From a virus: 64,000 bases of DNA. Position numbers and translations under genes: made by a program. The notes below the pieces were generated by a model. It saw nothing but the letters and a program-made list of their open reading frames with translations. It did not search any database and was not told the origin of the DNA. Within the stretch, counting starts at the first letter, position 1. Each line of letters begins with the position of its first letter. The DNA lies in IMG/VR virus record IMGVR_UViG_3300037483_000594, positions 1-64,000 of that record, one strand, 5' to 3'. Positions 1-64,000 of this stretch are shown here, in pieces.

Positions 1-1
1 T

Positions 2-3000
2 GCTGGGGCGTGGGCCGGGGGACAGGTTCTCTCCGGGTTTCAAGAGCGGCAGGTGACCAACCAGGTGCTGCGCAACCGGTTCGGTGGGGTTCAGGGGGTA
101 GGCGGGGGGGCAGGGGGTGGGTTCAACACCCAAGAGATGGGCTCCATCTCCACCATGATCCGGGAGATGGGTACCAGCGATACCTTCTCCAGCGTGGAGG
201 AGCTCACCAGGGTGCTCGACACCACCTCCCAGATGAAGCTGTTTAAGGGGGTGCAGAGCGCTCGTGAGTTCCGGCAAAGGTTCCGAGACACGGTAGCGGG
301 GCTCCGGGAGATCGCGGAAGACCTGCACACCACCCTGGAAGGGGCCACCCAGTTCTACGACCAACAACGCCAAATGGGCATCTTCGGCTCCCAGGCCATC
401 TCCAGCTCGCTTCAGCGCACCCGTGGGTACGCCGGGGCCAGTGGGATGTCCATGGAGCAGATGCAGACCATCGGGATGCAGGGCGCGCAGTTCGGGCGAG
501 CCGTGGGCATACGTGGGCGTGTGGGGGCGGCGGCCATGCAGCGCATCGCCTCGAACATCGGGGTGGGCATGCAGATCGGGGTGCTCAGTGACGAGATGGT
601 CAGCGAGGCTACCGGGGGGCTCACCGGCGCCGAGGGCGCACAGGCCATGGCCGGACAGATCATGGAGCGCAACATGCGCTTCTTGCAGCGCCGAGAGGGC
701 CGTGCGCTCTTGGCGGCAGCCTGGGACCCAGAGTCGGGGGGGATAAACCAGGGCATGGTCAACCGCATCATGTCCGGGAACGTAGACTTCAACCAGCTCC
801 TTTCCCAGGGGCGCCGTAACATCTACGGCTCCGGTCGGAACCGCAGCGAGTTTTTCCGGAACGAGGAGCGGTTGCGCGGGGATCTTATGGAGGCTGGAGG
901 AGGGGACCTGTCGCTGATGGTCCTCGCACGCCACTTCGAGAACCGGGGGGTGGACGAGGACAACCCCCAGCTCGAGCGCTGGTTACGCCGAAGGTACGGG
1001 GCCTCACAGGGTGAGATCGAGGCGGCACGGGAGATGTCCCGGAACATGCCCCAGATCATTGCGGAGAGCCGTGCCCGTGTGCTTCAACAGACCGAGAACG
1101 ACCTGAACACCAGGACAAGGGAGATGTCTGGGCTCTCTGGGCTGCAGAGGCGGTTGTCCACAGCCTGGTCCCGGGACGTAGAAGGTCCTCTCCGCCAGCT
1201 CGGAGACGACCTCACCACCGCGTGGACCCAGGGTGTTGAACAGATAGTAGGGGATCTCGAGGGGTCTATCACCACCAGGGTGGGGGCCACAGCGCGGCAG
1301 GCCGCGTCGGACGTAGCGGCGGGGCGCGCCAACACCTTCAACATGAGTGGGGCGGAGTTCCAGAAGTACCAACAGCGGCTGCAGCAGGTGCGTGCCCCGG
1401 AGATGAGTACCGTCGGCAGGATGGGTGCTGCCTTCGGGTTACGCTCGGGGTCGATGGCAGACCAGCTCATCCGCGCCGGGGCGAACCCCGATGTTGTAGC
1501 GGGCATGAGCCCTGACCAACAACAGCGTGAGCTCGTGCGGAGGCGCTCCGCCCTTGCGAGCTCCAGAGAGACCGCCATAACGCGTGCGGGGGGCCAGGCG
1601 CAGTTTGAGGCTTTGACCAACGAGGTCTCCCGCCTGGTGCTCTCGGACCCGGCACGGTACGGGGCTGTCTCCGCCACCGAGCGTGACCTCTTCTCCGGAG
1701 GGCGTGCTGCCTCTTACGCCACTGCCCAACGTCGAGCCTCGCGCCTCAGGGAGTCCAGTGCCTCTTTCCGGAAGGCCACGGAGGGCATGTCCTCCGAACA
1801 GATTATCGGGCTTATGCAGCAGTACTCCGGGGGGCTGGAGGGAACCGATGCCGAGCTCGTGACCCCGGGAGGAGGGGGGCTCGGGACCAGGGGAATCACC
1901 AACCAGCAGGCCGCGGCCCTTCGCCAAGAGGCTAGCAACCGTCTGGCTGAGCTGGCGGCGTCCAACGATCCGACACGTGGCACCTTCATGGGCGGGGTGG
2001 CCCGGGCGGCGGATACAGCCACTGCGCTCATGACTGGCATCCCGGGGTTGGCGGCAGCCAGGATGCTTGGGCAGCGCACCCTGCGCGTGAGTGAGCTGAT
2101 AAACAACCGAGGCAGCGCCACAGACTTTACCAACCTACTCAACGAGGCGGCAGAGTCCCCTGAGCTCTTCGAGGCCTTACAAACCCTGGCCACTGGGTCT
2201 GGGAGCGCCAAAGACACAGCGCGCACCAGCTTGCTGCAACTTGCCAACAGGCGTGCGGGGCAAAGCATCTCCGGGCCCTTGGGCGAGGTCAACCTTTCCG
2301 CTGACAACCAGCGTGCCTTGCGCTCCATCCTGTCGGGGGGAAGCCCTATGAACGAGGCACTCACCGCAGGGCTCGATGCCCTCCGCGGGTCTCAAAGCTC
2401 GCGCGCCCGTCAGCGCTACGCAGAGACGGAGACCCCCTTCCTCCGCGCTATCGAGGCGCACCGCAGCGCTATGGTGGATGCGCTGGGGGCGTCAACCACC
2501 GAGAACATCGAGCGCATAGCCCAGCGCCGGGTGCGCTTGGCCGAGTCCGGGGAAGGCACGGACGCGATCGCGGCCGCAGAGCGTACCCTCATGCAACAGC
2601 TAGTGTCCGAGGGTCGCATCGGGGACGTGGCCAACTTTTTGGCGGGGAGTGACTTCGAGGGAGCGGCCTACGTCGGCGGGATGGTGTCGAACATCGAGCG
2701 CCGTACCGCTGGTATCCGTAGGGGGCGTGGACGAGGCGCGGACAGTGCCCGGACCGCTGACATGCTCCAAGAGGCGCTGCAAGGCTCTTTTAGGGACAGG
2801 GGCGGCAACGCTGCACGCATCCGGCTCAACCGCTCGCAGATCCGAGGCATAGAGAGCGGGCAGTTGGGAACCGCGGAGCTTGTGCGCCAGCTCAACGCCC
2901 AGGGGCTGCGGTTGGCGGAGGGCACGGGGACAACAGACGTTGAGCGTGCGTTGTCCCCCTTGCTCGAGGTGGCACGTGGGGGTACCCAGCTCGGGGAGGC

Positions 3001-3259
3001 CCAGGACCGCGTTATCCGTGAGGAGCAGGGGCGCGCCGAGGGCACCAGGCATGCAGGAACTCCCGCCCGGCAGACCAGCATCCCTCAACAGCAGCTTGAC
3101 GTGCTGAACAGGTTGTACACGCTTACCGAGCTCACGGCCAGGCAAGCGGGGGTAAAGCAGGACGTCATAGCCTCGGCCATAGGTCGGCTGAACACCGGCA
3201 CCAACCCGGACGCGGAGAACAGACCAGCAGGGGTTGCCGCGCCGGCGGCAGGATCATAA
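2..3259 (+). CDS. Tape-measure-like tail protein (5'-truncated)
   Basis: Frame is open from base 2. >1080 aa, Ala/Gly/Gln/Arg-rich and helical; followed by a tail-type gene. Confidence 0.7.
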   Translation, partial: AGAWAGGQVLSGFQERQVTNQVLRNRFGGVQGVGGGAGGGFNTQEMGSISTMIREMGTSDTFSSVEELTRVLDTTSQMKLFKGVQSAREFRQRFRDTVAGLREIAEDLHTTLEGATQFYDQQRQMGIFGSQAISSSLQRTRGYAGASGMSMEQMQTIGMQGAQFGRAVGIRGRVGAAAMQRIASNIGVGMQIGVLSDEMVSEATGGLTGAEGAQAMAGQIMERNMRFLQRREGRALLAAAWDPESGGINQGMVNRIMSGNVDFNQLLSQGRRNIYGSGRNRSEFFRNEERLRGDLMEAGGGDLSLMVLARHFENRGVDEDNPQLERWLRRRYGASQGEIEAAREMSRNMPQIIAESRARVLQQTENDLNTRTREMSGLSGLQRRLSTAWSRDVEGPLRQLGDDLTTAWTQGVEQIVGDLEGSITTRVGATARQAASDVAAGRANTFNMSGAEFQKYQQRLQQVRAPEMSTVGRMGAAFGLRSGSMADQLIRAGANPDVVAGMSPDQQQRELVRRRSALASSRETAITRAGGQAQFEALTNEVSRLVLSDPARYGAVSATERDLFSGGRAASYATAQRRASRLRESSASFRKATEGMSSEQIIGLMQQYSGGLEGTDAELVTPGGGGLGTRGITNQQAAALRQEASNRLAELAASNDPTRGTFMGGVARAADTATALMTGIPGLAAARMLGQRTLRVSELINNRGSATDFTNLLNEAAESPELFEALQTLATGSGSAKDTARTSLLQLANRRAGQSISGPLGEVNLSADNQRALRSILSGGSPMNEALTAGLDALRGSQSSRARQRYAETETPFLRAIEAHRSAMVDALGASTTENIERIAQRRVRLAESGEGTDAIAAAERTLMQQLVSEGRIGDVANFLAGSDFEGAAYVGGMVSNIERRTAGIRRGRGRGADSARTADMLQEALQGSFRDRGGNAARIRLNRSQIRGIESGQLGTAELVRQLNAQGLRLAEGTGTTDVERALSPLLEVARGGTQLGEAQDRVIREEQGRAEGTRHAGTPARQTSIPQQQLDVLNRLYTLTELTARQAGVKQDVIASAIGRLNTGTNPDAENRPAGVAAPAAGS

Positions 3260-3272
3260 GCGTGGAGGTAAG

Positions 3273-3353
3273 GTGAAAGACTTTGAGGTCACACTCCGGA
3301 AGAACTACTACCCGGTCGTAGAGCACCTCGCGCGCGAAAGGGGTTGGAGATGA
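3273..3353 (+). CDS. 26-aa small protein
   Basis: GGAGGTAA RBS, GTG start, TGA overlapping the ATG of the next gene (ATGA). Confidence 0.4.
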   Translation: MKDFEVTLRKNYYPVVEHLARERGWR

Positions 3354-3616
3354 CACAGTACGGCGAAGGTATAGGTGGCACCTACACCGTGGTGACCCCG
3401 GTAGAAGACACCCCGGGGCGACAGGAAAAGGTGATCACCCGCATCGTAGACGGCAAACGGGTGGTGGTGCGGGTCCGTGCGGACGTAGCTCCCGTGGACC
3501 CCATGCTCGTGCTTATCCGCGCCTCCTTGTACTCCAAGGCGGTGCGCGGGGCCCCCTTCCCGGTGCCCCCCATCTCCCGCCAGATAAAAGAGGCGTTGAC
3601 GAGGATGGCGTCATGA
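3350..3616 (+). CDS. Hypothetical protein
   Basis: ATGA overlaps at both ends. Confidence 0.6.
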   Translation: MTQYGEGIGGTYTVVTPVEDTPGRQEKVITRIVDGKRVVVRVRADVAPVDPMLVLIRASLYSKAVRGAPFPVPPISRQIKEALTRMAS

Positions 3617-4920
3617 GCGTTTTCATTGAGGCTGAGACCGAGCCCTTTGAGGCTGTACGCCTGTCCCTGGCCCAAGAGCTCAACGAGGGTGGCGGGCACT
3701 CAAGCGCCGGGGTGCGGCGCCCAGTGCGTGGGTACGAAGCCAAAGAAAACTCGTTTGCCATGCTCCGGGTGGCAGGCCCCCAAAACGAGTTCTTCGAGGT
3801 CCTGGACGCTGCCGGCGAGGTGTTTGTCGAAGGGGAGGGTGTGCGGAAGACGGTGCACTACACCAACTTCTTCGTGGACAGTGTGCAGGAGGAGCGCGCG
3901 GAGAAGGTACAGGTGGTCGACACCTTCGGAGAGCCCATCGTGTTCTTCTTCGGGGAGTCCCCTCGGGTACAGCGGGTGTCCGGGGGGCTCATGAACAGCG
4001 CCGACTTCAACTGGGAGCAAGAGTTCTGGGCGAACTACGAGCAGTACTTCCGGGGGAGCAAGCTCGCCCAGCTCGGGGCGCGGCTCTACCTCATCTACGA
4101 CGACCGGATTGTAGAGGGGCTTATGCTCAAGGCCACGGCCACTCGTTCTGCGCAGGCTCGGGAGTACATCCCCTTCACCTTCGACATGTTCGTGACCGGA
4201 AGTGCCCCCGTGTCCCTGGTGGGTGACCCCAACTTTCCGCGTCCGGCCGGGGAGGTCGACTACACCGACCTTGGGAGCTACGAACAAGCGCTGCTCGCCC
4301 TTGAGCAGACACGCCGGCTCCAGACCCAAAACGCGGAGAAGATGTTGCTCGAGGCCAACCGCGCTGCCTACACAGCACAGGTGGGCCTGAGCACCCTCAA
4401 CAACCTTATCCGAGACGGGATGGTCAACGGGGGGACTCCCTCCATCTCCGGGTTCTTGAACAGGGCGGTGGGCGCCCTGTCCGGTGCTCGCGAGCTCAGC
4501 GCCGATCTCTTGGCCTCACGCACCGGGCGGACAAGGCGCACGATCCCTCTGCGCAGCACCTTTGTGAACAACGTTGACGAGTTCATTGGGGGTGTGCCCG
4601 ACACCGTCTCCGAGTCGGTGCTCAAGGACCTGTCGGTGACGGACCAGTGGAACAGTGTCAACCTCACCATCGACGACACCATCGCCATGATCACCGCTGT
4701 CGTGCCCTCCACCGAGATCCCGGAAGAGCCCTTTGACCCTGCACTGACCAGCTACCTGGACATGATGGGGCGCCCGGGAATGGCCGACGCCGAGATAAGG
4801 GAGCATGGCGGAAAGCGTCGCCGGCTCCTTCCGCAGTCCGGCTCGACCCGGACTGAGAGGCGTAGCGAGCTGCTACGCACAGTGCCCTTCGGGCTGGTCC
4901 ACTCCCCCGGCAGCCTGTGA
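3613..4920 (+). CDS. Putative tail/baseplate-associated structural protein
   Basis: 435 aa next to the tape measure; beta-rich N-terminal half (VQEERAEKVQVVDTFGEPIVFFFGESPR) resembling tube-initiator-type proteins. Confidence 0.55.
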   Translation: MSVFIEAETEPFEAVRLSLAQELNEGGGHSSAGVRRPVRGYEAKENSFAMLRVAGPQNEFFEVLDAAGEVFVEGEGVRKTVHYTNFFVDSVQEERAEKVQVVDTFGEPIVFFFGESPRVQRVSGGLMNSADFNWEQEFWANYEQYFRGSKLAQLGARLYLIYDDRIVEGLMLKATATRSAQAREYIPFTFDMFVTGSAPVSLVGDPNFPRPAGEVDYTDLGSYEQALLALEQTRRLQTQNAEKMLLEANRAAYTAQVGLSTLNNLIRDGMVNGGTPSISGFLNRAVGALSGARELSADLLASRTGRTRRTIPLRSTFVNNVDEFIGGVPDTVSESVLKDLSVTDQWNSVNLTIDDTIAMITAVVPSTEIPEEPFDPALTSYLDMMGRPGMADAEIREHGGKRRRLLPQSGSTRTERRSELLRTVPFGLVHSPGSL

Positions 4921-4940
4921 AATAGTAAGACAAGCGCTGG

Positions 4941-4946
4941 TATAAG
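4941..4946 (+). promoter_or_regulatory. TATAAG promoter-like motif at the start of the accessory block
   Basis: Intergenic GGTATAAGC; the same core recurs at 17039, 40720, 43813 and 51878 (-). Confidence 0.55.
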
Positions 4947-5031
4947 CTCTTGGCAACATGATGCTGAAGACGCTGAACCCGTCGGCCGGCAGACGGCAAC
5001 GAGCAACTCGGGCGTCTTCTTTAGGAGCAAA

Positions 5032-5889
5032 ATGCAATCATTTACAAAGAAAAACGGAAAGGTGTGGCTGATCGGTGTCGACCTCACCGGAACGCCACTC
5101 GTGGTGACCCAAGAGCGCGTCGACGGAAAGGTGCGCTCCTCCCACTACCAGGTACAACAGCAGCGCGGGCTGACCATACAGGAGTCAGCCAACCTCCTGT
5201 ACAAGAAGCTGGTCGACCAAAAGAGGCAGGAAGGGTACGAACCCACCGTCCCAAAGCGCACGCTCTTCCAGCAGCTCCCCCCTTCGTTCCTGCGCCTGAA
5301 AGGGCGCGCGCTCTCTGCCGTCCCCGACGGGGAGTTCTATGCTATCCAGCGCCAACCCGGTGTGGAGCTGTACGTCACGAAAGACGCCGAGGGCAAGGTC
5401 GCCCTTTATACCGAAAGCGCGGAAGGACCGCGCAAGGAAAACATCCGCTTCGCACGCCTCGCCTCTGTCCTCACTAAGTGCCTTCTCCACAACAACTCCC
5501 TGTTCGTCATGGACGTCACGTTCGAGCGCTTGTCCGGAGAACCCGACCCCGACAGGCTCAACACCATCCTGCAAGTGCCAGAGGCAAAGGCGCTCGCCTT
5601 TCAAGACCCGGCAGTCGGCTGGCTGCGCGCTGTCCCTCTTCTCCCACTTTTTGTTAACGGGCACTCGGTCGTCGGCATACCAAATAAAAAGTGGTTGAGT
5701 CTCTTGCTCTCCTTTCCGCTTTCTCCACAGGTTGCACGCCCTGTGGTAAAGCAGTTCTCGGGAGAGGTATTGCGCAAGGTGCGCGCTAGCGCGCTTGCTG
5801 TGCGGAAAGAGGGGTGCGCTGGGCAGTTTTTCATAACAGACGGGCCGGCGCGTGCGGCTGACGCGCTGTGGGAAAGGCATGATAGCTAA
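5032..5889 (+). CDS. WGR-like domain plus degenerate ATP-dependent-ligase-like region
   Basis: AGGAG RBS. N-terminus W-x-I...DGK...KRQEGY resembles ligase-associated WGR domains; FYAIQRQPGV occupies the position of motif I KxDG. Confidence 0.4.
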   Translation: MQSFTKKNGKVWLIGVDLTGTPLVVTQERVDGKVRSSHYQVQQQRGLTIQESANLLYKKLVDQKRQEGYEPTVPKRTLFQQLPPSFLRLKGRALSAVPDGEFYAIQRQPGVELYVTKDAEGKVALYTESAEGPRKENIRFARLASVLTKCLLHNNSLFVMDVTFERLSGEPDPDRLNTILQVPEAKALAFQDPAVGWLRAVPLLPLFVNGHSVVGIPNKKWLSLLLSFPLSPQVARPVVKQFSGEVLRKVRASALAVRKEGCAGQFFITDGPARAADALWERHDS

Positions 5890-6376
5890 CAAACTGCAAG
5901 CGGGTGTCCTGGCCCGCCGCCATGCTTTTGGCAACACTCTGCGGACGTGGTGGACACTTGCCGACTTCCGGGCGGGGGCTCCCAGGGACGGTAGGTACTG
6001 TGTCAGGGCCAACACCCCGGGGGGGCCGGTGTGCTACGACCTGTCTTTCGAGGAGGTCCAGGGGGGCATGGTGAACGAGATGGCCCCTGACCACGCCCTG
6101 CTCCTGCAGGGGGAGGTGACCGAGGTGGGGTGGGAGCTGCGGTACTCGACCGTCCCCGGGCTGCACATGCGCGAGGCCATGCTCTCTCCGGACAGAGCGT
6201 TCGGGCTCGCGGCCCGACTGCTCCTGCAGCGGGCCATGACCCCCAGCAGCTACAGTGACCTTCTTGCCCTGTTTGATGTTTTTCCGGAGCACGTCGTTGA
6301 GTTCTCCTCGTACGCTGTGCTCCTCGGGGACCTAAAGGGGCGTAACACCCTCATCTGGGAGGTAAGGAGCTATTAA
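5879..6376 (+). CDS. Phage hypothetical protein
   Basis: Coupled ORF ending LIWEVRSY. Confidence 0.65.
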   Translation: MIANKLQAGVLARRHAFGNTLRTWWTLADFRAGAPRDGRYCVRANTPGGPVCYDLSFEEVQGGMVNEMAPDHALLLQGEVTEVGWELRYSTVPGLHMREAMLSPDRAFGLAARLLLQRAMTPSSYSDLLALFDVFPEHVVEFSSYAVLLGDLKGRNTLIWEVRSY

Positions 6377-7143
6377 TGAAAGAACACGAAGAGTGGACAC
6401 GCCTGGGAGGACGGGTGATAAAGTGGGGCACCCGCGCTATCCGTGCCTTCGTCGGAGACGACCACAAGCCCTACTTCATTGGTATCGACGTAGCCCGGGC
6501 TCTCGACTACAGCAAGCCGTCGAGCGCTGTGGCACGTCACTGCAAAGAGCCAAAAAAGCTAAGGGTTCTGCATAGCCAATTCGAGGGGTATGCAGAATCA
6601 TTGAACATGAACGCCATTGGTGAGGAGGACTTGTACCGGCTGTTCATGGAGTCGACTACCCCCAAGGGGGAAGAGTTCCGGGACTGGATAACGGGCACCA
6701 TCATCCCGGTGCTCCGGAGGACAGAGGCTATCATCCCGGTGGAGGACGTGCCCAAGGAGGAGGCGTTGGCCGAGGTCAAGGCCTTGGTGGTCGCGCTGGA
6801 GCGCAGGCTAGAGCAGCTCGAGAGCGCGTCCTTGTCCGCCCGGGTGGACCTTTTGGACTTCGACACGCTGGTGCCCATGCTCGAGGCCGAGTCGGCGGAG
6901 GGGGTGAGGCACACCCTTCTCCGGAAGACCACCCTCCCCTTCTACTGCGTTACCGAGGACGCGGTGAAGAAAGCTGCGGTCATCTATGTCCTGAACGACC
7001 TCTTCCTGTGCGCTCAGACGCGCGGAATACCCTTCTTCCGGAGAAGGCGCAAGAGCACACTGGCCAAGCTCGCCGACTCCCTCTACGACGACGTGCAGTA
7101 CCTCGCCATCAACGTCTGCATGCTGCAGGCGCGTCATGAATGA
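6376..7143 (+). CDS. BRO-N domain (antirepressor-like) protein
   Basis: PYFIGIDVARALDYSKPSSAVARHC, IGEEDLYRL, FRDWITGTIIPVLR. Confidence 0.85.
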   Translation: MKEHEEWTRLGGRVIKWGTRAIRAFVGDDHKPYFIGIDVARALDYSKPSSAVARHCKEPKKLRVLHSQFEGYAESLNMNAIGEEDLYRLFMESTTPKGEEFRDWITGTIIPVLRRTEAIIPVEDVPKEEALAEVKALVVALERRLEQLESASLSARVDLLDFDTLVPMLEAESAEGVRHTLLRKTTLPFYCVTEDAVKKAAVIYVLNDLFLCAQTRGIPFFRRRRKSTLAKLADSLYDDVQYLAINVCMLQARHE

Positions 7144-7681
7144 CTGCGCGTTTGAGGACATTGAGTCCTTCGTCCTGGACTTCATCGATAAGTCCGACGT
7201 GGTGGTCGGGTGTGTAGCCTGGCTCAGCAACTACCGCATCCTGCAGGCGCTCGCGCGCAAGAGGGTGTCTATCGTGGTCGACGACCCTCTCCGGCACTCC
7301 CTGTCCGACGGAAAGGCCACGTTCCTTAAAAAGTCATACGCCAGGATGTCGCGTATGAACAAGTTTTGGTTTCACCCGCACCTGTTCAACTACGACGTGG
7401 ACGGCCCCGTGTACTACGCTGCCGTGCGTATGCGCGAGATGCCGGCCTTCAACCTCATGCACCACAAGTTCTTGGTGCGGTGCGCCTGGGCCCCTGCCTG
7501 CGCCCCGTTCTATGTGCAGCCCAGCGCTGTGCTCACCGGCTCCTACAACTTCACCCTCGCCGCCCGTTCCAACGAAGAGAACGTTGTTGTCGTCACTGAC
7601 CTCGACATCGTCCAACGCTTCTACGCAGAGTGGGAGCGCCAGTTTCGGGGGTCAACCAACATAAAGTGGGAGGAACCGTGA
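7136..7681 (+). CDS. Phospholipase D-family (Nuc-like) nuclease
   Basis: MHHKFLV...VLTGSYNFT...NEEN motifs. Confidence 0.85.
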   Translation: MNDCAFEDIESFVLDFIDKSDVVVGCVAWLSNYRILQALARKRVSIVVDDPLRHSLSDGKATFLKKSYARMSRMNKFWFHPHLFNYDVDGPVYYAAVRMREMPAFNLMHHKFLVRCAWAPACAPFYVQPSAVLTGSYNFTLAARSNEENVVVVTDLDIVQRFYAEWERQFRGSTNIKWEEP

Positions 7682-7998
7682 TAACCGAAAACCTCTCGGG
7701 CACTCTGTGCCTAGAGAACCCACCCCCAGGCCCCTGGCCCCCCGGGACCGTGTTCGGCCTCGAGAACTTCACCCCAGAGCTAACCCCTGTCATCTTCGGC
7801 AGCATCGACCTGCTTTTTAATTTGCAGGAGCTTCGGAGGTCGGGAGTGCCCTGCGCCTACGTGGTCCTTCGCGAGGGAGACTCCGTGCTTGAGGACACCG
7901 ACGTGTTCAAGTACGAGCTGGTGCACGCAGAGGAGCCGGAGTTACTTTTTAAAATCCAGATAAGCTCCCTCGGGGCCAGCTCGACGTTTCGTGGTTGA
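7678..7998 (+). CDS. Hypothetical protein
   Basis: GGAGGA RBS, GTGA overlap. Confidence 0.55.
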   Translation: MITENLSGTLCLENPPPGPWPPGTVFGLENFTPELTPVIFGSIDLLFNLQELRRSGVPCAYVVLREGDSVLEDTDVFKYELVHAEEPELLFKIQISSLGASSTFRG

Positions 7999-8083
7999 AG
8001 TACAACTACCGCATCCGACTCACCGCGGAGCAGGGGCGGGTGCTGAGCGAGCAAGGGCGTTTACTAAACGGAGAGGAGGTTCG

Positions 8084-8542
8084 GTGAGCGTAACGTTTTG
8101 GGTCCAGAAGGACCCCGGAAAGGAGCAGAAGGAGCTGTGCTACTGCGTGGACGATACCACTACCCTCGAGACGTCGCCTTTGCATGCGATGGAGGGCTGC
8201 CCCGTGTGTGGCGGCGCGGGGTGGGTGTTCGTTAGCGTGAACACCCTCCCCTCTCTCAACATCACCAACGTCTCCGCGCGCAACCTGCTGAACGCAGTGG
8301 GTGTGGTCTCGGAAGAGCTGGCGGGGACCATCCCCCTCTCCGCGCTCCGTGACCTGCGGCAAAGGGTGTTCGTCTTGGTGAACAGCAAGGAGGAACGAGA
8401 CAAGTTCCTTTCCCCTACCAGGGAGGAGGAACGCTTCGTGGACGTGGGAATTGATGCAGGCCGGTTCACCCGGCATTTGTACGGGCTGTGGGACGTGCTA
8501 ATCGCAGCCCAGAACGCCAAGAGTGGTGTGTCTTTCGGATAG
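8084..8542 (+). CDS. Hypothetical protein with CxxC
   Basis: GGAGG RBS before GTG; CPVCGG motif. Confidence 0.6.
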   Translation: MSVTFWVQKDPGKEQKELCYCVDDTTTLETSPLHAMEGCPVCGGAGWVFVSVNTLPSLNITNVSARNLLNAVGVVSEELAGTIPLSALRDLRQRVFVLVNSKEERDKFLSPTREEERFVDVGIDAGRFTRHLYGLWDVLIAAQNAKSGVSFG

Positions 8543-8551
8543 GAGGAATCA

Positions 8552-8704
8552 ATGGTCAAGCAAACGCTAAGGGGACTGAAGGTCAAGACGAAGTGTCCGA
8601 AATGCGGAAAGAAGGTCAAGTTCATGCTGCGTCGGAACCCCGACCGCCAGTGCCTCAGGTGCCGGGCGCACGTGCTCGTGGACAGCGCGGGGAGGTGCTC
8701 GTGA
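8552..8704 (+). CDS. 50-aa basic zinc-ribbon protein (not in ORF track)
   Basis: AGGAGG RBS; CPKC and CLRC pairs; GTGA overlap with the next gene. Confidence 0.6.
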   Translation: MVKQTLRGLKVKTKCPKCGKKVKFMLRRNPDRQCLRCRAHVLVDSAGRCS

Positions 8705-9393
8705 ACCCGGAAACCCTGGAGGCGCTGTTGCTGGTGAGCACACAGCTCAAAGACGTGGCTGCTGCCCTGTACCTGCTGGCCGACACCCTCGTCAGCCAGA
8801 CCTTGCACGCGGTCCCGGAGGAGCCGCCCAAGGAGCCCCTGGACCCCTCCCCCATGGCCGATGCTCTCCGCTGTCAGAAGCTGGAAGCCATCGCCGCAGC
8901 ACCACCGGACACCCGAGCGGACGAAGTCCCGGTGGGTCCTGTGGTGAAGTCCCGGGGGCACCGGATCGACTTCCTGGTGGAGACCACGAACCAGGCCTTC
9001 ATCCTCCGAGCGCTCTTCGAGGCAGGGGGTACCCTCTCCCAACAGCAGCTCACGGAAGCAGTCGGCGGAGAGCACCACTCGCTCAGTGCTGCGATCACCA
9101 GGTTGTGGAGGCGCGGGTACATCGACGCCTCTGACCGAGCCGCTATCCGGTTCGTCAGTGACTGGGGCCTGCCCCCACGCTTCGTGGGGGTTGGTGGCAG
9201 CCTGCGCCCCCCGGAGGTGGAGATTGTGGCATCCCGTATCACGAAGGTGCTCAGCGGGGTCACGATCCCTCTCACAGAGAAGCAGGTCGTGGCCCTTGTC
9301 GATCGAAAGCAGACGCTGGTTCTAAAAGCGCTCTACAACCTGGTGCGCACCGGGGCCGTGACCAAGAGCAAGAAGGGGTACGTGCTCGCATGA
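8701..9393 (+). CDS. Putative winged-HTH DNA-binding protein
   Basis: Two wHTH-like segments (LSQQQLTEAV...ITRLWRRGYI; LTEKQVV...LYNLVRTGAV). Confidence 0.55.
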   Translation: MNPETLEALLLVSTQLKDVAAALYLLADTLVSQTLHAVPEEPPKEPLDPSPMADALRCQKLEAIAAAPPDTRADEVPVGPVVKSRGHRIDFLVETTNQAFILRALFEAGGTLSQQQLTEAVGGEHHSLSAAITRLWRRGYIDASDRAAIRFVSDWGLPPRFVGVGGSLRPPEVEIVASRITKVLSGVTIPLTEKQVVALVDRKQTLVLKALYNLVRTGAVTKSKKGYVLA

Positions 9394-9734
9394 AGTTCAG
9401 CAATTCCAGCGTGGACGTGACCTCGCGCGGAAAAGAAGCCCTTGCCCTGGTGCTGCAGCTCGTGACCGACAACTGGAGGGAGTACCCACTCTCCGCGAAG
9501 CTGGAAGGGGACTCCCTCGTTCTCTTCACAGGCACCCACGGCTCACCGTTCCTCTTCTCGCTCACCAAAGAGGCACTCATCGAGTGCGTGTGGGCTTTTC
9601 TTGAGGGCGCGACATATCCAAACGAGCCTCTGAACTACGACGGCTCGTCTGGGAGGGGGTGGAAGATCACCACCGGGGACACCTGCGGTGTCTTGTGCGA
9701 AGTGACTCCGACGTTGGCACTTTTTCATAAGTGA
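9390..9734 (+). CDS. Hypothetical protein, paralogue of the next gene
   Basis: Shares VTSxGK, VWAFL, GxGWK and VTPTLALFHK with 9761-10129. Confidence 0.75.
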   Translation: MKFSNSSVDVTSRGKEALALVLQLVTDNWREYPLSAKLEGDSLVLFTGTHGSPFLFSLTKEALIECVWAFLEGATYPNEPLNYDGSSGRGWKITTGDTCGVLCEVTPTLALFHK

Positions 9735-10135
9735 GGAAACGCCGTCAAGAAGGACAGCAAATGAAGAAGCTAAGTGACTGTGTTGTCAGGTTCACAAACT
9801 TTGATGTGAGCGTGACATCACAAGGAAAGAAGCACCTAGCCCTGATTTTGGGGCTTGTGACCGACAACGGGAAACCTGGCGCCTTGTCCGCGGACCTGAC
9901 CGGAGGGTCCTTGGTCCTCTACAACGACCAAAGCGGGTCACCGCTGCTCTTCAAGCTTTCCGGGGAGGCGCTCGTCGAGTACGTGTGGGCCTTCCTCGCA
10001 AGTGCGACGTACCCCGAAGAACCAGTCGACTTCGGCGGGATGTCCGGCAAGGGGTGGAAGGTCGCCACTGTCTCCGACGCCCAGGTCTTGTGCATAGTAA
10101 CCCCGACGCTGGCACTTTTTCATAAGTGAGGAAAC
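9708..10135 (+). repeat. 33-bp direct repeat (9708-9740 / 10103-10135, 1 mismatch)
   Basis: CCGACG(T/C)TGGCACTTTTTCATAAGTGAGGAAAC at the end of both genes. Confidence 0.9.
9761..10129 (+). CDS. Hypothetical protein, paralogue of the previous gene
   Basis: Same shared motifs as 9390-9734. Confidence 0.75.
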   Translation: MKKLSDCVVRFTNFDVSVTSQGKKHLALILGLVTDNGKPGALSADLTGGSLVLYNDQSGSPLLFKLSGEALVEYVWAFLASATYPEEPVDFGGMSGKGWKVATVSDAQVLCIVTPTLALFHK

Positions 10136-10960
10136 ATGCGTAATGTACAAGCTATCGTGACCCACGGGGGCGTGGCCCACATGGACGACTTCCTGGCCGT
10201 GTGTGTGGGACTGCACTTCTGTCCCTTGGTTGACTTTGTGCACCGGAGGGACCCGGCCCTCGGGGAGCTCCAGGCGCCCGAGGTGCTTGTCCTGGACGTT
10301 GGGATGCGTTACGAGCCGGAACTGCGGAACTTTGACCACCATCAGCTCAAGGGGGAGTGCGCGCTCTCCCTGTTCGCAGCAGCGGTCAAGGTACACGGTG
10401 TCCCCCTTTCGGATGTGTTCTCGCACTACCCTTGGTACGAGAACCTGCGGGTAGGGGACTCTGAGGGTCCTGTGGCCCTGGCTACCATGCACGGGGTCTC
10501 GGTAAAGACCCTTCACGCCCTGCGGTCCCCCCTGGACCGTATGCTCCTCACCCTCTTCCAGGCCGGGGTCCTCGAAACCGGTATGCTCCGCGCCCTGGGC
10601 ACCGGGCTCGTGGAGGGTGCGCTGACCGACGCGCTGGCCTACCTCGCCATCGACTACGCGACCAAGCCCCTCTTGCTGGGCGGGGTACCAGGAATCCTCG
10701 TGAACTCCACCTCGGTGGCTGGGCTGCGCCACTGGCGGGAAAGGCATGTGCCTGACGCCGCGTTCTCCATCTCCCGGGACGACCGTGGTCCGGGATGGGC
10801 CCTCTTCCGCTTCGACGATGACCCACGGGTGGACTTCACCCGGATCAAGGACGACCACAACGTGACCTTCTGTCACAACAACGGCTTCATTGCCAAGACC
10901 GCGGACGTGAGCCTCCAGCTCGTGGAACAGCTCGTCACCGAGGCCCTGGTGCTGCCGTGA
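10136..10960 (+). CDS. MYG1-family (DHH) exonuclease/hydrolase
   Basis: THGGVAHMDD, DVG, FDHHQ and FCHNNGF motifs. Confidence 0.85.
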   Translation: MRNVQAIVTHGGVAHMDDFLAVCVGLHFCPLVDFVHRRDPALGELQAPEVLVLDVGMRYEPELRNFDHHQLKGECALSLFAAAVKVHGVPLSDVFSHYPWYENLRVGDSEGPVALATMHGVSVKTLHALRSPLDRMLLTLFQAGVLETGMLRALGTGLVEGALTDALAYLAIDYATKPLLLGGVPGILVNSTSVAGLRHWRERHVPDAAFSISRDDRGPGWALFRFDDDPRVDFTRIKDDHNVTFCHNNGFIAKTADVSLQLVEQLVTEALVLP

Positions 10961-11202
10961 ACGGCCCGTACAGGACCCCGTGTGTCCCGGAGACCCGCAG
11001 AGTTAGCCTACTCGAGCGCGTCCTGGTGTACGTGACGTGGCTCCGGGAGGTGGCTGTCTTTGCCGTTGTCTTCCTCGTTCTCCACTCGGCTGATGATTGG
11101 GAGGGCCACCCAGACTACAAAAGCTTCTTTTCTAAGCGCGTCGCCCCATATTGGGTAAGCCTCAGCGATGTGGAAAAGCGCTATCAAAACAGGCGTAAAT
11201 AG
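10957..11202 (+). CDS. Small membrane protein
   Basis: One hydrophobic stretch; GTGA overlap. Confidence 0.5.
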   Translation: MNGPYRTPCVPETRRVSLLERVLVYVTWLREVAVFAVVFLVLHSADDWEGHPDYKSFFSKRVAPYWVSLSDVEKRYQNRRK

Positions 11203-11218
11203 TACGCTAGGAGAAACA

Positions 11219-11569
11219 ATGACAGAAGAAACGGTTGAACTCGCACTCGCGGAGATTGACTTCGCACTTATCCAGGCAAACATCAACAGCCTCGACCAAG
11301 AGGCCTTCTACGCCGAGGTCACGTGGCACCACCGTGACGGTACCGAACTCTCCATCGCTGTCCTGTCCGGGTTCATGCTCGCCAAAATCCATGAGCACCA
11401 CCTGTCCCCACAGATCCAGTACGCTAGACCCTCTCTTGGCTGTTTCGGAGACCTGATCACCGCTGAAGAAAACGGGGTCCCCTTCCTCCCCCCGGGCGAA
11501 GCCGACCACCTTGTGGACGAGATACGCCTGCTCGAGACCAAACAACTGGTCACCATCCGCACTGTCTAG
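11219..11569 (+). CDS. Hypothetical protein
   Basis: AGGAG RBS. Confidence 0.65.
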   Translation: MTEETVELALAEIDFALIQANINSLDQEAFYAEVTWHHRDGTELSIAVLSGFMLAKIHEHHLSPQIQYARPSLGCFGDLITAEENGVPFLPPGEADHLVDEIRLLETKQLVTIRTV

Positions 11570-11665
11570 GAAGCCCGTGGAGGTCGCCAAGCAGGCCACC
11601 ACACCTCGTGCGCGCCACTCATCAAAAAGTGGTGATGCACATCTGTCATAGCTGAAGAAACTGTC

Positions 11666-11715
11666 TTGATCACTGATCAGTGACTGATCATAATGGGGGG
11701 TATGACCACTGATCA
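11666..11715 (+). promoter_or_regulatory. Sigma70-type promoter overlaid by four TGATCA boxes
   Basis: TTGATC(11666)-N17-CATAAT(11689); TGATCA at 11667, 11674, 11685 and 11710; perfect palindrome TCACTGATCAGTGA at 11670-11683. Confidence 0.7.
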
Positions 11716-12142
11716 GATAGAGGCTGGGGTTGTCCGTACCTCCTCGGGGTGTTGGCTTTGGAAGTTTGCCAAGACCACGGAGGGGTACGGGCAGCTCCGG
11801 GTGGGGGGGAAGAGGGAGTACACGCACCGGGTGGTCTGGGCAGCACGGCACGGGCCGGTGCCCAGTACCCATTACGTGAGGCACCTTTGCCACCACCCCT
11901 CGTGCTGCAACCCTGAGCACCTGGCCTTGACCCGGAAGGGGGAGGGTATCCCCCTAACCCCGGAGAGAGTGGGGCCCCCCTTCCCGAGGGAGAAGCGCTA
12001 CAGGGTTCCCCCGGAGGTGGTGTTGGCCGTCCGGGAGAGGGGGGAGGTGGGTTGGACTGTCCGGGAGCTGGCCGAGCACTTCGGCTTGTCCCGGAACACT
12101 GTGCGCAGCTACCTGCGCTGGAGAACGCGGAAAGATGGCTAG
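11702..12142 (+). CDS. HNH endonuclease with C-terminal HTH
   Basis: SGCWLW, GYG, HRVVW, VRHLCHHPSCCNPEHL; C-terminal TVRELAEHFGLSRNTVRSYL. Confidence 0.9.
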   Translation: MTTDQIEAGVVRTSSGCWLWKFAKTTEGYGQLRVGGKREYTHRVVWAARHGPVPSTHYVRHLCHHPSCCNPEHLALTRKGEGIPLTPERVGPPFPREKRYRVPPEVVLAVRERGEVGWTVRELAEHFGLSRNTVRSYLRWRTRKDG

Positions 12143-12476
12143 GTACCAAGTGCCCCTCGACAAGTTCGACGGGGTGATGAGCTATCCGGAGATGCCCCTG
12201 CACGGCCCTACCAAGTGGGTCGACGCCTCCTACGAGTTCCAGGGCACCCTGCTCCTCAAGACGTATGAGCGAGGACGCTCTGCCGCCAGGTTCCTGTTCA
12301 GTAACGCCGAACGCCCGGAGCAAACCTTTCCCTTTGCCATGGCAGCCATGGCCGACATGCTTCACCAGGTCACCCTGGAACGCGGGAAGGTCTCCGGAAG
12401 GTTTGGTGTCCGGAAGCAGGGGCAGAACTACAGCATGGTGTACCTCGGCCCATTGGAGGTGACATGTACTTCGTAA
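12135..12476 (+). CDS. Phage hypothetical protein
   Basis: Coupled ORF with RGRSAARF and KQGQNY motifs. Confidence 0.7.
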   Translation: MARYQVPLDKFDGVMSYPEMPLHGPTKWVDASYEFQGTLLLKTYERGRSAARFLFSNAERPEQTFPFAMAAMADMLHQVTLERGKVSGRFGVRKQGQNYSMVYLGPLEVTCTS

Positions 12477-12892
12477 AACGTGGGGTGTCGTGGGCTTCCT
12501 GCGAGACGTGGGACGGACTGGTGTCGATGGTGTCCAAGGGCCTCCATCTCGAGGTGATGGAGGGAGAGCCACTCCCCCCGGAAAAGAAACAGCAGCTCGA
12601 GATAGAAGCGGCCAGCCAAGCCGTGAGCGTGAGCGACGCGCGCCGTCTTCACGCTGAGGCGTACGCCCTCCTCTTCAAGGTCCGGCAGTACACAGTAGCT
12701 CGCGAGACCCTGCGGGAAGCGTCTGTTGACAGTGGGAAGCTCGACACCCTGCTGAGAGAGGCGGAAGGTGCTTTCGCGAGAGCACTCTCCGATCTCCGGA
12801 GGTACGAACCCCCGGGTTCGCAGTGGGCCGGTCTTTCGGAGGAGGAGTGGCAACGCATGTGGTGCGACAACCCCAACGCCTTCTGGAGGTAA
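12464..12892 (+). CDS. Tandem paralogue family member 1
   Basis: GGAGGTGAC-ATG; MYFVK...TWDGLV...EEEWQRMWCDNPNAFWR. Confidence 0.8.
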   Translation: MYFVKRGVSWASCETWDGLVSMVSKGLHLEVMEGEPLPPEKKQQLEIEAASQAVSVSDARRLHAEAYALLFKVRQYTVARETLREASVDSGKLDTLLREAEGAFARALSDLRRYEPPGSQWAGLSEEEWQRMWCDNPNAFWR

Positions 12893-12893
12893 C

Positions 12894-13340
12894 ATGTACT
12901 TCGCGAACTTAGGGGGCTGGGAGTTTTTTGACACCTGGGAAGACCTGGTCACAGGAGTGGCCAAGTCTGGGCTGAAGGACCCGGAAGTGATGTCCGGGGT
13001 ACAGCTCTTTCCGGAGAAGCTTCACGCACTCCGACTCGCTGTGGGAGCGCGGACCGAGAGCATGGACGAGTCCCACAAGCTCTTTGAAAAGGCGTTCAGT
13101 CTTTTGTCCAAGGTGCAGGAGTGGGAAACAGCGCTCGGCATCATGCGTGGGGCTGCGGAAGGACGTCTCACCCCGGACATTGAGCGGCTCTCCGCCCTGA
13201 CCGGGGAGGCCAAGGACACCCTTTCCAAAACGTTGCGTGTCCTTCGGGTGCACGAGTCCCCAGACTCCAAGTGGAAAGGGGACACTGAGGAGGAGTGGCA
13301 GGTACGGTGGTGCAACAACCCACGCGCTTTTCGGAGGTAA
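12894..13340 (+). CDS. Tandem paralogue family member 2
   Basis: GGAGGTAAC-ATG; MYFAN...TWEDLV...EEEWQVRWCNNPRAFRR. Confidence 0.8.
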   Translation: MYFANLGGWEFFDTWEDLVTGVAKSGLKDPEVMSGVQLFPEKLHALRLAVGARTESMDESHKLFEKAFSLLSKVQEWETALGIMRGAAEGRLTPDIERLSALTGEAKDTLSKTLRVLRVHESPDSKWKGDTEEEWQVRWCNNPRAFRR

Positions 13341-13341
13341 C

Positions 13342-13737
13342 GTGTATTTTGTAAAGACCCCTGGGCTCCGTCCTTGTGCTACCTGGGAGAAGCTGGTGGA
13401 GACCGTGGCCTCACGGAGGGTCATAACCCCTGTGGCAGAGGCCTACCCGCTCACCCCGGAGCAGGTGAAGCAGCTCCAAGAGGACGTAGCCGCGCGTAAG
13501 AACTCGGCAGCACATCGCCTTTACGAAGAGGCGGTGGCCTTGTGGCAGAAGGAACAGCGGTACAAGAACGCGCTCGCGATTCTTCAAAAGTCATCGTTGA
13601 AAAGCGAGGCGCTCTCTGCACTGCTCTTCGAGACCAGCGAGGCTCTCCGCGCAAAGCTTCGTGAACTGCGCCCCTACTACAACAAAAGAGGGTGGCAAAA
13701 GAGCTGGCGTGCTAACCCGCACGCCTTCTGGAGGTAA
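13342..13737 (+). CDS. Tandem paralogue family member 3
   Basis: GGAGGTAAC-GTG; MYFVK...TWEKLV...WQKSWRANPHAFWR. Confidence 0.8.
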   Translation: MYFVKTPGLRPCATWEKLVETVASRRVITPVAEAYPLTPEQVKQLQEDVAARKNSAAHRLYEEAVALWQKEQRYKNALAILQKSSLKSEALSALLFETSEALRAKLRELRPYYNKRGWQKSWRANPHAFWR

Positions 13738-13738
13738 C

Positions 13739-14200
13739 ATGTACTTCGCGAAGCTAGGGAGCTGCTGGTACACCTATGACACCCGTGAGAAGCTGCTCGA
13801 CGACATGGTAGGGTTCAAGCAGCCTACGGCGCGTGTGATGTGGGCTGTCCCCCTGCCCGTGGAGGAGAAGACCGCGCTCCAAAACGACGTTCGCATGCTG
13901 CTGGAAGAGCAGGAGCAGCGGGCGGAAGTGAGCTACGCTCTGCGTGCGAAGGCCTGTGAACTGGTCGACACCCTGAGGGAGTACGAGCAGGCGAACAAGC
14001 TGCTGGTCAGGGTCGGAAGAGACCAGCTCGACGCCTCCGGTACCGACGCCGAGCTTACGGGGGTTCTCTCCGAGCTTTGGCGGGTTCTCAAGAGAGACGA
14101 CGTCTGTCTTCTTGCGGACACCGAAGCAGACTGGCAAGCCAGGTGGCGAGAAGCTCCCGAAGTCATGATCGACGTGGCGCAGCGGGCGCTGCACCGTTAG
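13739..14200 (+). CDS. Tandem paralogue family member 4
   Basis: GGAGGTAAC-ATG; MYFAK...TREKLL...WQARWREAP. Confidence 0.8.
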   Translation: MYFAKLGSCWYTYDTREKLLDDMVGFKQPTARVMWAVPLPVEEKTALQNDVRMLLEEQEQRAEVSYALRAKACELVDTLREYEQANKLLVRVGRDQLDASGTDAELTGVLSELWRVLKRDDVCLLADTEADWQARWREAPEVMIDVAQRALHR

Positions 14201-14209
14201 GAGGTTCCT

Positions 14210-14938
14210 GTGAAGTGGTTTTGCTACGACCCTCTTGGTGACGGTTTTGTGTTGTTCGACTCACCCCAAAAGGCAGAGAACGCAGCGCAAGAGGCGCTTG
14301 CGTTTTGTGCCGACGCTGCCGCTGACGACGGTTGGCCGGAGGAAACGCCCCTGATCTGTTGGGGCGCGGTCCACGGCCAGGTGCGGAAGACCTCCTCTCG
14401 CCCAGACCCGGACGGGCGGTGGGACACCATCGACGAGTACGAACTCGTCAACACGGAGTCGGCGTGCTCTGCGTACCTGGCCAAAAGCTCTTCGGAGTGT
14501 TGGCGCGAGCACCAAACCATGGACGAGCTCATCCAAGAGCTGAGCTTCTTCTCCCCGGACGGGCTCCTTGTACTGCAGGGAGTTCCCTTCAGTGCCGAAG
14601 AGGAAGCCACTATCCGCAGCAAAGTGCTCGAGCGCCGAGAAGCGCGAGACAACCAGGCGCGTGCAGCGTTCACAGCCCTCGCTGAGGTGCGCACACTTTT
14701 CAAAAAGTGGAGTGCGCTCTCCGTAGCAAACGCGGAGATGGGCAAGGCAGGGCTACCGCCGATCGACGGCGTGGTGGAGGAGACTGACGTAGCGCTTACC
14801 CTAGCGCTGGGGACCTTGTGGAACACGCTCAGTGGGGTGCAGGGCCGCCCGCCCTCTGCTGAGGCCTGGCTGGCAGAGTGGCGGAAAGACCCTGACACTA
14901 TGTTCGAGAGGGTGCACGATGTGGTCTTTAGTATCTGA
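14210..14938 (+). CDS. Fusion of an acidic phage domain to the paralogue-family domain (member 5)
   Basis: N-terminus WFCYDP...DGWPEE...ICWG; C-terminus YLAK...TMDELI...WLAEWRKDP. Confidence 0.7.
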   Translation: MKWFCYDPLGDGFVLFDSPQKAENAAQEALAFCADAAADDGWPEETPLICWGAVHGQVRKTSSRPDPDGRWDTIDEYELVNTESACSAYLAKSSSECWREHQTMDELIQELSFFSPDGLLVLQGVPFSAEEEATIRSKVLERREARDNQARAAFTALAEVRTLFKKWSALSVANAEMGKAGLPPIDGVVEETDVALTLALGTLWNTLSGVQGRPPSAEAWLAEWRKDPDTMFERVHDVVFSI

Positions 14939-15425
14939 GGACGGCTACTACAGAACCTACGAGTCGGAAGAGGAGATGCTCTCCGCGCTCTCCCTGAGGT
15001 CGGACCTCGAAACCGTGGGGATCTGCCGGTCGCGGAAGGTCCCCACGGCGTCACGAAAGAAGTTCGTGGAGCGTGCACTCACCATGGCGCGGGAGAGGGC
15101 CGAGTACAACAGCATGATGAAAGCCCGGTTCGCCGAGGCAGCGGAGGCCAGGGCCGACCTGAAGGACCTCGTGATAACCATGAACACCCTCAGCGCCCTG
15201 GGCCTCCCGCAGCACGTAGACCTGGGCGAGCATGAGCGTGACCTCGAGCGCAAGTTTCGCAAGGCTCTGGACGCGGTGTGGGAAAAAGCCTCCCTCGGCG
15301 CCCGTGGCAACTTCGCGGGCAAAGAGGCGTGGCAAGAGCTCTGGTGGCAAAGCCCTGTCGGCTCGCTCACGTACCACGCTTTCGTGTTCCCGGAGGACTG
15401 GATTGTAGAGTGCGCCAATGATTAG
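14919..15425 (+). CDS. Paralogue family member 6
   Basis: MWSLVS...YESEEEMLSAL...WQELWWQSP; closest to 16095-16577. Confidence 0.75.
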   Translation: MWSLVSEDGYYRTYESEEEMLSALSLRSDLETVGICRSRKVPTASRKKFVERALTMARERAEYNSMMKARFAEAAEARADLKDLVITMNTLSALGLPQHVDLGEHERDLERKFRKALDAVWEKASLGARGNFAGKEAWQELWWQSPVGSLTYHAFVFPEDWIVECAND

Positions 15426-15435
15426 CCCCAAGGTC

Positions 15436-15891
15436 ATGTATGGCGTCATCGTCGACAACAAGTGGGTGCCCTGGGCAACTGCCGAGACCCTTCCGGAACT
15501 CGTCGAGGTCCTGCTCGAGTACAACGAGAACGACATTCCGGAGAACGTGGAGGTGTATAGAATTCAAAAAGTGACGGGGGCAAGCACCGCGGTAAGCTCA
15601 CTTCTTAAAAAGCGGCGGGGGGAAGAGGAAGCAAGGCGAGAGCGGTTCTACAACGCCATGCACCAGGTGGCCGAGCTTTTTGAGGCGGAGAAGCTGGCAG
15701 AGGAAACGCTGAAGCTTGCAGACCCGGTCTACTCGGAGGACAGGTGGATTGTGGACGACATCACTAGGCACCTTGCGACCGTGCGGAAGGAGCTGGACAT
15801 AGCGGTGGAGAAGGCGTGGGGGTTGGTTAGGCCTGGGGGCTACAAAAGCAAGGAGGAGTGGGTGAGGGCGTGTCTACCCAAAACCCGCTAG
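15436..15891 (+). CDS. Paralogue family member 7
   Basis: MYGVIVD...AWGLVRPGGYKSKEEWV; closest to 16579-17004. Start may be 15418. Confidence 0.75.
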   Translation: MYGVIVDNKWVPWATAETLPELVEVLLEYNENDIPENVEVYRIQKVTGASTAVSSLLKKRRGEEEARRERFYNAMHQVAELFEAEKLAEETLKLADPVYSEDRWIVDDITRHLATVRKELDIAVEKAWGLVRPGGYKSKEEWVRACLPKTR

Positions 15892-16091
15892 CGCGTGAAA
15901 GGTGGCGTGTTGGTGACCTTGTCCACCGAAAAGCAAGTACACGTGTGGTTTGGCGTGTGTTCGGAGTGCACGAGCGTGACCAGCTTGCTGCCCTGTTGGA
16001 CCTCGAGCTGATAGACACCGGGGCAGGCCCCCCGGCAAAGCCGCTGAAGTGCCGAACATCCGCCGAAGACTGTAGGAAAGCAGAGGGGTGA
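15870..16091 (+). CDS. Small hypothetical protein
   Basis: Fills the gap between paralogues; WRVGDLV motif. Confidence 0.45.
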   Translation: MSTQNPLARERWRVGDLVHRKASTRVVWRVFGVHERDQLAALLDLELIDTGAGPPAKPLKCRTSAEDCRKAEG

Positions 16092-16094
16092 CCT

Positions 16095-16577
16095 ATGTGG
16101 CTTTTAGCATCTGTTAGTGGGCCCCTCGGCATGTATGAGAGCGAGGCGCAGCTTGTCTCCGCACTTGCCGAGCGGGAGGACATGGCGGACCTGCTGGTCT
16201 ACCGGGTGATCAGGCTGTCCGAGCTTAGCCAGGCGGCCCAGTTGGCGCAGGCACAGGAACTGGGCAAGGAGCGCACAGCGCACGCGGAGGAAGTGCAGCG
16301 CCTGTTCACCGAGGCGAACACGACCCGCCTGGCACTGAAAGACGTCGAAACAACCACGAAGGTGCTTCGGCGCGTCAACGGGCGAACCACTGTGGCTCTG
16401 AAGAACTACGAGGACAGCCTGGCGTTTCTGCTGACCGAGTGCCTGGACAAGATCTGGGAGCACGCCTCTCCGAAGGCGCGCAGCAAGTTCCCAAACAACA
16501 GCGTGTGGCAGGCGTGCTGGCGCGAGAACCCCTACGGTGCTGTCACGTACGAGGCCTTTCTTCGACTCGGGAGGTAA
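16095..16577 (+). CDS. Paralogue family member 8
   Basis: MWLLAS...YESEAQLVSAL...WQACWRENP. Confidence 0.75.
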   Translation: MWLLASVSGPLGMYESEAQLVSALAEREDMADLLVYRVIRLSELSQAAQLAQAQELGKERTAHAEEVQRLFTEANTTRLALKDVETTTKVLRRVNGRTTVALKNYEDSLAFLLTECLDKIWEHASPKARSKFPNNSVWQACWRENPYGAVTYEAFLRLGR

Positions 16578-16578
16578 C

Positions 16579-17004
16579 ATGTACGGTGTCCTAGTAGACG
16601 GCCAGTTGGTGGCCGCTGAGACCTCTTCCGAGCTCTTTACCAAACTGGAAGACTACCAGGACCGCCTCCCGGAAGTCGTGGAGGTAATCAAGTTTCAGAA
16701 AGCAGTACTAGCCTCCGACACACTCAACTCACTTCTCAAAAAGTGGCGGATGGTAAGGTCAGGGTTGTCGCCGAGGTACAGAGCGCTTCTGGCCGACGCA
16801 CACGCGATTCGGAAAGTGGAGAAGGAAACAGAGGAGCTGCTGAGGAACGCTCGGAAAGTACCAGAGGCGAGCCGCGTGTTATCCGAGTTGTTGGTAAAGC
16901 TCCAGGGGCAGCGAAGCACACTGTTGGATCAGGCGTGGGGGTTGGTCGAGCAGGGCAGCTACAAGAGCAAAGAGGAGTGGGTCGCCTTGTGCGCGCCAGC
17001 CTGA
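16579..17004 (+). CDS. Paralogue family member 9
   Basis: GGAGGTAAC-ATG; MYGVLVD...AWGLVEQGSYKSKEEWV. Confidence 0.75.
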   Translation: MYGVLVDGQLVAAETSSELFTKLEDYQDRLPEVVEVIKFQKAVLASDTLNSLLKKWRMVRSGLSPRYRALLADAHAIRKVEKETEELLRNARKVPEASRVLSELLVKLQGQRSTLLDQAWGLVEQGSYKSKEEWVALCAPA

Positions 17005-17009
17005 GGACT

Positions 17010-17036
17010 GGGGGTGCTCGGAACCCCCCTTTTTTT
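17010..17036 (+). terminator. Rho-independent terminator
   Basis: GGGGGT-gctcgga-ACCCCC followed by a T7 tract. Confidence 0.8.
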
Positions 17037-17038
17037 GT

Positions 17039-17044
17039 TATAAG
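17039..17044 (+). promoter_or_regulatory. TATAAG promoter-like motif
   Basis: GTTATAAGC immediately after the terminator, ~30 nt before an AAGGAG-led ATG. Confidence 0.55.
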
Positions 17045-17073
17045 CGTAGGGTACTCTTAGCCAAGGAGTCGTC

Positions 17074-17427
17074 ATGCCTCACTACGTCACCCACTTTTTA
17101 AAAGGAGAGTGGAAAATGGAAGACATCGAACGAGCAGCAGAGGGGTGTCAGGACATCGAAAAGGAGCTGCTGAACAAGGCGCGTGCCCAGCTCGACCAGT
17201 TCGCGGAGCAGGTGCTCACCGCCTACGCGGAGGAACGGCTGGCCGGGGTGGTCTACGGACAGTTGCGGCAGGGTGTCGCCCGGCTCTTCGAGTTGGGTTA
17301 CGTGGACAGTGAAGGGGCTCTCCGCATTCCGAAGGCGGTGTACGACGCTACGTGCGCGGACCTGGAAAAGCCGTTCGGGGAACTGACGCCCAAGGAGCAG
17401 GCCGAGTTCCTGGCCATGCTGCGATGA
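17074..17427 (+). CDS. Hypothetical protein
   Basis: AAGGAG RBS; alternative start at MEDIER. Confidence 0.65.
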   Translation: MPHYVTHFLKGEWKMEDIERAAEGCQDIEKELLNKARAQLDQFAEQVLTAYAEERLAGVVYGQLRQGVARLFELGYVDSEGALRIPKAVYDATCADLEKPFGELTPKEQAEFLAMLR

Positions 17428-17945
17428 ACGCGGTGGAGTTCGGGGAGAAGTACCAGTCGTGTGAAGCGGCCATGATTTGGCGAAGGAGCCTTCCGGAGGG
17501 GACCACGCAGGCAGAGGCGTACCTGCGCTGCAAACGCGGGAAGTGGACGTTTTGGCAGCTTATGCGCTTGAAGGAGTGGAGAGAGCTACGTCCGCAGCTT
17601 CGGCAGGTGCTGGAGAAGGCGGTCGCCCGTGCCCTCCGGCACAGCATGTCTTTCGGAGGCCGTCAGGCGTGGCGGGTCTGGGCCCAGGGGTGGCTGCGAG
17701 GCGAGAGGTCTGCAGCCCCAGTGTTTTCGGACGGGTTGCCTGAGAAGTTCTTCATCCCCAAAGAGCTCACTGTGCACCTCGCCTTTCTTGAGACCCCGGA
17801 CTGGGAAACCCTGGTGAACCTCGGAACCAGGATTCTGAACGGGGCAGCGCGACTGCGGGGGTTCGGTACCCCCGCTGCACGGCGGGAACAGCGCCAACAA
17901 GCCAAAGACTTCCGGGAGGTGTTTCCGGAGTGGAGAGGGGAATGA
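17424..17945 (+). CDS. 'FGEKY-SC' paralogue 1
   Basis: MNAVEFGEKYQSCEAAMIWRRSLP...FPEWRGE. Confidence 0.8.
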   Translation: MNAVEFGEKYQSCEAAMIWRRSLPEGTTQAEAYLRCKRGKWTFWQLMRLKEWRELRPQLRQVLEKAVARALRHSMSFGGRQAWRVWAQGWLRGERSAAPVFSDGLPEKFFIPKELTVHLAFLETPDWETLVNLGTRILNGAARLRGFGTPAARREQRQQAKDFREVFPEWRGE

Positions 17946-18262
17946 TAGCACTGGAGGTTCTGAAAAGGGTGGTGGAAGCCTTGTCGCACTCCGCCATTAA
18001 CCCAACACAGGAGGCTCTGCTGGCCCGCGACCTGCGGGCGGTGGCCCAGGAGCTCTGTGAACACCCAGCCCTGCAGGCGTCCTTGTCGGTCCCCGACTCC
18101 TTGCAGGCGCTGGGCAAGGCGCTGCTCAAGGTGACCCCGAGGGGTACGTGTGACACGTGCCGGTACCATCACGAAGGAGAGTGCCGCCGCTCGCCTCCTT
18201 CTGCGGGAGGGTTCCCGCACACGAACACTACGTGGTGGTGCGGGGCATGGGGGGCACCGTGA
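17942..18262 (+). CDS. Cys-rich protein (CxxC...CRRxPP...WCG)
   Basis: Motif shared with 46727-46909. Confidence 0.65.
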   Translation: MIALEVLKRVVEALSHSAINPTQEALLARDLRAVAQELCEHPALQASLSVPDSLQALGKALLKVTPRGTCDTCRYHHEGECRRSPPSAGGFPHTNTTWWCGAWGAP

Positions 18263-19022
18263 AGGGGCGGTGCCAAGGGTGCGGGAAGGAGATCGAGCTT
18301 TCCGGAGACACCAGTGAGGTCTGTACCCTCTGTGAGATAGACAACGTGCGAGAGACCATCCGCCTTGCCGGGTGGGAGAGGCCACTTCCGGACGACGCGT
18401 GGTTCGCGGAGGCGAAGGCCTACCTGTCCGAGTTGCGGAGAAGGAGAGCTAATGAAAGAGAGCTTTGTGGTTAACCCCGACCGTGGGTTAGCCCTTCAGT
18501 TGGACGTCATCCCCACCCGGGATGCGGGGCGTCCCATCTTCATGTTCAACATCAAGATCGGGGACGAGACGGTCCTACGCCTCGACCTCGATGAGGCAGC
18601 ACAGCTCGGCCAGATGCTGGTCGACACGTGCGCCAAGCTGATCCCTGTCGAGCAGGGGGTGAAGGAGGCTTTGCGTGAAAGAGCTGCAACAGAAGCTGGA
18701 GCAAGAGGCTGCAGCGTTTCTAAGTGACCTCGATGCCTCGTTCCGTCTGGTCAAGTGCAGGTACGATGTGTTTCGAGAAGGGGTCGTCCTTCATCTCGCG
18801 GCACAGACCCTGGACGGCACCTGGACGGTGGCAAGGATCAAGGACAACGAGTACTACGCGAACAGCAGGCGGCACCTGGGTCGGCACACTCCCTACGGCC
18901 GTGGGAAGACCCCCGGCGAGGCGCTCCGTACCGCACGGGAGCACGTGGCCGAGATCTTTGTGTATGCGAAGGAGGCCCTGGAGACAGATGCCAAGGCGCT
19001 GGGGCTAGACCCAGGGGAGTGA
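18259..19022 (+). CDS. Three small coupled hypothetical genes (18259-18474, 18452-18727, 18675-19022)
   Basis: Overlapping ORFs with purine-rich RBSs; the first has CxxC pairs. Confidence 0.5.
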
Positions 19023-19302
19023 GGTGACCGGGCGTCCTGCCGCGGCAAGGAGAGTGTTCATGGACAGGCTCTATCCCAAAGGTGGCGGTCAGGCCTGCCG
19101 GGTTCACGAGGCACGTTGCCGACCTCGCTGGGGGAGCGTACCAGCGCTCGAAGCGAGGCGTGCCGATGGCGGTCTTGGGCCGGAGAGCGGTTTGCTACTT
19201 CGGCGCTAGCAACTACTGGGCGTTGTTTGAGAACGGGGGCAGGGTTGGAGAGGCCAGGAGCCCCGTGTCGGCGGAGGCGTGGCTGAAGCAAGGAGAAGAC
19301 GC

Positions 19303-19599
19303 GTGGCTGCAACTGCTAAAGTGATCGAGCTGAAGGGTGACCGCGGCAAGCCGGAGTCGGCGGAGCACATCATCGTTTTTCCCGGCGGGTCTATCAGCGT
19401 GGTCAGAACATCGAACAATGAGTACTGGGCTCACATCGAGGTGAACCACCCCGGGCAGGGGTCCCTGATCGACGAGGCTGTCCGGGAGTCGAAGTACGGG
19501 GTTGTCGTCGACGGTAGGGTCGACAGGCTGCGTGCGGTCGAGGACTTAGACACGACCGGCCTTCAACACATTGCTATCCGGATAAAAACGGAGGACTGA
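19303..19599 (+). CDS. Hypothetical protein
   Basis: AAGGAG RBS; FPGGSISVVRT...YWAHI. Confidence 0.65.
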   Translation: MAATAKVIELKGDRGKPESAEHIIVFPGGSISVVRTSNNEYWAHIEVNHPGQGSLIDEAVRESKYGVVVDGRVDRLRAVEDLDTTGLQHIAIRIKTED

Positions 19600-19973
19600 T
19601 GTACGTGTGGACGACATTGGACGTGGAAGACGATGAGCTGCATGGTCCTTTCGAGACCATGGCCACCCTCCGCGTCGACGTTCTGCGTAGCGGGGCGAGT
19701 ACCGTGCAAGTGGGGAAGTGGACCCCCATGGCAGCCCGGGACTACATCTCCAGTTTTGCGAACGCTGACTACATGCTCGAGATGCTCGAGGACGCTGCGG
19801 AGGAGGACACGCTCAACGAGGACTACCCGGTGTTCGACATGGACTCGGCCAACGTCAAAGAGGCGGAGAAGGAGCTCCGCACCTTCATGGAGCAGTGGCT
19901 GGAGAAGTGGGTCACTTCACGGCTCGTTGTTCTCACCGACATGCAGGTGATGACCTTCGTGAACCCCGCATGA
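19599..19973 (+). CDS. Acidic hypothetical protein
   Basis: GGAGG RBS; N-terminus similar to 20294-20497. Confidence 0.7.
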   Translation: MYVWTTLDVEDDELHGPFETMATLRVDVLRSGASTVQVGKWTPMAARDYISSFANADYMLEMLEDAAEEDTLNEDYPVFDMDSANVKEAEKELRTFMEQWLEKWVTSRLVVLTDMQVMTFVNPA

Positions 19974-20269
19974 TCCTTCCGGGGACACCAAAGCAGGTGA
20001 TCGAGCTTGGGTGCGCGTGGATCAGCCCGGAAGGGGACATCTACCCCTGCCGCGGGTTCGAGCACGTCAACCTCTCCGTCAAGCTCGAGAAGCAGGTCGG
20101 GTACCCCGCGCAAAGCTTCGAGGAGCGTGGGTGGGTCCGCCTTATCCACGGTGGGGTGTGGCCAATCGACCCGAACGCCGTCCCGCAGAGGGCTCTCGGC
20201 GCCGTGGTTGAGATCGTGAAGGCCGGGCCCCGCCCAGACCTGGAGGCTTGGTTAGCAAGGTTGACTTGA
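19970..20269 (+). CDS. Hypothetical protein (W-x-x-P-x-G...C...H domain)
   Basis: Domain shared with the C-terminus of 25884-26768. Confidence 0.65.
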   Translation: MILPGTPKQVIELGCAWISPEGDIYPCRGFEHVNLSVKLEKQVGYPAQSFEERGWVRLIHGGVWPIDPNAVPQRALGAVVEIVKAGPRPDLEAWLARLT

Positions 20270-20293
20270 GAACGTGGAAACAAAGGAGAGACC

Positions 20294-20497
20294 ATGTACG
20301 GATGGTTGAAGGACGGAAAGGTGCGAGCTCCCTTTGCCTCTATGGAGCAGTTGCGCGCTGATGCCTTGTCCTCCGGGCGCCGTAGCGCTGTGGTGGGCAC
20401 ACTCGTGTCTGTAGATCCAGGTACTTACGCGGAGGAGTGTGCGAACCGTGTGCTTGCGCACCTTGGCGAACTCGCTGAGAGGGACGGAGATGTTTGA
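20294..20497 (+). CDS. Small hypothetical protein
   Basis: AAGGAG RBS. Confidence 0.65.
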   Translation: MYGWLKDGKVRAPFASMEQLRADALSSGRRSAVVGTLVSVDPGTYAEECANRVLAHLGELAERDGDV

Positions 20498-20831
20498 CCT
20501 CAAGACCATCAAGCGAATGAACGCAGCAACTGGACTTTCCGCACAGAGAACCAAGCCCTTTCAGCTCACCAACAAAGAACAACTGGCCGCAATGCCCCCT
20601 TTCCCCTTCCCGAGCGTGGGAGACCGTTCCCACGACTACGACAAGCAGTACGAGCGGCTGGCTAGCCTCTTCTGCGATCTGGGGTGGGGTGGCGTTGGGC
20701 CAGCCCTCTCCGCAGCCGGGATCGTACGACGCCTTGGGGAGTTGTTCGACGAGCACGGGCCGTTGCTCTTGGCGGTGGAGGAGGAGGGGCAGTTCCAGTG
20801 CTACGTGGGGGCGTGGAAGGAGCAAGCATGA
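20490..20831 (+). CDS. Hypothetical protein
   Basis: LFCDLGWGG...PAL...EEGQFQCYVG. Confidence 0.65.
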   Translation: MFDLKTIKRMNAATGLSAQRTKPFQLTNKEQLAAMPPFPFPSVGDRSHDYDKQYERLASLFCDLGWGGVGPALSAAGIVRRLGELFDEHGPLLLAVEEEGQFQCYVGAWKEQA

Positions 20832-21349
20832 AGGCAGCGGAGTTCGGCGAAAAGTACGGCTCTTGTCTGGCAGCCATGACGTGGAGGAAGAGCCTTCCGC
20901 CCGAAGCCACACAGGCAGATGCCTACCTTGACTGTAAGGACGGGGCGTGGACGCTCTGGCAGCTACAGTGGGTCACAGAACCGACCCCGCTACGAGCACC
21001 TCTCGAGCGTGCAGCGGAAAAGATAGTCGGACGCGCGGTCGGAAGATGTGACCTGGAACATTGGGTTAGCAAATGGCTGTCCGGAGAAGACAGGTCTTTG
21101 AACACGGCCGCACAGATCGAGACAAACACCCGTCCCAGTGTCTTACGATACGCCGCTGCAGCAGCCGCGGATTACGTGCGCGCCCTGCAGGCCGCGAATA
21201 CACGTGCGGTGTTAGGCAACCTCTTGGACGCGGTGGACCATGCGCGGCGGGCTGCTTGGGAACGCGCTGGTACTTCTGGCGCTATCGTGGAGTGTGCGCT
21301 GCAGGCAGACGATATCCGGGAGTTCATCCCGGTTTGGCCAGGGGAGTAG
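20828..21349 (+). CDS. 'FGEKY-SC' paralogue 2
   Basis: MKAAEFGEKYGSCLAAMTWRKSLP...FIPVWPGE. Confidence 0.8.
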   Translation: MKAAEFGEKYGSCLAAMTWRKSLPPEATQADAYLDCKDGAWTLWQLQWVTEPTPLRAPLERAAEKIVGRAVGRCDLEHWVSKWLSGEDRSLNTAAQIETNTRPSVLRYAAAAAADYVRALQAANTRAVLGNLLDAVDHARRAAWERAGTSGAIVECALQADDIREFIPVWPGE

Positions 21350-21391
21350 CTGCAAACTCGGCGTGGAGCGCCCTCGCCTAAGGAGAATCTT

Positions 21392-21967
21392 GTGTCACAT
21401 AAAGCCATGAACGCAGTGAAGTTCGGGGCGAAGTACCAGTCGTGTAAGGCGGCGATGAAATGGAGGAAAAGCCTTCCTGTGGAGGCGACGCAGGCTGACG
21501 CCTACTTGGAGTGCCCCCGAGTAGACTGGGTCATTTGGCAGCTACTGTGCCTTCCAGACAAACGACTCTCCGCTCTGCGTCCAGCTTTGGAGCAGGCGGG
21601 GGCGAAGATGATCGCACGTGCCCTCCGCAGGGCACTCAAGAAGGAAAAAACGCCGGCCGTGTGGAGGAAGTGGGCGCGCGCGTGGCTTTCCGGAAAGGAC
21701 CGGAGCCAGCACGCTGTGGTAGAGGTGTTGTGGACAAACCTCCCAGGGCGTGCTGAAGGCGCCACGGAGGCAGCAGTAACTTACGCCCGGCTGCTGGAGA
21801 ACCAAACCTCGGCTATCCACGCGGTCCAGAACATATCCGAGCAAGTGCTATGGGGGGTTGTTTCTGGCATAACCGAAGCGCGGGTGTGGAACAGGGTGTG
21901 GGACGCAGAGAGCCGCCGGCAAACGAACGACATCCGTGCGTTTATCCCCAAGTGGCCAGGAGAGTGA
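21392..21967 (+). CDS. 'FGEKY-SC' paralogue 3
   Basis: MNAVKFGAKYQSCKAAMKWRKSLP...FIPKWPGE. Confidence 0.8.
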   Translation: MSHKAMNAVKFGAKYQSCKAAMKWRKSLPVEATQADAYLECPRVDWVIWQLLCLPDKRLSALRPALEQAGAKMIARALRRALKKEKTPAVWRKWARAWLSGKDRSQHAVVEVLWTNLPGRAEGATEAAVTYARLLENQTSAIHAVQNISEQVLWGVVSGITEARVWNRVWDAESRRQTNDIRAFIPKWPGE

Positions 21968-21968
21968 G

Positions 21969-22322
21969 ATGCGGCCAGCGAAGGCACCACTGAGGAGGGT
22001 TGTTGAGTTTTTGAGCGGGGACCCCAAGGCAGGAGATCGACCGATCAAGCTCAAGTGCGGGCACACTGTCTACGTCAGGAACGGGTACTACCCGGCGAGT
22101 ACAAAGTGCTACGTGTGCTTGCGCGAAGAGGTCAAAGCGTGGGAGGAAGCCCACACCTGCCCCCACGGGGTTGTGGATGACGAGCGGGAGTGCGTGGAGT
22201 GCCTCAAGGCGCAGTCTGCTTGCTACCGGTCAGCCCTTGAGGAGATCGCCAACGAGTCGGAGGGGTGGGAGAAAGACACCGCCACAACGGCGCTAGGGAG
22301 GTACAAATGCTCAGGAAAGTGA
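21969..22322 (+). CDS. CGH...CxxC zinc-finger protein
   Basis: LKCGH, CYVC, CPHG; paralogue of 30910-31278. Confidence 0.7.
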   Translation: MRPAKAPLRRVVEFLSGDPKAGDRPIKLKCGHTVYVRNGYYPASTKCYVCLREEVKAWEEAHTCPHGVVDDERECVECLKAQSACYRSALEEIANESEGWEKDTATTALGRYKCSGK

Positions 22323-22636
22323 TAGCCGGTGAGATCTTGGCAAACGGCGACGTGGAGATGCGGATGCGGTGTGGGCACACCTTCATCGCCAAGGACGAAG
22401 AGGACTTTGTCGTCGGAGCGGAGGTTGTGTGCCTGCAGTGCGACTACACCTACGCGGATCTGCTCAGCAGGTTGGCCGTCTTGCAAAGCCGTGTTGAGGG
22501 AGACCCCTCCAGCGAACGCACAGTTGATCAGGCGATAGACACCCTGAGGCGGTTTCGGGCAGCTCTTGTCACCGTAGCCAAAGAACCTGGGTCCAAGGCT
22601 CGCGACGTTGCTAGACAGATTCTGGAGGAGCTGTGA
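22307..22636 (+). CDS. CGH...CxxC zinc-finger protein
   Basis: GGAGG RBS; MRCGH...CLQC. Confidence 0.7.
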   Translation: MLRKVIAGEILANGDVEMRMRCGHTFIAKDEEDFVVGAEVVCLQCDYTYADLLSRLAVLQSRVEGDPSSERTVDQAIDTLRRFRAALVTVAKEPGSKARDVARQILEEL

Positions 22637-23415
22637 GACAACGAGTGGTAGCTGTCCGAGAAGTAGCGGGCGAAGCCGAATATCAGCTCGAGTGCGGGCA
22701 CACGCAAACCTGTGCACTCTCCGGGAGCAGGCGTGTGGGTGTCGCTGTCGAGTGCCCGCGGTGTGACAGGGGGTACGGAGAGCTCTGCCAGGAGCTTGAC
22801 GAGATTCAGGAGCGCATCCAGGACGTTCGGCTGCGCTACATCACGGGGGTCCTCGCGCGCGCCAGGACATGCCTCAGCAGCTACCAACAAGCGCTCGCGG
22901 AGATAGCGCAGGGCGCGCCCAACCCCGAGCGACTCGCAAAGGTGGCACTTGCTGAGCCCCTAGCCGACGACGAAGAGGCGTGGTACCCGTTTACGCTGAG
23001 TGGAGGGGTAACCGCTGCGTTAGGAGCGCCACTGTCCTGGGGAGCCCCCCGTCAGGTGCTCTTGCCCTTTGCCGGCGTCGATCCGTTCGGAGGAGAGGTC
23101 AGCAGCGGGGCTATCGCCGCTGTGTTTGGGGTCATGGCGGCCTGCCCACAGCACCAGTTCCAGGTCATAACGCAGCACCCCGAGAAGGTGGCAGACTGGC
23201 TCGTGTGGCTGGACTGGGCTGTTGCCAAAAGGCGGAAAGACGAGGGCACGACGCTGACCCCGCTCGAGCACTGTTTGCAAACAGCGCTTGCGTGGGAGGC
23301 CAGGGTAGGCGACCCCCAGGCGTTGTGGCCTCTCACCAACGTTTGGATAGGAGAGACAACGCAGGAGCTGCGGCCGCTGTCCGCGTTTGCTGGTGAGAAA
23401 GGAAAAACAAGATGA
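22633..23415 (+). CDS. CGH zinc finger fused to a partial phage Gp37/Gp68 (DUF5131)-like domain
   Basis: LECGH...CPRC; IAAVFGVMAACPQHQFQVIT...WPLTNVWIG. Confidence 0.7.
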   Translation: MRQRVVAVREVAGEAEYQLECGHTQTCALSGSRRVGVAVECPRCDRGYGELCQELDEIQERIQDVRLRYITGVLARARTCLSSYQQALAEIAQGAPNPERLAKVALAEPLADDEEAWYPFTLSGGVTAALGAPLSWGAPRQVLLPFAGVDPFGGEVSSGAIAAVFGVMAACPQHQFQVITQHPEKVADWLVWLDWAVAKRRKDEGTTLTPLEHCLQTALAWEARVGDPQALWPLTNVWIGETTQELRPLSAFAGEKGKTR

Positions 23416-23549
23416 AGTTGTGGCAGTTCGGTTTGTTGGTCATCGTTCTATTCGTCGTGTCCGGGCTCTACACCCACTGCGAGTACAACTACTGTGTCGA
23501 GAGTGGCGGCTCTCCCGAGTTCTGTGCTTGGGTTGTCCTCTCAGACTAG
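23412..23549 (+). CDS. 45-aa membrane/secreted peptide (not in ORF track)
   Basis: ATGA overlap; hydrophobic N-terminus MKLWQFGLLVIVLFVVSG. Confidence 0.5.
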   Translation: MKLWQFGLLVIVLFVVSGLYTHCEYNYCVESGGSPEFCAWVVLSD

Positions 23550-23578
23550 GAGGTAAGGCACACGTTGCCTCAACCTGG

Positions 23579-24855
23579 ATGAAAAACCATTTCCGTGAAA
23601 TAGTGTCTGTCGACCTCGATGACCTAAGTACAGCCCGTTCGCAAATAGGCCGGTTGACCAAAGAGGTGCAAAAAGCGGAGAGGGCGGGGTGGATTCGCCT
23701 TCGATTTGAGGTTGACGCAGACGTAGACGTGCACTGCGGAAAGACTACGCTGACTTTGCGCCTCGTGGGGGTCGCCAAAGGAGAGTGATGGAAGAACATC
23801 TACAGAAACGTCGCGACGAGCTGAAGGGCTACGCCACTGACCTAGAGTCCGGTGCGTCTAAAAAGTGGACTCCCGAGCAGCGAAGCCGCGTCAGGAACTT
23901 CATGATGTTGGCCACAAACCAGCTCGTAGGGGGTGCCATAACCGAGCTCGCAAAGGAGGACGCCGCTACGGACGAACTGGAGGTTCTGGGCCTTGTGTAC
24001 CAACTCCGGGACTGGAAGCGCGGGGCAACCATTGCCGCCAGGTACTGGGGGAGCCTCCGGTTTGCCCCCCTTTATGAGCAGAACTCCCCCGTGTTCAAGG
24101 CAGGAGCGGACGTCGTGGTCTCCGCACTGGAAAGGGTTGGCAAGGGGCCTATTGACTACGACACCGTGGTGACAAAGGCCAAGGAGCTCGAGGAGCGGCT
24201 CTCCGCCTTCCTGCGTGCCATCGGAGACGTAGTGGGGGCAGACAGGTGAGACTCTCCGACAAACAGCGCGAGCTGCTAGGCAGTATGGCCAAGAACACCT
24301 GGTCCTGGGACGCTTCCCCAGGCACACAGAGCGGGCGGCTTCGCACCCTGTACTCGCTGTCGAAAAGGGGCTTGGTGCGCTACGTGAAGAATGGCGAAAC
24401 GATCGTGGCAGACGGGCAGGAATACTCCGTGAAAGTCCCCGGGTGGGTCGTCACCGAAGAAGGAAGGAAGGTTCTAGATGGTGTCTGAACACGGGCTGTT
24501 GTTTATTGAGCCACGTGGAGCCCCAAGTGCCGAGCCTGTGGTCGACGAGCTCACGCGGAAGATGGCCAAGGCCCTTAACCGTGGGAGGTGGGGGGTGGCC
24601 ATCTCCGGAAAGCTGCGTGCTGGGGCGTACAGGGGGCATCACACCTGCAGTTGCGGGGCGCAGAGCACCAACCAGGACTGCGAGCTGACGAACCTCCTGG
24701 TCACCAACTTTCTTGCGGTGCACTACCTCGCCTACCACAGGGACGAGGTGCCCGAGGCCCAGCTCCAGAAGGTCGCGGAGCTCCTCGACGGAGAGGCAGA
24801 GCCAACCTGGGCTCAACTACACGGGCGCACCTGGCACAACCACATGTCGAAGTGA
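23579..24855 (+). CDS. Four coupled hypothetical genes (23579-23788, 23785-24249, 24246-24488, 24478-24855)
   Basis: Overlapping start/stop codons; the last has YRGHHTCSCG...LAVHYLAYH. Confidence 0.6.
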
Positions 24856-24865
24856 AGGAGCGGGC

Positions 24866-25873
24866 ATGGACTTTCAAAAGTATGAGTCGAGGCGTCTTCA
24901 AGACTCGACTGAAAAGCTGGTTGTCATGTGTACACAGGTTATTGACGACTTCCAGCGCCAGGGCCTTCGGCTGACACTTCGGCAGCTTTACTACCAGTTG
25001 GTGACTGTCAACGCCATTCCGAACACCCTAAAAAGCTACAAGCGTCTCGGATCGATAGTGTCAGACGCGCGTATGACAGGAAGGCTTCCGTGGGACGCGC
25101 TGGAGGACAGGGTTCGACAGGTCAAGCGTCCGGCGGAGTGGGAGAACATTTCCGAGCTCATCGAGTCCGCTCTCTACAGCTTCAGACTCCCACGGCTACA
25201 AGGGCAGGAATCGTACCCCGAGCTGTGGTGTGAGAAAGACGCTCTGGCAGGGGTGCTGGCTCCGATAGCCAAGGAGTACCACGTGCCCCTCATGATCAAC
25301 CGTGGGTACTCCAGCTCCTCGGCCATGTGGGAGGCCGCAGGGCGAATCGATGAGCGCTGTCGTGACGAGGACGGCATCATCATCTCCGACCCTGTCATCC
25401 TCTACCTTGGTGACATGGACCCCTCCGGCGAGGACATGGTTCGGGACGTCTCGGATCGACTCAATAAATTCTTGCGTGGGTTTGTGGACCCAGAAGAGGA
25501 GGTCGACGAGTTGGAGGACCTCGATGACTTTGACCGTTTGTCACCGTCGGGGTGGAGTACGGACGTTTACGGTTCTGTGGAAGTGAGTGTGGTCAAGGTC
25601 GCCTTGACGCAGACGCAAATCAAGAAGTTCAACCCTCCTCCGAATCCGGCAAAGGTCAGTGACTCGCGCGCGGCCACTTACATTGAAAAACACGGTGAAT
25701 CCTCGTGGGAAGTGGACGCCCTCCCGCCTTCTGCGCTGCAGGCCATTGTCCGGACGGCACTGGAGAACGTGTTAGACACGACGATGATGCAGGACGTGCT
25801 GGCCAAGGAGGAGATCGAGAAGGATAGGCTCAGGAAAGCCATCAACGTCGGCTGGTCAACACCACAGGAGTAG
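24866..25873 (+). CDS. Topoisomerase VI subunit A-like (wHTH + TOPRIM) protein
   Basis: AAGGAG RBS; TLRQLYYQL, ELWCEKDAL, RGYSS, YLGDMDPSG, WEVDAL. Confidence 0.8.
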   Translation: MDFQKYESRRLQDSTEKLVVMCTQVIDDFQRQGLRLTLRQLYYQLVTVNAIPNTLKSYKRLGSIVSDARMTGRLPWDALEDRVRQVKRPAEWENISELIESALYSFRLPRLQGQESYPELWCEKDALAGVLAPIAKEYHVPLMINRGYSSSSAMWEAAGRIDERCRDEDGIIISDPVILYLGDMDPSGEDMVRDVSDRLNKFLRGFVDPEEEVDELEDLDDFDRLSPSGWSTDVYGSVEVSVVKVALTQTQIKKFNPPPNPAKVSDSRAATYIEKHGESSWEVDALPPSALQAIVRTALENVLDTTMMQDVLAKEEIEKDRLRKAINVGWSTPQE

Positions 25874-25883
25874 AGAGGAACAC

Positions 25884-26768
25884 ATGAGCTTCGTCAAAGT
25901 GGACGATGAGCTTTGCCGTCTTTTACTGTCGATCTTGAGAGAAAACGACATCTACATTGACTGCGGAGCTGGGGAAGGAGTCCTTCAAACAAAGATGCCG
26001 GTCGGTAGGGTGATGTCTATTGACCTGTTCCCCCCACCCGACTCCCCACATGTTATCAAGTTCGACTCAACTCAGTTCGAGTTCTGCCGAGCGACAATCC
26101 CCCTGTTCCTCCGGCCGTGCCACTCGGACTTCGTGGCAACCACGATACGCCATGCTTTTGCTGCGAAGGCGCGGAGGGCCGTGTATGTCGGACTGGAGAA
26201 GAACATTGAACGTGACATCGGTGCAGAGTTCCGGTGGGTCAGCGTCGACCTTGTTGATGGGTGGACAGGGGCAGAGGGTGAGCGGGTGTGGCGCATCTTG
26301 CCGCATGCAGACAGCCCGTTACGAACGTTCTACAAGGTCAGAACACTCTTTTGGACGTCGTGGTGTGAAAAGGTCAGAAGGTGCGGAGAGGACCACTACG
26401 TTGGCTTCTCTGGCGGCGGGTCCCCGCTGCCAGACGGTGCGGAGATAGTCGAGACCGTAGAGGCACACGACTTCGACGAGCTGGACTGGCACGGGACCTT
26501 CTTGGACGAACCCGACTCTTCTGCCGGCTGGGTAGACCCGGACGGAACGTGGTACGGCTGCGACCGAGAGCACCACGACCTGTACGTGCAGTTCATGCTG
26601 AAGATGACTGTCGGTGATGTGGAGGAGCGCGGGTGGTGCCGTGTCCTGGGGCCCCCAGGCTCGGCTCTACAGCACGAGAGCGACTACCTCTGTGTGGCGA
26701 GACGCCTCACCGCAGAACAACGCAACACGCTTTCGCTACGCGGGTACGCCGTCAGCGGAGACGACTGA
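25884..26768 (+). CDS. SAM-methyltransferase-like domain fused to a W-x-x-P-x-G domain
   Basis: YIDCGAGEG motif I; C-terminal AGWVDPDGTWYGC...HH. Confidence 0.55.
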   Translation: MSFVKVDDELCRLLLSILRENDIYIDCGAGEGVLQTKMPVGRVMSIDLFPPPDSPHVIKFDSTQFEFCRATIPLFLRPCHSDFVATTIRHAFAAKARRAVYVGLEKNIERDIGAEFRWVSVDLVDGWTGAEGERVWRILPHADSPLRTFYKVRTLFWTSWCEKVRRCGEDHYVGFSGGGSPLPDGAEIVETVEAHDFDELDWHGTFLDEPDSSAGWVDPDGTWYGCDREHHDLYVQFMLKMTVGDVEERGWCRVLGPPGSALQHESDYLCVARRLTAEQRNTLSLRGYAVSGDD

Positions 26769-26992
26769 CCGCGCCAGCGCATGAGCGCCGGTGCCCCAAC
26801 GCAAGGAAGAAGTGTAGTGACAACGACTGAAAAACTAAAAATCGCGGTTCAAGCGCTTGAGGACATCCCTATCAGCAGATTCCGAAGGAACTTGTGCGTT
26901 GGCCAGGTGTTGGACGGCGTGATGGCAGTGCAGCTTGCCAACGACCCGGCGTTCCTCAAGGACATCGCGCGGGAGGCACTGGGGAAAATCAA

Positions 26993-27700
26993 ATGATTCT
27001 ACGTGTAACGAACAGGTGTTACAGCGGGTGCTCTCACTGCATGGTCGACGCCTCGGGTCCGGAAGGGGCCCACATGGTCATGGACGACGTGATGGCCGCC
27101 GCGAAGTTCATCTCCGACTCCAAGGCCCCCATGCTCCTGGTCTCGGGTGGAGAGCCTTTTGAGCACCCTCAGATCTTCGAGGCCGCAGCCTTCCTCAAGC
27201 ACGCTGCCCCGATGGTGGTCTACGCTTCCGGAGGCAACTTCGACAACGAGAAGCTAGAGACCATAAAGCGCCTGGGGCTGCAGGTGCAGGTCACCAGTGA
27301 TCCTCGGTACTATCCGCGTCCTCAGCCCCGTGAGCGCTTCTCGGGGTCGGTCTTCTACGAGGACACCATCCGCGCCATCTTCCCGTGTCGCAGAACCCGG
27401 GAAGCCGGCATACCCTCCACCCGCTACTCCCCTGGGTGCTTCAACCTCCGGAGCGCGACCAGGGTCCACGGGTTCACCGCTGGGATGTGGCTCTTGGCCA
27501 AGATGGGGAAGGTGTGTGCCCCCTCCATCAACGTGGACGGGACCATCCGGGCGGGAGAGGCCGACACTTGCCTGCAGGTCGGGACAGTGCGCTCCCCTGT
27601 CGCCGAAGTGGAAGCAGCTCTCAGGACCATGCGGTGCGGAAGGTGCGGCTTGGGGTGTCACCTCTCCGCAGAACAGCTCAACGCCATAGGTGGCGCATGA
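26993..27700 (+). CDS. Radical SAM protein
   Basis: TNRCYSGCSHC (CxxxCxxC), SGGEP, Cys-rich SPASM-like C-terminus. Confidence 0.9.
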   Translation: MILRVTNRCYSGCSHCMVDASGPEGAHMVMDDVMAAAKFISDSKAPMLLVSGGEPFEHPQIFEAAAFLKHAAPMVVYASGGNFDNEKLETIKRLGLQVQVTSDPRYYPRPQPRERFSGSVFYEDTIRAIFPCRRTREAGIPSTRYSPGCFNLRSATRVHGFTAGMWLLAKMGKVCAPSINVDGTIRAGEADTCLQVGTVRSPVAEVEAALRTMRCGRCGLGCHLSAEQLNAIGGA

Positions 27701-28068
27701 AGGGAAAGATACACATCCGCGTCGAGTTCGACGACATGTGGATAAGGGGTGCGCTCTACGGGGGCAGAGGGGGAGCCTGGGGCACGTTTCGGAACAACAT
27801 CCACCGAGAGCTGCGGAGAAGGGGTGCAGAGCTGGGCTCCCCTTACAGGCTTTGCTTCCGCGTCTCCGCCACCTACCTACGCCCCCGTATCTTCCGGGTC
27901 ATGACGTGGGGTGACTACGGCAAGAAAACGGCTGACGTCACCCCTGTCATCACCAAGGTCAAGAGCATCGTTGCCCACGAACTCGCGTGTCTTCAGAGGG
28001 GGTACCTGCCCCACCCAGCGGACGGAGAGGACGCCAAGGCCGCTGATGTTCTAAGGAGAGGCAGATGA
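27697..28068 (+). CDS. Hypothetical protein, paralogue of the next gene
   Basis: WxRGxLYGxRGGxW...RNxIxRE. Confidence 0.7.
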   Translation: MKGKIHIRVEFDDMWIRGALYGGRGGAWGTFRNNIHRELRRRGAELGSPYRLCFRVSATYLRPRIFRVMTWGDYGKKTADVTPVITKVKSIVAHELACLQRGYLPHPADGEDAKAADVLRRGR

Positions 28069-28133
28069 AAGAAGAAGAGCTGCGAAAGCAGGTACCGGTG
28101 CTGGAGTTCGCCCGACAGGACTAGGGAGACATT

Positions 28134-28595
28134 ATGCGATTGTTCGTCAGTGTCAGTCTGAACAAAGAGTGGTTCCGTGGGTTCCTGTACGGAGTACGCG
28201 GAGGGACCTGGAGCAAGCTCCGGAACGACATAGTCCGTGAAGTGCAAAAAGCGTGTGGGCAGGTTGGGTCAAGTTGGGAACTCCGCTTTGTGTTTACAAC
28301 ATCAACGTGGCCCACCAACGGGTTTTTGGTACACACATACGGTGAGTACAGAGCCCAGGTTCCCCGTGCGGCAAAGGCGCGCGAGGTCACTGCCGCAGCA
28401 AAGAAAACGATCCAGCGTATGCTGACTGACCTAAGAGGCGGCTTTTACGTGACCACCTACTGCAACTTTGCCCACGACGTAAAGACCGGGAAGCCGATCG
28501 ATCACGAGTGCATCAAAATCCCTCCGGCAGCACTGCGGGCGGAGATGGACGGAGACTACGAGGAGGCTGTCCGCCTCTTGAAGCAAAGCCGGTAG
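28134..28595 (+). CDS. Hypothetical protein, paralogue of the previous gene
   Basis: Same motif plus a C-terminal CNFAH...HEC segment. Confidence 0.7.
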   Translation: MRLFVSVSLNKEWFRGFLYGVRGGTWSKLRNDIVREVQKACGQVGSSWELRFVFTTSTWPTNGFLVHTYGEYRAQVPRAAKAREVTAAAKKTIQRMLTDLRGGFYVTTYCNFAHDVKTGKPIDHECIKIPPAALRAEMDGDYEEAVRLLKQSR

Positions 28596-28614
28596 ATCGG
28601 TTTGAGGAGAGACA

Positions 28615-29037
28615 ATGGATTTTGAAGACGCAGTGGATTGGGCAGAACCCTCCAACATGCGCACGCAAGAGTACGTAGACCTGATAGACCAACGCCTTGA
28701 GGAGTTTGCACGCCTACCGCGCAGTGACGTGGTGGACCAGTGGTTTACCTACCTCGCTCTCCGGGAGGTTCTCTCCGGACTTCAGAGCATCAAGACGGAG
28801 CTGACCCCACCAGTCTCTGCCCAGAGCGTCGAAACCGAACAGTGGATCACCGACGCCACCAACAGGCTCGTCGACTTGTGGCGCGTGGGCCTCAACGAAG
28901 CCGTTTACCAGAAGTTGGTCTTGATGCCCCCTGGGGTCGCCGCTGCTGTAGCGGCTGGAGTCAGCCACTTACTGGGAAGTCAACAGGCACTTGCGTTCTT
29001 TTTCGGTATAAGACGGGGAGCTTCGCTAGGTAGGTAG
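28615..29037 (+). CDS. Hypothetical protein
   Basis: GAGGAG RBS; C-terminus similar to the next gene. Confidence 0.7.
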   Translation: MDFEDAVDWAEPSNMRTQEYVDLIDQRLEEFARLPRSDVVDQWFTYLALREVLSGLQSIKTELTPPVSAQSVETEQWITDATNRLVDLWRVGLNEAVYQKLVLMPPGVAAAVAAGVSHLLGSQQALAFFFGIRRGASLGR

Positions 29038-29038
29038 G

Positions 29039-29413
29039 ATGGAATACAAACACACACTGGCAGTGCTGCGGGTGATCTCTATCACGAACCAGGAGAAGGA
29101 CTGTAGCACCGCTGCCGCCCTTATCAAGACCGGGTGGTGGCCTACAGAGTACGAAACCGTGGGTACCGAGGTGTCCTTGGTCAGCACGGAGTCTGACGAC
29201 ACGCTGAAGGTGCCCAAGGGCTGCGCTGAACGCGAGGAGTGGATCAGCAACACCGTGGAGTGCTTGGCTGCGGCGTGGCGAGATGGAAACCGGGGCTACG
29301 TGCACGAAGAGCTGATGCGTATGCCTGGGGCAGTGGCCGTGGCTGTGACCGCCGGACTTGGAGCACTTCTCACCGACAGGGCTTTCTACTCGGGCATGAT
29401 GGAGAGAGCATAG
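29039..29413 (+). CDS. Hypothetical protein
   Basis: EWI...L...WR.G...L..MP...A.AV.AG shared with the previous gene. Confidence 0.7.
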   Translation: MEYKHTLAVLRVISITNQEKDCSTAAALIKTGWWPTEYETVGTEVSLVSTESDDTLKVPKGCAEREEWISNTVECLAAAWRDGNRGYVHEELMRMPGAVAVAVTAGLGALLTDRAFYSGMMERA

Positions 29414-29429
29414 CCGCCGGAGGTCGGGC

Positions 29430-30149
29430 ATGAACAGTGACGAAGAAGAAGCGTTGATCTTGTCCGGAAAGAACGACGAAATCAACCGAGAGTTTGCAAA
29501 CAAGCCAAGGAGCATCGCTGGCACTCTCCGGTACCAGGCGGCTCTTATGAGGATCATGAAAAAGGTCCAAGTTGAAGGAGAGAGCACGACTTATAGTCTC
29601 GGCGGCGGGAGTGGCTACGGCTGTGAGGGGTGGACAAAAGGCGAGGTCGTCGCATCGTCGGAGAGACTCCGCGCGCAGGGGTACCCTGAGTACCTGTTCG
29701 TGCTGAGCGCGTCCAGCCGCTATATCCGGGAGGACGGCCTGTCCTTCGGGGTCGGAGACGAGAGCGGTCGTGTCTACTCGGCGACTTGCCGTGAGGCGAC
29801 CGCTGAAGAGGCAGCCCCCCTCGTCGCACAGCTTGCGGCCCTGGAGGCCAGGAGGGCCGCGAAGCACCGTCTCCGCGAGCTGGCCCAGCAGGTCCAGGCC
29901 AAGGGCGAGTGCCCGGCTGGGGACCATGTGCTCGAGGGAGAACGCCTCTTCAACAACCAAACGCTCTACGGGGGAGGTGACTGGTGGGTCGTGACCTCCG
30001 ACGCCATCTGGTACGTCCAGAACAACGGTGCGGACGGGGACGACTGGTCGCGTAACAACGTCCAGACCGGCGGCGCCGGAGCCATCGGCTGGCGTGTGCC
30101 TCGGACAGCCGAACTTGAGGACGAGCTTCGCGCACTGGCCTCGGCATGA
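29430..30149 (+). CDS. Phage hypothetical protein
   Basis: YGGGDWW...IWYVQNNGADGDDWSRNNVQTGGAGAIGWRVP. Confidence 0.75.
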   Translation: MNSDEEEALILSGKNDEINREFANKPRSIAGTLRYQAALMRIMKKVQVEGESTTYSLGGGSGYGCEGWTKGEVVASSERLRAQGYPEYLFVLSASSRYIREDGLSFGVGDESGRVYSATCREATAEEAAPLVAQLAALEARRAAKHRLRELAQQVQAKGECPAGDHVLEGERLFNNQTLYGGGDWWVVTSDAIWYVQNNGADGDDWSRNNVQTGGAGAIGWRVPRTAELEDELRALASA

Positions 30150-30362
30150 CCTGGGAAGACATCGAGGCCTTGGCTTGGACAGACCCGATCGTATCCGCCT
30201 GTCTCCGACTCGACGCCCCCCGGGAAGAGCTGTTGTGCAGGATGGTGGTGGAGCTGTCCCGAGAGAAAGAACGGCTGCTGGAGGCGCTCGTCACTCGAGA
30301 AACCCTCCGAATCCCTGTAATCATAATAGGCAAGTGACGGTTGCCCGGCTACGGAGGATGTC

Positions 30363-30653
30363 ATGTCCTTGTGGAGAGTACGAGACGTTTTGAACGAAGA
30401 CTGGGAGGACACGAGGGCCTATGACGGCTTTGACGAGGAAGATGCCGTCCTTGAGTGGGCCAAGAAGGAGAACGCTGACGAGGGGTACGTCGTGCTAAGC
30501 GGCCCCATCGACGTTGAGGTGATGAGTGAGGACGCTTGGCAGCAAATGACCCAGTCCGAACTCGCTGCTGCCGACTGCCCTCACAAGCGATTTTCCGTCT
30601 GGGGCGAGATGGAGCCCGTGTTCCGGGCTCGGGAGGAGCTGTGCGCTGTCTGA
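30363..30653 (+). CDS. Acidic hypothetical protein (WRV...W...EDA..WA domain)
   Basis: GGAGG RBS. Confidence 0.7.
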   Translation: MSLWRVRDVLNEDWEDTRAYDGFDEEDAVLEWAKKENADEGYVVLSGPIDVEVMSEDAWQQMTQSELAAADCPHKRFSVWGEMEPVFRAREELCAV

Positions 30654-30913
30654 GGTGCGGCTACTGCTGTACCAAGCTCGTTGCAGTCATTGTCATTGAC
30701 CCAGATGCCCCGGAGGTTTTCGCAAAAGAGAACCTCCGGGGCATCAACATGCTGGAGGAGCGGTGCCCCCACCTACGCGGTGACAAGCCCGGCGAGTACT
30801 CGTGTGCTGTCCATGACCGCACCTGGTTCTCCGAGACACCGTGCGCCGAGTATCAAAGCCACTGGCCAACGCGCGTGTGCGGGATGGGCAGCTTCTCGCT
30901 AGGAAAAACATGA
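30641..30913 (+). CDS. YkgJ/CxxCxxCC-family cysteine-cluster protein
   Basis: CLRCGYCC, CPHL, CAVHDR, CAEY. Confidence 0.8.
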   Translation: MRCLRCGYCCTKLVAVIVIDPDAPEVFAKENLRGINMLEERCPHLRGDKPGEYSCAVHDRTWFSETPCAEYQSHWPTRVCGMGSFSLGKT

Positions 30914-31278
30914 GACCAAAGGTAGCTCCTCTGAAAAAGATTGTAGAAAACGTTGGGAAAAGTTGGGGGGGCGGGTTTACTGCTCTCCTCGAGTGCGGCC
31001 ACAAAGCGCATGTCTCATCGGCTCGGCAGCTAAGGGTAAGGTGCAGCACATGCCTGCGGGAAGCGTTGCAGGCCTGGGGTGACGCCCACCGCTGCCCTCA
31101 TGGGATCGTGAGCGAGCACCCTGGTGAGCGCTGCGAGAGGTGCACGATCAATATACTAGAGGCGAAGGTCGCCCGTTACCGTGCTGCGCTCGAGGAGATC
31201 GCCAACCTTGGATTTGGCCTGGGCGCTGAGATGGCCGACAAGGCTCTGAGGGGCGACGAACAAACCGTTCTGATCTAG
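30910..31278 (+). CDS. CGH...CxxC zinc-finger protein
   Basis: Paralogue of 21969-22322 (YRxALEEIAN). Confidence 0.7.
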   Translation: MRPKVAPLKKIVENVGKSWGGGFTALLECGHKAHVSSARQLRVRCSTCLREALQAWGDAHRCPHGIVSEHPGERCERCTINILEAKVARYRAALEEIANLGFGLGAEMADKALRGDEQTVLI

Positions 31279-31285
31279 CGGCACG

Positions 31286-31792
31286 ATGACAAGCGAGGGT
31301 GTTTTGCCAGAATTTACACACGCCGACCTCGTGCGGGCAGCGGTGAAATGGCTGCTGAACCACAAAGGGTGCCTGCTGGCGGTCTCCGAGCTGTCGTCTA
31401 TGACGTCCGAGACTCCCGATGCTATGGGGTGGCAAGGCAACGGTGCCTCGTTCCTCGTAGAGTGCAAGGCCTCCCGAGCCGACTTTCGCGCCGATTTCAA
31501 AAAGCCCTACAGAGACGAGCAGTTCGCGGAGCTGCACCTCGGAGAGGAACGCTACTACCTCGTCCCGGCCAAACTGGTCTCTCCGGAAGAGGTCCCTGAC
31601 AAGTGGGGTCTGCTCTGGGCCTACAAGGGCATGGTCAAGGTCAAAAAGGACCCCGTGCGCATACCCCTGGGCGCAGGCTACACGAAAGAGCGGAGGATGC
31701 TCATCTCTATCGCTGCAAGGACACGGCGAGCACTTCAACTTGTGAAAAACATCGAGATACCGGAGGGGCAGGAGGACGCTTGGAAACAGTAA
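31286..31792 (+). CDS. MmcB-like PD-(D/E)xK nuclease
   Basis: ETPDAMGW...VECKASRADFRAD...WGLL. Confidence 0.8.
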   Translation: MTSEGVLPEFTHADLVRAAVKWLLNHKGCLLAVSELSSMTSETPDAMGWQGNGASFLVECKASRADFRADFKKPYRDEQFAELHLGEERYYLVPAKLVSPEEVPDKWGLLWAYKGMVKVKKDPVRIPLGAGYTKERRMLISIAARTRRALQLVKNIEIPEGQEDAWKQ

Positions 31793-32054
31793 CGTCGTGG
31801 GTCACTTTGATGAGGCTTGCCAGAACCTGTGGTCAGGCGGAGCAGCAGTTTAAAAAAACAGGGGTGCTGGCTGACCGTTCCGCTTTTGAAAAGGCGGAGA
31901 CTGAGTGGCAGCAGTATCAGCAGCTCTGCAAGAACGCCGACAGGCTTTCCCTGCACATACCCATCGGAGCACTTTACCAACGGTAGCCAACAACCCACCG
32001 TTGGTTCTCTCTGCAGTTCTGGGGTTCCCTGGTAGCACGCTAGGAGGTAGCGAG

Positions 32055-33719
32055 GTGCGAGTTGATCAAAGGATGAATCAGTGCAATTGCGGGGCGTATC
32101 GGCTCGAAAAATTCGACGGATTCGCGTGGGTATGGGCCGCCGGGTGCCGGGCGTGCGACCGTATCCAGGAGTTGGAGGAGAGGCACGCAGCTCACCTGGC
32201 GGAGATCGTCGACGACATGGAGATCTACATGTCGGCTGTCCACGACGTAGCGGACAGAGACACGCCCGAGATAGAGGACCTAAAGCTTCACCACTCGCTA
32301 CGTCGGGTTCTTCAGGGTGTAACAGTAGAGCAGTGGCGGGATCGGGCTCTCCGCGCAAACTACGAGCACTTGCTTCTCAGAGGGATGAAGGAGCTGGAGG
32401 TGAACGCACCTCAGGAGCACTCGTGGGAGTGGTTTTTGGAGGAGCGCTCTCTTGCGGAGATCGAAGAGTGCCGTGTCCTGCTCCAAGGCCACACGGACAA
32501 CTATCTGTACGAGGCGCGGCACCGTCGAGTGCTGCACTCAAGGATGACAGCCGACGATGGTGCACTCTACGGCAACCAGATCACTGTAGAGGCCTTCACC
32601 GGCTCTCGGTGGGTCACGGTCAAGCAGTACGAGGCAAAATGACAGAGCGTTGGGAAAGGTTCACCGCGGAGGAGTGGGCGGCCTTGGCGAAGGGAGCACT
32701 GCGCGTTGCTCTCGCGGAAGGGCTCTCCCTGGATTTGTGGGAGGCGTACTGTACAAACGCTGGGGCGCGATACGCCCAAAGCTCCGATGCGACAGAGGCA
32801 ATGTGTGCTGTTCCGTACCTCGTGGCCGGGCGTGCCACTGACCAGCTCGCGCAGCTCGTCAACAAGTTTCCGGAGAAGCACGACGAGATCTTGACGGAGT
32901 CGCTCTTCGCCTACGACAGGTCCTGGGGGGTCGCAGCGCTGAAGAACGTGCTCCGGAAGCCACACAATGAATGGAACTACCCACACTTTTTGACGTACAG
33001 GAGACTTGTGAACGAGGGTGTACTTCAGGAGACCGCGGAGTTGAAAGAGCAGCATCTTTACCAACTCGCATGTGTGGAGGCGCCATGAAATTTGACGTGT
33101 ACGGAGTCGTCACCGGCACAAAGTACATCGGACAGTTTGAAGCCGCGACGGCAGAAAAGGCCTTGGAGGCAGCGACTGCTCGTGCGGGTGTCAACCTGTG
33201 TCACCGCTGTTCTTCCGAGTGCTTAGACCCAGAGGTGTCCGAAATGTTCGCGGAGGAGATCGAGGATGCCGGACAAGGCGAAGCTAGTGAACCTACGGGC
33301 GAAGGGGGCCCGGTGGGTTGAGTCGTGTGCAACTTGCGCCCATGCCGGGCTCTCCGGACCGTGGGGGGTGTGTTCTCACCCTGGGCATCAGTACCGGCAC
33401 AGGAAGCACGGAACGCGGCCAGGCCCTGCCTGCGTAGCCATGGTTTGCGACGACTGGGAGCGACGGAGTCCTGACATCAGAGGCGTGTACGCCACGCTAC
33501 TTTTGGAGAAGTGACATGTACGAACGTAGGTCTTGGGAAGAGTTCATTGACGCCGGGGTGCTGTGGTTCGTAAACCGCATCCTGCATGTGTTCGGGTGGG
33601 TCATTGTTGTCGAGGGCGACAACGCATGGCCTGCGCGAACTACCGTACTCGGTTTCACCCAAGCACACGATGAGAAAGCATCCACTGCGTTCATCAAAGG
33701 CGTAAAATGTACAAAGTAG
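32055..33719 (+). CDS. Five coupled hypothetical genes (32055-32642, 32639-33088, 33085-33321, 33266-33514, 33516-33719)
   Basis: Overlapping ORFs with RBSs; several are Cys-rich. Confidence 0.55.
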
Positions 33720-34285
33720 ACGTCCCGCCGTTCTCGGAGGAAGGGGTGGTGGTCGAGAAGTTTGAGATCTCTCCCGCCGACGCTGCCTTCTACAACATAA
33801 ACTGCCATGGGCGCCCTGTGTCCCCAGGGCAGCACACCCGTCTTGTGATAAACGGGCGCGTGTGGATGTCCGACACCGACGCGGAGATGCGCGAACATCG
33901 GACACTCTTCTGGGCTGTAGAGACAGTTGTGGCTCTTCGTGGAGAAGCACGTGTGCTGCTGAACGGGTTGGGGCTCGGCATGGCCCTTCATGGCTGTTTT
34001 CAAAACGGGGCCACGCACGTCACCGCGGTAGAGAAGCACCCTGTGATTGCAGAAAGGATAGGAGGGTACTGGTCCGAGGTCTACGGAGACAAGCTCACGG
34101 TCCATTGTGCTGACGCTTTCGAGTGGAACCCCCCCAAAGGGACGCGTTACCACATGGTGTGGCACGACATCTGGCAGTCGCTGTGCGGAGACAACCTGAA
34201 GGAGATGGAGAGACTGCACCGCAAGTACGGAAGACGCACAGAGTGGCAGCAGTCCTGGGGAAGGCAGGAGCTAAAACGACGATGA
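33707..34285 (+). CDS. Class I SAM-dependent methyltransferase (spermidine-synthase-like)
   Basis: WMSDT, VLLNGLGLG, VTAVEK, ADAFEW, WHDIW. Confidence 0.8.
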   Translation: MYKVDVPPFSEEGVVVEKFEISPADAAFYNINCHGRPVSPGQHTRLVINGRVWMSDTDAEMREHRTLFWAVETVVALRGEARVLLNGLGLGMALHGCFQNGATHVTAVEKHPVIAERIGGYWSEVYGDKLTVHCADAFEWNPPKGTRYHMVWHDIWQSLCGDNLKEMERLHRKYGRRTEWQQSWGRQELKRR

Positions 34286-34533
34286 CACCTCAAGAACGAG
34301 ATCTTGTGGTTCGGCTCGAGACCTTGCACGAGCAGCTAAAGAAGAGGCCGCAAGACCTGGAGCTGCTGCAACAGCTCAACAAGCAGGTCGGAAAGGTTCT
34401 CCGCATGACTTGGGCGCAGAGCGTGGTGCGCGGCTACTGCGACGGAGAGTCCCCTCTCGTCTAGCAGCGTTCACCTGGTTGACTTTTGGGACTTCACCTT
34501 TCTACCCGGTGGTCAAAGCGAAGGCGGAACGAG

Positions 34534-34875
34534 ATGACCGAAAGACACGACACCCTTCGAGAGATCTATGACCTTGTCCGTGGCGGCCACGTGCTCCGTT
34601 GGGGGCTCAGTGACATCGAGCGTGAGCTCTCAACGCTCATCGACGAGGCGCCAGAAAACGATGTTCGTTTGGTCGAGGTGGATCGCGCCGTGGACATTGT
34701 GCAGAAGACGCGCGCGACACTCTCGGAGCTATTCGATGAGCACTTTTCCAAGAGAGGTGACGTAGAAGATGAAAAGGAGCTACGTTTTCTGTGCCGTGTG
34801 CTTCTAGCGCATATCGATGGCATCGCGGCTGAGATTAAAAAGCTCACCAAGGAGACCACTGATGGAGCAGCATAA
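34534..34875 (+). CDS. Hypothetical protein
   Basis: C-terminus (HIDGIAAEIKKL) similar to the C-terminus of the next gene. Confidence 0.65.
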   Translation: MTERHDTLREIYDLVRGGHVLRWGLSDIERELSTLIDEAPENDVRLVEVDRAVDIVQKTRATLSELFDEHFSKRGDVEDEKELRFLCRVLLAHIDGIAAEIKKLTKETTDGAA

Positions 34876-35467
34876 GTTGGAGCGAGTATACACAGACAAA
34901 AATGGATATGAGGTTGGAGTTTCCACCGAATACCGCGCTGGTATAGGTATCGCCTACTGCTCACTTCGTAAATTGGAAAACGAGTTTAAAAAGGTCCGTA
35001 GCCCTCGCCTTCCGTATCGCCAAAGCCTGGATCAGGCACTGGTTGATCTAGACCTCTATGCTACTCATATGGGATGGAAGAGAAAGTACACTGGCTCTGA
35101 GGCACCGACGACAGAGCAAGAAGCACCGGTCAAGCCACCAGGCATCGACGAGAGGCCTGCGTTCACTCCCCCAATCGGATTTTTTCGTCGTTTGATCATG
35201 GAAGCCCAAACAACGACAGATTCGGAAGCACAGGACAACGAGCCAAACCACGACGAGAAGCCCGAGTTCACGCCTCGCGTCGAGGCCCTGAATCAGGTCC
35301 TCGACGTCCTTGAGAAGAACCGCCGAGAACGGGAGTCAATGCTCCAGAAGGCACTGGAGGGTACGTCTGTGCTCACGCAGACCTTCTTCAAATGCTCCGA
35401 CTACATGATCCAGAAGCACATGGACGCGATCGCGGATGAAATCCACAAACTCATCAAAAACCAATGA
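34862..35467 (+). CDS. Hypothetical protein
   Basis: AAGGAG RBS; internal DE(R/K)PxFTP repeat; ends HMDAIADEIHKL. Confidence 0.65.
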   Translation: MEQHKLERVYTDKNGYEVGVSTEYRAGIGIAYCSLRKLENEFKKVRSPRLPYRQSLDQALVDLDLYATHMGWKRKYTGSEAPTTEQEAPVKPPGIDERPAFTPPIGFFRRLIMEAQTTTDSEAQDNEPNHDEKPEFTPRVEALNQVLDVLEKNRRERESMLQKALEGTSVLTQTFFKCSDYMIQKHMDAIADEIHKLIKNQ

Positions 35468-36210
35468 ACAAGATCATCTACGACGACTGCCTCTTCGCAC
35501 TTCGAGACATTCCCGATGAATCGGTTGACCTGGTCTACATCGACCCTCCGTTCAACACCGGGAAGGTTCAACGGCTTGGAGGGCACGAGTTCCAGGACTC
35601 CTTCGACAACTATGGCCGGTATCTGCAAGTCCGCCTCGAAGAGCTGCATCGGGTGCTCAAGAAGACCGGGTCACTGTTCTTCCACATTGACTACCGCGAG
35701 GCCCCTCGTTGCCGAATGCTTCTCGACGAGATCTTCGGGGTCGACTGCCTTCAAAACGAGATCATCTGGTCCTACGATTTTGGCGGGCGAGGAAAGCGGC
35801 GTTGGCCCGCCAAACACGACAACATCTATTGGTACTCGAAGAACCCGAAGAACTACACCTTCAACTACGGCGAGATCGACCGAGTGCCGTACCTGGCGCC
35901 AGGGCTCTGCGGCCCTGAGAAGGCTGCGAGGGGCAAGACCCCCACTGATGTGTGGTGGCAGACGATCGTTCCTACAGGAGGCAAGGAACGCACGGGCTAC
36001 CCTACCCAGAAACCGCTTGCCATTCTCGAGCGAATCGTGAAGGTCCACTCGAACGTCGGCGACCGGTGCCTCGATGCCTTCGCCGGGAGTGGGACGTTCG
36101 GAGAGGCCGCTGCAAAACACGGTCGGTTGTTCACCATGGTGGACAACAACCCAGAAGCTGTGGCAGTGATGCAAAAACGGCTTGCGCCGTACTTGGGGAG
36201 ACATGACTGA
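35464..36210 (+). CDS. Beta-class N6-adenine/N4-cytosine DNA methyltransferase (orphan)
   Basis: VDLVYIDPPFN precedes YPTQKP and LDAFAGSGT. Confidence 0.93.
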   Translation: MNKIIYDDCLFALRDIPDESVDLVYIDPPFNTGKVQRLGGHEFQDSFDNYGRYLQVRLEELHRVLKKTGSLFFHIDYREAPRCRMLLDEIFGVDCLQNEIIWSYDFGGRGKRRWPAKHDNIYWYSKNPKNYTFNYGEIDRVPYLAPGLCGPEKAARGKTPTDVWWQTIVPTGGKERTGYPTQKPLAILERIVKVHSNVGDRCLDAFAGSGTFGEAAAKHGRLFTMVDNNPEAVAVMQKRLAPYLGRHD

Positions 36211-36850
36211 CGTCAACACTCTCGCACGCACGTACTTCGGGGTCACGCTCCCTGTACCCAGTGTGCGACTGAAGAGAGCGTACCATCAACAGTGCCTCAA
36301 GCTTCACCCGGACAGAGGTGGAGACGAGCAAGAGTTCAAAGAGATGCAGGCGGCCTACGCCACGATTACGAGCGGGCCGCTCTCCGCAGTGTTCGATGAC
36401 CCAGAGTACACCGAACCTGTGACCATCGACGGGGTGCCCCTGGCCCAGCTTGGGCTCGGGCTGCCCGGAAACGGCTACGAGTGCCCTGCGTGCGCGCACA
36501 AGGGCTACTTACCGCGTGTGCAACGTGATCCTGTACCTTGCCAACACTGCTCTGGGTACGGGGCGGAGCCCTTCCAACGGCAGTTCAAATGCGTGACCTG
36601 CTGCGGCACCGGAAAGAAAGGGGAGGTGACCTGCCGGTACTGCCACGGGTCCGGTGTGCTCAACGATCGCAACCCACTTTGGCCAGGCACCTGCCGTAGG
36701 TGCCACGGCGCCGGGGTCGTGCCTGGAGCCGAGAAGCTGGTGTACATTCGCTGTTTCAAATGCAACGGACACGGGGAACTCCCGACCTGGAACCCTGTGT
36801 TGCAAAAAACCGCTGTCGCGGGGAAGAAGGGGCACATTGGAAGAAAGTAA
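36203..36850 (+). CDS. DnaJ-like protein (J domain plus CxxCxGxG zinc fingers)
   Basis: LKRAYHQQCLKLHPDRGGD; six CxxCxxxG-type repeats. Confidence 0.88.
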   Translation: MTDVNTLARTYFGVTLPVPSVRLKRAYHQQCLKLHPDRGGDEQEFKEMQAAYATITSGPLSAVFDDPEYTEPVTIDGVPLAQLGLGLPGNGYECPACAHKGYLPRVQRDPVPCQHCSGYGAEPFQRQFKCVTCCGTGKKGEVTCRYCHGSGVLNDRNPLWPGTCRRCHGAGVVPGAEKLVYIRCFKCNGHGELPTWNPVLQKTAVAGKKGHIGRK

Positions 36851-37178
36851 ATTGGTTTACGTGGCCGGACCGATCACTCTTGGCGACCAAGCAAAAAACG
36901 TCGAGAAGGCGCTCCAGCTCGCCATCTACCTTCGGAAGCTCGGGTTCGTCCCAATCGTCCCGCACCTGTTCCACCTCGCCGACGCCATAGCGCCTCCCTC
37001 TCGAGAGTTCTGGCTCTCCTGGGACTTCGAGCTCATCAAACGCTGCGACGCGCTCGTCCGCCTTCCAGGAGAGTCAGCAGGGGCAGACGAGGAGGTCGCT
37101 CTGGCGAAGAGCCTGGGTATCCCGGTGTTCCTCGCAGAGGACCCAGGCCTGGTGGACAAGCTCCGGAGGCCCGGATGA
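36837..37178 (+). CDS. DUF4406 / nucleoside-deoxyribosyltransferase-like protein
   Basis: VYVAGPIT...RCDALVRLPGESAGADEE...GIPVF. Confidence 0.8.
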   Translation: MEESKLVYVAGPITLGDQAKNVEKALQLAIYLRKLGFVPIVPHLFHLADAIAPPSREFWLSWDFELIKRCDALVRLPGESAGADEEVALAKSLGIPVFLAEDPGLVDKLRRPG

Positions 37179-37693
37179 GCCTCGCTCGCAACCTCAGCAG
37201 GACACTCGGCGGGATCTGGACGTGGGATGGCCGAGGCTCGTGGTGGTGTGACGACGCCACCCGGCACGTCTCCAGGTGTTCGGCCGGTGTAGACGAGTTC
37301 GACAACGAGGTCGGCCTTCCACAGTACTGGCTCTATGGGGATGGGACCCCGCGACGCGCAGAAGGCTACGTGTTCGCGAAGAGTAAGCTCAAGCTTTGGC
37401 GCGTACGACACGTCGACGAAGGCTGGGACAACTCTTTGCTGTGCCTCGGGGCTCGCCCACAAGACGCTGCCGTGGTGTGGGCGAACGCCCGCCAGCAGCA
37501 GTGCATAGAACTCGCGCGCCATGCCCCGCAAGAGCTTCACGGGCGCTCTGTGAGCTATGGACCTGTTGTCGTGGTGCTTATGCTGGAGAGCGACTACCAA
37601 GCATACGTCGCTGACAAGAGCGTCGGGCGCCAGTATTTTAGAATCCAGGTCTATGGCGTAGCAGTTCCGAAGTTTTACGCGGAGTTTTGGTGA
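37175..37693 (+). CDS. Two-domain hypothetical protein
   Basis: ATGA overlap; C-terminal WRV domain like 30363-30653. Confidence 0.65.
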   Translation: MSLARNLSRTLGGIWTWDGRGSWWCDDATRHVSRCSAGVDEFDNEVGLPQYWLYGDGTPRRAEGYVFAKSKLKLWRVRHVDEGWDNSLLCLGARPQDAAVVWANARQQQCIELARHAPQELHGRSVSYGPVVVVLMLESDYQAYVADKSVGRQYFRIQVYGVAVPKFYAEFW

Positions 37694-38319
37694 TGAAAAT
37701 ACGGCGGGGCACGATACGAGCTATTGGGTTTGACACCCGCGACGGAGAGCCTCTTTTCTACGTCGACATAGAGACCCTGTCCGGGCGCGTGGAGCGTGTC
37801 AGCACCGTGGTCTCGGTGCTCGAGGGCATGGACATCGTCCGTGGGGTAACGAAGGAGTACCAGGCCGCTCTGGGCGAGGACAGAGATGTGGAGGTGTTCG
37901 TAGGCCATAAGTCGTTGATAAGCACGCTTGAGTACCCGGAAGGAACAAAAGCGGTGCATCTGCACCTCGATGGCTTCGCCAACACTCTCCGGGTGCTTGA
38001 CGCCTCGGTCACACGTATGGACACGACTCTTCGTGAGCTCCAGCTCGGCGAGAAGGCCGTCGCGCGACCTTTGAAATGGAGGGTGGTCCTGCATGGGGAC
38101 GCTTGGTGTGACGCGGCGCCCGTGGCTGCCAACACAGAGGAAGAGGCTGTGCTGCTGTTCGCGCAGGAGGCGCGTGGTTTCGGGCAGCTTCTCCTCGATG
38201 TTGTGTCTGAGTTCCGATACAACGCAAAAAACATTGGTGATGACTACGGCACGTACGAAGTCACATTCAGCGAGGTCACACCGCCGGTCATGAAGACCCT
38301 TGTGCGGAAGGTAGGATAA
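37690..38319 (+). CDS. Two-domain hypothetical protein
   Basis: C-terminal WRV...W...EEAV domain. Confidence 0.65.
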   Translation: MMKIRRGTIRAIGFDTRDGEPLFYVDIETLSGRVERVSTVVSVLEGMDIVRGVTKEYQAALGEDRDVEVFVGHKSLISTLEYPEGTKAVHLHLDGFANTLRVLDASVTRMDTTLRELQLGEKAVARPLKWRVVLHGDAWCDAAPVAANTEEEAVLLFAQEARGFGQLLLDVVSEFRYNAKNIGDDYGTYEVTFSEVTPPVMKTLVRKVG

Positions 38320-39195
38320 TGGCTGCCGTCGACAAGTTTCACAGCCTGGGAGCCGGTGCCGTGGAGCGGATACAGGATGGGTACCTGCGTAACTACTTCA
38401 CCGTGGAGGAAGAGGAGGAGCTTGTACAGTGCGGTGTCCTGGAGAGGTGCGACTGCTCTCCGCTTCTCCCGGGTGGAGTGCGTGTCAAGGTGTTACCACG
38501 GGAGGTGGCAATGAGCACAGTAGCAAACTTCAGGGTGCCGGTCGCCGCGAAGCGCAAGCTTTTGCAGACCGAAGAAGAGGCACGCGAGTTCACAGGGTAC
38601 GCTGTGGTGCAACCGCTCGAGCCCACGTTGGCACACGTGAGTGCCGAGGTGGTCGTGACCACCAACAAGGTGATGCCCGGAACGAACGTGCACCTTATCG
38701 ACCAGACAGTGACCTTGGAGCCCGTCGGACTCGTGCGCCTTGCCGACGCACCAACCAACACCTGGGAGACCATGGTGCAGTTTGCACTTCGGTACCTGTA
38801 CGACAGCTCCCAGGCATCCATGTCTGCCGCGGTAGGTGTGCTCCTACGGTGGGGGGTAGAGGACGACGCGTTCTCCGAGGACTTGGCAAAGTACTTGGAC
38901 GTCAAGGCATTCCAAAAGAATGAAACCAGTCCGTAGGTTCTTCCGGCGCGACTTCCCAGACACCAGGCACCACTTCCTGCTCGCAGACGAAGAGCTCTTC
39001 TGCGGAGACACCTGCTGCAACGGGCGTTGCGGGATGGCCAGGTTGGTGCGCGTCAACGACCAGGGGTTTGTGGAGACCGCGAACGCACTTCTCGGTGTAG
39101 AAACCGTGTGGTCCAGCGACCGCTGGGTCACCCAAGGATGGAAAGGGGCTGTGGTCGTCGTGTGGTACGACGGCTCAGAGCCGTACTGGGCATGA
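38319..39195 (+). CDS. Two hypothetical genes (38319-38936, 38920-39195)
   Basis: Coupled ORFs. Confidence 0.55.
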
Positions 39196-39941
39196 AAAGC
39201 TCAACGCTAAAGCGGAAGCTCCGACAGGGAGCGCTTGTCTTCCACGCTAACGTGCTGCTCGGTGAGGAAATCTCGAACATGTGCGCTACGCGAGCGTCAC
39301 TAGAGGGCGGAGAGCTCACTCTGCACTTCTGCAACGTGCACTTCGACGGACTGCGTGCACTGAAGACACTGTTCACAGCGTGCAGGTTTGAGTCCTGCAC
39401 CTTCCAAGCCGCGGTCTTGAAGGAGTGTGTCTTCGAGAACTGTACGTTCAAATTCTGCACATTCAAAGGCCGCGCGACTGACATTTCTTCAGCCTTTCAG
39501 TGCTCCTTTGATCATTGCATTTTCGACAACATCGACTTCCGAGGTAGCACCTTCAAAAAGAGCGAGTTCGTGCGCTCCCTATTCGACTCTGTTGACTTCA
39601 CTGGGTGTGACCTCTCCGCTGTCTCGTTTCATGGCAACTCCTTTTCGTGGATGGAGGTGCGGGGTGCGAAGATAAACCTGAACTGCTCTGAAATGATCGG
39701 GTTTATCCTAACCTACTACGGATACAAGTCAGGCGCGCGCCTGGCGCTTGCACGCCAATTCGAGTTCGGAACGGCGAAGCTCACTGGGAAGGGCCCTCTG
39801 CAACAGTGGGCAGTGCGAACCCTGGCCAGGCACACGTCCAAGGAACAGAAGGGGCTGCTTCCTGCTCCTGCCAAACGACGCAAGGAGGAGAAGCTCGAGG
39901 CCTTGATCGAAAAGGTGGTTCGGAGGATAAACAAGAAGTAG
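39192..39941 (+). CDS. Pentapeptide-repeat protein
   Basis: Repeating CxFxx/xxFxx pentads (ACRFE SCTFQ...ECVFE NCTFK FCTFK). Confidence 0.85.
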   Translation: MKSSTLKRKLRQGALVFHANVLLGEEISNMCATRASLEGGELTLHFCNVHFDGLRALKTLFTACRFESCTFQAAVLKECVFENCTFKFCTFKGRATDISSAFQCSFDHCIFDNIDFRGSTFKKSEFVRSLFDSVDFTGCDLSAVSFHGNSFSWMEVRGAKINLNCSEMIGFILTYYGYKSGARLALARQFEFGTAKLTGKGPLQQWAVRTLARHTSKEQKGLLPAPAKRRKEEKLEALIEKVVRRINKK

Positions 39942-39949
39942 GAGGAAGT

Positions 39950-40504
39950 GTGTCTATCCCACCGAAGGATCACGTAGGGCTGGCCTGGAGCCGGGTAACC
40001 ATCTGGTGTCGGAGAAACCCGGAATGGGACAAAGATGACGTGTTCGAGGCCGCTCTCAACGGGCTTTACGAGGGGTGCAAACGCTTTGACGAGACAAGAG
40101 GAGTTCGCCCCAGCACCTACGTGGTGAAGTGGATTGACGAGTACATCAGGAGGTCACGCCGGCCACTGGCTGGGGTCAAGCACGCAAAGCTCGGGAGTGA
40201 TCCGCTCACATACATCGAAGACGTGACAAAAATCGACGCCATGTGGAAGCGCGTGGCTGGGGATGTAGAGACCGCAGACGACCATCTGTCAAAAAAAGAG
40301 GTGGCCAGGTTGCTGTGGGAAGCGGTGCAAGAACTTCCTCCAAAGAAGCGCTACTGCGTGACGCAGTACTTCTACGAGGGCAAGACCTACGCGGAGATAG
40401 GAAGCACTTTTGGCACTTCGCGTCAGGCGGTAGAGAGCCTTATCCGTGGGACCCTACAGTTTCTAAAGACAAAGCTGACGAGGTTGCATGGTGACTTTAT
40501 TTGA
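39950..40504 (+). CDS. Sigma-70 family RNA polymerase sigma factor
   Basis: Region 2 GLYEGCKRFDETRGVRPSTYVVKWI; region 4 TYAEIGSTFGTSRQAV. Confidence 0.88.
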   Translation: MSIPPKDHVGLAWSRVTIWCRRNPEWDKDDVFEAALNGLYEGCKRFDETRGVRPSTYVVKWIDEYIRRSRRPLAGVKHAKLGSDPLTYIEDVTKIDAMWKRVAGDVETADDHLSKKEVARLLWEAVQELPPKKRYCVTQYFYEGKTYAEIGSTFGTSRQAVESLIRGTLQFLKTKLTRLHGDFI

Positions 40505-40706
40505 AGAAGTTAACGGATGTTGGAACTGCCCGTACAGGCGGGAGCACAACCACATGAGCTACTGTGATTTCACCGTAGAAGGAGCGTACTTGATACCAGC
40601 AGCGGACCTCGTGGAAAAATCGGCAGAAGAGGAGCTCCCCCCTCCTCCGCGCTGTCCGCTACGCTGTGTCGGTGAGGTAGTAGTACGGCTGATTTGTAAA
40701 CAATAA
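40488..40706 (+). CDS. Small Cys-rich protein
   Basis: CWNCPY...C...CPL. Confidence 0.6.
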   Translation: MVTLFEEVNGCWNCPYRREHNHMSYCDFTVEGAYLIPAADLVEKSAEEELPPPPRCPLRCVGEVVVRLICKQ

Positions 40707-40719
40707 CATCAACTTCTGT

Positions 40720-40725
40720 TATAAG
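40720..40725 (+). promoter_or_regulatory. TATAAG promoter-like motif
   Basis: GTTATAAGT ~20 nt before a GGAGG-led ATG. Confidence 0.6.
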
Positions 40726-40744
40726 TATTTGAGGGAGGTTTTAC

Positions 40745-41308
40745 ATGAAAACTCTAACACTTCTTGTTCTTCTTTCTGTTTCCTGTGCCGGTCCACACCA
40801 GCGGCCCGACGAGGAGCTCCCAGCTCCTCTGGTAGTTGAGTGTCTTGCGGGGGAGGAGAGGTGCCTCGTCCCGGACGCGGCAGTGAGCGAGCTCGGGGAC
40901 CCCAACCTTGTCCTCGGGCAACAGCCCGAGGCGTCCATCCTCATCTGCGTCGGGGACATGGAGTCCCCCGGCGTGTACATCCAGATTGGAGGGAACGGTT
41001 TTCCCGTCTGTGTAGTTGAGACAGACGGGAGCGCGGAGGAGGTGACCCAGGGCGTACTTTGGTGCGCCTACGGTTTGGGGGAGGTGGAGGCGCTCACCTG
41101 CATCGACCCCGGGGCCTTCTGCGAGGAGGTCTCCGACGCTCTCGATCTCGGCTGGGGGCACTCCAACCTGTTTTTGAACCCGAGTTCGATCCCGGGTTCC
41201 TACACCAGGCTCAACCACCTTGGAGAACCGATCTGCAACGCAGCAACGGGTGGCACCGCTGAGGAGGCCGTCCAGGCCACTCAATGGTGTATTGAGGGGT
41301 TGCTGTAA
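40745..41308 (+). CDS. Putative lipoprotein with an internal repeat
   Basis: MKTLTLLVLLSVSC lipobox-like signal; repeated GxPxC...GxAEExxQxxxWCxxGL. Confidence 0.7.
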   Translation: MKTLTLLVLLSVSCAGPHQRPDEELPAPLVVECLAGEERCLVPDAAVSELGDPNLVLGQQPEASILICVGDMESPGVYIQIGGNGFPVCVVETDGSAEEVTQGVLWCAYGLGEVEALTCIDPGAFCEEVSDALDLGWGHSNLFLNPSSIPGSYTRLNHLGEPICNAATGGTAEEAVQATQWCIEGLL

Positions 41309-41312
41309 GTCT

Positions 41313-41338
41313 GGGAAGGCCCCTTGGCCTTCCCTTTT
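41313..41338 (+). terminator. Rho-independent terminator
   Basis: GGGAAGGCC-cctt-GGCCTTCCC-TTTT. Confidence 0.85.
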
Positions 41339-41351
41339 GCCCTAAAGGAGC

Positions 41352-41816
41352 ATGATGTTTTCGGCACTGTTCAAGAGCCTAGAAGCGCAAACTCCCGGTC
41401 GTTATGTGTTCGAGGAAGGCGCTAGCCCAACGCTGAACCGGGTCTTCGCTGTGTACGAAGGCAAGCACGTAGCTGTGCTCACCCTTCGCTACGTGAAACG
41501 CGCGTACTGGGTGGTTCTCCGTAGTCTGCTGCGCGAGCACGGATTTCGGAACTTTTCGCTCAAGTACCAGTTCCCGGACATTGAGCGAATCCCCTACCTG
41601 GTCCAGTGTATCGACGACCGGTGTAGGGGGGTCGTCCGCTTTTTAGAAAGCAGGGGCACCTCACGGCAAGACATCTCCGAGCGCATGAAACTGGCCGAGG
41701 AGGTGTTCTACGTCCCCACTTCCGGAGAGGAGGGGGATCTGGTGGTGAGGGGGCTCACTATGGACCAAGCGGCCGTCCTTGCTAAGACAGTCGCTGAAAT
41801 GAAAGGAGAGAGATGA
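41352..41816 (+). CDS. Hypothetical protein
   Basis: AAGGAG RBS. Confidence 0.7.
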   Translation: MMFSALFKSLEAQTPGRYVFEEGASPTLNRVFAVYEGKHVAVLTLRYVKRAYWVVLRSLLREHGFRNFSLKYQFPDIERIPYLVQCIDDRCRGVVRFLESRGTSRQDISERMKLAEEVFYVPTSGEEGDLVVRGLTMDQAAVLAKTVAEMKGER

Positions 41817-42574
41817 CACAGTTACATGAGGTACTGGCGGTTGAAGGGGACTTGGCGAAGACGGCCAAGAAGATCGGTGAGGAGACGGTCAACACGTTCT
41901 CCAAGAAGGGGGCGCACTTCTTGGGGCACCACAAGACGCTGACGATGTTTGCTGAAGACCGCCAGCAGGAGGCGGAAGGGGCAGAGGACAGCAAGACTAT
42001 CGTCGAGACCGTACCGGACAAGCTCCGGTATACCGCCAAAAGCTTCGAGCGTTTCTGGGCCTGCATCCTACAGAAGGAGGCCACCAACCAGGTAGCAAAG
42101 GCCGACCTGGAGGTCGACGGCATGTTGCTGGGGAGCGACCTCCCAGCGACCTTCCTTCTGGGCATGGAGCATCGCCTGGTCGAGTTCCGAAACGTCATCG
42201 CCGCGGCTCCCACGCACGAGCCCGGGGTGGAGTGGGTCAAGGACCCGGACTCGGGAGCGGACGTATTCCGCTCCAAGACGCCTATTCTCACCAAGCGCGA
42301 AGAGAAGACCATGGCCTCGAAGGTGCTCTACGAGGCCACCAAAGAGCACCCGGCGCAGATCGAGCGCTGGAGTGAGAACCAGGCGGTGGGTGTGTACAAG
42401 CTCACCAAGTGGACGGCCACGGTGTCTCCGGCCAAGAAGGCCGAGCTCCTGGAGCGCTGTGATGCTCTGATCCAAGCCGTGAAGAAGGCGAGGCAACGCG
42501 CCAACAAAGCGCAGGTCGTCAAGCAAACTGCCGCGCGCGCGATGCTTGACTTCGTTCTCGGAGACATGGCATAG
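41813..42574 (+). CDS. Conserved coiled-coil protein (recalled as DUF7873-like), candidate partner of the downstream ncRNA
   Basis: LHEVLAVE, QKEATNQVAKADLEVDG, LPATFLLGME, EATKEHPAQI, LIQAVKKARQRAN. Family name is from memory and unverified. Confidence 0.75.
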   Translation: MTQLHEVLAVEGDLAKTAKKIGEETVNTFSKKGAHFLGHHKTLTMFAEDRQQEAEGAEDSKTIVETVPDKLRYTAKSFERFWACILQKEATNQVAKADLEVDGMLLGSDLPATFLLGMEHRLVEFRNVIAAAPTHEPGVEWVKDPDSGADVFRSKTPILTKREEKTMASKVLYEATKEHPAQIERWSENQAVGVYKLTKWTATVSPAKKAELLERCDALIQAVKKARQRANKAQVVKQTAARAMLDFVLGDMA

Positions 42575-42579
42575 TTCTC

Positions 42580-42897
42580 TTGGTCCAGCGTTAGCACGGT
42601 TCTTTCAGCTTTATTCGCGTCAGTTAGCTTGTTGACCAACAGCGTGACGAGGAAAGGCCGAGTGCAAAGGCAGCTTCAAATGTTCCGATGAGGAACACCC
42701 GAAGGTTGCCGGTTCGAGTCCGACACGCGGAACCTGGCTGGACATAAATTCCGCGTTAGCTCAATGGAAGAGCGTCGGTTGTTAGCATAAGGAGATGTCG
42801 TGCGCGCGGAGCCGTAAACACCTCAAACAGAATCCAAGGCCACACGGTGGCTTTAGAGTCTGATAGACGGCCCACAGAAGGTGATCTGTGGGCCGTC
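42580..42897 (+). ncRNA. Structured ncRNA with a circularly permuted tRNA-like domain (YrlA/Y-RNA-like topology)
   Basis: Variable loop AGGTT 42703-07; T-arm GCCGG-TTCGAGT-CCGAC 42708-24; acceptor stem ACGCGGAA 42725-32 / TTCCGCGT 42749-56; TA; D-arm GCTC-AATGGAA-GAGC 42759-73; closing stem AACACCCGA 42694-702 / TCGGTTGTT 42775-83. Confidence 0.8.
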
Positions 42898-42904
42898 GCC
42901 TTTT
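42866..42904 (+). terminator. Terminator ending the ncRNA unit
   Basis: 13-bp perfect stem GACGGCCCACAGA/TCTGTGGGCCGTC, then gccTTTT. Confidence 0.75.
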
Positions 42905-42911
42905 AAGGAGA

Positions 42912-43388
42912 ATGATGAAGGAACTAGTTCGGAAGGTGAAGCGGGTGCGGAGACGCGTCTGCCGGGGCACCAGAGTCTCCGTCACTGTTTCGGAGACAGC
43001 AAAGGGGCCATTCGCCTCTGTCAAGATTAGGGCGGATGATCTTGAGGTGGTCGGCTCTCCGCACCTCGTGTACACCGCAGCCAGAGGCGCGGAGAACATC
43101 AAAGCTCTCCTGCAGGCTCTGGACTGCGCAGCAGCTCAGCTCCGTAAGCTCACAGCCCCGGCGGAAGATGTCGAAGCCCTCGTGCGCGCCAGCCTCGATG
43201 CCCTGTCAGCGATGTGCAGCGGCGACTTCGCGAACTTCGCCCTCATGCGATGTATCGTGCAGGGCGAGCCCTCTGCCGCTATCGTCGTCCTGAACACCGA
43301 GGGGACGGTAACCAAGGTCACCCCAATGTTCGTAGCCTTAACACCCACCATGAGCATAACCGACCCAGAAGGAATCCCCCCTTCGTAA
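42912..43388 (+). CDS. Hypothetical protein
   Basis: AAGGAG RBS. Confidence 0.7.
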   Translation: MMKELVRKVKRVRRRVCRGTRVSVTVSETAKGPFASVKIRADDLEVVGSPHLVYTAARGAENIKALLQALDCAAAQLRKLTAPAEDVEALVRASLDALSAMCSGDFANFALMRCIVQGEPSAAIVVLNTEGTVTKVTPMFVALTPTMSITDPEGIPPS

Positions 43389-43395
43389 CTCCATC

Positions 43396-43424
43396 GCCCA
43401 GGTCCACATAGTGTGGGCCTGGGC
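43396..43424 (+). terminator. Strong hairpin after the gene, bordering the non-coding region
   Basis: GCCCAGGTCCACA-tag-TGTGGGCCTGGGC. Confidence 0.6.
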
Positions 43425-43429
43425 AACCT

Positions 43430-44100
43430 TCCCCAGTTAGACGATCTTTTTTAGCCATCTTGCCGTAGTTGAAATACTGATCACACCGTAACAGTACGAT
43501 ATCACAGCGCTAACATCATGTACTACGCTACAGTCAATTTACACATATTTGTAACGCGTCGTAATTGTTGAGTTCTGCTCGTGTGCTACACTGATCAACT
43601 GCAATTGATCAGTGATCAGTGTGTGTTTCGCAAGTGCTTGTAATCTGTTGGAGGGCAAAAGTGAGACTGATCACCGATGAGGTCTACAGGCCACAGATTT
43701 TGAAAATGTGGGAAGCTTATTTTCGGCGTAGTTCGCTCTGCATTTTAAAAAGTAACGTGTAAATGCTCCAAAACTGATCAGTTGATAAGTGAAGGGACGT
43801 CGACGATTCTGCTATAAGCATTTGTACGCATTAGCTTTTTAGCAAGACTGATCAAAAAAACTGATCAATCCTTCCGGTGTGCTGAGCGTGTAGCGTGTGT
43901 AGTGGAGATACAGCACATGCGGAAGGGGGGTGGGTGTGTGACGCTGTTGTCGATGAGGGGGTTCGGAGGGTGGTGTTTTGGGGTGTGTGTATTGTGTTAA
44001 TGAATATATGAGTTTTATTAATGTATTTATATATATTTTAACTTAACTACTATTCATTAAAACAACTAAACAACTACACAAGAGGTGTAGGTGTTTACCA
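43430..44100. other. Candidate replication origin (or packaging site)
   Basis: The only long ORF-free region; eight ACTGATCA/TGATCAGT boxes; AT-rich core with an inverted repeat; local switch from G/T-rich to A/C-rich sequence. Confidence 0.65.
43476..43867. repeat. Eight ACTGATCA iteron-like boxes
   Basis: TGATCA cores at 43478, 43592, 43606, 43613, 43668, 43775, 43849 and 43862. Confidence 0.9.
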
Positions 44101-44113
44101 TATAGGAGAACGC

Positions 44114-45547
44114 ATGTACGAGTTACCAGACGGTACGCAGGTCGACGGGATGGACATGGTGAGGCTGGTGCGTTGGTTGGAGGCGGCGGGTGTTCTTTTC
44201 GAGTGGACAGTCTCCGGATCTCCGGACGCGAGTGTTGAGGAAGCGATGACCGCTATCCGGAGAAGGTTTCAGAGAGAGGACCTGGAGCGGAGTGCGAACT
44301 GGTGGTCGGTGCAGTCCAGTACGGAGTGGGAGTACCTGCCGTTCACTGAGGGGTCTCCGCAGCAGTTCCTGTTGGGGCACTCCGCCCCTGGGCTAAGAAA
44401 CGTGTTTGAGCGGTATAAGGAGGAAGACGAGCTTTGCCTACTGTCGGTGGTACCCAAGCTCGTGCGTGTCACCGTCAGCATGTACGGATACGACGTCGAC
44501 TCTGTTTTTGGTGACAGGGCACCGAGGGATCAGCGAAAGTGCAGGCTCATCTCCGCACTGTACGGGTTCCCGGCAGAGGACCTTACCACACAGGAGGTGG
44601 CGCAGGCGAGGTCGGAACTAGGGCTCGTGGGCACCGCTATTCTTCGGGAATGGTGCGGGCAGGACTGTGAGGACCCAGAGGTAGAGCACGCGCGAGCCGT
44701 GCTTTTCGATAAGGAGTGACGATGGCGAGTCTAGGTGAGCTGCGCAAGTGGTCTGAGTGGTCGGACCCTCCTGGGTGTGAGGGCGAGGCGGACGACGCGT
44801 CTGTTGTTGTTCACGACAACGGAGACGTGAGCCTGGATGGAGAAACGGTCTTTACCTCTCCGCGGCAGAGCTGGGGGCGCTGGCTTGCAACGGAGGGGCT
44901 TCTCCCCGGGGTCAAGGTGCTACGCCCCAACTGCAAAGGGTGGGCGGAGGAGGTGGTGGACAGCGAGGTCATGCAGAGCATGCGGGGTGCGCTGTCTCGG
45001 TTTCTTGGGACGCTGTGGACAAAGGCGCGAAAGCTCGGGGTTGAGCCCATGACCCAGTTCGATAACCGGTTTTTGGTTGAACGGTTGTTGGTGCTGGACG
45101 CGCTCACGCGGCTGTACCATGAGGCGGGGCGCCTCTCCAAGCTTACCGGGCTACAGGTGCTTGTGACTAGCACAGCAACCACCGACGCTCACTATGCCTG
45201 TGAGGAGCTTTCGTCCCTGCGCGCTTCGATGGAAAGGATGCTGGAAGGAGCTGGCCATGCAGACTGACTTGGACCTGTGTCTTGGCTACGTAGGCTCCCT
45301 CTACGGGCAGTGCGGTCTCTCCGGAGAGAACGTGTCCGGGAAGTGCTGCTGTGGGCTGTACTGGCAGTACACCATGCCTCCGCACTCTCCCACTGGGGAG
45401 GTCTACCCGCAGGAGCTGGTGGAGCGCTTCGACAAGCGCAAGAGGATCTCGGTGGAGACCAGGCTACGCAGAGAGCGTGACGCGCGCGAACAAGAGGCTG
45501 CACGGAAGCGCACGTTGACTGTCCACCTTCGCCAAGAACGGAGGTAG
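44114..45547 (+). CDS. Three coupled hypothetical genes (44114-44719, 44716-45267, 45257-45547)
   Basis: AGGAG RBS before each. Confidence 0.65.
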
Positions 45548-45549
45548 GT

Positions 45550-46794
45550 GTGCCGTTCAAAGTGAGAATTCATGCTCGACCGATACCGTTCAAAAGCAGC
45601 CGGCTTCGCGAAGCAGCGTTCCTCGTGAAGAGATACAGCTACATGACTCGGGCTGTGCGCAAAGCGCTTGGGACTATGCTAGCCGTGCGCAGCAGTGGGT
45701 TTTTTGTCAAGATGGCGTCGACGGCGACCATGGCGGCTGAAATACTAGACGACCTCACAGGGGACGAGAACATGTTGCTTCGTGACATGGGATATCAGTA
45801 TCTTACCATGTTTTCCTGTAACGAAAGGTTGTGGTCCAACATGCTCGTCGCGTCTGCACTGCCGCGAACAAAAGTCGGTGCTGTAGTGTTTTTCGGGGAC
45901 GACCGCGAGCTGGCAGTGCCTTTTTGTGAGGACATGCCAAGCGCAGGACCTTACGTAAGGGATGACGACGCACTTGTGTTGTTGCGCGCAATGGCCTGGG
46001 ATGCTGGGACCGATCTCGCGCTTGTGAAGCAAGACGAAAACCTCGACCTCGTGCCCACCGCTCCTGTGGGGGACTACATAGGTGAGCCTTCTGTGGCTGT
46101 GCTCGCGGACAGAGTCCGCAAGTTCGGAGACACCCCTCGTACTGTGATGATCGAGGGACCGTCGCGTGTTGGAAAAACCGTGTTTGCACGTCGGCTGGTC
46201 CGCGAACTAGGCTTCTCGTCCAATACGCTTTTGGTCACGGTTAAGATCCTCTCCGAAACCCCCACTGAGGTGCTTCTTGACCTTGTGAACGTGTTGCAGC
46301 CAACGGTCGTTTTGGTTGACGATATCAGCTACAACACCACGCCGACCTTGCTGCACGCGCTCGAAACTCTCAGGACCAGGTCGTCGCTGACCATCTTGAC
46401 CAGGATGACTGATTCGGCTGCCCCTCGAGCTCGAGGGGACCGGTACATGGAAGGGCTCGCCCCGGGGCGTATAGATGAGGTCTGGGTGTTGCCGTACCCG
46501 GACTCCAAGAACCGTGACCTGATTCTGCGGTTCTACTACCAAAAACACAGTGTTCCCTTACCAGTGGCGCAAGGCGAGATTGTGAAACGAACAGCAGGGT
46601 TGACAGGAGGCTACCTTGCGGAGGTGGCGTACAGGCTATCCCTGTTCGGAGAGCAGGAGCTGCTCGAGCGTGAGCTGGACCAGGTGCTGTGGCAAGCTCC
46701 ACCCGCGAAGGGTGACGGAGGTGCGAATGAAGAAGGCGTGTGTCCAGTGCAAGTACTGGGTGAACTCAAGGAACGAGACAGGGATGTGCCGTAG
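45550..46794 (+). CDS. AAA+ ATPase
   Basis: Walker A GPSRVGKT, Walker B VVLVDD, PGRID, TAGLTGGYLAE. Confidence 0.85.
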   Translation: MPFKVRIHARPIPFKSSRLREAAFLVKRYSYMTRAVRKALGTMLAVRSSGFFVKMASTATMAAEILDDLTGDENMLLRDMGYQYLTMFSCNERLWSNMLVASALPRTKVGAVVFFGDDRELAVPFCEDMPSAGPYVRDDDALVLLRAMAWDAGTDLALVKQDENLDLVPTAPVGDYIGEPSVAVLADRVRKFGDTPRTVMIEGPSRVGKTVFARRLVRELGFSSNTLLVTVKILSETPTEVLLDLVNVLQPTVVLVDDISYNTTPTLLHALETLRTRSSLTILTRMTDSAAPRARGDRYMEGLAPGRIDEVWVLPYPDSKNRDLILRFYYQKHSVPLPVAQGEIVKRTAGLTGGYLAEVAYRLSLFGEQELLERELDQVLWQAPPAKGDGGANEEGVCPVQVLGELKERDRDVP

Positions 46795-46909
46795 GTACCC
46801 CCCGCGGCAACAGGACATGGGCATGGCGGCTTGGCCTGTCACATCCAGCAGTGGGTGGTGCGGAGAGTTCGTTCTCAAGGAGGCTGAGGTTGCTCCAAAG
46901 GTGCCGTGA
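46727..46909 (+). CDS. Small Cys-rich protein
   Basis: GGAGG RBS; CVQCKYW...CRRYPP...WCGEF. Confidence 0.7.
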   Translation: MKKACVQCKYWVNSRNETGMCRRYPPRQQDMGMAAWPVTSSSGWCGEFVLKEAEVAPKVP

Positions 46910-46935
46910 GTGGTACGGTCTCTCCGGAGGTTCAG

Positions 46936-47481
46936 ATGCGGATACTTGTTTTCCTTGTTGTTTTAGCACTCCCGGTTACTGCGCACGCGGAGTGCTATGA
47001 GGAGGTTCGTGCAGCCGCGCACAAGCTTCAGCCTTGGTACGCCGTGCGGAGCATGCCTTGGAGGGCCGCGCACCTCGATAAGCTCTCAAGGGCTGTGTGT
47101 GCGGCTTCCGCGGAGACCGGGGTCAGCCCGCTGCTTGCGATTGCGGTGGCGAGGCGTGAGTCTTCGCTGCTGCCCAGGGTCGGGCTCGGAAAGAAGGTCG
47201 GGTCGCGGGGAGAGCAGGGGTACTTCCAGGTGCTTCCGGGGAGCCCGGCCGCGCGCCTTGGGGCGTGTGACCAAACGGAGCCGGCGTGCAACGCTCTGTC
47301 GGCGCTACGCTACATGCGTGCTCTGCAGACGAGGTGCGGAGAGGACCCTTGGGTGTGGGTTGGGGCTTACGGGGCCGGGCACTGTCCAACGCCCCTGGAG
47401 GCCAGGAGGTGGGGGGTGGTGCGGGTTGCACGGCGGTTCTACTGCGAGGTGGCTGACTGCGACACAGGGTGGCCGCTGTGA
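46936..47481 (+). CDS. Secreted lytic transglycosylase (SLT-like), possible endolysin
   Basis: Signal peptide MRILVFLVVLALPVTAHA; catalytic ARRESS, GYFQV, GAYGAG. Confidence 0.8.
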   Translation: MRILVFLVVLALPVTAHAECYEEVRAAAHKLQPWYAVRSMPWRAAHLDKLSRAVCAASAETGVSPLLAIAVARRESSLLPRVGLGKKVGSRGEQGYFQVLPGSPAARLGACDQTEPACNALSALRYMRALQTRCGEDPWVWVGAYGAGHCPTPLEARRWGVVRVARRFYCEVADCDTGWPL

Positions 47482-47850
47482 GCCCTACGGACCAAACCGC
47501 GCAGTTGCTGGACAGGGGGGTGAACAACGTGCTCAAGCAGCTCACCCGCATAGCGGACGCACTGTCCGCTAAGAGGTCTATCGAAGAGGCCGAGGACCTT
47601 GGGCGTGCTGCAGCGCGTGCCTTCTACGCAGAGCTGAAGCGGCTTGTTGCCGAAGACAGGAGGGAAGATGCTGGTGGTTAGCACACTCAAGGTAAAACAC
47701 GACGATAAGGAGACCGAGCTTATCGTGAGCTCTACTGGGAACTCGGTTCGACATGTAACCTTGGAGTTCTGCGGGAAGTCGGTGATAGTGCATGCCGCGG
47801 AGCTGAAGGCGGCTGTGGACAACGCGACGAACACTGCGCGTTACGGTTGA
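47478..47850 (+). CDS. Two small hypothetical genes (47478-47681, 47668-47850)
   Basis: Coupled ORFs. Confidence 0.55.
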
Positions 47851-47863
47851 TCCTGGTATGCTG

Positions 47864-47884
47864 AAGGGGGCCTTCCCCCTTTTT
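47864..47884 (+). terminator. Terminator ending the accessory block
   Basis: AAGGGGG-cctt-CCCCCTT followed by T residues. Confidence 0.75.
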
Positions 47885-47900
47885 AGCCCTGTAGGTGCGC

Positions 47901-50900
47901 ATGGCAACTCCGTACCCGCTTCGACTTCGTGGCTTTCTTGAGGGCGTTGAGGTGCCGATTGTGGCGGCAACGGTCACGGTGGCCATGGACGCCCCGGCGC
48001 AGTGCGCCGTGCAGCTCCCCGCGACCGACAAGGCACTGGAGTTCTTACCGCGTACGCTTGTGCACATCTTTTTCAACGTCGGGGAGATGACAGCGCCTCC
48101 CACGCTGACTGTGGAGGGCGAGGAGGAGGCGGAGCAGGTAACTGCCTTCAACGAGTCAGAGGCTATTGTCTTCTCCGAAGAGGAGGCCGTGGCCTCGGAC
48201 ACGAGCGCTGAGCAGCTCGCCGGGCCTGTGGCCGAGACCCCGCCCGGGGGTGTGGATCTGCAGGAGAACCCGTTTGACGACGACGCACAGTGGAAGCTGT
48301 TTTTTGCGGGGGAGGTCACTGGGTACCAGCTCGTCAAGCGGTTTAACCAGCGCGCCCTGGTGTTGCAGTGCCTGGACCTTTCCAACTACTGGGACACCTG
48401 TTACCAGTACCAGGTCAACGTCTCCAACATCTTCGGAGACGGGGTTGCGAGCTTCGTGGGCGCGGGGGAAAGTGTTTTTGACACCTTCTTCGAGAGTGCA
48501 ACCTCTTCCATAATCGACATCGTGCAGAGGCGTTCCTTCTCACGCCCGGAGCTCGGTGGGCTCCTTGGCGGGATAGTGCACCTGCTCGAGCGGGTGGGAG
48601 GTGTCTACGGTTCTCGTGGGTTCCGGGGAGTGAACGACTTTTTCACGCTGGCCGAACTGCGACTGCACCTCGTCGACATGATCGGCGCCAGTGAGGACGA
48701 CACCTCCTCGCAACGTCTGTTTCCGGCACGTGCGTACAACGCGTGGACCAGACGGGAGGGCGGGCAGCTCCCCAAGATCGCTTCTTTCCGGGACATGTTG
48801 AACCTTGTCAACAAGTTCATATTCCACGCTGTGGCCCCCAACCCCATAGCGAGGTACGAGTCTCCGTCCGAGTACCAACGGTCCAGGAGCAGGACAGTCG
48901 AGACCGGTGGGCGCCCCCAGACCTTCTTGGAATCTCCGCAGTGGGTGAACATAAACAACCGGATAAACTCGGCGCTCTCGACCCTGCAACGGTACCAGCA
49001 GTCAACGGCCCCGGTGAGCCGGAACGGGCTGTCACGTAGCATGGGTCAGCTTGCCTCGACCATACGTTCGATAAAAGACAGCGCAGTCGCAGCGCAGAAC
49101 TCTTCGACGACACCCCAGAACCCGGGGCAGGGGGTGCCCATCCAGTCAAGGTTGCACAGAGCTGGCACGCACGTTCAGTCTCTAGCGACAATGCTCTCCT
49201 CGTTTGAAGAGAACGATCGAGTCATCGTCACGCTTCGCGCAGGAAATACGTTTGAGTACGCCGCTTTTTTTCGACGGCAGTCGGTGAGCGCTACTATCAC
49301 CGAGGCTTTCGACGAGCTGGCCCAAGCGTCGGCGTCTCTGACCTCGCTTTCCGGGAGTGCGACTGCTACGCGCAGTGCCACGCGGACCACCACAGAGACG
49401 GTACGGCGCGGGGGGAGATTGTACTCACAGATTATCCGCCCAGACATCTTTATGGTGCCCCCTCCTCGCTGTAACGTGCTCTTCCCCGAGCTGTACTCGT
49501 CGTTCCAGTCCGAAAAGCAGTGGCTTCGGATGGTCACGCGGATGCGCATGACCATGAGCGACGAGCTCTTCGGTCCCAACATGCTGTTGGACAGCGTGTA
49601 CTTCGCGCCGAACATGCCGGTGCTGGGGGCGAGGCTCAGGCAAGGGTCTGTGGACGATCGCTCTACAGACATGTCTCTCCGCACTGTGGCCTACGGGCGA
49701 AGGTTGATGGAGCACGAGCTGTTGACGGGTCCCATCCCTGTTTTTGAAAGGATGAACGACATCAACGTACTGGCGGCAAGGCAGCAAGGCACCACTGTGC
49801 GTGGGGCGCGTTTGTCCTACGTAGACCGCGCGGTCAACCACCAGTTCATAAAGCACAGGGTCAGCCCGCACACCGCCAACATCGAAGGTCCGTTCAACCC
49901 GTTTTTGGTGTGTGGGTTCCCGGCGCTGCTTATCGACCGTGCCATGACCGGGGAGCAGGTGGCGCTCTCCAACCTGCGCGGAAACGAACTTCTCGAGGCT
50001 GCGCAGCTTCGGAACTGGGCTGGGTTGATCGAGGGGACACGCGCCGCGAGTGAGCAGGATGAGGCTGCCCTGGAGGCCTGGCTGGCGCTCAGGGAGACAG
50101 TGCCCACACAGCACCTTGGCATGATCGACTCTATCCAGCATACGGTAAGCAACGACAGTGGGCGTACCGCTGTGACCCTGAGCCACGTCCGGACGCACAG
50201 GGACAACGACGAGCTCCTTGGGGCGAACGTGGTCAACGTCGCGCGCAGAGACGCTACACAGACCACCGCGCAGACCACCGTGGCGGCTTTGGAGACGGAC
50301 CCACCTGTTGTGGGGGCGCTCGGCCCAGGCTACGGGGAGCTGACAGAGGTCGAACGGCTGGACACCACCTCGGGACAGTACAAGTTGTACGGCACGTTTT
50401 CGGGGTCTGGGCCAAGACGGTTCGACTCTTTCGTGCAGGTGGGAGTGACCCAGGCAGCGCACCTGTACGGCCCGGAGGTGGTGACCTTGGTCGGGGCCCG
50501 GGACACGCAGGTGACCTTCCGGGCGTACAGGGTGACCGAGAGCATAGACCGTGTCACTGACCGGAGTGTGGTAGTGCCTTTCGAGCAGTGGGTACGCCCA
50601 CCCTGGATGAGCGATGTCTGGGCGAACGACCGTATCGGGGGTGTGTACCAGCAGCTCTTTGGCACCGGGTCTCTCACGGACCCGCTCTCCGTTATCTTTG
50701 ACCGCACCGAGGCCACCGAGGAAGACGCCAGTGTGCAGGACCCCCTTGGGGAAGGGCGTACCCACCAGAGCGCCGGGATGGAGATCAGCGTGGAGCGGGC
50801 TGTCGACCTTGCCGTGCGGACGTACAGTCAGGTCGTTCACTCCGGCCTCAACGTCATGGAACTCGTGCGCAGCTACGTCTGGCGCCCGATTGCTACCCTT

Positions 50901-51179
50901 ACCGACATCCTCGGGTCCAGAGACCTGACCATAGACGGCGAGACCGGAGAGGTCACAGCAGGGCGCGAAGGCTTCCACTCCCGGGCCTTTGGGCACGGAG
51001 CCCTCGGGACCAACATCGCCAACCTCATTCCCCAGGGGAGCAACGCTGAGCGTATCCTCGGCCTCGACGTCTCCGAACGACGCGCAGAGATGAGCCGCTA
51101 CGACATGCGCGCGCGGAAGGCGGAGAGGGTCCTGGCTTACGCCGACGACATCCGGCGGAACAGGGTCTTAATGGGCTAA
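47901..51179 (+). CDS. Large baseplate hub / tail protein
   Basis: 1092 aa; hub-like N-terminus LRGFLEGVEVP...LFFAGEVTG...LQCLD; GPFNPFLVCGFPAL...GMIDSIQH. Confidence 0.6.
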   Translation: MATPYPLRLRGFLEGVEVPIVAATVTVAMDAPAQCAVQLPATDKALEFLPRTLVHIFFNVGEMTAPPTLTVEGEEEAEQVTAFNESEAIVFSEEEAVASDTSAEQLAGPVAETPPGGVDLQENPFDDDAQWKLFFAGEVTGYQLVKRFNQRALVLQCLDLSNYWDTCYQYQVNVSNIFGDGVASFVGAGESVFDTFFESATSSIIDIVQRRSFSRPELGGLLGGIVHLLERVGGVYGSRGFRGVNDFFTLAELRLHLVDMIGASEDDTSSQRLFPARAYNAWTRREGGQLPKIASFRDMLNLVNKFIFHAVAPNPIARYESPSEYQRSRSRTVETGGRPQTFLESPQWVNINNRINSALSTLQRYQQSTAPVSRNGLSRSMGQLASTIRSIKDSAVAAQNSSTTPQNPGQGVPIQSRLHRAGTHVQSLATMLSSFEENDRVIVTLRAGNTFEYAAFFRRQSVSATITEAFDELAQASASLTSLSGSATATRSATRTTTETVRRGGRLYSQIIRPDIFMVPPPRCNVLFPELYSSFQSEKQWLRMVTRMRMTMSDELFGPNMLLDSVYFAPNMPVLGARLRQGSVDDRSTDMSLRTVAYGRRLMEHELLTGPIPVFERMNDINVLAARQQGTTVRGARLSYVDRAVNHQFIKHRVSPHTANIEGPFNPFLVCGFPALLIDRAMTGEQVALSNLRGNELLEAAQLRNWAGLIEGTRAASEQDEAALEAWLALRETVPTQHLGMIDSIQHTVSNDSGRTAVTLSHVRTHRDNDELLGANVVNVARRDATQTTAQTTVAALETDPPVVGALGPGYGELTEVERLDTTSGQYKLYGTFSGSGPRRFDSFVQVGVTQAAHLYGPEVVTLVGARDTQVTFRAYRVTESIDRVTDRSVVVPFEQWVRPPWMSDVWANDRIGGVYQQLFGTGSLTDPLSVIFDRTEATEEDASVQDPLGEGRTHQSAGMEISVERAVDLAVRTYSQVVHSGLNVMELVRSYVWRPIATLTDILGSRDLTIDGETGEVTAGREGFHSRAFGHGALGTNIANLIPQGSNAERILGLDVSERRAEMSRYDMRARKAERVLAYADDIRRNRVLMG

Positions 51180-51203
51180 AGGAATAGCGAGGGCGCTATT
51201 CCT
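51180..51203. terminator. Hairpin between convergent genes
   Basis: AGGAATAGCG-aggg-CGCTATTCCT. Confidence 0.75.
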
Positions 51204-51209
51204 GTGGTG

Positions 51210-51473
51210 TCACTCCGAGAACAGTCGGTCTTTGACGAAACGAGCCACCTCGTCAACGCTTTCCGTTGTCTCTGCTGTTCCGCGCATGTTATCGAACACG
51301 CGGAACCTCTTTGTCTTCTTGAACCATACGACTCGTGTGTCGATGGTTTGCAAGTCTAGAACGGGCACACCGCGTTGTGTTGTGGTCAACACCCCACCGA
51401 CGGCTGTCTGCACCTTTCCGAGCTGGTCGCGCGCCTGCGCGGAGCTTGTCCGCTTTTTCCTCCTGCTGATCAT
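51210..51473 (-). CDS. Basic hypothetical protein
   Basis: AAGGAGG RBS on the minus strand. Confidence 0.7.
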   Translation of the reverse strand: MISRRKKRTSSAQARDQLGKVQTAVGGVLTTTQRGVPVLDLQTIDTRVVWFKKTKRFRVFDNMRGTAETTESVDEVARFVKDRLFSE

Positions 51474-51859
51474 TTCACCTCCTTGAATAGCCCGCAGAGT
51501 TCTACACGGGTTCTGTCCTTGTCGAAGTAGTGCAGAGCTGCGAACAGGAAGTCCCCCTTCTCACAGGAAAGCGCGAGCAGACGCCCCTCCTCGAACACGG
51601 CGGTCACGGTGACCTCGCACCGCAGTATCTCGCGCGCTCTTGCAGTGTTTTCCTCAGCGGCGCGTTCTTCGTAGAAGCCTTCCCTTGGGCACCTCTCCGG
51701 GTGCCACGTAGCTTCTGTACTGTCCCGGAAGAACTTGTCGAAGTCACTCTTTACGCAGGAGCAGGACAGGTACTTCCCCTTGGGAAACATGTGGTCTGTG
51801 TTCACCAGGCAAGCAGGTACCCCGTGTAGTCTCCAGTGTCCGACTGGGTCTTGTTCCAA
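51470..51859 (-). CDS. Hypothetical protein
   Basis: AAAGGAG RBS then TTG start; TATAAG motif at 51878-51883 (-). Confidence 0.65.
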   Translation of the reverse strand: MEQDPVGHWRLHGVPACLVNTDHMFPKGKYLSCSCVKSDFDKFFRDSTEATWHPERCPREGFYEERAAEENTARAREILRCEVTVTAVFEEGRLLALSCEKGDFLFAALHYFDKDRTRVELCGLFKEVK

Positions 51860-51923
51860 AGCAGTTCTCCTTTCACTCTTATAGCTGCGGGCAATGTTTT
51901 TCTTTCTGAGGTCTTGCGCTATC

Positions 51924-52307
51924 ATGAGAGACAAGATGCGCACACCTATTGACGAGTTCTCTCTTTTTGAAAAAGTCGCGGCCTTGCGTGAGGTGTTGAA
52001 CAGACGGCACCTGCGGCCTGTCGCCCGGACGCGTTCAGGGAGCACTCCTGCGCACGTGGACACGCTGCGCCGGCAGCCCTTCGAGCTACCGAGCGAGGCG
52101 TTGGAGCGCGGCAAGCTGAAACTCGCGTTGTGCCCTGAGGGGTATCCGGAGTTCGATCCGCGGTTGCGGAAGCTTGGTCTCGAGGTGGACCAGCTCGAGG
52201 ACATGGCCGAGGAACAGCTCTCGAAGCTGGAGCAGACAGGACGCGGCAAGGCCATCGGGCGGTTGCCGGTGTTCTACGAGAAGCTGCGGGGCGCGTTGGA
52301 TGCGTGA
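51924..52307 (+). CDS. Hypothetical protein
   Basis: Divergent from the minus-strand pair; N-terminal DEF...EKVAA. Confidence 0.6.
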   Translation: MRDKMRTPIDEFSLFEKVAALREVLNRRHLRPVARTRSGSTPAHVDTLRRQPFELPSEALERGKLKLALCPEGYPEFDPRLRKLGLEVDQLEDMAEEQLSKLEQTGRGKAIGRLPVFYEKLRGALDA

Positions 52308-53094
52308 CACTAGCCCGCTCGCGGACTACGTGGGGTACCGTGACGAACTGGACCTCGTCTTGCGCGCGTGCTGTCTTGAGAAGGAGGCGGCCAAGGGTGC
52401 CGCGGAAAAGGATCTTGTCCTGTGGCAGCAGTGGAACGCCAGCAAAGACCCACAGGACATGGACACCCTCTTCAAACAGGTTCGCCCGATCATCGCCAAG
52501 GCGGTGAACGTGTACGCGGGCAAGGTCAACATTCCAACCCCGGCTATCCAAGCAGAGTTCGAGCGGCACGCGCTCTCCGCCATCAAGACTTACGACCCGA
52601 CACGCAGCGCGCTGCACACACACATCACCAACCAGCTAAACCGTGGGAAGCGGTTTGTCGTTACTTATCAAAATGTGGCGCGCGTTCCCGAGAACAGGTC
52701 CTACAGGATCGGAGAGTTCTTGCGTGCGAAGGAGGAGCTTGGGGACAACCTAGGGCGTGAGCCGAGCTCTATGGAACTCGCTGATCACATGAAGTGGCCG
52801 GTGTCCCAGATCGCAAAGCTCGAGCAGGAGATGCGCGCGGAGGTTCCTACCTCGCATCTTGAGGGTGGGGACCTGACCTCTGTGTACACCTCTCCGGAAG
52901 CGGAGCTGCTGCAGCTCCTTCCCGGGGAGCTGACCGGGGAGGAGAAGCTGGTCTACGAGTACGTTACGGGGTCAAACGGCAAGCCAAAGCTCTCCGGCAC
53001 CCAGATAGCGCAGCGGACCGGGCTGAGTCCGGCAAAGGTATCGCGGCTGAGGTCATCGGTCGCGACAAAGGTCAAGAAGTACTACAGGGGCTAG
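52300..53094 (+). CDS. Sigma-70 family (FliA/SigF-like) sigma factor
   Basis: AIKTYDPTRSALHTHI, RVPE, LGREPSSMELADHM, QIAQRTGLSPAKVSRL. Confidence 0.88.
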   Translation: MRDTSPLADYVGYRDELDLVLRACCLEKEAAKGAAEKDLVLWQQWNASKDPQDMDTLFKQVRPIIAKAVNVYAGKVNIPTPAIQAEFERHALSAIKTYDPTRSALHTHITNQLNRGKRFVVTYQNVARVPENRSYRIGEFLRAKEELGDNLGREPSSMELADHMKWPVSQIAKLEQEMRAEVPTSHLEGGDLTSVYTSPEAELLQLLPGELTGEEKLVYEYVTGSNGKPKLSGTQIAQRTGLSPAKVSRLRSSVATKVKKYYRG

Positions 53095-53095
53095 C

Positions 53096-53607
53096 ATGAG
53101 TCGTGAGTCGCGGTTGCAGGAAGTGTCGGAACAGGTAGGGGAGCTGGTGGACCGAAGGGTCGAGCAGTGGGAAGACTACTCCGCACTGTTGCGCTCTATC
53201 TTGGAGGGGCGAACCGGGGACGGGGAGCTGCAGAACCACCTGGTCACGCTGACCATCCCGTACTTCGACCAAACGGTGACCGACCTTCTCGGACAGGGAA
53301 ACACATGAACGTGGACGCCATAAAGGCCGCCCTTCAGGCAGAGCCGGACCCTGGTATACCGATCACGGCGCTGTTTGCACTTGCGCGTGCGCACGCTCTC
53401 CAGGAGCGGCAAACGGCGGCACAGGTACGCGCTGGTGCTGAGCAAGAGCAGCGCCGCCAGGTCTTGGTGAACATGCGGCAGCAGGGAGGGGCGCAGCTCG
53501 CCCAGATGTTGGCCGGGATGGGTGTGCCTGGCGCGGCGATGGCATCCATGACAGGGGTGACCCCCGCGCTGTTGCGTGCCGGAGTTCGAGGCGGCCATGT
53601 CTATTGA
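53096..53607 (+). CDS. Two small hypothetical genes (53096-53308, 53305-53607)
   Basis: Coupled ORFs. Confidence 0.55.
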
Positions 53608-54526
53608 AACAGTACGCGTGTTTTGTGAAGACCAGGCTGGTGACCCTATCGTTGGTGTCCTCGTTCGGTTTTTTGAAGCTGACGGCACCACGTTCGTCAC
53701 TCAACAGTACTCGGTGCTGGTGGGCCTCGACGCTTATGCGGAGGTGACGCTCACCGGTGATGACCCCGCCGTGACCTACGTTATCCGGTTGTCCAAGAGC
53801 GGGGTGGCTTTCGACGGCACTCTCGGGGCCGGGAGCTACTCTCCGCAGACCATCGCGGTGAGCTCCCTGGTGGACAACGACTTCGACGTTTTTGGGCAAA
53901 CGTTTACCCATCCTGTGGCAAGCGACCCTCGTCTCTGCAGGGTGTCTGGGCACGTCTACGACCACAAGCACCAGCCGCTCGAGAACTACCGGATTTCGCT
54001 CAGTCCGTTTGTCCCGGACAGTGCACAGCAGTCGTCCATGCGGGTCGTGGACGGGGATCTCATCGCCAACAAAAGGCAGTACCTGGTGACTGACAGTGCC
54101 GGGTATGTCGTCTTTGATGTTATGCGTGGTGCCGAGTACCTGGCCTTCCTGGAAGACAACGTCATGGACCCTCGAGAGTTGCACATTCCGGACGCGAGCT
54201 CGGCGGTGCTGACAGACCTACTGTTCCCGACTATCCGGAGTGTGGTGTTCGTAACGCCGATGAACCTTTCGGTGGGGGAGTCGGCGACGGCTACGGTGAC
54301 GATCGTGAGCACAGATGCGCGGGTGTTTACCCCCGCAGACCAGGTGATCGACTTCGTGTCCTCGGATGAGAGCGTAGCTGTGGTAAGCATTGTCGCCGGT
54401 GAGGTCGTAGTCACCGCAGTATCGGCTGGTACAGCGGTTATCACAGCAACACTTGTGGACACTACGGTCCTGCGGTATCCCAATGAACCACAGACACTGG
54501 TTCCTCTGACCGTGGTCGTGTCTTAG
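53597..54526 (+). CDS. Ig-like-domain virion protein
   Basis: C-terminal Big_2-like FVSSDESVAVV...VTAVSAGTAVITAT. Confidence 0.75.
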   Translation: MSIETVRVFCEDQAGDPIVGVLVRFFEADGTTFVTQQYSVLVGLDAYAEVTLTGDDPAVTYVIRLSKSGVAFDGTLGAGSYSPQTIAVSSLVDNDFDVFGQTFTHPVASDPRLCRVSGHVYDHKHQPLENYRISLSPFVPDSAQQSSMRVVDGDLIANKRQYLVTDSAGYVVFDVMRGAEYLAFLEDNVMDPRELHIPDASSAVLTDLLFPTIRSVVFVTPMNLSVGESATATVTIVSTDARVFTPADQVIDFVSSDESVAVVSIVAGEVVVTAVSAGTAVITATLVDTTVLRYPNEPQTLVPLTVVVS

Positions 54527-54535
54527 GAGTGTTGG

Positions 54536-54835
54536 GTGGGCGAGAGCTTTGATGAGCGACTCTACGAACAGCAGTGCTTTCGGGACGCGTGCGCTGGAAC
54601 GATGCTACGCGCTCTCCGCGATCTGCTCGAGGGAAGCGAAGAAGCGCGCCGTTGGTTTTTGAGTGAGCCACGTGACGAGGAGTACGGGGTCACCCTTAAC
54701 GTCATCTGTGCACATCTGAACTTTTGTGCGCCGAGGGTAAGGCGCTGGGTCGTGACCTATCTGAGAGAGGGGTCTTCGGACGAGCTGTTCAGACTTTTAC
54801 GCATGCGGGGGACGACTGTGAAAAACCATGAATGA
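54536..54835 (+). CDS. Hypothetical protein
   Basis: AGGAG RBS; ALRDL...ARRWF...ICAHL. Confidence 0.6.
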   Translation: MGESFDERLYEQQCFRDACAGTMLRALRDLLEGSEEARRWFLSEPRDEEYGVTLNVICAHLNFCAPRVRRWVVTYLREGSSDELFRLLRMRGTTVKNHE

Positions 54836-57608
54836 AGAGCTTGGCGCCATTTTATCGCAGTCGCTGCTGTCGACCGATGCTGCGGCTCGGGTGCTCGAGA
54901 ACGCGAAGTCTTTGTTTCTGCAGGAGCCGGACGCGGTTTTTACACTGGCGCATGTTCTTGGGCGGGATGTGCGCAAGAAGGCGTCGGCGGCGGAGACCTT
55001 GTGTCAGGAGCTTTCCGGGTATCTTGAGGGGTTGATTCGGAGAGCTCGCGCCGTGGACCCCGCCCCCCTCCGCACCGCGTTAGACGCTGCGTTGTCTGCG
55101 TCGCTCACCCCAGGTGTGCAGGCAACTGAGCGTGTCATTGGCAAGGTCGACCTGGCTGCCAGAGCGTTGGCGGCAGGGGTTTCTTCGTCGGCAGGAGTGA
55201 CGGCCAGTAGGGAAGAGGCTGTGGACCTCTTGTTCGCTGGGTTGTCCACACTGCTTACCTCTGTTGAAGACATTGAGGACAAGCTGCGGGCACTCATGGC
55301 ACTCCCCGCGGGGCTACGAGGGTCCGCGCTTGTGGCTTCTTTGACCTCAACACGAGTTGCGCGTGTCGTTGCAACTGTCGAGGACCTGGTCGACACCTTT
55401 GACAGCGCTACAGAGACGTTGCAGTCGTTGGTAGCGCGCGAGTCTGTTGTGCGGCTCGCCGCTGCGAGCGCGGCGTTGCAGCCGCTGGCCAAGGGTGTTC
55501 AGACAGACGGTGTTAGGCTGCGACAGTACGCTGCTGACCCTGTTCGGTACCGGTTGAGTGCAGCAGGGCAAGGTACACCAGCGAAGGTTATCGGGACGAA
55601 AAGCGCGCCTTGGCCACTCACGAACCTCACTGCTGACCTCGCCTTTGACATAAACGGGGCGGCCGACTTCACAAACGTCTTGGGCGGCTCTGGTCCAGTG
55701 CAGGCCGCGGATGTTGTGGGGGTAGCGGGTCCGTACAGCATCGCCTCGAATAATCTGATGACGCCCTACGCTATTCAATCTGTAGTGCAGCCGTATGTCA
55801 TTACGGCTGGTGTGGACGACCAGCTTTACATCGAGGTTGATGGCAAGGTCTTCACCGTAACGTTGCCGGCGGGGGCAGCGGTAACTGCGGCACAGGTGGT
55901 CACGGCCGTGGCCACTGACCCAGGGGTTGTGGCCGACCCGCGGGTAACAGCCTCGGTCGTCACCAACATGGTGCGCTTGTCCTACTCCAACCCCTCCCCG
56001 CCGTCCAGGTACAGTGACCGCTACATCTCTGTGAACAGAGGTGCTTACTGCTCTTTGGCGCTCGAGCCTTATGCTGTCATGGGCCCCGGAACACCAGCCG
56101 GTACAGTGTCCTACGGAAAGAGCAGGAACAACAGCATCCCTGTCAACCCGAACGACAGCCCTGCGGCGGTTTCCATAGCGCTTCCTGCCGGGGTGTGGCC
56201 TACCTACGCGGTGAATCTTGGGGACACGGTCACGCCAGGGACCGTGGTCTACGCCATTGACCAGGCGGCCATCGCGGCCGGAGAGGACTTCAGCGCTGAG
56301 AGCAGTGGGGGAAAGCTGCGTATCTTCTCGACGTTGACTGGAGAAGGCTCGGAGATAGTCGTTGGTATCCCAACGTCGTCGTCTCAGATAGAGGCCGCGA
56401 AGACTCTTGGCCTGTATGGGGCGTCCAGCGTACAGCGTGACATCTTCGCAGAGGTGGTAGTCGCTGCGATCAGACAGAACGCTGTTTTCGCAGCGCAAGC
56501 ACGTGTTTCGGGCAGGCGCACTGACTTGTTTGTCGGGGATGGAACGGTCACCGCTGGGACAGAAGTCACTGTGACCGCTGACCCAACGGGGTGGCCGAGC
56601 TACGACCAAGTGAAGGTGGTCGTGGTCACCTCTCAGGGAAACGTCAACTACTACGACCTCGTGGCCCCTTACACCTTTGTGGGTGGGAGTGCCTCCCTGG
56701 CTTTGAACAGGCGTGTGAAGGCGGGAGTGGGGTCGGCTATCCGCGTGACCGTGTACAGGCAACCTGTAGAGATAGAGTCCGTGTTGGATGATGAGAGCGG
56801 GTACGTTCTGCTGTCTGATACAGCGACCGCGGTCCTGGGGTTGACCACGTCTTTGGTTACCACGGCGTTGTCCACCCTCGTGCTGCAAGAGTACAGGGCC
56901 TTGTCCGCGTCGTGGTACCCGGCAAACGCCTCTTTGCTTGGGCTGAAGGTCGAGGATCTGGTGCTGACCGAGAGCGGTACCCAGGTGGCCAGTGTCACCG
57001 CGGTTACCCCCGCGACCGGTGAACTGTCCACAGCAGAGTTCTTTGCGGTGGGGGACACTGTATCGTACTTTTCGATCGTGTCAGCAAGCGCTGCGAGGTT
57101 CGACGACATGTGTGTGTCGCTCTCGCCATTCACCGGGTTGTTCACCTATGTCGAGGGTGTTGTCGATCTGTGCATGTCAGTCGCGCGGGCGGCGAAGAGC
57201 GGTACCGCAAGCGTGCAGGTGGCCCTGGCGTGTGCGGAGCAGATGAGCACGCTCGCCACCGTCTTTGGGTTTTTGAACCTCATCTGCGGGGTGTACTCTC
57301 CCGTGGTTGTGCGCCAGGTTGAAACAGTACTCGCGCTACTCGAGGAGAACGGGCTGGACAGGGCACGCGCGCTACTTCTTTCCGGAGACTTCGTGACCTT
57401 CGCGCAACTCGACGTACAATCCGCTATCCGCTCGGAGACAGCACGGCAGGCAACGGGTGACGCGCTCGCAATGTTCGGCGAGCAGAAGCACGGGGTGGCA
57501 CGCTCCGTGTGGGTTGACGCTTTCGAGCAGAGTAGTGTGTTCGACGACATCGAATCCTCCGACTCGGAGCTGGCAGTTCCTGTAATATGGGGGGACGAGG
57601 ACGTGTAG
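54828..57608 (+). CDS. Large virion structural protein
   Basis: 926 aa; helical ends with a beta-rich middle; lies in the baseplate cluster. Confidence 0.6.
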   Translation: MNEELGAILSQSLLSTDAAARVLENAKSLFLQEPDAVFTLAHVLGRDVRKKASAAETLCQELSGYLEGLIRRARAVDPAPLRTALDAALSASLTPGVQATERVIGKVDLAARALAAGVSSSAGVTASREEAVDLLFAGLSTLLTSVEDIEDKLRALMALPAGLRGSALVASLTSTRVARVVATVEDLVDTFDSATETLQSLVARESVVRLAAASAALQPLAKGVQTDGVRLRQYAADPVRYRLSAAGQGTPAKVIGTKSAPWPLTNLTADLAFDINGAADFTNVLGGSGPVQAADVVGVAGPYSIASNNLMTPYAIQSVVQPYVITAGVDDQLYIEVDGKVFTVTLPAGAAVTAAQVVTAVATDPGVVADPRVTASVVTNMVRLSYSNPSPPSRYSDRYISVNRGAYCSLALEPYAVMGPGTPAGTVSYGKSRNNSIPVNPNDSPAAVSIALPAGVWPTYAVNLGDTVTPGTVVYAIDQAAIAAGEDFSAESSGGKLRIFSTLTGEGSEIVVGIPTSSSQIEAAKTLGLYGASSVQRDIFAEVVVAAIRQNAVFAAQARVSGRRTDLFVGDGTVTAGTEVTVTADPTGWPSYDQVKVVVVTSQGNVNYYDLVAPYTFVGGSASLALNRRVKAGVGSAIRVTVYRQPVEIESVLDDESGYVLLSDTATAVLGLTTSLVTTALSTLVLQEYRALSASWYPANASLLGLKVEDLVLTESGTQVASVTAVTPATGELSTAEFFAVGDTVSYFSIVSASAARFDDMCVSLSPFTGLFTYVEGVVDLCMSVARAAKSGTASVQVALACAEQMSTLATVFGFLNLICGVYSPVVVRQVETVLALLEENGLDRARALLLSGDFVTFAQLDVQSAIRSETARQATGDALAMFGEQKHGVARSVWVDAFEQSSVFDDIESSDSELAVPVIWGDEDV

Positions 57609-57898
57609 TGGCGCAAGCAGAAGAACAAGAGCAGCTAGACGACATCCGAAGGGTGCTGGCTGAAGGTATCGGGTATCTGCAGGGCGAAGCCTACACAGAC
57701 TTTACGAATTCTTTAACATTTTCGGCATTTTTGGCCGAGGCGATCTCTGTCATAGAGAACGATCAGTCAGACATACGCCCGGGGAAGCTCAACGGGTTGC
57801 GCAGCTTGAAGGAGCGGGTGCAGAGTGCGGTAGAAAGGGCTGTTCAGCTTCCCGGGGAGCTTTTCGAGGTAGTGGTCGAAGAGGAACAGGATGCTTGA
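57608..57898 (+). CDS. Hypothetical protein
   Basis: Coupled ORF with GTG start. Confidence 0.55.
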   Translation: MAQAEEQEQLDDIRRVLAEGIGYLQGEAYTDFTNSLTFSAFLAEAISVIENDQSDIRPGKLNGLRSLKERVQSAVERAVQLPGELFEVVVEEEQDA

Positions 57899-58523
57899 TC
57901 TGCGCCTTGTAGAGATACGTGACGTGCTCCCCGTGACCCAGCTCGAACGTCGCGTCATTGAGGGTCTTGACGTGGTGTCTGCGCACGGCGAGGACTTCAA
58001 CTTCGTCCACGAGGTGCGCATAAACGGAGTTCGCTCCCCCAGTGTCACCGTACTCAGCGGTACGCACCTCTTGGCCCAGATTCCGGAAAGTGAACTGAAC
58101 AACGTTCTCATCTCGTTCTACGTGATCAGCGCCAGGTTCACACGCACCAAACGAAAGAGTGAGATCAAGTTTCGATTCAACGGCAGCGCCGTGGCCGGTC
58201 TCGAGCGGCTGGCCCAACTGTTTTTGAAAGTGCTGACACAGCGCCCCTCCACTTTTTCAAAAATGGGTGGAGGACTTGTCGATGCAGTTGGCCGAGGCGG
58301 TAACACGGTGTCAATGACCGCCGACCTGCACCGCGCTGTGAGTGTCACACGCCAGCAGCTTTTGGCGCAGCAGGCCGGGAGCACTGTGTTACCGCTCGAT
58401 GAGCAGCTCCAGGACGCCCAGCTTTTGGACGCCAAGTACGACGCTACAAAGCGTTCGGTCGTGGGTGTTATCCTTTTGAAAAATCGAAAAGGTGCTTCTT
58501 CAACTCTGGGGTTGCCTTTGTAG
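57891..58523 (+). CDS. Baseplate wedge (gp25-like) protein
   Basis: GLERLAQLFLKVL...GGGL...EQL; immediately upstream of the baseplate-J-like gene. Confidence 0.55.
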   Translation: MLDLRLVEIRDVLPVTQLERRVIEGLDVVSAHGEDFNFVHEVRINGVRSPSVTVLSGTHLLAQIPESELNNVLISFYVISARFTRTKRKSEIKFRFNGSAVAGLERLAQLFLKVLTQRPSTFSKMGGGLVDAVGRGGNTVSMTADLHRAVSVTRQQLLAQQAGSTVLPLDEQLQDAQLLDAKYDATKRSVVGVILLKNRKGASSTLGLPL

Positions 58524-58532
58524 GAGGCTGTC

Positions 58533-61500
58533 TTGCCGACCATAAACTGGGAGCTGTTGCTCATAGAGCGGTTGCGCGCGTTTGACCCTACCATCGACAC
58601 CTCCGCAGGGTCTGCCGCCCGGGAAAAGATCATCACGCCTCTCTTGGCGCGACTGTCTCCGGATGTGCTGGAGGTGAGCCCTGAGAAGTTCATCCTGACA
58701 AGGCTGCAGCAGGAGCACCCAGAGCTCTACATTCAGGACGGCGGGTCAACCAACGACGTGCTCATTGGGCCGGCCGCCACGATCCTGGATGGCATGCGGA
58801 GAGAGATCCGGGAGGTTCGCAACAGCATCAGTCTCGCGAACCCAGACACGCTCAGTGCTGACGATGTTGACGCGCGGGTCGAGAACTTTTTTATTTCTAG
58901 GGATCTCGGCGCCTACGCGACGGTGCGCGTTCGTCTTTACTTTTCAAACCCAGTCGCTGTGGTAATCGGCACGGCGAATACGGGGTACACGGCAACCTCC
59001 TTGCGGTTTGTTCCGGTGGCCCCTTCCCGGTTCACGGCGTCGACGGTGTTGTTGAACAAGGACAGTTCGGGGCTGTACTACGTCGACGCTTCTCTCCGAG
59101 CAGAGCGCCCGGGGGCCGCGTACAGCATCGGGGCTGGAGAGATAATCGGTATGACCGGGATGCCGGCGGCCGTGCGGGTAACGAACCTGGACGCTGCTAC
59201 GCCCGGGCGAGACAGTCAGACAAACGCGCAGCTTATCGATGCCACTGGGTTCAGCCTCGGCGAGCGCTCGCTCAACACGCTCTCTGGTATCAATGCCGTG
59301 CTCAAGGTAAAGGAGTTCCCGGCCATTGACCTGTTGCAGGTAGTCGGCTTCAACGACGAGGAGATGCAGCGGGACGTCGTCTCCGGAGGTGGTCTCGGGC
59401 CTATCTTGTTCAACGGCTCTGACATCTTCACGGTGGACGACGGGGACGTGGACGGGTACACCAGCGTAGTTCAGTTCACGGCGTTTAACGTCACCGGTTC
59501 TTTGGGGGCTATAGGCACTGACCTGTCGGATTACGTGCTCACCACGGCGGACCTAGCGGGGGTGTACGACTTCACCCTGGGTGAGGTGCTGAGCAGCTCG
59601 AGTTTTTCGATAGCCGAGTCGTACACGGGGACCGCGCGTATCAGCGACGCTATCGCAGGGACCGGGTGGACTATCCGGAGAGGAGACGTGCTCCTCCTCT
59701 CCGACATGCCTGGAGGTATCCTGTTTCCGAGCTCTGGTGGGGTCACCGTTTCCGTCCCCCCGGGGGAAGTGCACGTAGGGTCCTGTACAGACATCTTCGT
59801 GCGTGGCACAGAGCTCGAGGAGCGCGCGTTGGCAGTGGCTGTGGCGGCTGATCAGGACGCGTTTGTGTGGGGGGAAGACGCCGCGATAACGTTGGGGGAC
59901 GATGAGATAGTGCTCAACGACCTGAGTGACGACGACTGGGCACTCACAACGGTCGGGATGAGCATCCACATCGAGACAGGGTCCCCGGCAAGCTTCCGGG
60001 TCATAGAGGTGAGCGGCACAGGGGTCCTTCCACGGTTCGTCCGGGTGACCGAGCCCATGCCCGCGACGTTGACCGGACTCTCCTACGCGCTGGTAGACGA
60101 TGTCGACATAGACCTGGTAGAGCCACGTGTGCGGAAGTGGGAAGGAAACGATCTGGCTTCGGTGGCTGGGTTGCCCGATGTCGAGACCGGAAGCGGTCTC
60201 CCCAACTTTGTGGCAATCGGAGTTGTCGCTGGGGACTACCTCCGCATTCTAAACGGTGATGACGCCGGAGAGTACGAGGTGCTGGGGGCCACGGTGTCGA
60301 AAGTCACGCTCGTCACCCCACTCAACAACACGGCCGCCCCGCTGCAGTTTGAAATCTACGCCAAGCAAGAAGGCGTAGCCTTGCCGGTGGTGAGGGTCAC
60401 AGAGGTCGAGTTGCTGGACGGTGACGCTGTTCCCACAGGGGACGTCGTCCCATACCGGGTTCCCGTGGACGTACGCTCCAGGTCCTTTCAAAACCCGGGG
60501 CGTGGGCCTACGGCGGGGAGTGCCGCTTCACTGTCCGGGGACACCCTAACCGCGGTGTCACACGACGTGTTCACGAGCTCGGACCCGGCCCTAAACTTTT
60601 GGTCTTTGGGCGTGCGGGTAGGAGACAAGGTCAACATCATCGGGTCGGACAACCACGGCTACTACACGGTCACGCAGGTTGGGGGTGATCCGTCGGCTAC
60701 GGTGCTCGACAACCAACTTCGTGTCACGGAGTACGTCGGCTTCTTGATCGCTGGGATGGAATATGTTGTCGGCCCGGTCTCCTACGGGTCATTTCGCGTG
60801 TACTTCAAGGACCCCTGCGCGTGTGAAGTGACCTACGCCGACACCGCGTTCGCAGTGGACGTGCTGAGCGAGGACCGCTGGTTTAGGCCGGACCCGTTGG
60901 TGGCGGCGGAGCTGCTGCCCACTACGGTCACCGCTCCTACCGTGAAGTTCACAGCAGCGTCTGACACAGTCGAGACTTTCTTTCCGGACGGGTCGGTCCT
61001 CGACCCGATGGCGTTTGACCTTCGAGTGGGAGATGTTGTCGAGATCGCCTACGTCCCTATCGTTGGGGTCCTTGACATCACCACCGCGAACGTTGACGGT
61101 ACGACCCTGCTCATCGATGTTGGGCAAGGCCCGGAGCGTGTCTTCCTCACGGGCACCTCAGCTTCGGTCGACGACATCGTTGATCAGATCAACGCGCAGC
61201 TCAGTCTGACGGTCGCGTCAAACTACGAGAACCCTGCTGACCCTGGAAGTGAGCATGTTATGCTGCGCGGGGACTTTCCCGTCACCCTGCTAGACAACAC
61301 CGTGGACCCGGCCTTCGTTGACGGCACAGCGCTTGTCTTTGGCGCAGTGCGTAACCAGGCTCCGGACCAGGTCTTTCAGCCGTGGTGGGCGGCCACCCCC
61401 TTCGCGGGTGCGGACACCACAAACAGCTCCCCCACCGGGACCTGGGGGACCTACGTCGTGGAGTCGCTGACCGAGACCTCGTTGACGCTGCGCACTTGGT

Positions 61501-62318
61501 TGGCGTTTCCGTCGTGGGTGCCCTCTTTGCCTTGGACAGGCCCAGGGGCCGGGTACACTGTAGCGCAAGATGACCTCGGGGCTTTTGTGCACGTGCGCAG
61601 GCTCGGGTGTCAGCGAATCGGTGCGACGGCCATGTCGCAAAACGTCGATGAGACAGGGCTGTTCTACTTCGATGTGGAGGCTGTGAGTGCGGGGCACGGT
61701 GACGAGTGGAACATCGGCGCCGACGAGGCGGGCTCGGTCAGCGGCTACACGTCGGAGGGGTGGGCTCTCCGGACAGAGAGCATCACCACCTCCTACTCTA
61801 TGGCCGAACGGCTGTGGCTCGACATCTCTCCGCGGTTCTCCCCGGCCGGAGACCCGGACGACTGGACGTCGTCAATAGAGCTGGCTGGGCGGGCGCTACA
61901 GGTCTCTTACCAGAGGGATGACGTCGTCCAACAGGTGCATGACTTCGTGCGGGACAGGACGACCAGGGTAACCTGCAACAACCCTCTTGCCCGCTCTCTG
62001 CTCCCTGTGTTCGTCCGAACGAACATCGTGTACAGCGGGGGGTCCGCCGCTTCTGTGGTGCGTGGAGAGCTGGAGGCTTTGATTCGGGCGGTCACTCCTG
62101 ACAACTACCTGGAAGCGTCGGATGTGGAGTCCATCGTATCCAGATCCGGGGCAACCTACATCCAGCACCCCATCACGCTGGTTGGGCTTGCTCACCAAGT
62201 CGACCGAAGTGTCCAGGTGGAGCGCTCGCTGGACAGGATCAGCTTCAGCCGTCTCTACGGGCTACAACCGGATGAGGACGCTGGAGAGTCATTGATCGTT
62301 TTGGACCGTACAGCCTAG
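58533..62318 (+). CDS. Baseplate J-like (gp6-type) wedge protein with a large insertion
   Basis: GSxxR/DVLI, FFISR..G.YAT..VRLYF, AERPGAAYSI, VTN..A.TPG.D.QTN.QL. Confidence 0.75.
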   Translation: MPTINWELLLIERLRAFDPTIDTSAGSAAREKIITPLLARLSPDVLEVSPEKFILTRLQQEHPELYIQDGGSTNDVLIGPAATILDGMRREIREVRNSISLANPDTLSADDVDARVENFFISRDLGAYATVRVRLYFSNPVAVVIGTANTGYTATSLRFVPVAPSRFTASTVLLNKDSSGLYYVDASLRAERPGAAYSIGAGEIIGMTGMPAAVRVTNLDAATPGRDSQTNAQLIDATGFSLGERSLNTLSGINAVLKVKEFPAIDLLQVVGFNDEEMQRDVVSGGGLGPILFNGSDIFTVDDGDVDGYTSVVQFTAFNVTGSLGAIGTDLSDYVLTTADLAGVYDFTLGEVLSSSSFSIAESYTGTARISDAIAGTGWTIRRGDVLLLSDMPGGILFPSSGGVTVSVPPGEVHVGSCTDIFVRGTELEERALAVAVAADQDAFVWGEDAAITLGDDEIVLNDLSDDDWALTTVGMSIHIETGSPASFRVIEVSGTGVLPRFVRVTEPMPATLTGLSYALVDDVDIDLVEPRVRKWEGNDLASVAGLPDVETGSGLPNFVAIGVVAGDYLRILNGDDAGEYEVLGATVSKVTLVTPLNNTAAPLQFEIYAKQEGVALPVVRVTEVELLDGDAVPTGDVVPYRVPVDVRSRSFQNPGRGPTAGSAASLSGDTLTAVSHDVFTSSDPALNFWSLGVRVGDKVNIIGSDNHGYYTVTQVGGDPSATVLDNQLRVTEYVGFLIAGMEYVVGPVSYGSFRVYFKDPCACEVTYADTAFAVDVLSEDRWFRPDPLVAAELLPTTVTAPTVKFTAASDTVETFFPDGSVLDPMAFDLRVGDVVEIAYVPIVGVLDITTANVDGTTLLIDVGQGPERVFLTGTSASVDDIVDQINAQLSLTVASNYENPADPGSEHVMLRGDFPVTLLDNTVDPAFVDGTALVFGAVRNQAPDQVFQPWWAATPFAGADTTNSSPTGTWGTYVVESLTETSLTLRTWLAFPSWVPSLPWTGPGAGYTVAQDDLGAFVHVRRLGCQRIGATAMSQNVDETGLFYFDVEAVSAGHGDEWNIGADEAGSVSGYTSEGWALRTESITTSYSMAERLWLDISPRFSPAGDPDDWTSSIELAGRALQVSYQRDDVVQQVHDFVRDRTTRVTCNNPLARSLLPVFVRTNIVYSGGSAASVVRGELEALIRAVTPDNYLEASDVESIVSRSGATYIQHPITLVGLAHQVDRSVQVERSLDRISFSRLYGLQPDEDAGESLIVLDRTA

Positions 62319-62578
62319 CGTCCGAGTTCGACGACGACCCCCGTGAACGGGGACCACAGGCAGGAGCACGCAGTACAGCGGAGGTTGTGCCGAGGGACCA
62401 AGGACGGGGTCATGGCCAGCTCCAGTGAAAACTCTTTCCGCCCTCGGCCCGCCTTGCACCACGGGCAAAGGCACTGCTGGTAGAAGTCATCCTCCTCCTT
62501 GCTTATGAGCGACAGGATGTCCTTTTGCCCCTCCAGCGCGGTGCGGAGGTCGTCAGTGTCCATCAGCTTGAACTTCAT
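62315..62578 (-). CDS. Zinc-ribbon protein
   Basis: MKFKLMD...CPWC...CTAC...SPFTG. Confidence 0.65.
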   Translation of the reverse strand: MKFKLMDTDDLRTALEGQKDILSLISKEEDDFYQQCLCPWCKAGRGRKEFSLELAMTPSLVPRHNLRCTACSCLWSPFTGVVVELGR

Positions 62579-62635
62579 GTGGTCAGCATAGCGCCGGGGC
62601 GTGTACCTCTGATAGTATATTTGCGGAGGACTCTC

Positions 62636-63220
62636 ATGGCATTTCCCGGAAGTTCTGACTTTCCGCTCAGTGCTGACGCACTCCAGTCGCGCATAGACCA
62701 CGTAGACATCAACTTTGCGCAAGACGTCAACTTCCTTTGGCTTCAGGTGCAGGCGCTGCAAGCTTGGCTTCTTGGTCGGGAGACAGCACGGTTGCGCACC
62801 ATGAGGTACGACTACCTGCAGGGTGCCGCGCCAGACCACGAGGTGTCGTTAGGGACCTTCACTCTGGACACGACGAAGATACACCCCAGCTCGGAGCTGC
62901 GTGCGCGGTGTATGGTAAACTCGACGTTCTCTGTGCCTGGGTATACGCGCGTGCACATCGATGACCTCGGCCCAGTGGGTGCCCCTGCTGCCCCTGTGCG
63001 CATAACCGCGAATGCGCCTTCCGGGTTTTCTATGGAGGCCACCGCCTCCGGGCTGGTCGTGCTCACCACTGACCCGTTTGTACTCGGAAGTGGTGTTGGG
63101 TTTCCCGGGGTGGGGCAGATCGCCACTGGGCACAGGATGTACGACATTGTTGTTTTACAGACGTCGGTTGCTGGTGATACTGTCGACGTAGGGTTCGCTG
63201 AGTTGTTCGAGGAGGTTTGA
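62636..63220 (+). CDS. Putative virion protein
   Basis: GGAGG RBS; MAFPGSSDF...VQALQAWL. Confidence 0.65.
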   Translation: MAFPGSSDFPLSADALQSRIDHVDINFAQDVNFLWLQVQALQAWLLGRETARLRTMRYDYLQGAAPDHEVSLGTFTLDTTKIHPSSELRARCMVNSTFSVPGYTRVHIDDLGPVGAPAAPVRITANAPSGFSMEATASGLVVLTTDPFVLGSGVGFPGVGQIATGHRMYDIVVLQTSVAGDTVDVGFAELFEEV

Positions 63221-63221
63221 G

Positions 63222-64000
63222 ATGGCGTGGCTGTCCACGGTCTCTGGGTTCGGGTCAACATTGAACCTGAGTTTGGCAAACGGGACGGAAGCTACTTTTT
63301 TGCTGCGGCGCCTTCTGCTCGAGACAGGCGCCTGGACCAGCGTCAAGGACTCGGACGGGACGACCTACTCAGCCACTGGGTCACAGCTCACGCATCATGG
63401 CTCGGGGGCCGGGGGGTTGAATAACAACAACGCCTGGTTCGTGCTCAGGGATGCCACGGGGCGTCAGCTCCTTTTTCAGCGTGGTTCTCTGCACTACTCG
63501 TGGAAGGTGTACTACTCGAAAGCTGCCGGTTTTGTGGAAGGTTCCCCGGCGGCCACTGCCACGCCGACGGCGACAGATGTTCGATATGTTTCAAACACGT
63601 CTGACGCTTACATCTCGCTTTTTCCGTCTTCCGGGTCGCTTCGTTGCAACGCTTTCGCGCAGACCACACCGCACAACACGTGCTACAGCTTCAACCTTAT
63701 CTGTCGAGTCGTCGGCACTGGGGCAGTTGCCGGAAGTATCTTCATGCACGCGCTGGACGAGGCGCTCAGCTATGGAGCAGACGGAGACCCGTGTGTGCTT
63801 TTGGCAGACGCAGGTACCCTCGCCGCGACAACCGGTGCAGCGTTGGGGAGCGAAACAACGGCAAAGGTGCGTGGTTGGCAGCGTTACGGGGAGGTTGACG
63901 GTGACTTTGGGCCGATGTGTCTGCACTACTTGTCAAACGATACTCCGAAGACACGGACCGGGTCTCCGTACCTTACCAACCCTGTACCGTTGGACCCCAC
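63222..64000 (+). CDS. Putative tail-associated protein (3'-truncated, not in ORF track)
   Basis: GGAGG RBS; MAWLSTVSG...DSDGTTYS...NNNNAWFVL...; frame open to the window end. Confidence 0.7.
   Translation, partial: MAWLSTVSGFGSTLNLSLANGTEATFLLRRLLLETGAWTSVKDSDGTTYSATGSQLTHHGSGAGGLNNNNAWFVLRDATGRQLLFQRGSLHYSWKVYYSKAAGFVEGSPAATATPTATDVRYVSNTSDAYISLFPSSGSLRCNAFAQTTPHNTCYSFNLICRVVGTGAVAGSIFMHALDEALSYGADGDPCVLLADAGTLAATTGAALGSETTAKVRGWQRYGEVDGDFGPMCLHYLSNDTPKTRTGSPYLTNPVPLDP

Follow-up and report, generated by a model that had tools for sequence, protein, structure and literature searches.

Clustered copies of an 8-bp word at three promoter regions of a large phage, with a helix-less HNH-HTH protein as candidate binder

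Introduction

Short repeated boxes lie across the promoter and first codons of a small HNH-HTH gene near 11.67 kb in this phage DNA, and the locus raises the question of which protein reads them and to what effect. The window, which is the whole 64,000-nucleotide stretch of DNA that was analysed, comprises bases 1-64000 of a 170,135-bp IMG/VR phage contig (94% complete, 60% GC). The original prediction took the HNH-HTH protein to be a domesticated nuclease that autoregulates its own gene and binds, and perhaps nicks, a replication origin or pac site 32 kb away. The coordinates of the features discussed below are collected in Table 1.

Table 1. Features of the two box regions of the window and of the HNH-HTH gene
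Feature	Position	Strand	Remarks
Sigma-70-like promoter TTGATC-N17-CATAAT (predicted)	11666..11694	+	Promoter scan, 9/12 matches
Box cluster 1	11667..11715		TGATCA cores at 11667, 11674, 11685, 11710
ACTGATCA in cluster 1	11672, 11683, 11708 / 11674	+ / -	First three on +, last on -
HNH_3 + HTH gene, 146 aa	11702..12142	+	Pfam HNH_3 9.4e-13, HTH_23 1.1e-5
Degenerate His-Me domain	aa 1-80 (11702-11941)	+
Pro-rich disordered linker	aa 81-103 (11942-12010)	+
Three-helix HTH	aa 104-139 (12011-12118)	+
Next gene	12135..12476	+	First in run of small genes; PHROG families of unknown function
725-bp non-coding region	43389..44113	.	Lowest GC of the genome (0.28 minimum, 43.4-44.2 kb)
Hairpin, 13-bp stem	43396..43424	+	Closes upstream transcription unit
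Box cluster 2	43476..43867		ACTGATCA at 43476+, 43590+, 43606-, 43613-, 43666+, 43773 (palindrome to 43782), 43847+, 43860+
Putative extended -10-like element TGCTACACT	43584..43592	+	Pattern scan
TGCTATAAG, copy of the phage's recurrent -10-like element	43810..43818	+
AT-rich inverted repeat, 15-nt arms, 44-nt spacer	43992..44065	.	Follows G/T-rich tract

Distribution and shape of the box word

Counting both strands, the window has 13 copies of ACTGATCA where 1.2 are expected, and none of 100 dinucleotide shuffles reached 13. All of these copies are confined to 11672-11715 and 43476-43867. The earlier claim that clusters exist at two loci only therefore holds for the window; it fails for the whole contig, where a third pair, at 147001 and 147020, lies within a 97-bp divergent intergenic region. 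The contig carries 18 copies altogether, and the three that stand alone (92815, 125853 and 139062) lie within coding sequence or at its edges, their number being close to chance level (3.2 per shuffled genome). Across 200 Markov-shuffled whole genomes no 500-bp interval held more than two boxes, as against the nine and four observed. Variant boxes at 134.5-135.8 kb were set aside as they fall inside a low-GC3 coding gene.

Alignment of the 15 clustered copies produced a sharp 8-mer, with the information in the flanks at background except for a preference for W at +9. This preference mirrors A1 of the box. The dinucleotide AC stands on one side of 13 of the 14 clustered TGATCA cores and on both sides of only two, so the site is asymmetric rather than the palindrome of a dimer. 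Nine of the clustered boxes are forward-only, two are reverse-only and two are palindromic, and the spacing from box to box is irregular, ranging from 7 to 114 bp. No element is conserved at a fixed distance downstream of the clustered copies (information below 0.35 bit at +10 to +27). Because there is neither a conserved flank nor a fixed downstream -10 element, the box is better understood as the site of a factor than as part of a promoter, and a monomeric binder with sequence specificity would leave just such a pattern.

These properties bear directly on the idea that ACTGATCA is a promoter element, for instance a -35 box, of one of the phage's own sigma factors. The phage encodes both an ECF-like sigma factor (39806-40504) and a second sigma-like protein (52174-53094), and the excess of forward-only over reverse-only boxes would suit such an element. 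A -35 element is expected neither in both orientations nor as a palindrome, however, and the boxes take up no constant place relative to the promoter-like elements near them, being found at -10/+1, in the spacer, at +7 and downstream. With nothing conserved at a fixed distance as well, the box as a sigma -35 element was rejected, and the probability that we leave to this explanation is close to negligible.

The 8-mer also contains GATC in every copy, which would be expected if this core were what matters, as a methylation-sensitive site in a SeqA-, Dam- or P1-PacA-like system that uses the phage's adenine methyltransferase. A beta-class N6_N4 methyltransferase, adenine-specific according to NCBIfam, is indeed encoded at 35464-36210. 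Its closest solved relatives are nevertheless M.RsrI, followed by MboIIA and CcrM, none of them GATC-specific, and the GATC enzyme DpnA matches only its C-terminal part. No D12-class Dam was found in the genome, GATC occurs at about the expected frequency (574 copies in the whole contig), and the conservation of the box extends beyond GATC to all eight positions. We consider a methylation-based role very unlikely.

A literature search for the word ACTGATCA returned primers only, and the triple-box pattern matched 75 loci in IMG/VR, none of which is related to the phage.

The promoter and operon at 11.67 kb

The promoter scan and the sequence itself bear out the original description of this locus: four TGATCA cores, three of them extending to ACTGATCA, lie over TTGATC-N17-CATAAT and over the codons for M-T-T-D-Q. 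The promoter is the sole match in 1 kb, where 0.1 would be expected from shuffles. The boxes extend from the -35 hexamer through the spacer into the upstream edge of the -10 hexamer, with the fourth falling on codons 3-5 of the gene, and a 10-bp palindrome, ACTGATCAGT, occupies 11672-11681.

The HNH-HTH reading frame opens at 11702 with ATG ACC ACT GAT CAG, a start with which the public gene call agrees (146 aa). Only 7 nt separate the end of the -10 hexamer from this ATG and, unlike other genes of the phage, it is preceded by no normally spaced GGAGG. On these two grounds the HNH-HTH mRNA is probably leaderless, or nearly so. The ATG of the next gene (12135) overlaps the HNH-HTH stop by 8 nt, which places that gene in the same operon, and transcription from the promoter probably continues through the small genes that follow. 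The promoter assignments here and in the other two box regions are readings of the sequence.

Family and fold of the HNH-HTH protein

In a genome-wide scan the HNH-HTH gene was the only HNH_3 gene found, and its match to the HMM covers only model positions 2-39 of 46. The conserved core of the family, C-W-x-W ... H-R ... H-x-C-x4-C-x-N-P-x-H-L, is present, and the alignment shows that the invariant residues C17, W18, W20, H42, R43, H61, C63, C68, P71, H73 and L74 are all kept. An exhaustive HMMER search (E<=1e-3) yielded 150,174 representative relatives, which typically combine one to four accessory HNH_3 modules with one complete module and a C-terminal HTH.

The HNH-HTH protein departs from its relatives at the end of the domain. 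In two-domain relatives the complete module runs from H-L-x-L into a G-T-x-x-[DE]-N-x-x-D helix, and this near-invariant helix (GTxxDNxxD) is absent here. At its position a deletion of ~10 residues leaves the sequence L-T-R-K-G-E-G, followed by the Pro-rich linker, and the place of the metal-ligand Asn is taken by G82. In a 44-sequence alignment T77, G82 and L85 stand where the family has G, N and D at 90% conservation or more. All 30 relatives that were aligned over both domains keep the helix, and 29 of them keep the Asn. The AlphaFold2 model (mean pLDDT 85.8) agrees in having a confident N-domain (residues 1-80) with no helix beyond the strand at 74-78, then a disordered linker (81-103) and an HTH of three helices (104-139) with pLDDT > 90.

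Fold comparison matched the N-domain to I-PpoI (Z 6.2 over 88 residues) and I-HmuI (Z 6.1 over 79 residues), and Foldseek added weak matches to the Smad MH1 domain (probability ~0.9, TM 0.35). The HTH matched resolvase, Hin, Tc3 and IstA domains (Z 6.4-6.6), a basic stretch, R-E-K-R-Y-R, precedes its first helix, and its recognition helix is at aa 131-139. In I-PpoI and I-HmuI the Asn on the helix in question is the protein's metal ligand (PMC5714182), and for that reason the nuclease is probably dead. The nicking that had been suggested for the HNH-HTH protein is accordingly unlikely, and sequence and model together predict that it is probably a non-cutting DNA binder.

Since helix-less accessory repeats are common in the HNH_3 family, making up 113 of 314 modules, the missing helix is by itself no proof of a new function, and the domain may be a retained module of the accessory type rather than a newly degraded one. 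The reading frame is intact and uses codons in the manner usual for this phage (GC3 0.83, CAI at the 83rd percentile), as one would expect of a resident gene rather than a recent arrival. With the catalytic helix and its Asn lost, the HTH kept and the codons adapted to the phage, the description of a domesticated HNH-HTH finds independent support, and on its sequence the protein is best filed as an HNH_3-derived, probably non-catalytic DNA-binding protein.

The non-coding region at 43.4-44.1 kb

The second box cluster lies in a non-coding region that separates the small-gene block from virion-type genes, among them one for a baseplate-like protein at 58.5 kb. There is no ORF longer than 47 aa and no Rfam match inside 43389-44113. 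The genes around it comprise ORFans together with those for an AAA+ ATPase and an SLT domain protein (lytic transglycosylase); the first gene after it is an ORFan for which no close relatives were found. All eight TGATCA cores of the cluster extend to ACTGATCA on one strand. They are interleaved with two promoter-like elements: the last three bases of TGCTACACT are the first three of the box at 43590, and the copy of TGCTATAAG at 43810 has the palindromic box 31-40 nt upstream and two further boxes 29-54 nt downstream. The inverted repeat at 43992-44065, taken as a single strand, folds far better than shuffles (z = -4.3).

It was here that a replication origin or pac site had been proposed. 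In that case an initiator would bind the boxes beside an AT-rich unwinding element, and the HNH-HTH protein would be the autoregulating initiator or nickase, a role that would be compatible with a regulon. The setting has points in its favour, since eight asymmetric boxes in both orientations adjoin cruciform-capable DNA that is richer in AT than any other part of the genome, and the AT skew changes sign at ~44 kb. Downstream of a promoter-like element come a G-rich non-template tract and then AT-rich DNA, an order that recalls the transcription-primed origins of T4 and T7. As at iteron origins and at the pac site of phage P1, short boxes repeated beside AT-rich DNA recur in the promoter of the candidate binder. 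The TGATCA core is presumably identical to the P1 pac hexamer; in the 1990 work of Sternberg and Coulby these hexamers reportedly read TGATCA/G and are controlled by Dam. P1 pac is made up of seven hexanucleotide repeats (PMC11260489).

An origin signature other than AT-richness is nonetheless missing at 43.5 kb. GC skew keeps its positive sign from one end of the contig to the other, even across the minus-strand block at 73-93 kb, and shows no reversal at 43.5 kb; the region also has no DnaA-box match (TTWTNCACA). Iterons are 17-22 bp long and regular, unlike these irregularly spaced 8-bp boxes in both orientations, which are not iteron-like. The candidate initiator gene lies 32 kb off and lacks a Rep-type fold, no replication or terminase gene adjoins the region, and a profile search found no Terminase_6N gene. 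P1 pac differs further in that no D12-class Dam was found here and in that the box region does not lie inside a terminase gene. The loss of the metal-binding helix speaks against a nickase, and the boxes at 147 kb occupy an ordinary divergent promoter region. An origin at 43.5 kb, possibly a transcription-primed one, thus gains no specific support beyond AT-richness, and we regard the origin or pac explanation as improbable. A transcription-control hub, in contrast, accounts for everything seen in the region, promoter-like elements included.

A recurrent -10-like element and the region at 147.0 kb

Comparison of k-mers between intergenic and coding DNA brought out the word TATAAG, often as TGnTATAAG, with 14 intergenic against 5 coding copies, usually placed 15-40 nt ahead of a start codon. 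A copy of the TGCTATAAG type is found at 147036, 8 nt downstream of the box at 147020; the TATAAG at 43813 belongs to the copy at 43810-43818 described above. In all three box regions, then, the boxes overlap or flank promoter-like elements, and over or beside promoters is where operators sit.

The cluster at 147 kb lies between two operons of small ORFans. Close by, on the minus strand at 146249-146506, an 85-aa protein is encoded that has weak RHH leads; the RHH_1 scan misses it. A 138-aa protein (147268-147684) has no match in Pfam, PHROGs, NCBIfam or the PDB. The guess that it is a winged helix was dropped: the Atlas score of 0.89 is a lead only, and the single-sequence AF2 model, with a pLDDT of 43, was unusable.

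Candidate binders of the boxes

The whole contig was scanned in six frames with the models HTH_3, HTH_17, HTH_23, Sigma70_r4 and RHH_1 at their curated cut-offs, which only the HNH-HTH protein and the sigma factor at 40.3 kb passed. A weak additional match at 54680-54772 is not confirmed by Pfam. The densest and best-placed box cluster is also the one that covers the HNH-HTH promoter and first codons, and boxes in that position are the usual signature of autoregulation. HTHs of the resolvase/Hin type read asymmetric sites of ~8-12 bp as monomers, often with the help of a basic minor-groove arm, and such a mode of binding suits a one-sided 8-mer that occurs in either orientation.

From these points the following mechanism may be proposed. 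ACTGATCA would be the word that a single sequence-specific DNA-binding phage protein recognises, and its regulon would consist of the three promoter regions at 11.67 kb, 43.4-43.9 kb and 147.0 kb. The likeliest binder would be the 146-aa HNH-HTH protein, in which a Zn-stabilised His-Me core is followed by a basic arm and a resolvase/Hin-like HTH. Expressed from a sigma-70-type promoter with a putatively leaderless start, it would occupy the four sites between -35 and +14 and so shut off its own operon, including the small genes downstream. At the other two loci it would likewise sit on the boxes over or beside the promoter-like elements. What the DNA and its product show plainly is a clustered motif, placed over promoter elements, and a protein whose catalytic helix is gone. 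The boxes form a real and compact set of cis-elements, with a plausible candidate for the trans factor. That the HNH-HTH protein is the binder we rate at about even, or slightly below. The full reading, an operator regulon of three loci with the dead HNH-HTH protein as its likely autorepressor, is one that the sequence leads us to hold tentatively, with confidence just short of even.

Most proteins of the phage are ORFans that Pfam does not classify, which leaves room for an unrecognised regulator as the binder of the boxes. Under that explanation the factor would be a phage or host protein, for example the RHH-like 85-aa protein or one of the small ORFans at 147 kb, and the HNH-HTH gene a decaying homing-endonuclease remnant that merely happens to be first behind a regulated promoter. 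Both the two operons of small ORFans that flank the third cluster and the RHH leads of the 85-aa protein favour it, and Pfam and PHROGs are silent on most of the neighbouring proteins. Degenerate homing-endonuclease genes are, moreover, common in phages (PMC2988022). A decaying remnant is harder to reconcile with an intact and codon-adapted reading frame, and a bystander with a box cluster that is densest and best placed over its own promoter and first codons. The failure of RHH_1 to detect the 85-aa protein also counts against it, as does the fact that, across the five whole-genome models, HNH-HTH is the sole non-sigma protein above the curated cut-offs. We judge this explanation doubtful while giving it serious weight.

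A wider version of the regulon reading can be put forward, in which a large lytic phage has recruited a helix-less homing endonuclease as a master DNA-binding switch. The protein would control its own operon through a leaderless, self-repressed promoter, the hub between the early small-gene block and the virion genes (which might double as a transcription-primed origin), and a third, divergent operon. So broad a role we think unlikely, though by no means far-fetched; if true, it would be the prokaryotic-virus counterpart of the Smad MH1 story. If the dead HNH-HTH protein does bind the boxes, it would be a clear case, in a virus, of a selfish nuclease that has become a regulator, and one protein, one 8-bp word and three loci would give a handle on the expression programme of an uncultured, almost all-ORFan phage lineage. 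If it does not, the boxes at three loci would still define a compact regulon, whose factor could be fished out with DNA bait.

Comparison with known systems

The regulon reading with HNH-HTH as autorepressor has partial precedents. Phage switch repressors of the early/late type act through multiple operators, as in the phi29 p4/p6 region and with P1 C1, whose operators are asymmetric, scattered and 17 bp long. The likeness to the present case is that a single phage protein would recognise one short, asymmetric sequence at a number of promoters, among them a non-coding hub between gene blocks; the systems differ in that there is no sequence relation and in that the box measures 8 bp against the 17 bp of P1 C1. 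No lysogeny genes were seen in the phage.

By analogy, the closest functional precedent is I-TevI, the GIY-YIG homing endonuclease of the T4 td intron (Edgell et al. 2004), which represses its own promoter through an operator that it does not cut (PMC2988022). The two proteins share a homing-endonuclease type, a C-terminal HTH on a flexible linker and a site over their own promoter, the sites here being candidates. I-TevI, however, is an active GIY-YIG enzyme with a single operator that mimics its homing site, whereas in this phage the His-Me (HNH_3) module is apparently dead and the sites are many short 8-mers that recur at two other loci. Nearer in family is the HNH_3 group 2 of I-HmuI (PDB 1u3e), with which the protein has in common the HNH_3 match, the C/W/H/R core, the catalytic-type His61, the C-terminal HTH and a fold match of Z 6.1. 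It differs from that group in lacking the GTxxDNxxD helix and in being a single module of only 146 aa.

The closest evolutionary precedent, again by analogy, is the Smad MH1 domain. The DNA-binding domains of Smad MH1 and NFI are degraded His-Me nucleases that were kept as DNA binders (Grishin 2001; PMC5714182), and a His-Me fold that has lost catalysis and is retained for DNA binding is what we predict for HNH-HTH. These domains differ in being eukaryotic and in having no HTH partner, and the similarity is at the level of the fold only, with weak scores.

Relatives of the phage and of the protein

Single-protein scans returned no close homologues of the HNH-HTH protein or of the AAA+ ATPase, only distant domain relatives, and a phage DNA database gave no match to the phage. 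Loci with a DUF7873 gene (L009-L032) have only that gene in common with it. The 22-bp palindromic arrays downstream of DUF7873 in two of them (L010 and L015) were rejected as positional analogues of the box clusters, as they are not syntenic and occur as one array per record. The protein cluster to which HNH-HTH belongs has two other members, both identical copies on 3-kb contigs.

A recurrent promoter-like element and sigma-type genes

A −10-like hexamer, TATAAG, recurs in the phage, often in the form TGnTATAAG. Fourteen copies are intergenic and five are coding, and the usual distance from the element to the start codon that follows it is 15-40 nt. Judged from sequence, it is probably the main host-type promoter class of the phage. 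Two sigma-type genes are present in the window, an ECF-like gene 3 kb upstream of the 725-bp AT-rich non-coding hub and a second, sigma-like gene that sits amid virion genes.

Features of the phage contig and of two compared loci
Feature	Position	Strand	Note
TATAAG starts	window 4941, 17039, 29007, 40720, 43813		
TATAAG starts, further along	contig 92693, 100221, 117720, 118168, 130523, 147036, 158255		
ECF-like sigma gene	window 39806-40504		Sigma70_r2 + r4, E about 1e-10
Sigma-like protein gene	window 52174-53094		Sigma70_r3, 1e-7
Orphan beta-class N6_N4 adenine methyltransferase	window 35464-36210		Pfam 8e-45
85-aa protein	contig 146249-146506 (L110:3250-3507)	minus	N-terminus MPPDTHVTISVKVP
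22-bp tandem arrays, 5-7 copies	L010:7417-7565; L015:7856-7976		

Repeat arrays in other contigs

Two IMG/VR loci found through their DUF7873 genes, L010 and L015, carry tandem arrays of 22-bp repeats with an internal palindrome (TTGTATACAA; ATACC-C-GGTAT). Each array occurs once per record, immediately upstream of a gene and about 2 kb downstream of the DUF7873 gene. These arrays are iteron-like and lack synteny to the region in this phage.

In unrelated tailed-phage contigs from IMG/VR with a GC content of 57-61% (L035, L047, L051, L053, L084, L088, L094, L101 and L102), the 7-bp heptads CACTGAT(C)/CACTGGC form numerous arrays between genes, each locus holding 18-44 copies of ACTGATCA. No protein similarity was found between these nine contigs and this phage. 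The arrays may represent an omega-repressor-like heptad system.

Other genes and strand composition

The gene for the 85-aa protein is part of the operon that diverges at the third box pair. Leads to a ribbon-helix-helix identity for this protein were weak (Atlas 0.90-0.92; TM 0.57/0.78 against an RHH_1 cluster), and a Pfam RHH_1 search did not detect it. For the methyltransferase, the closest solved relative is M.RsrI. Contig positions 133955-137685 (L111) are coding, though left empty by the GC3-based gene caller; the product is a LamG/lectin-like protein, its gene has unusually low GC3, and it is probably a recently acquired tail-fibre-type gene.

GC skew is positive throughout the 170 kb, the minus-strand block at 73-93 kb included. 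AT skew is positive over contig 12-43 kb, negative over 44-96 kb and positive again beyond, with a sign change near window position 44000. Separately, within the non-coding stretch directly after the DUF7873 gene, window 42688-42791 weakly matches the Rfam family YrlA (Y RNA-like; 28.6 bits, E 0.0014, under the gathering score).
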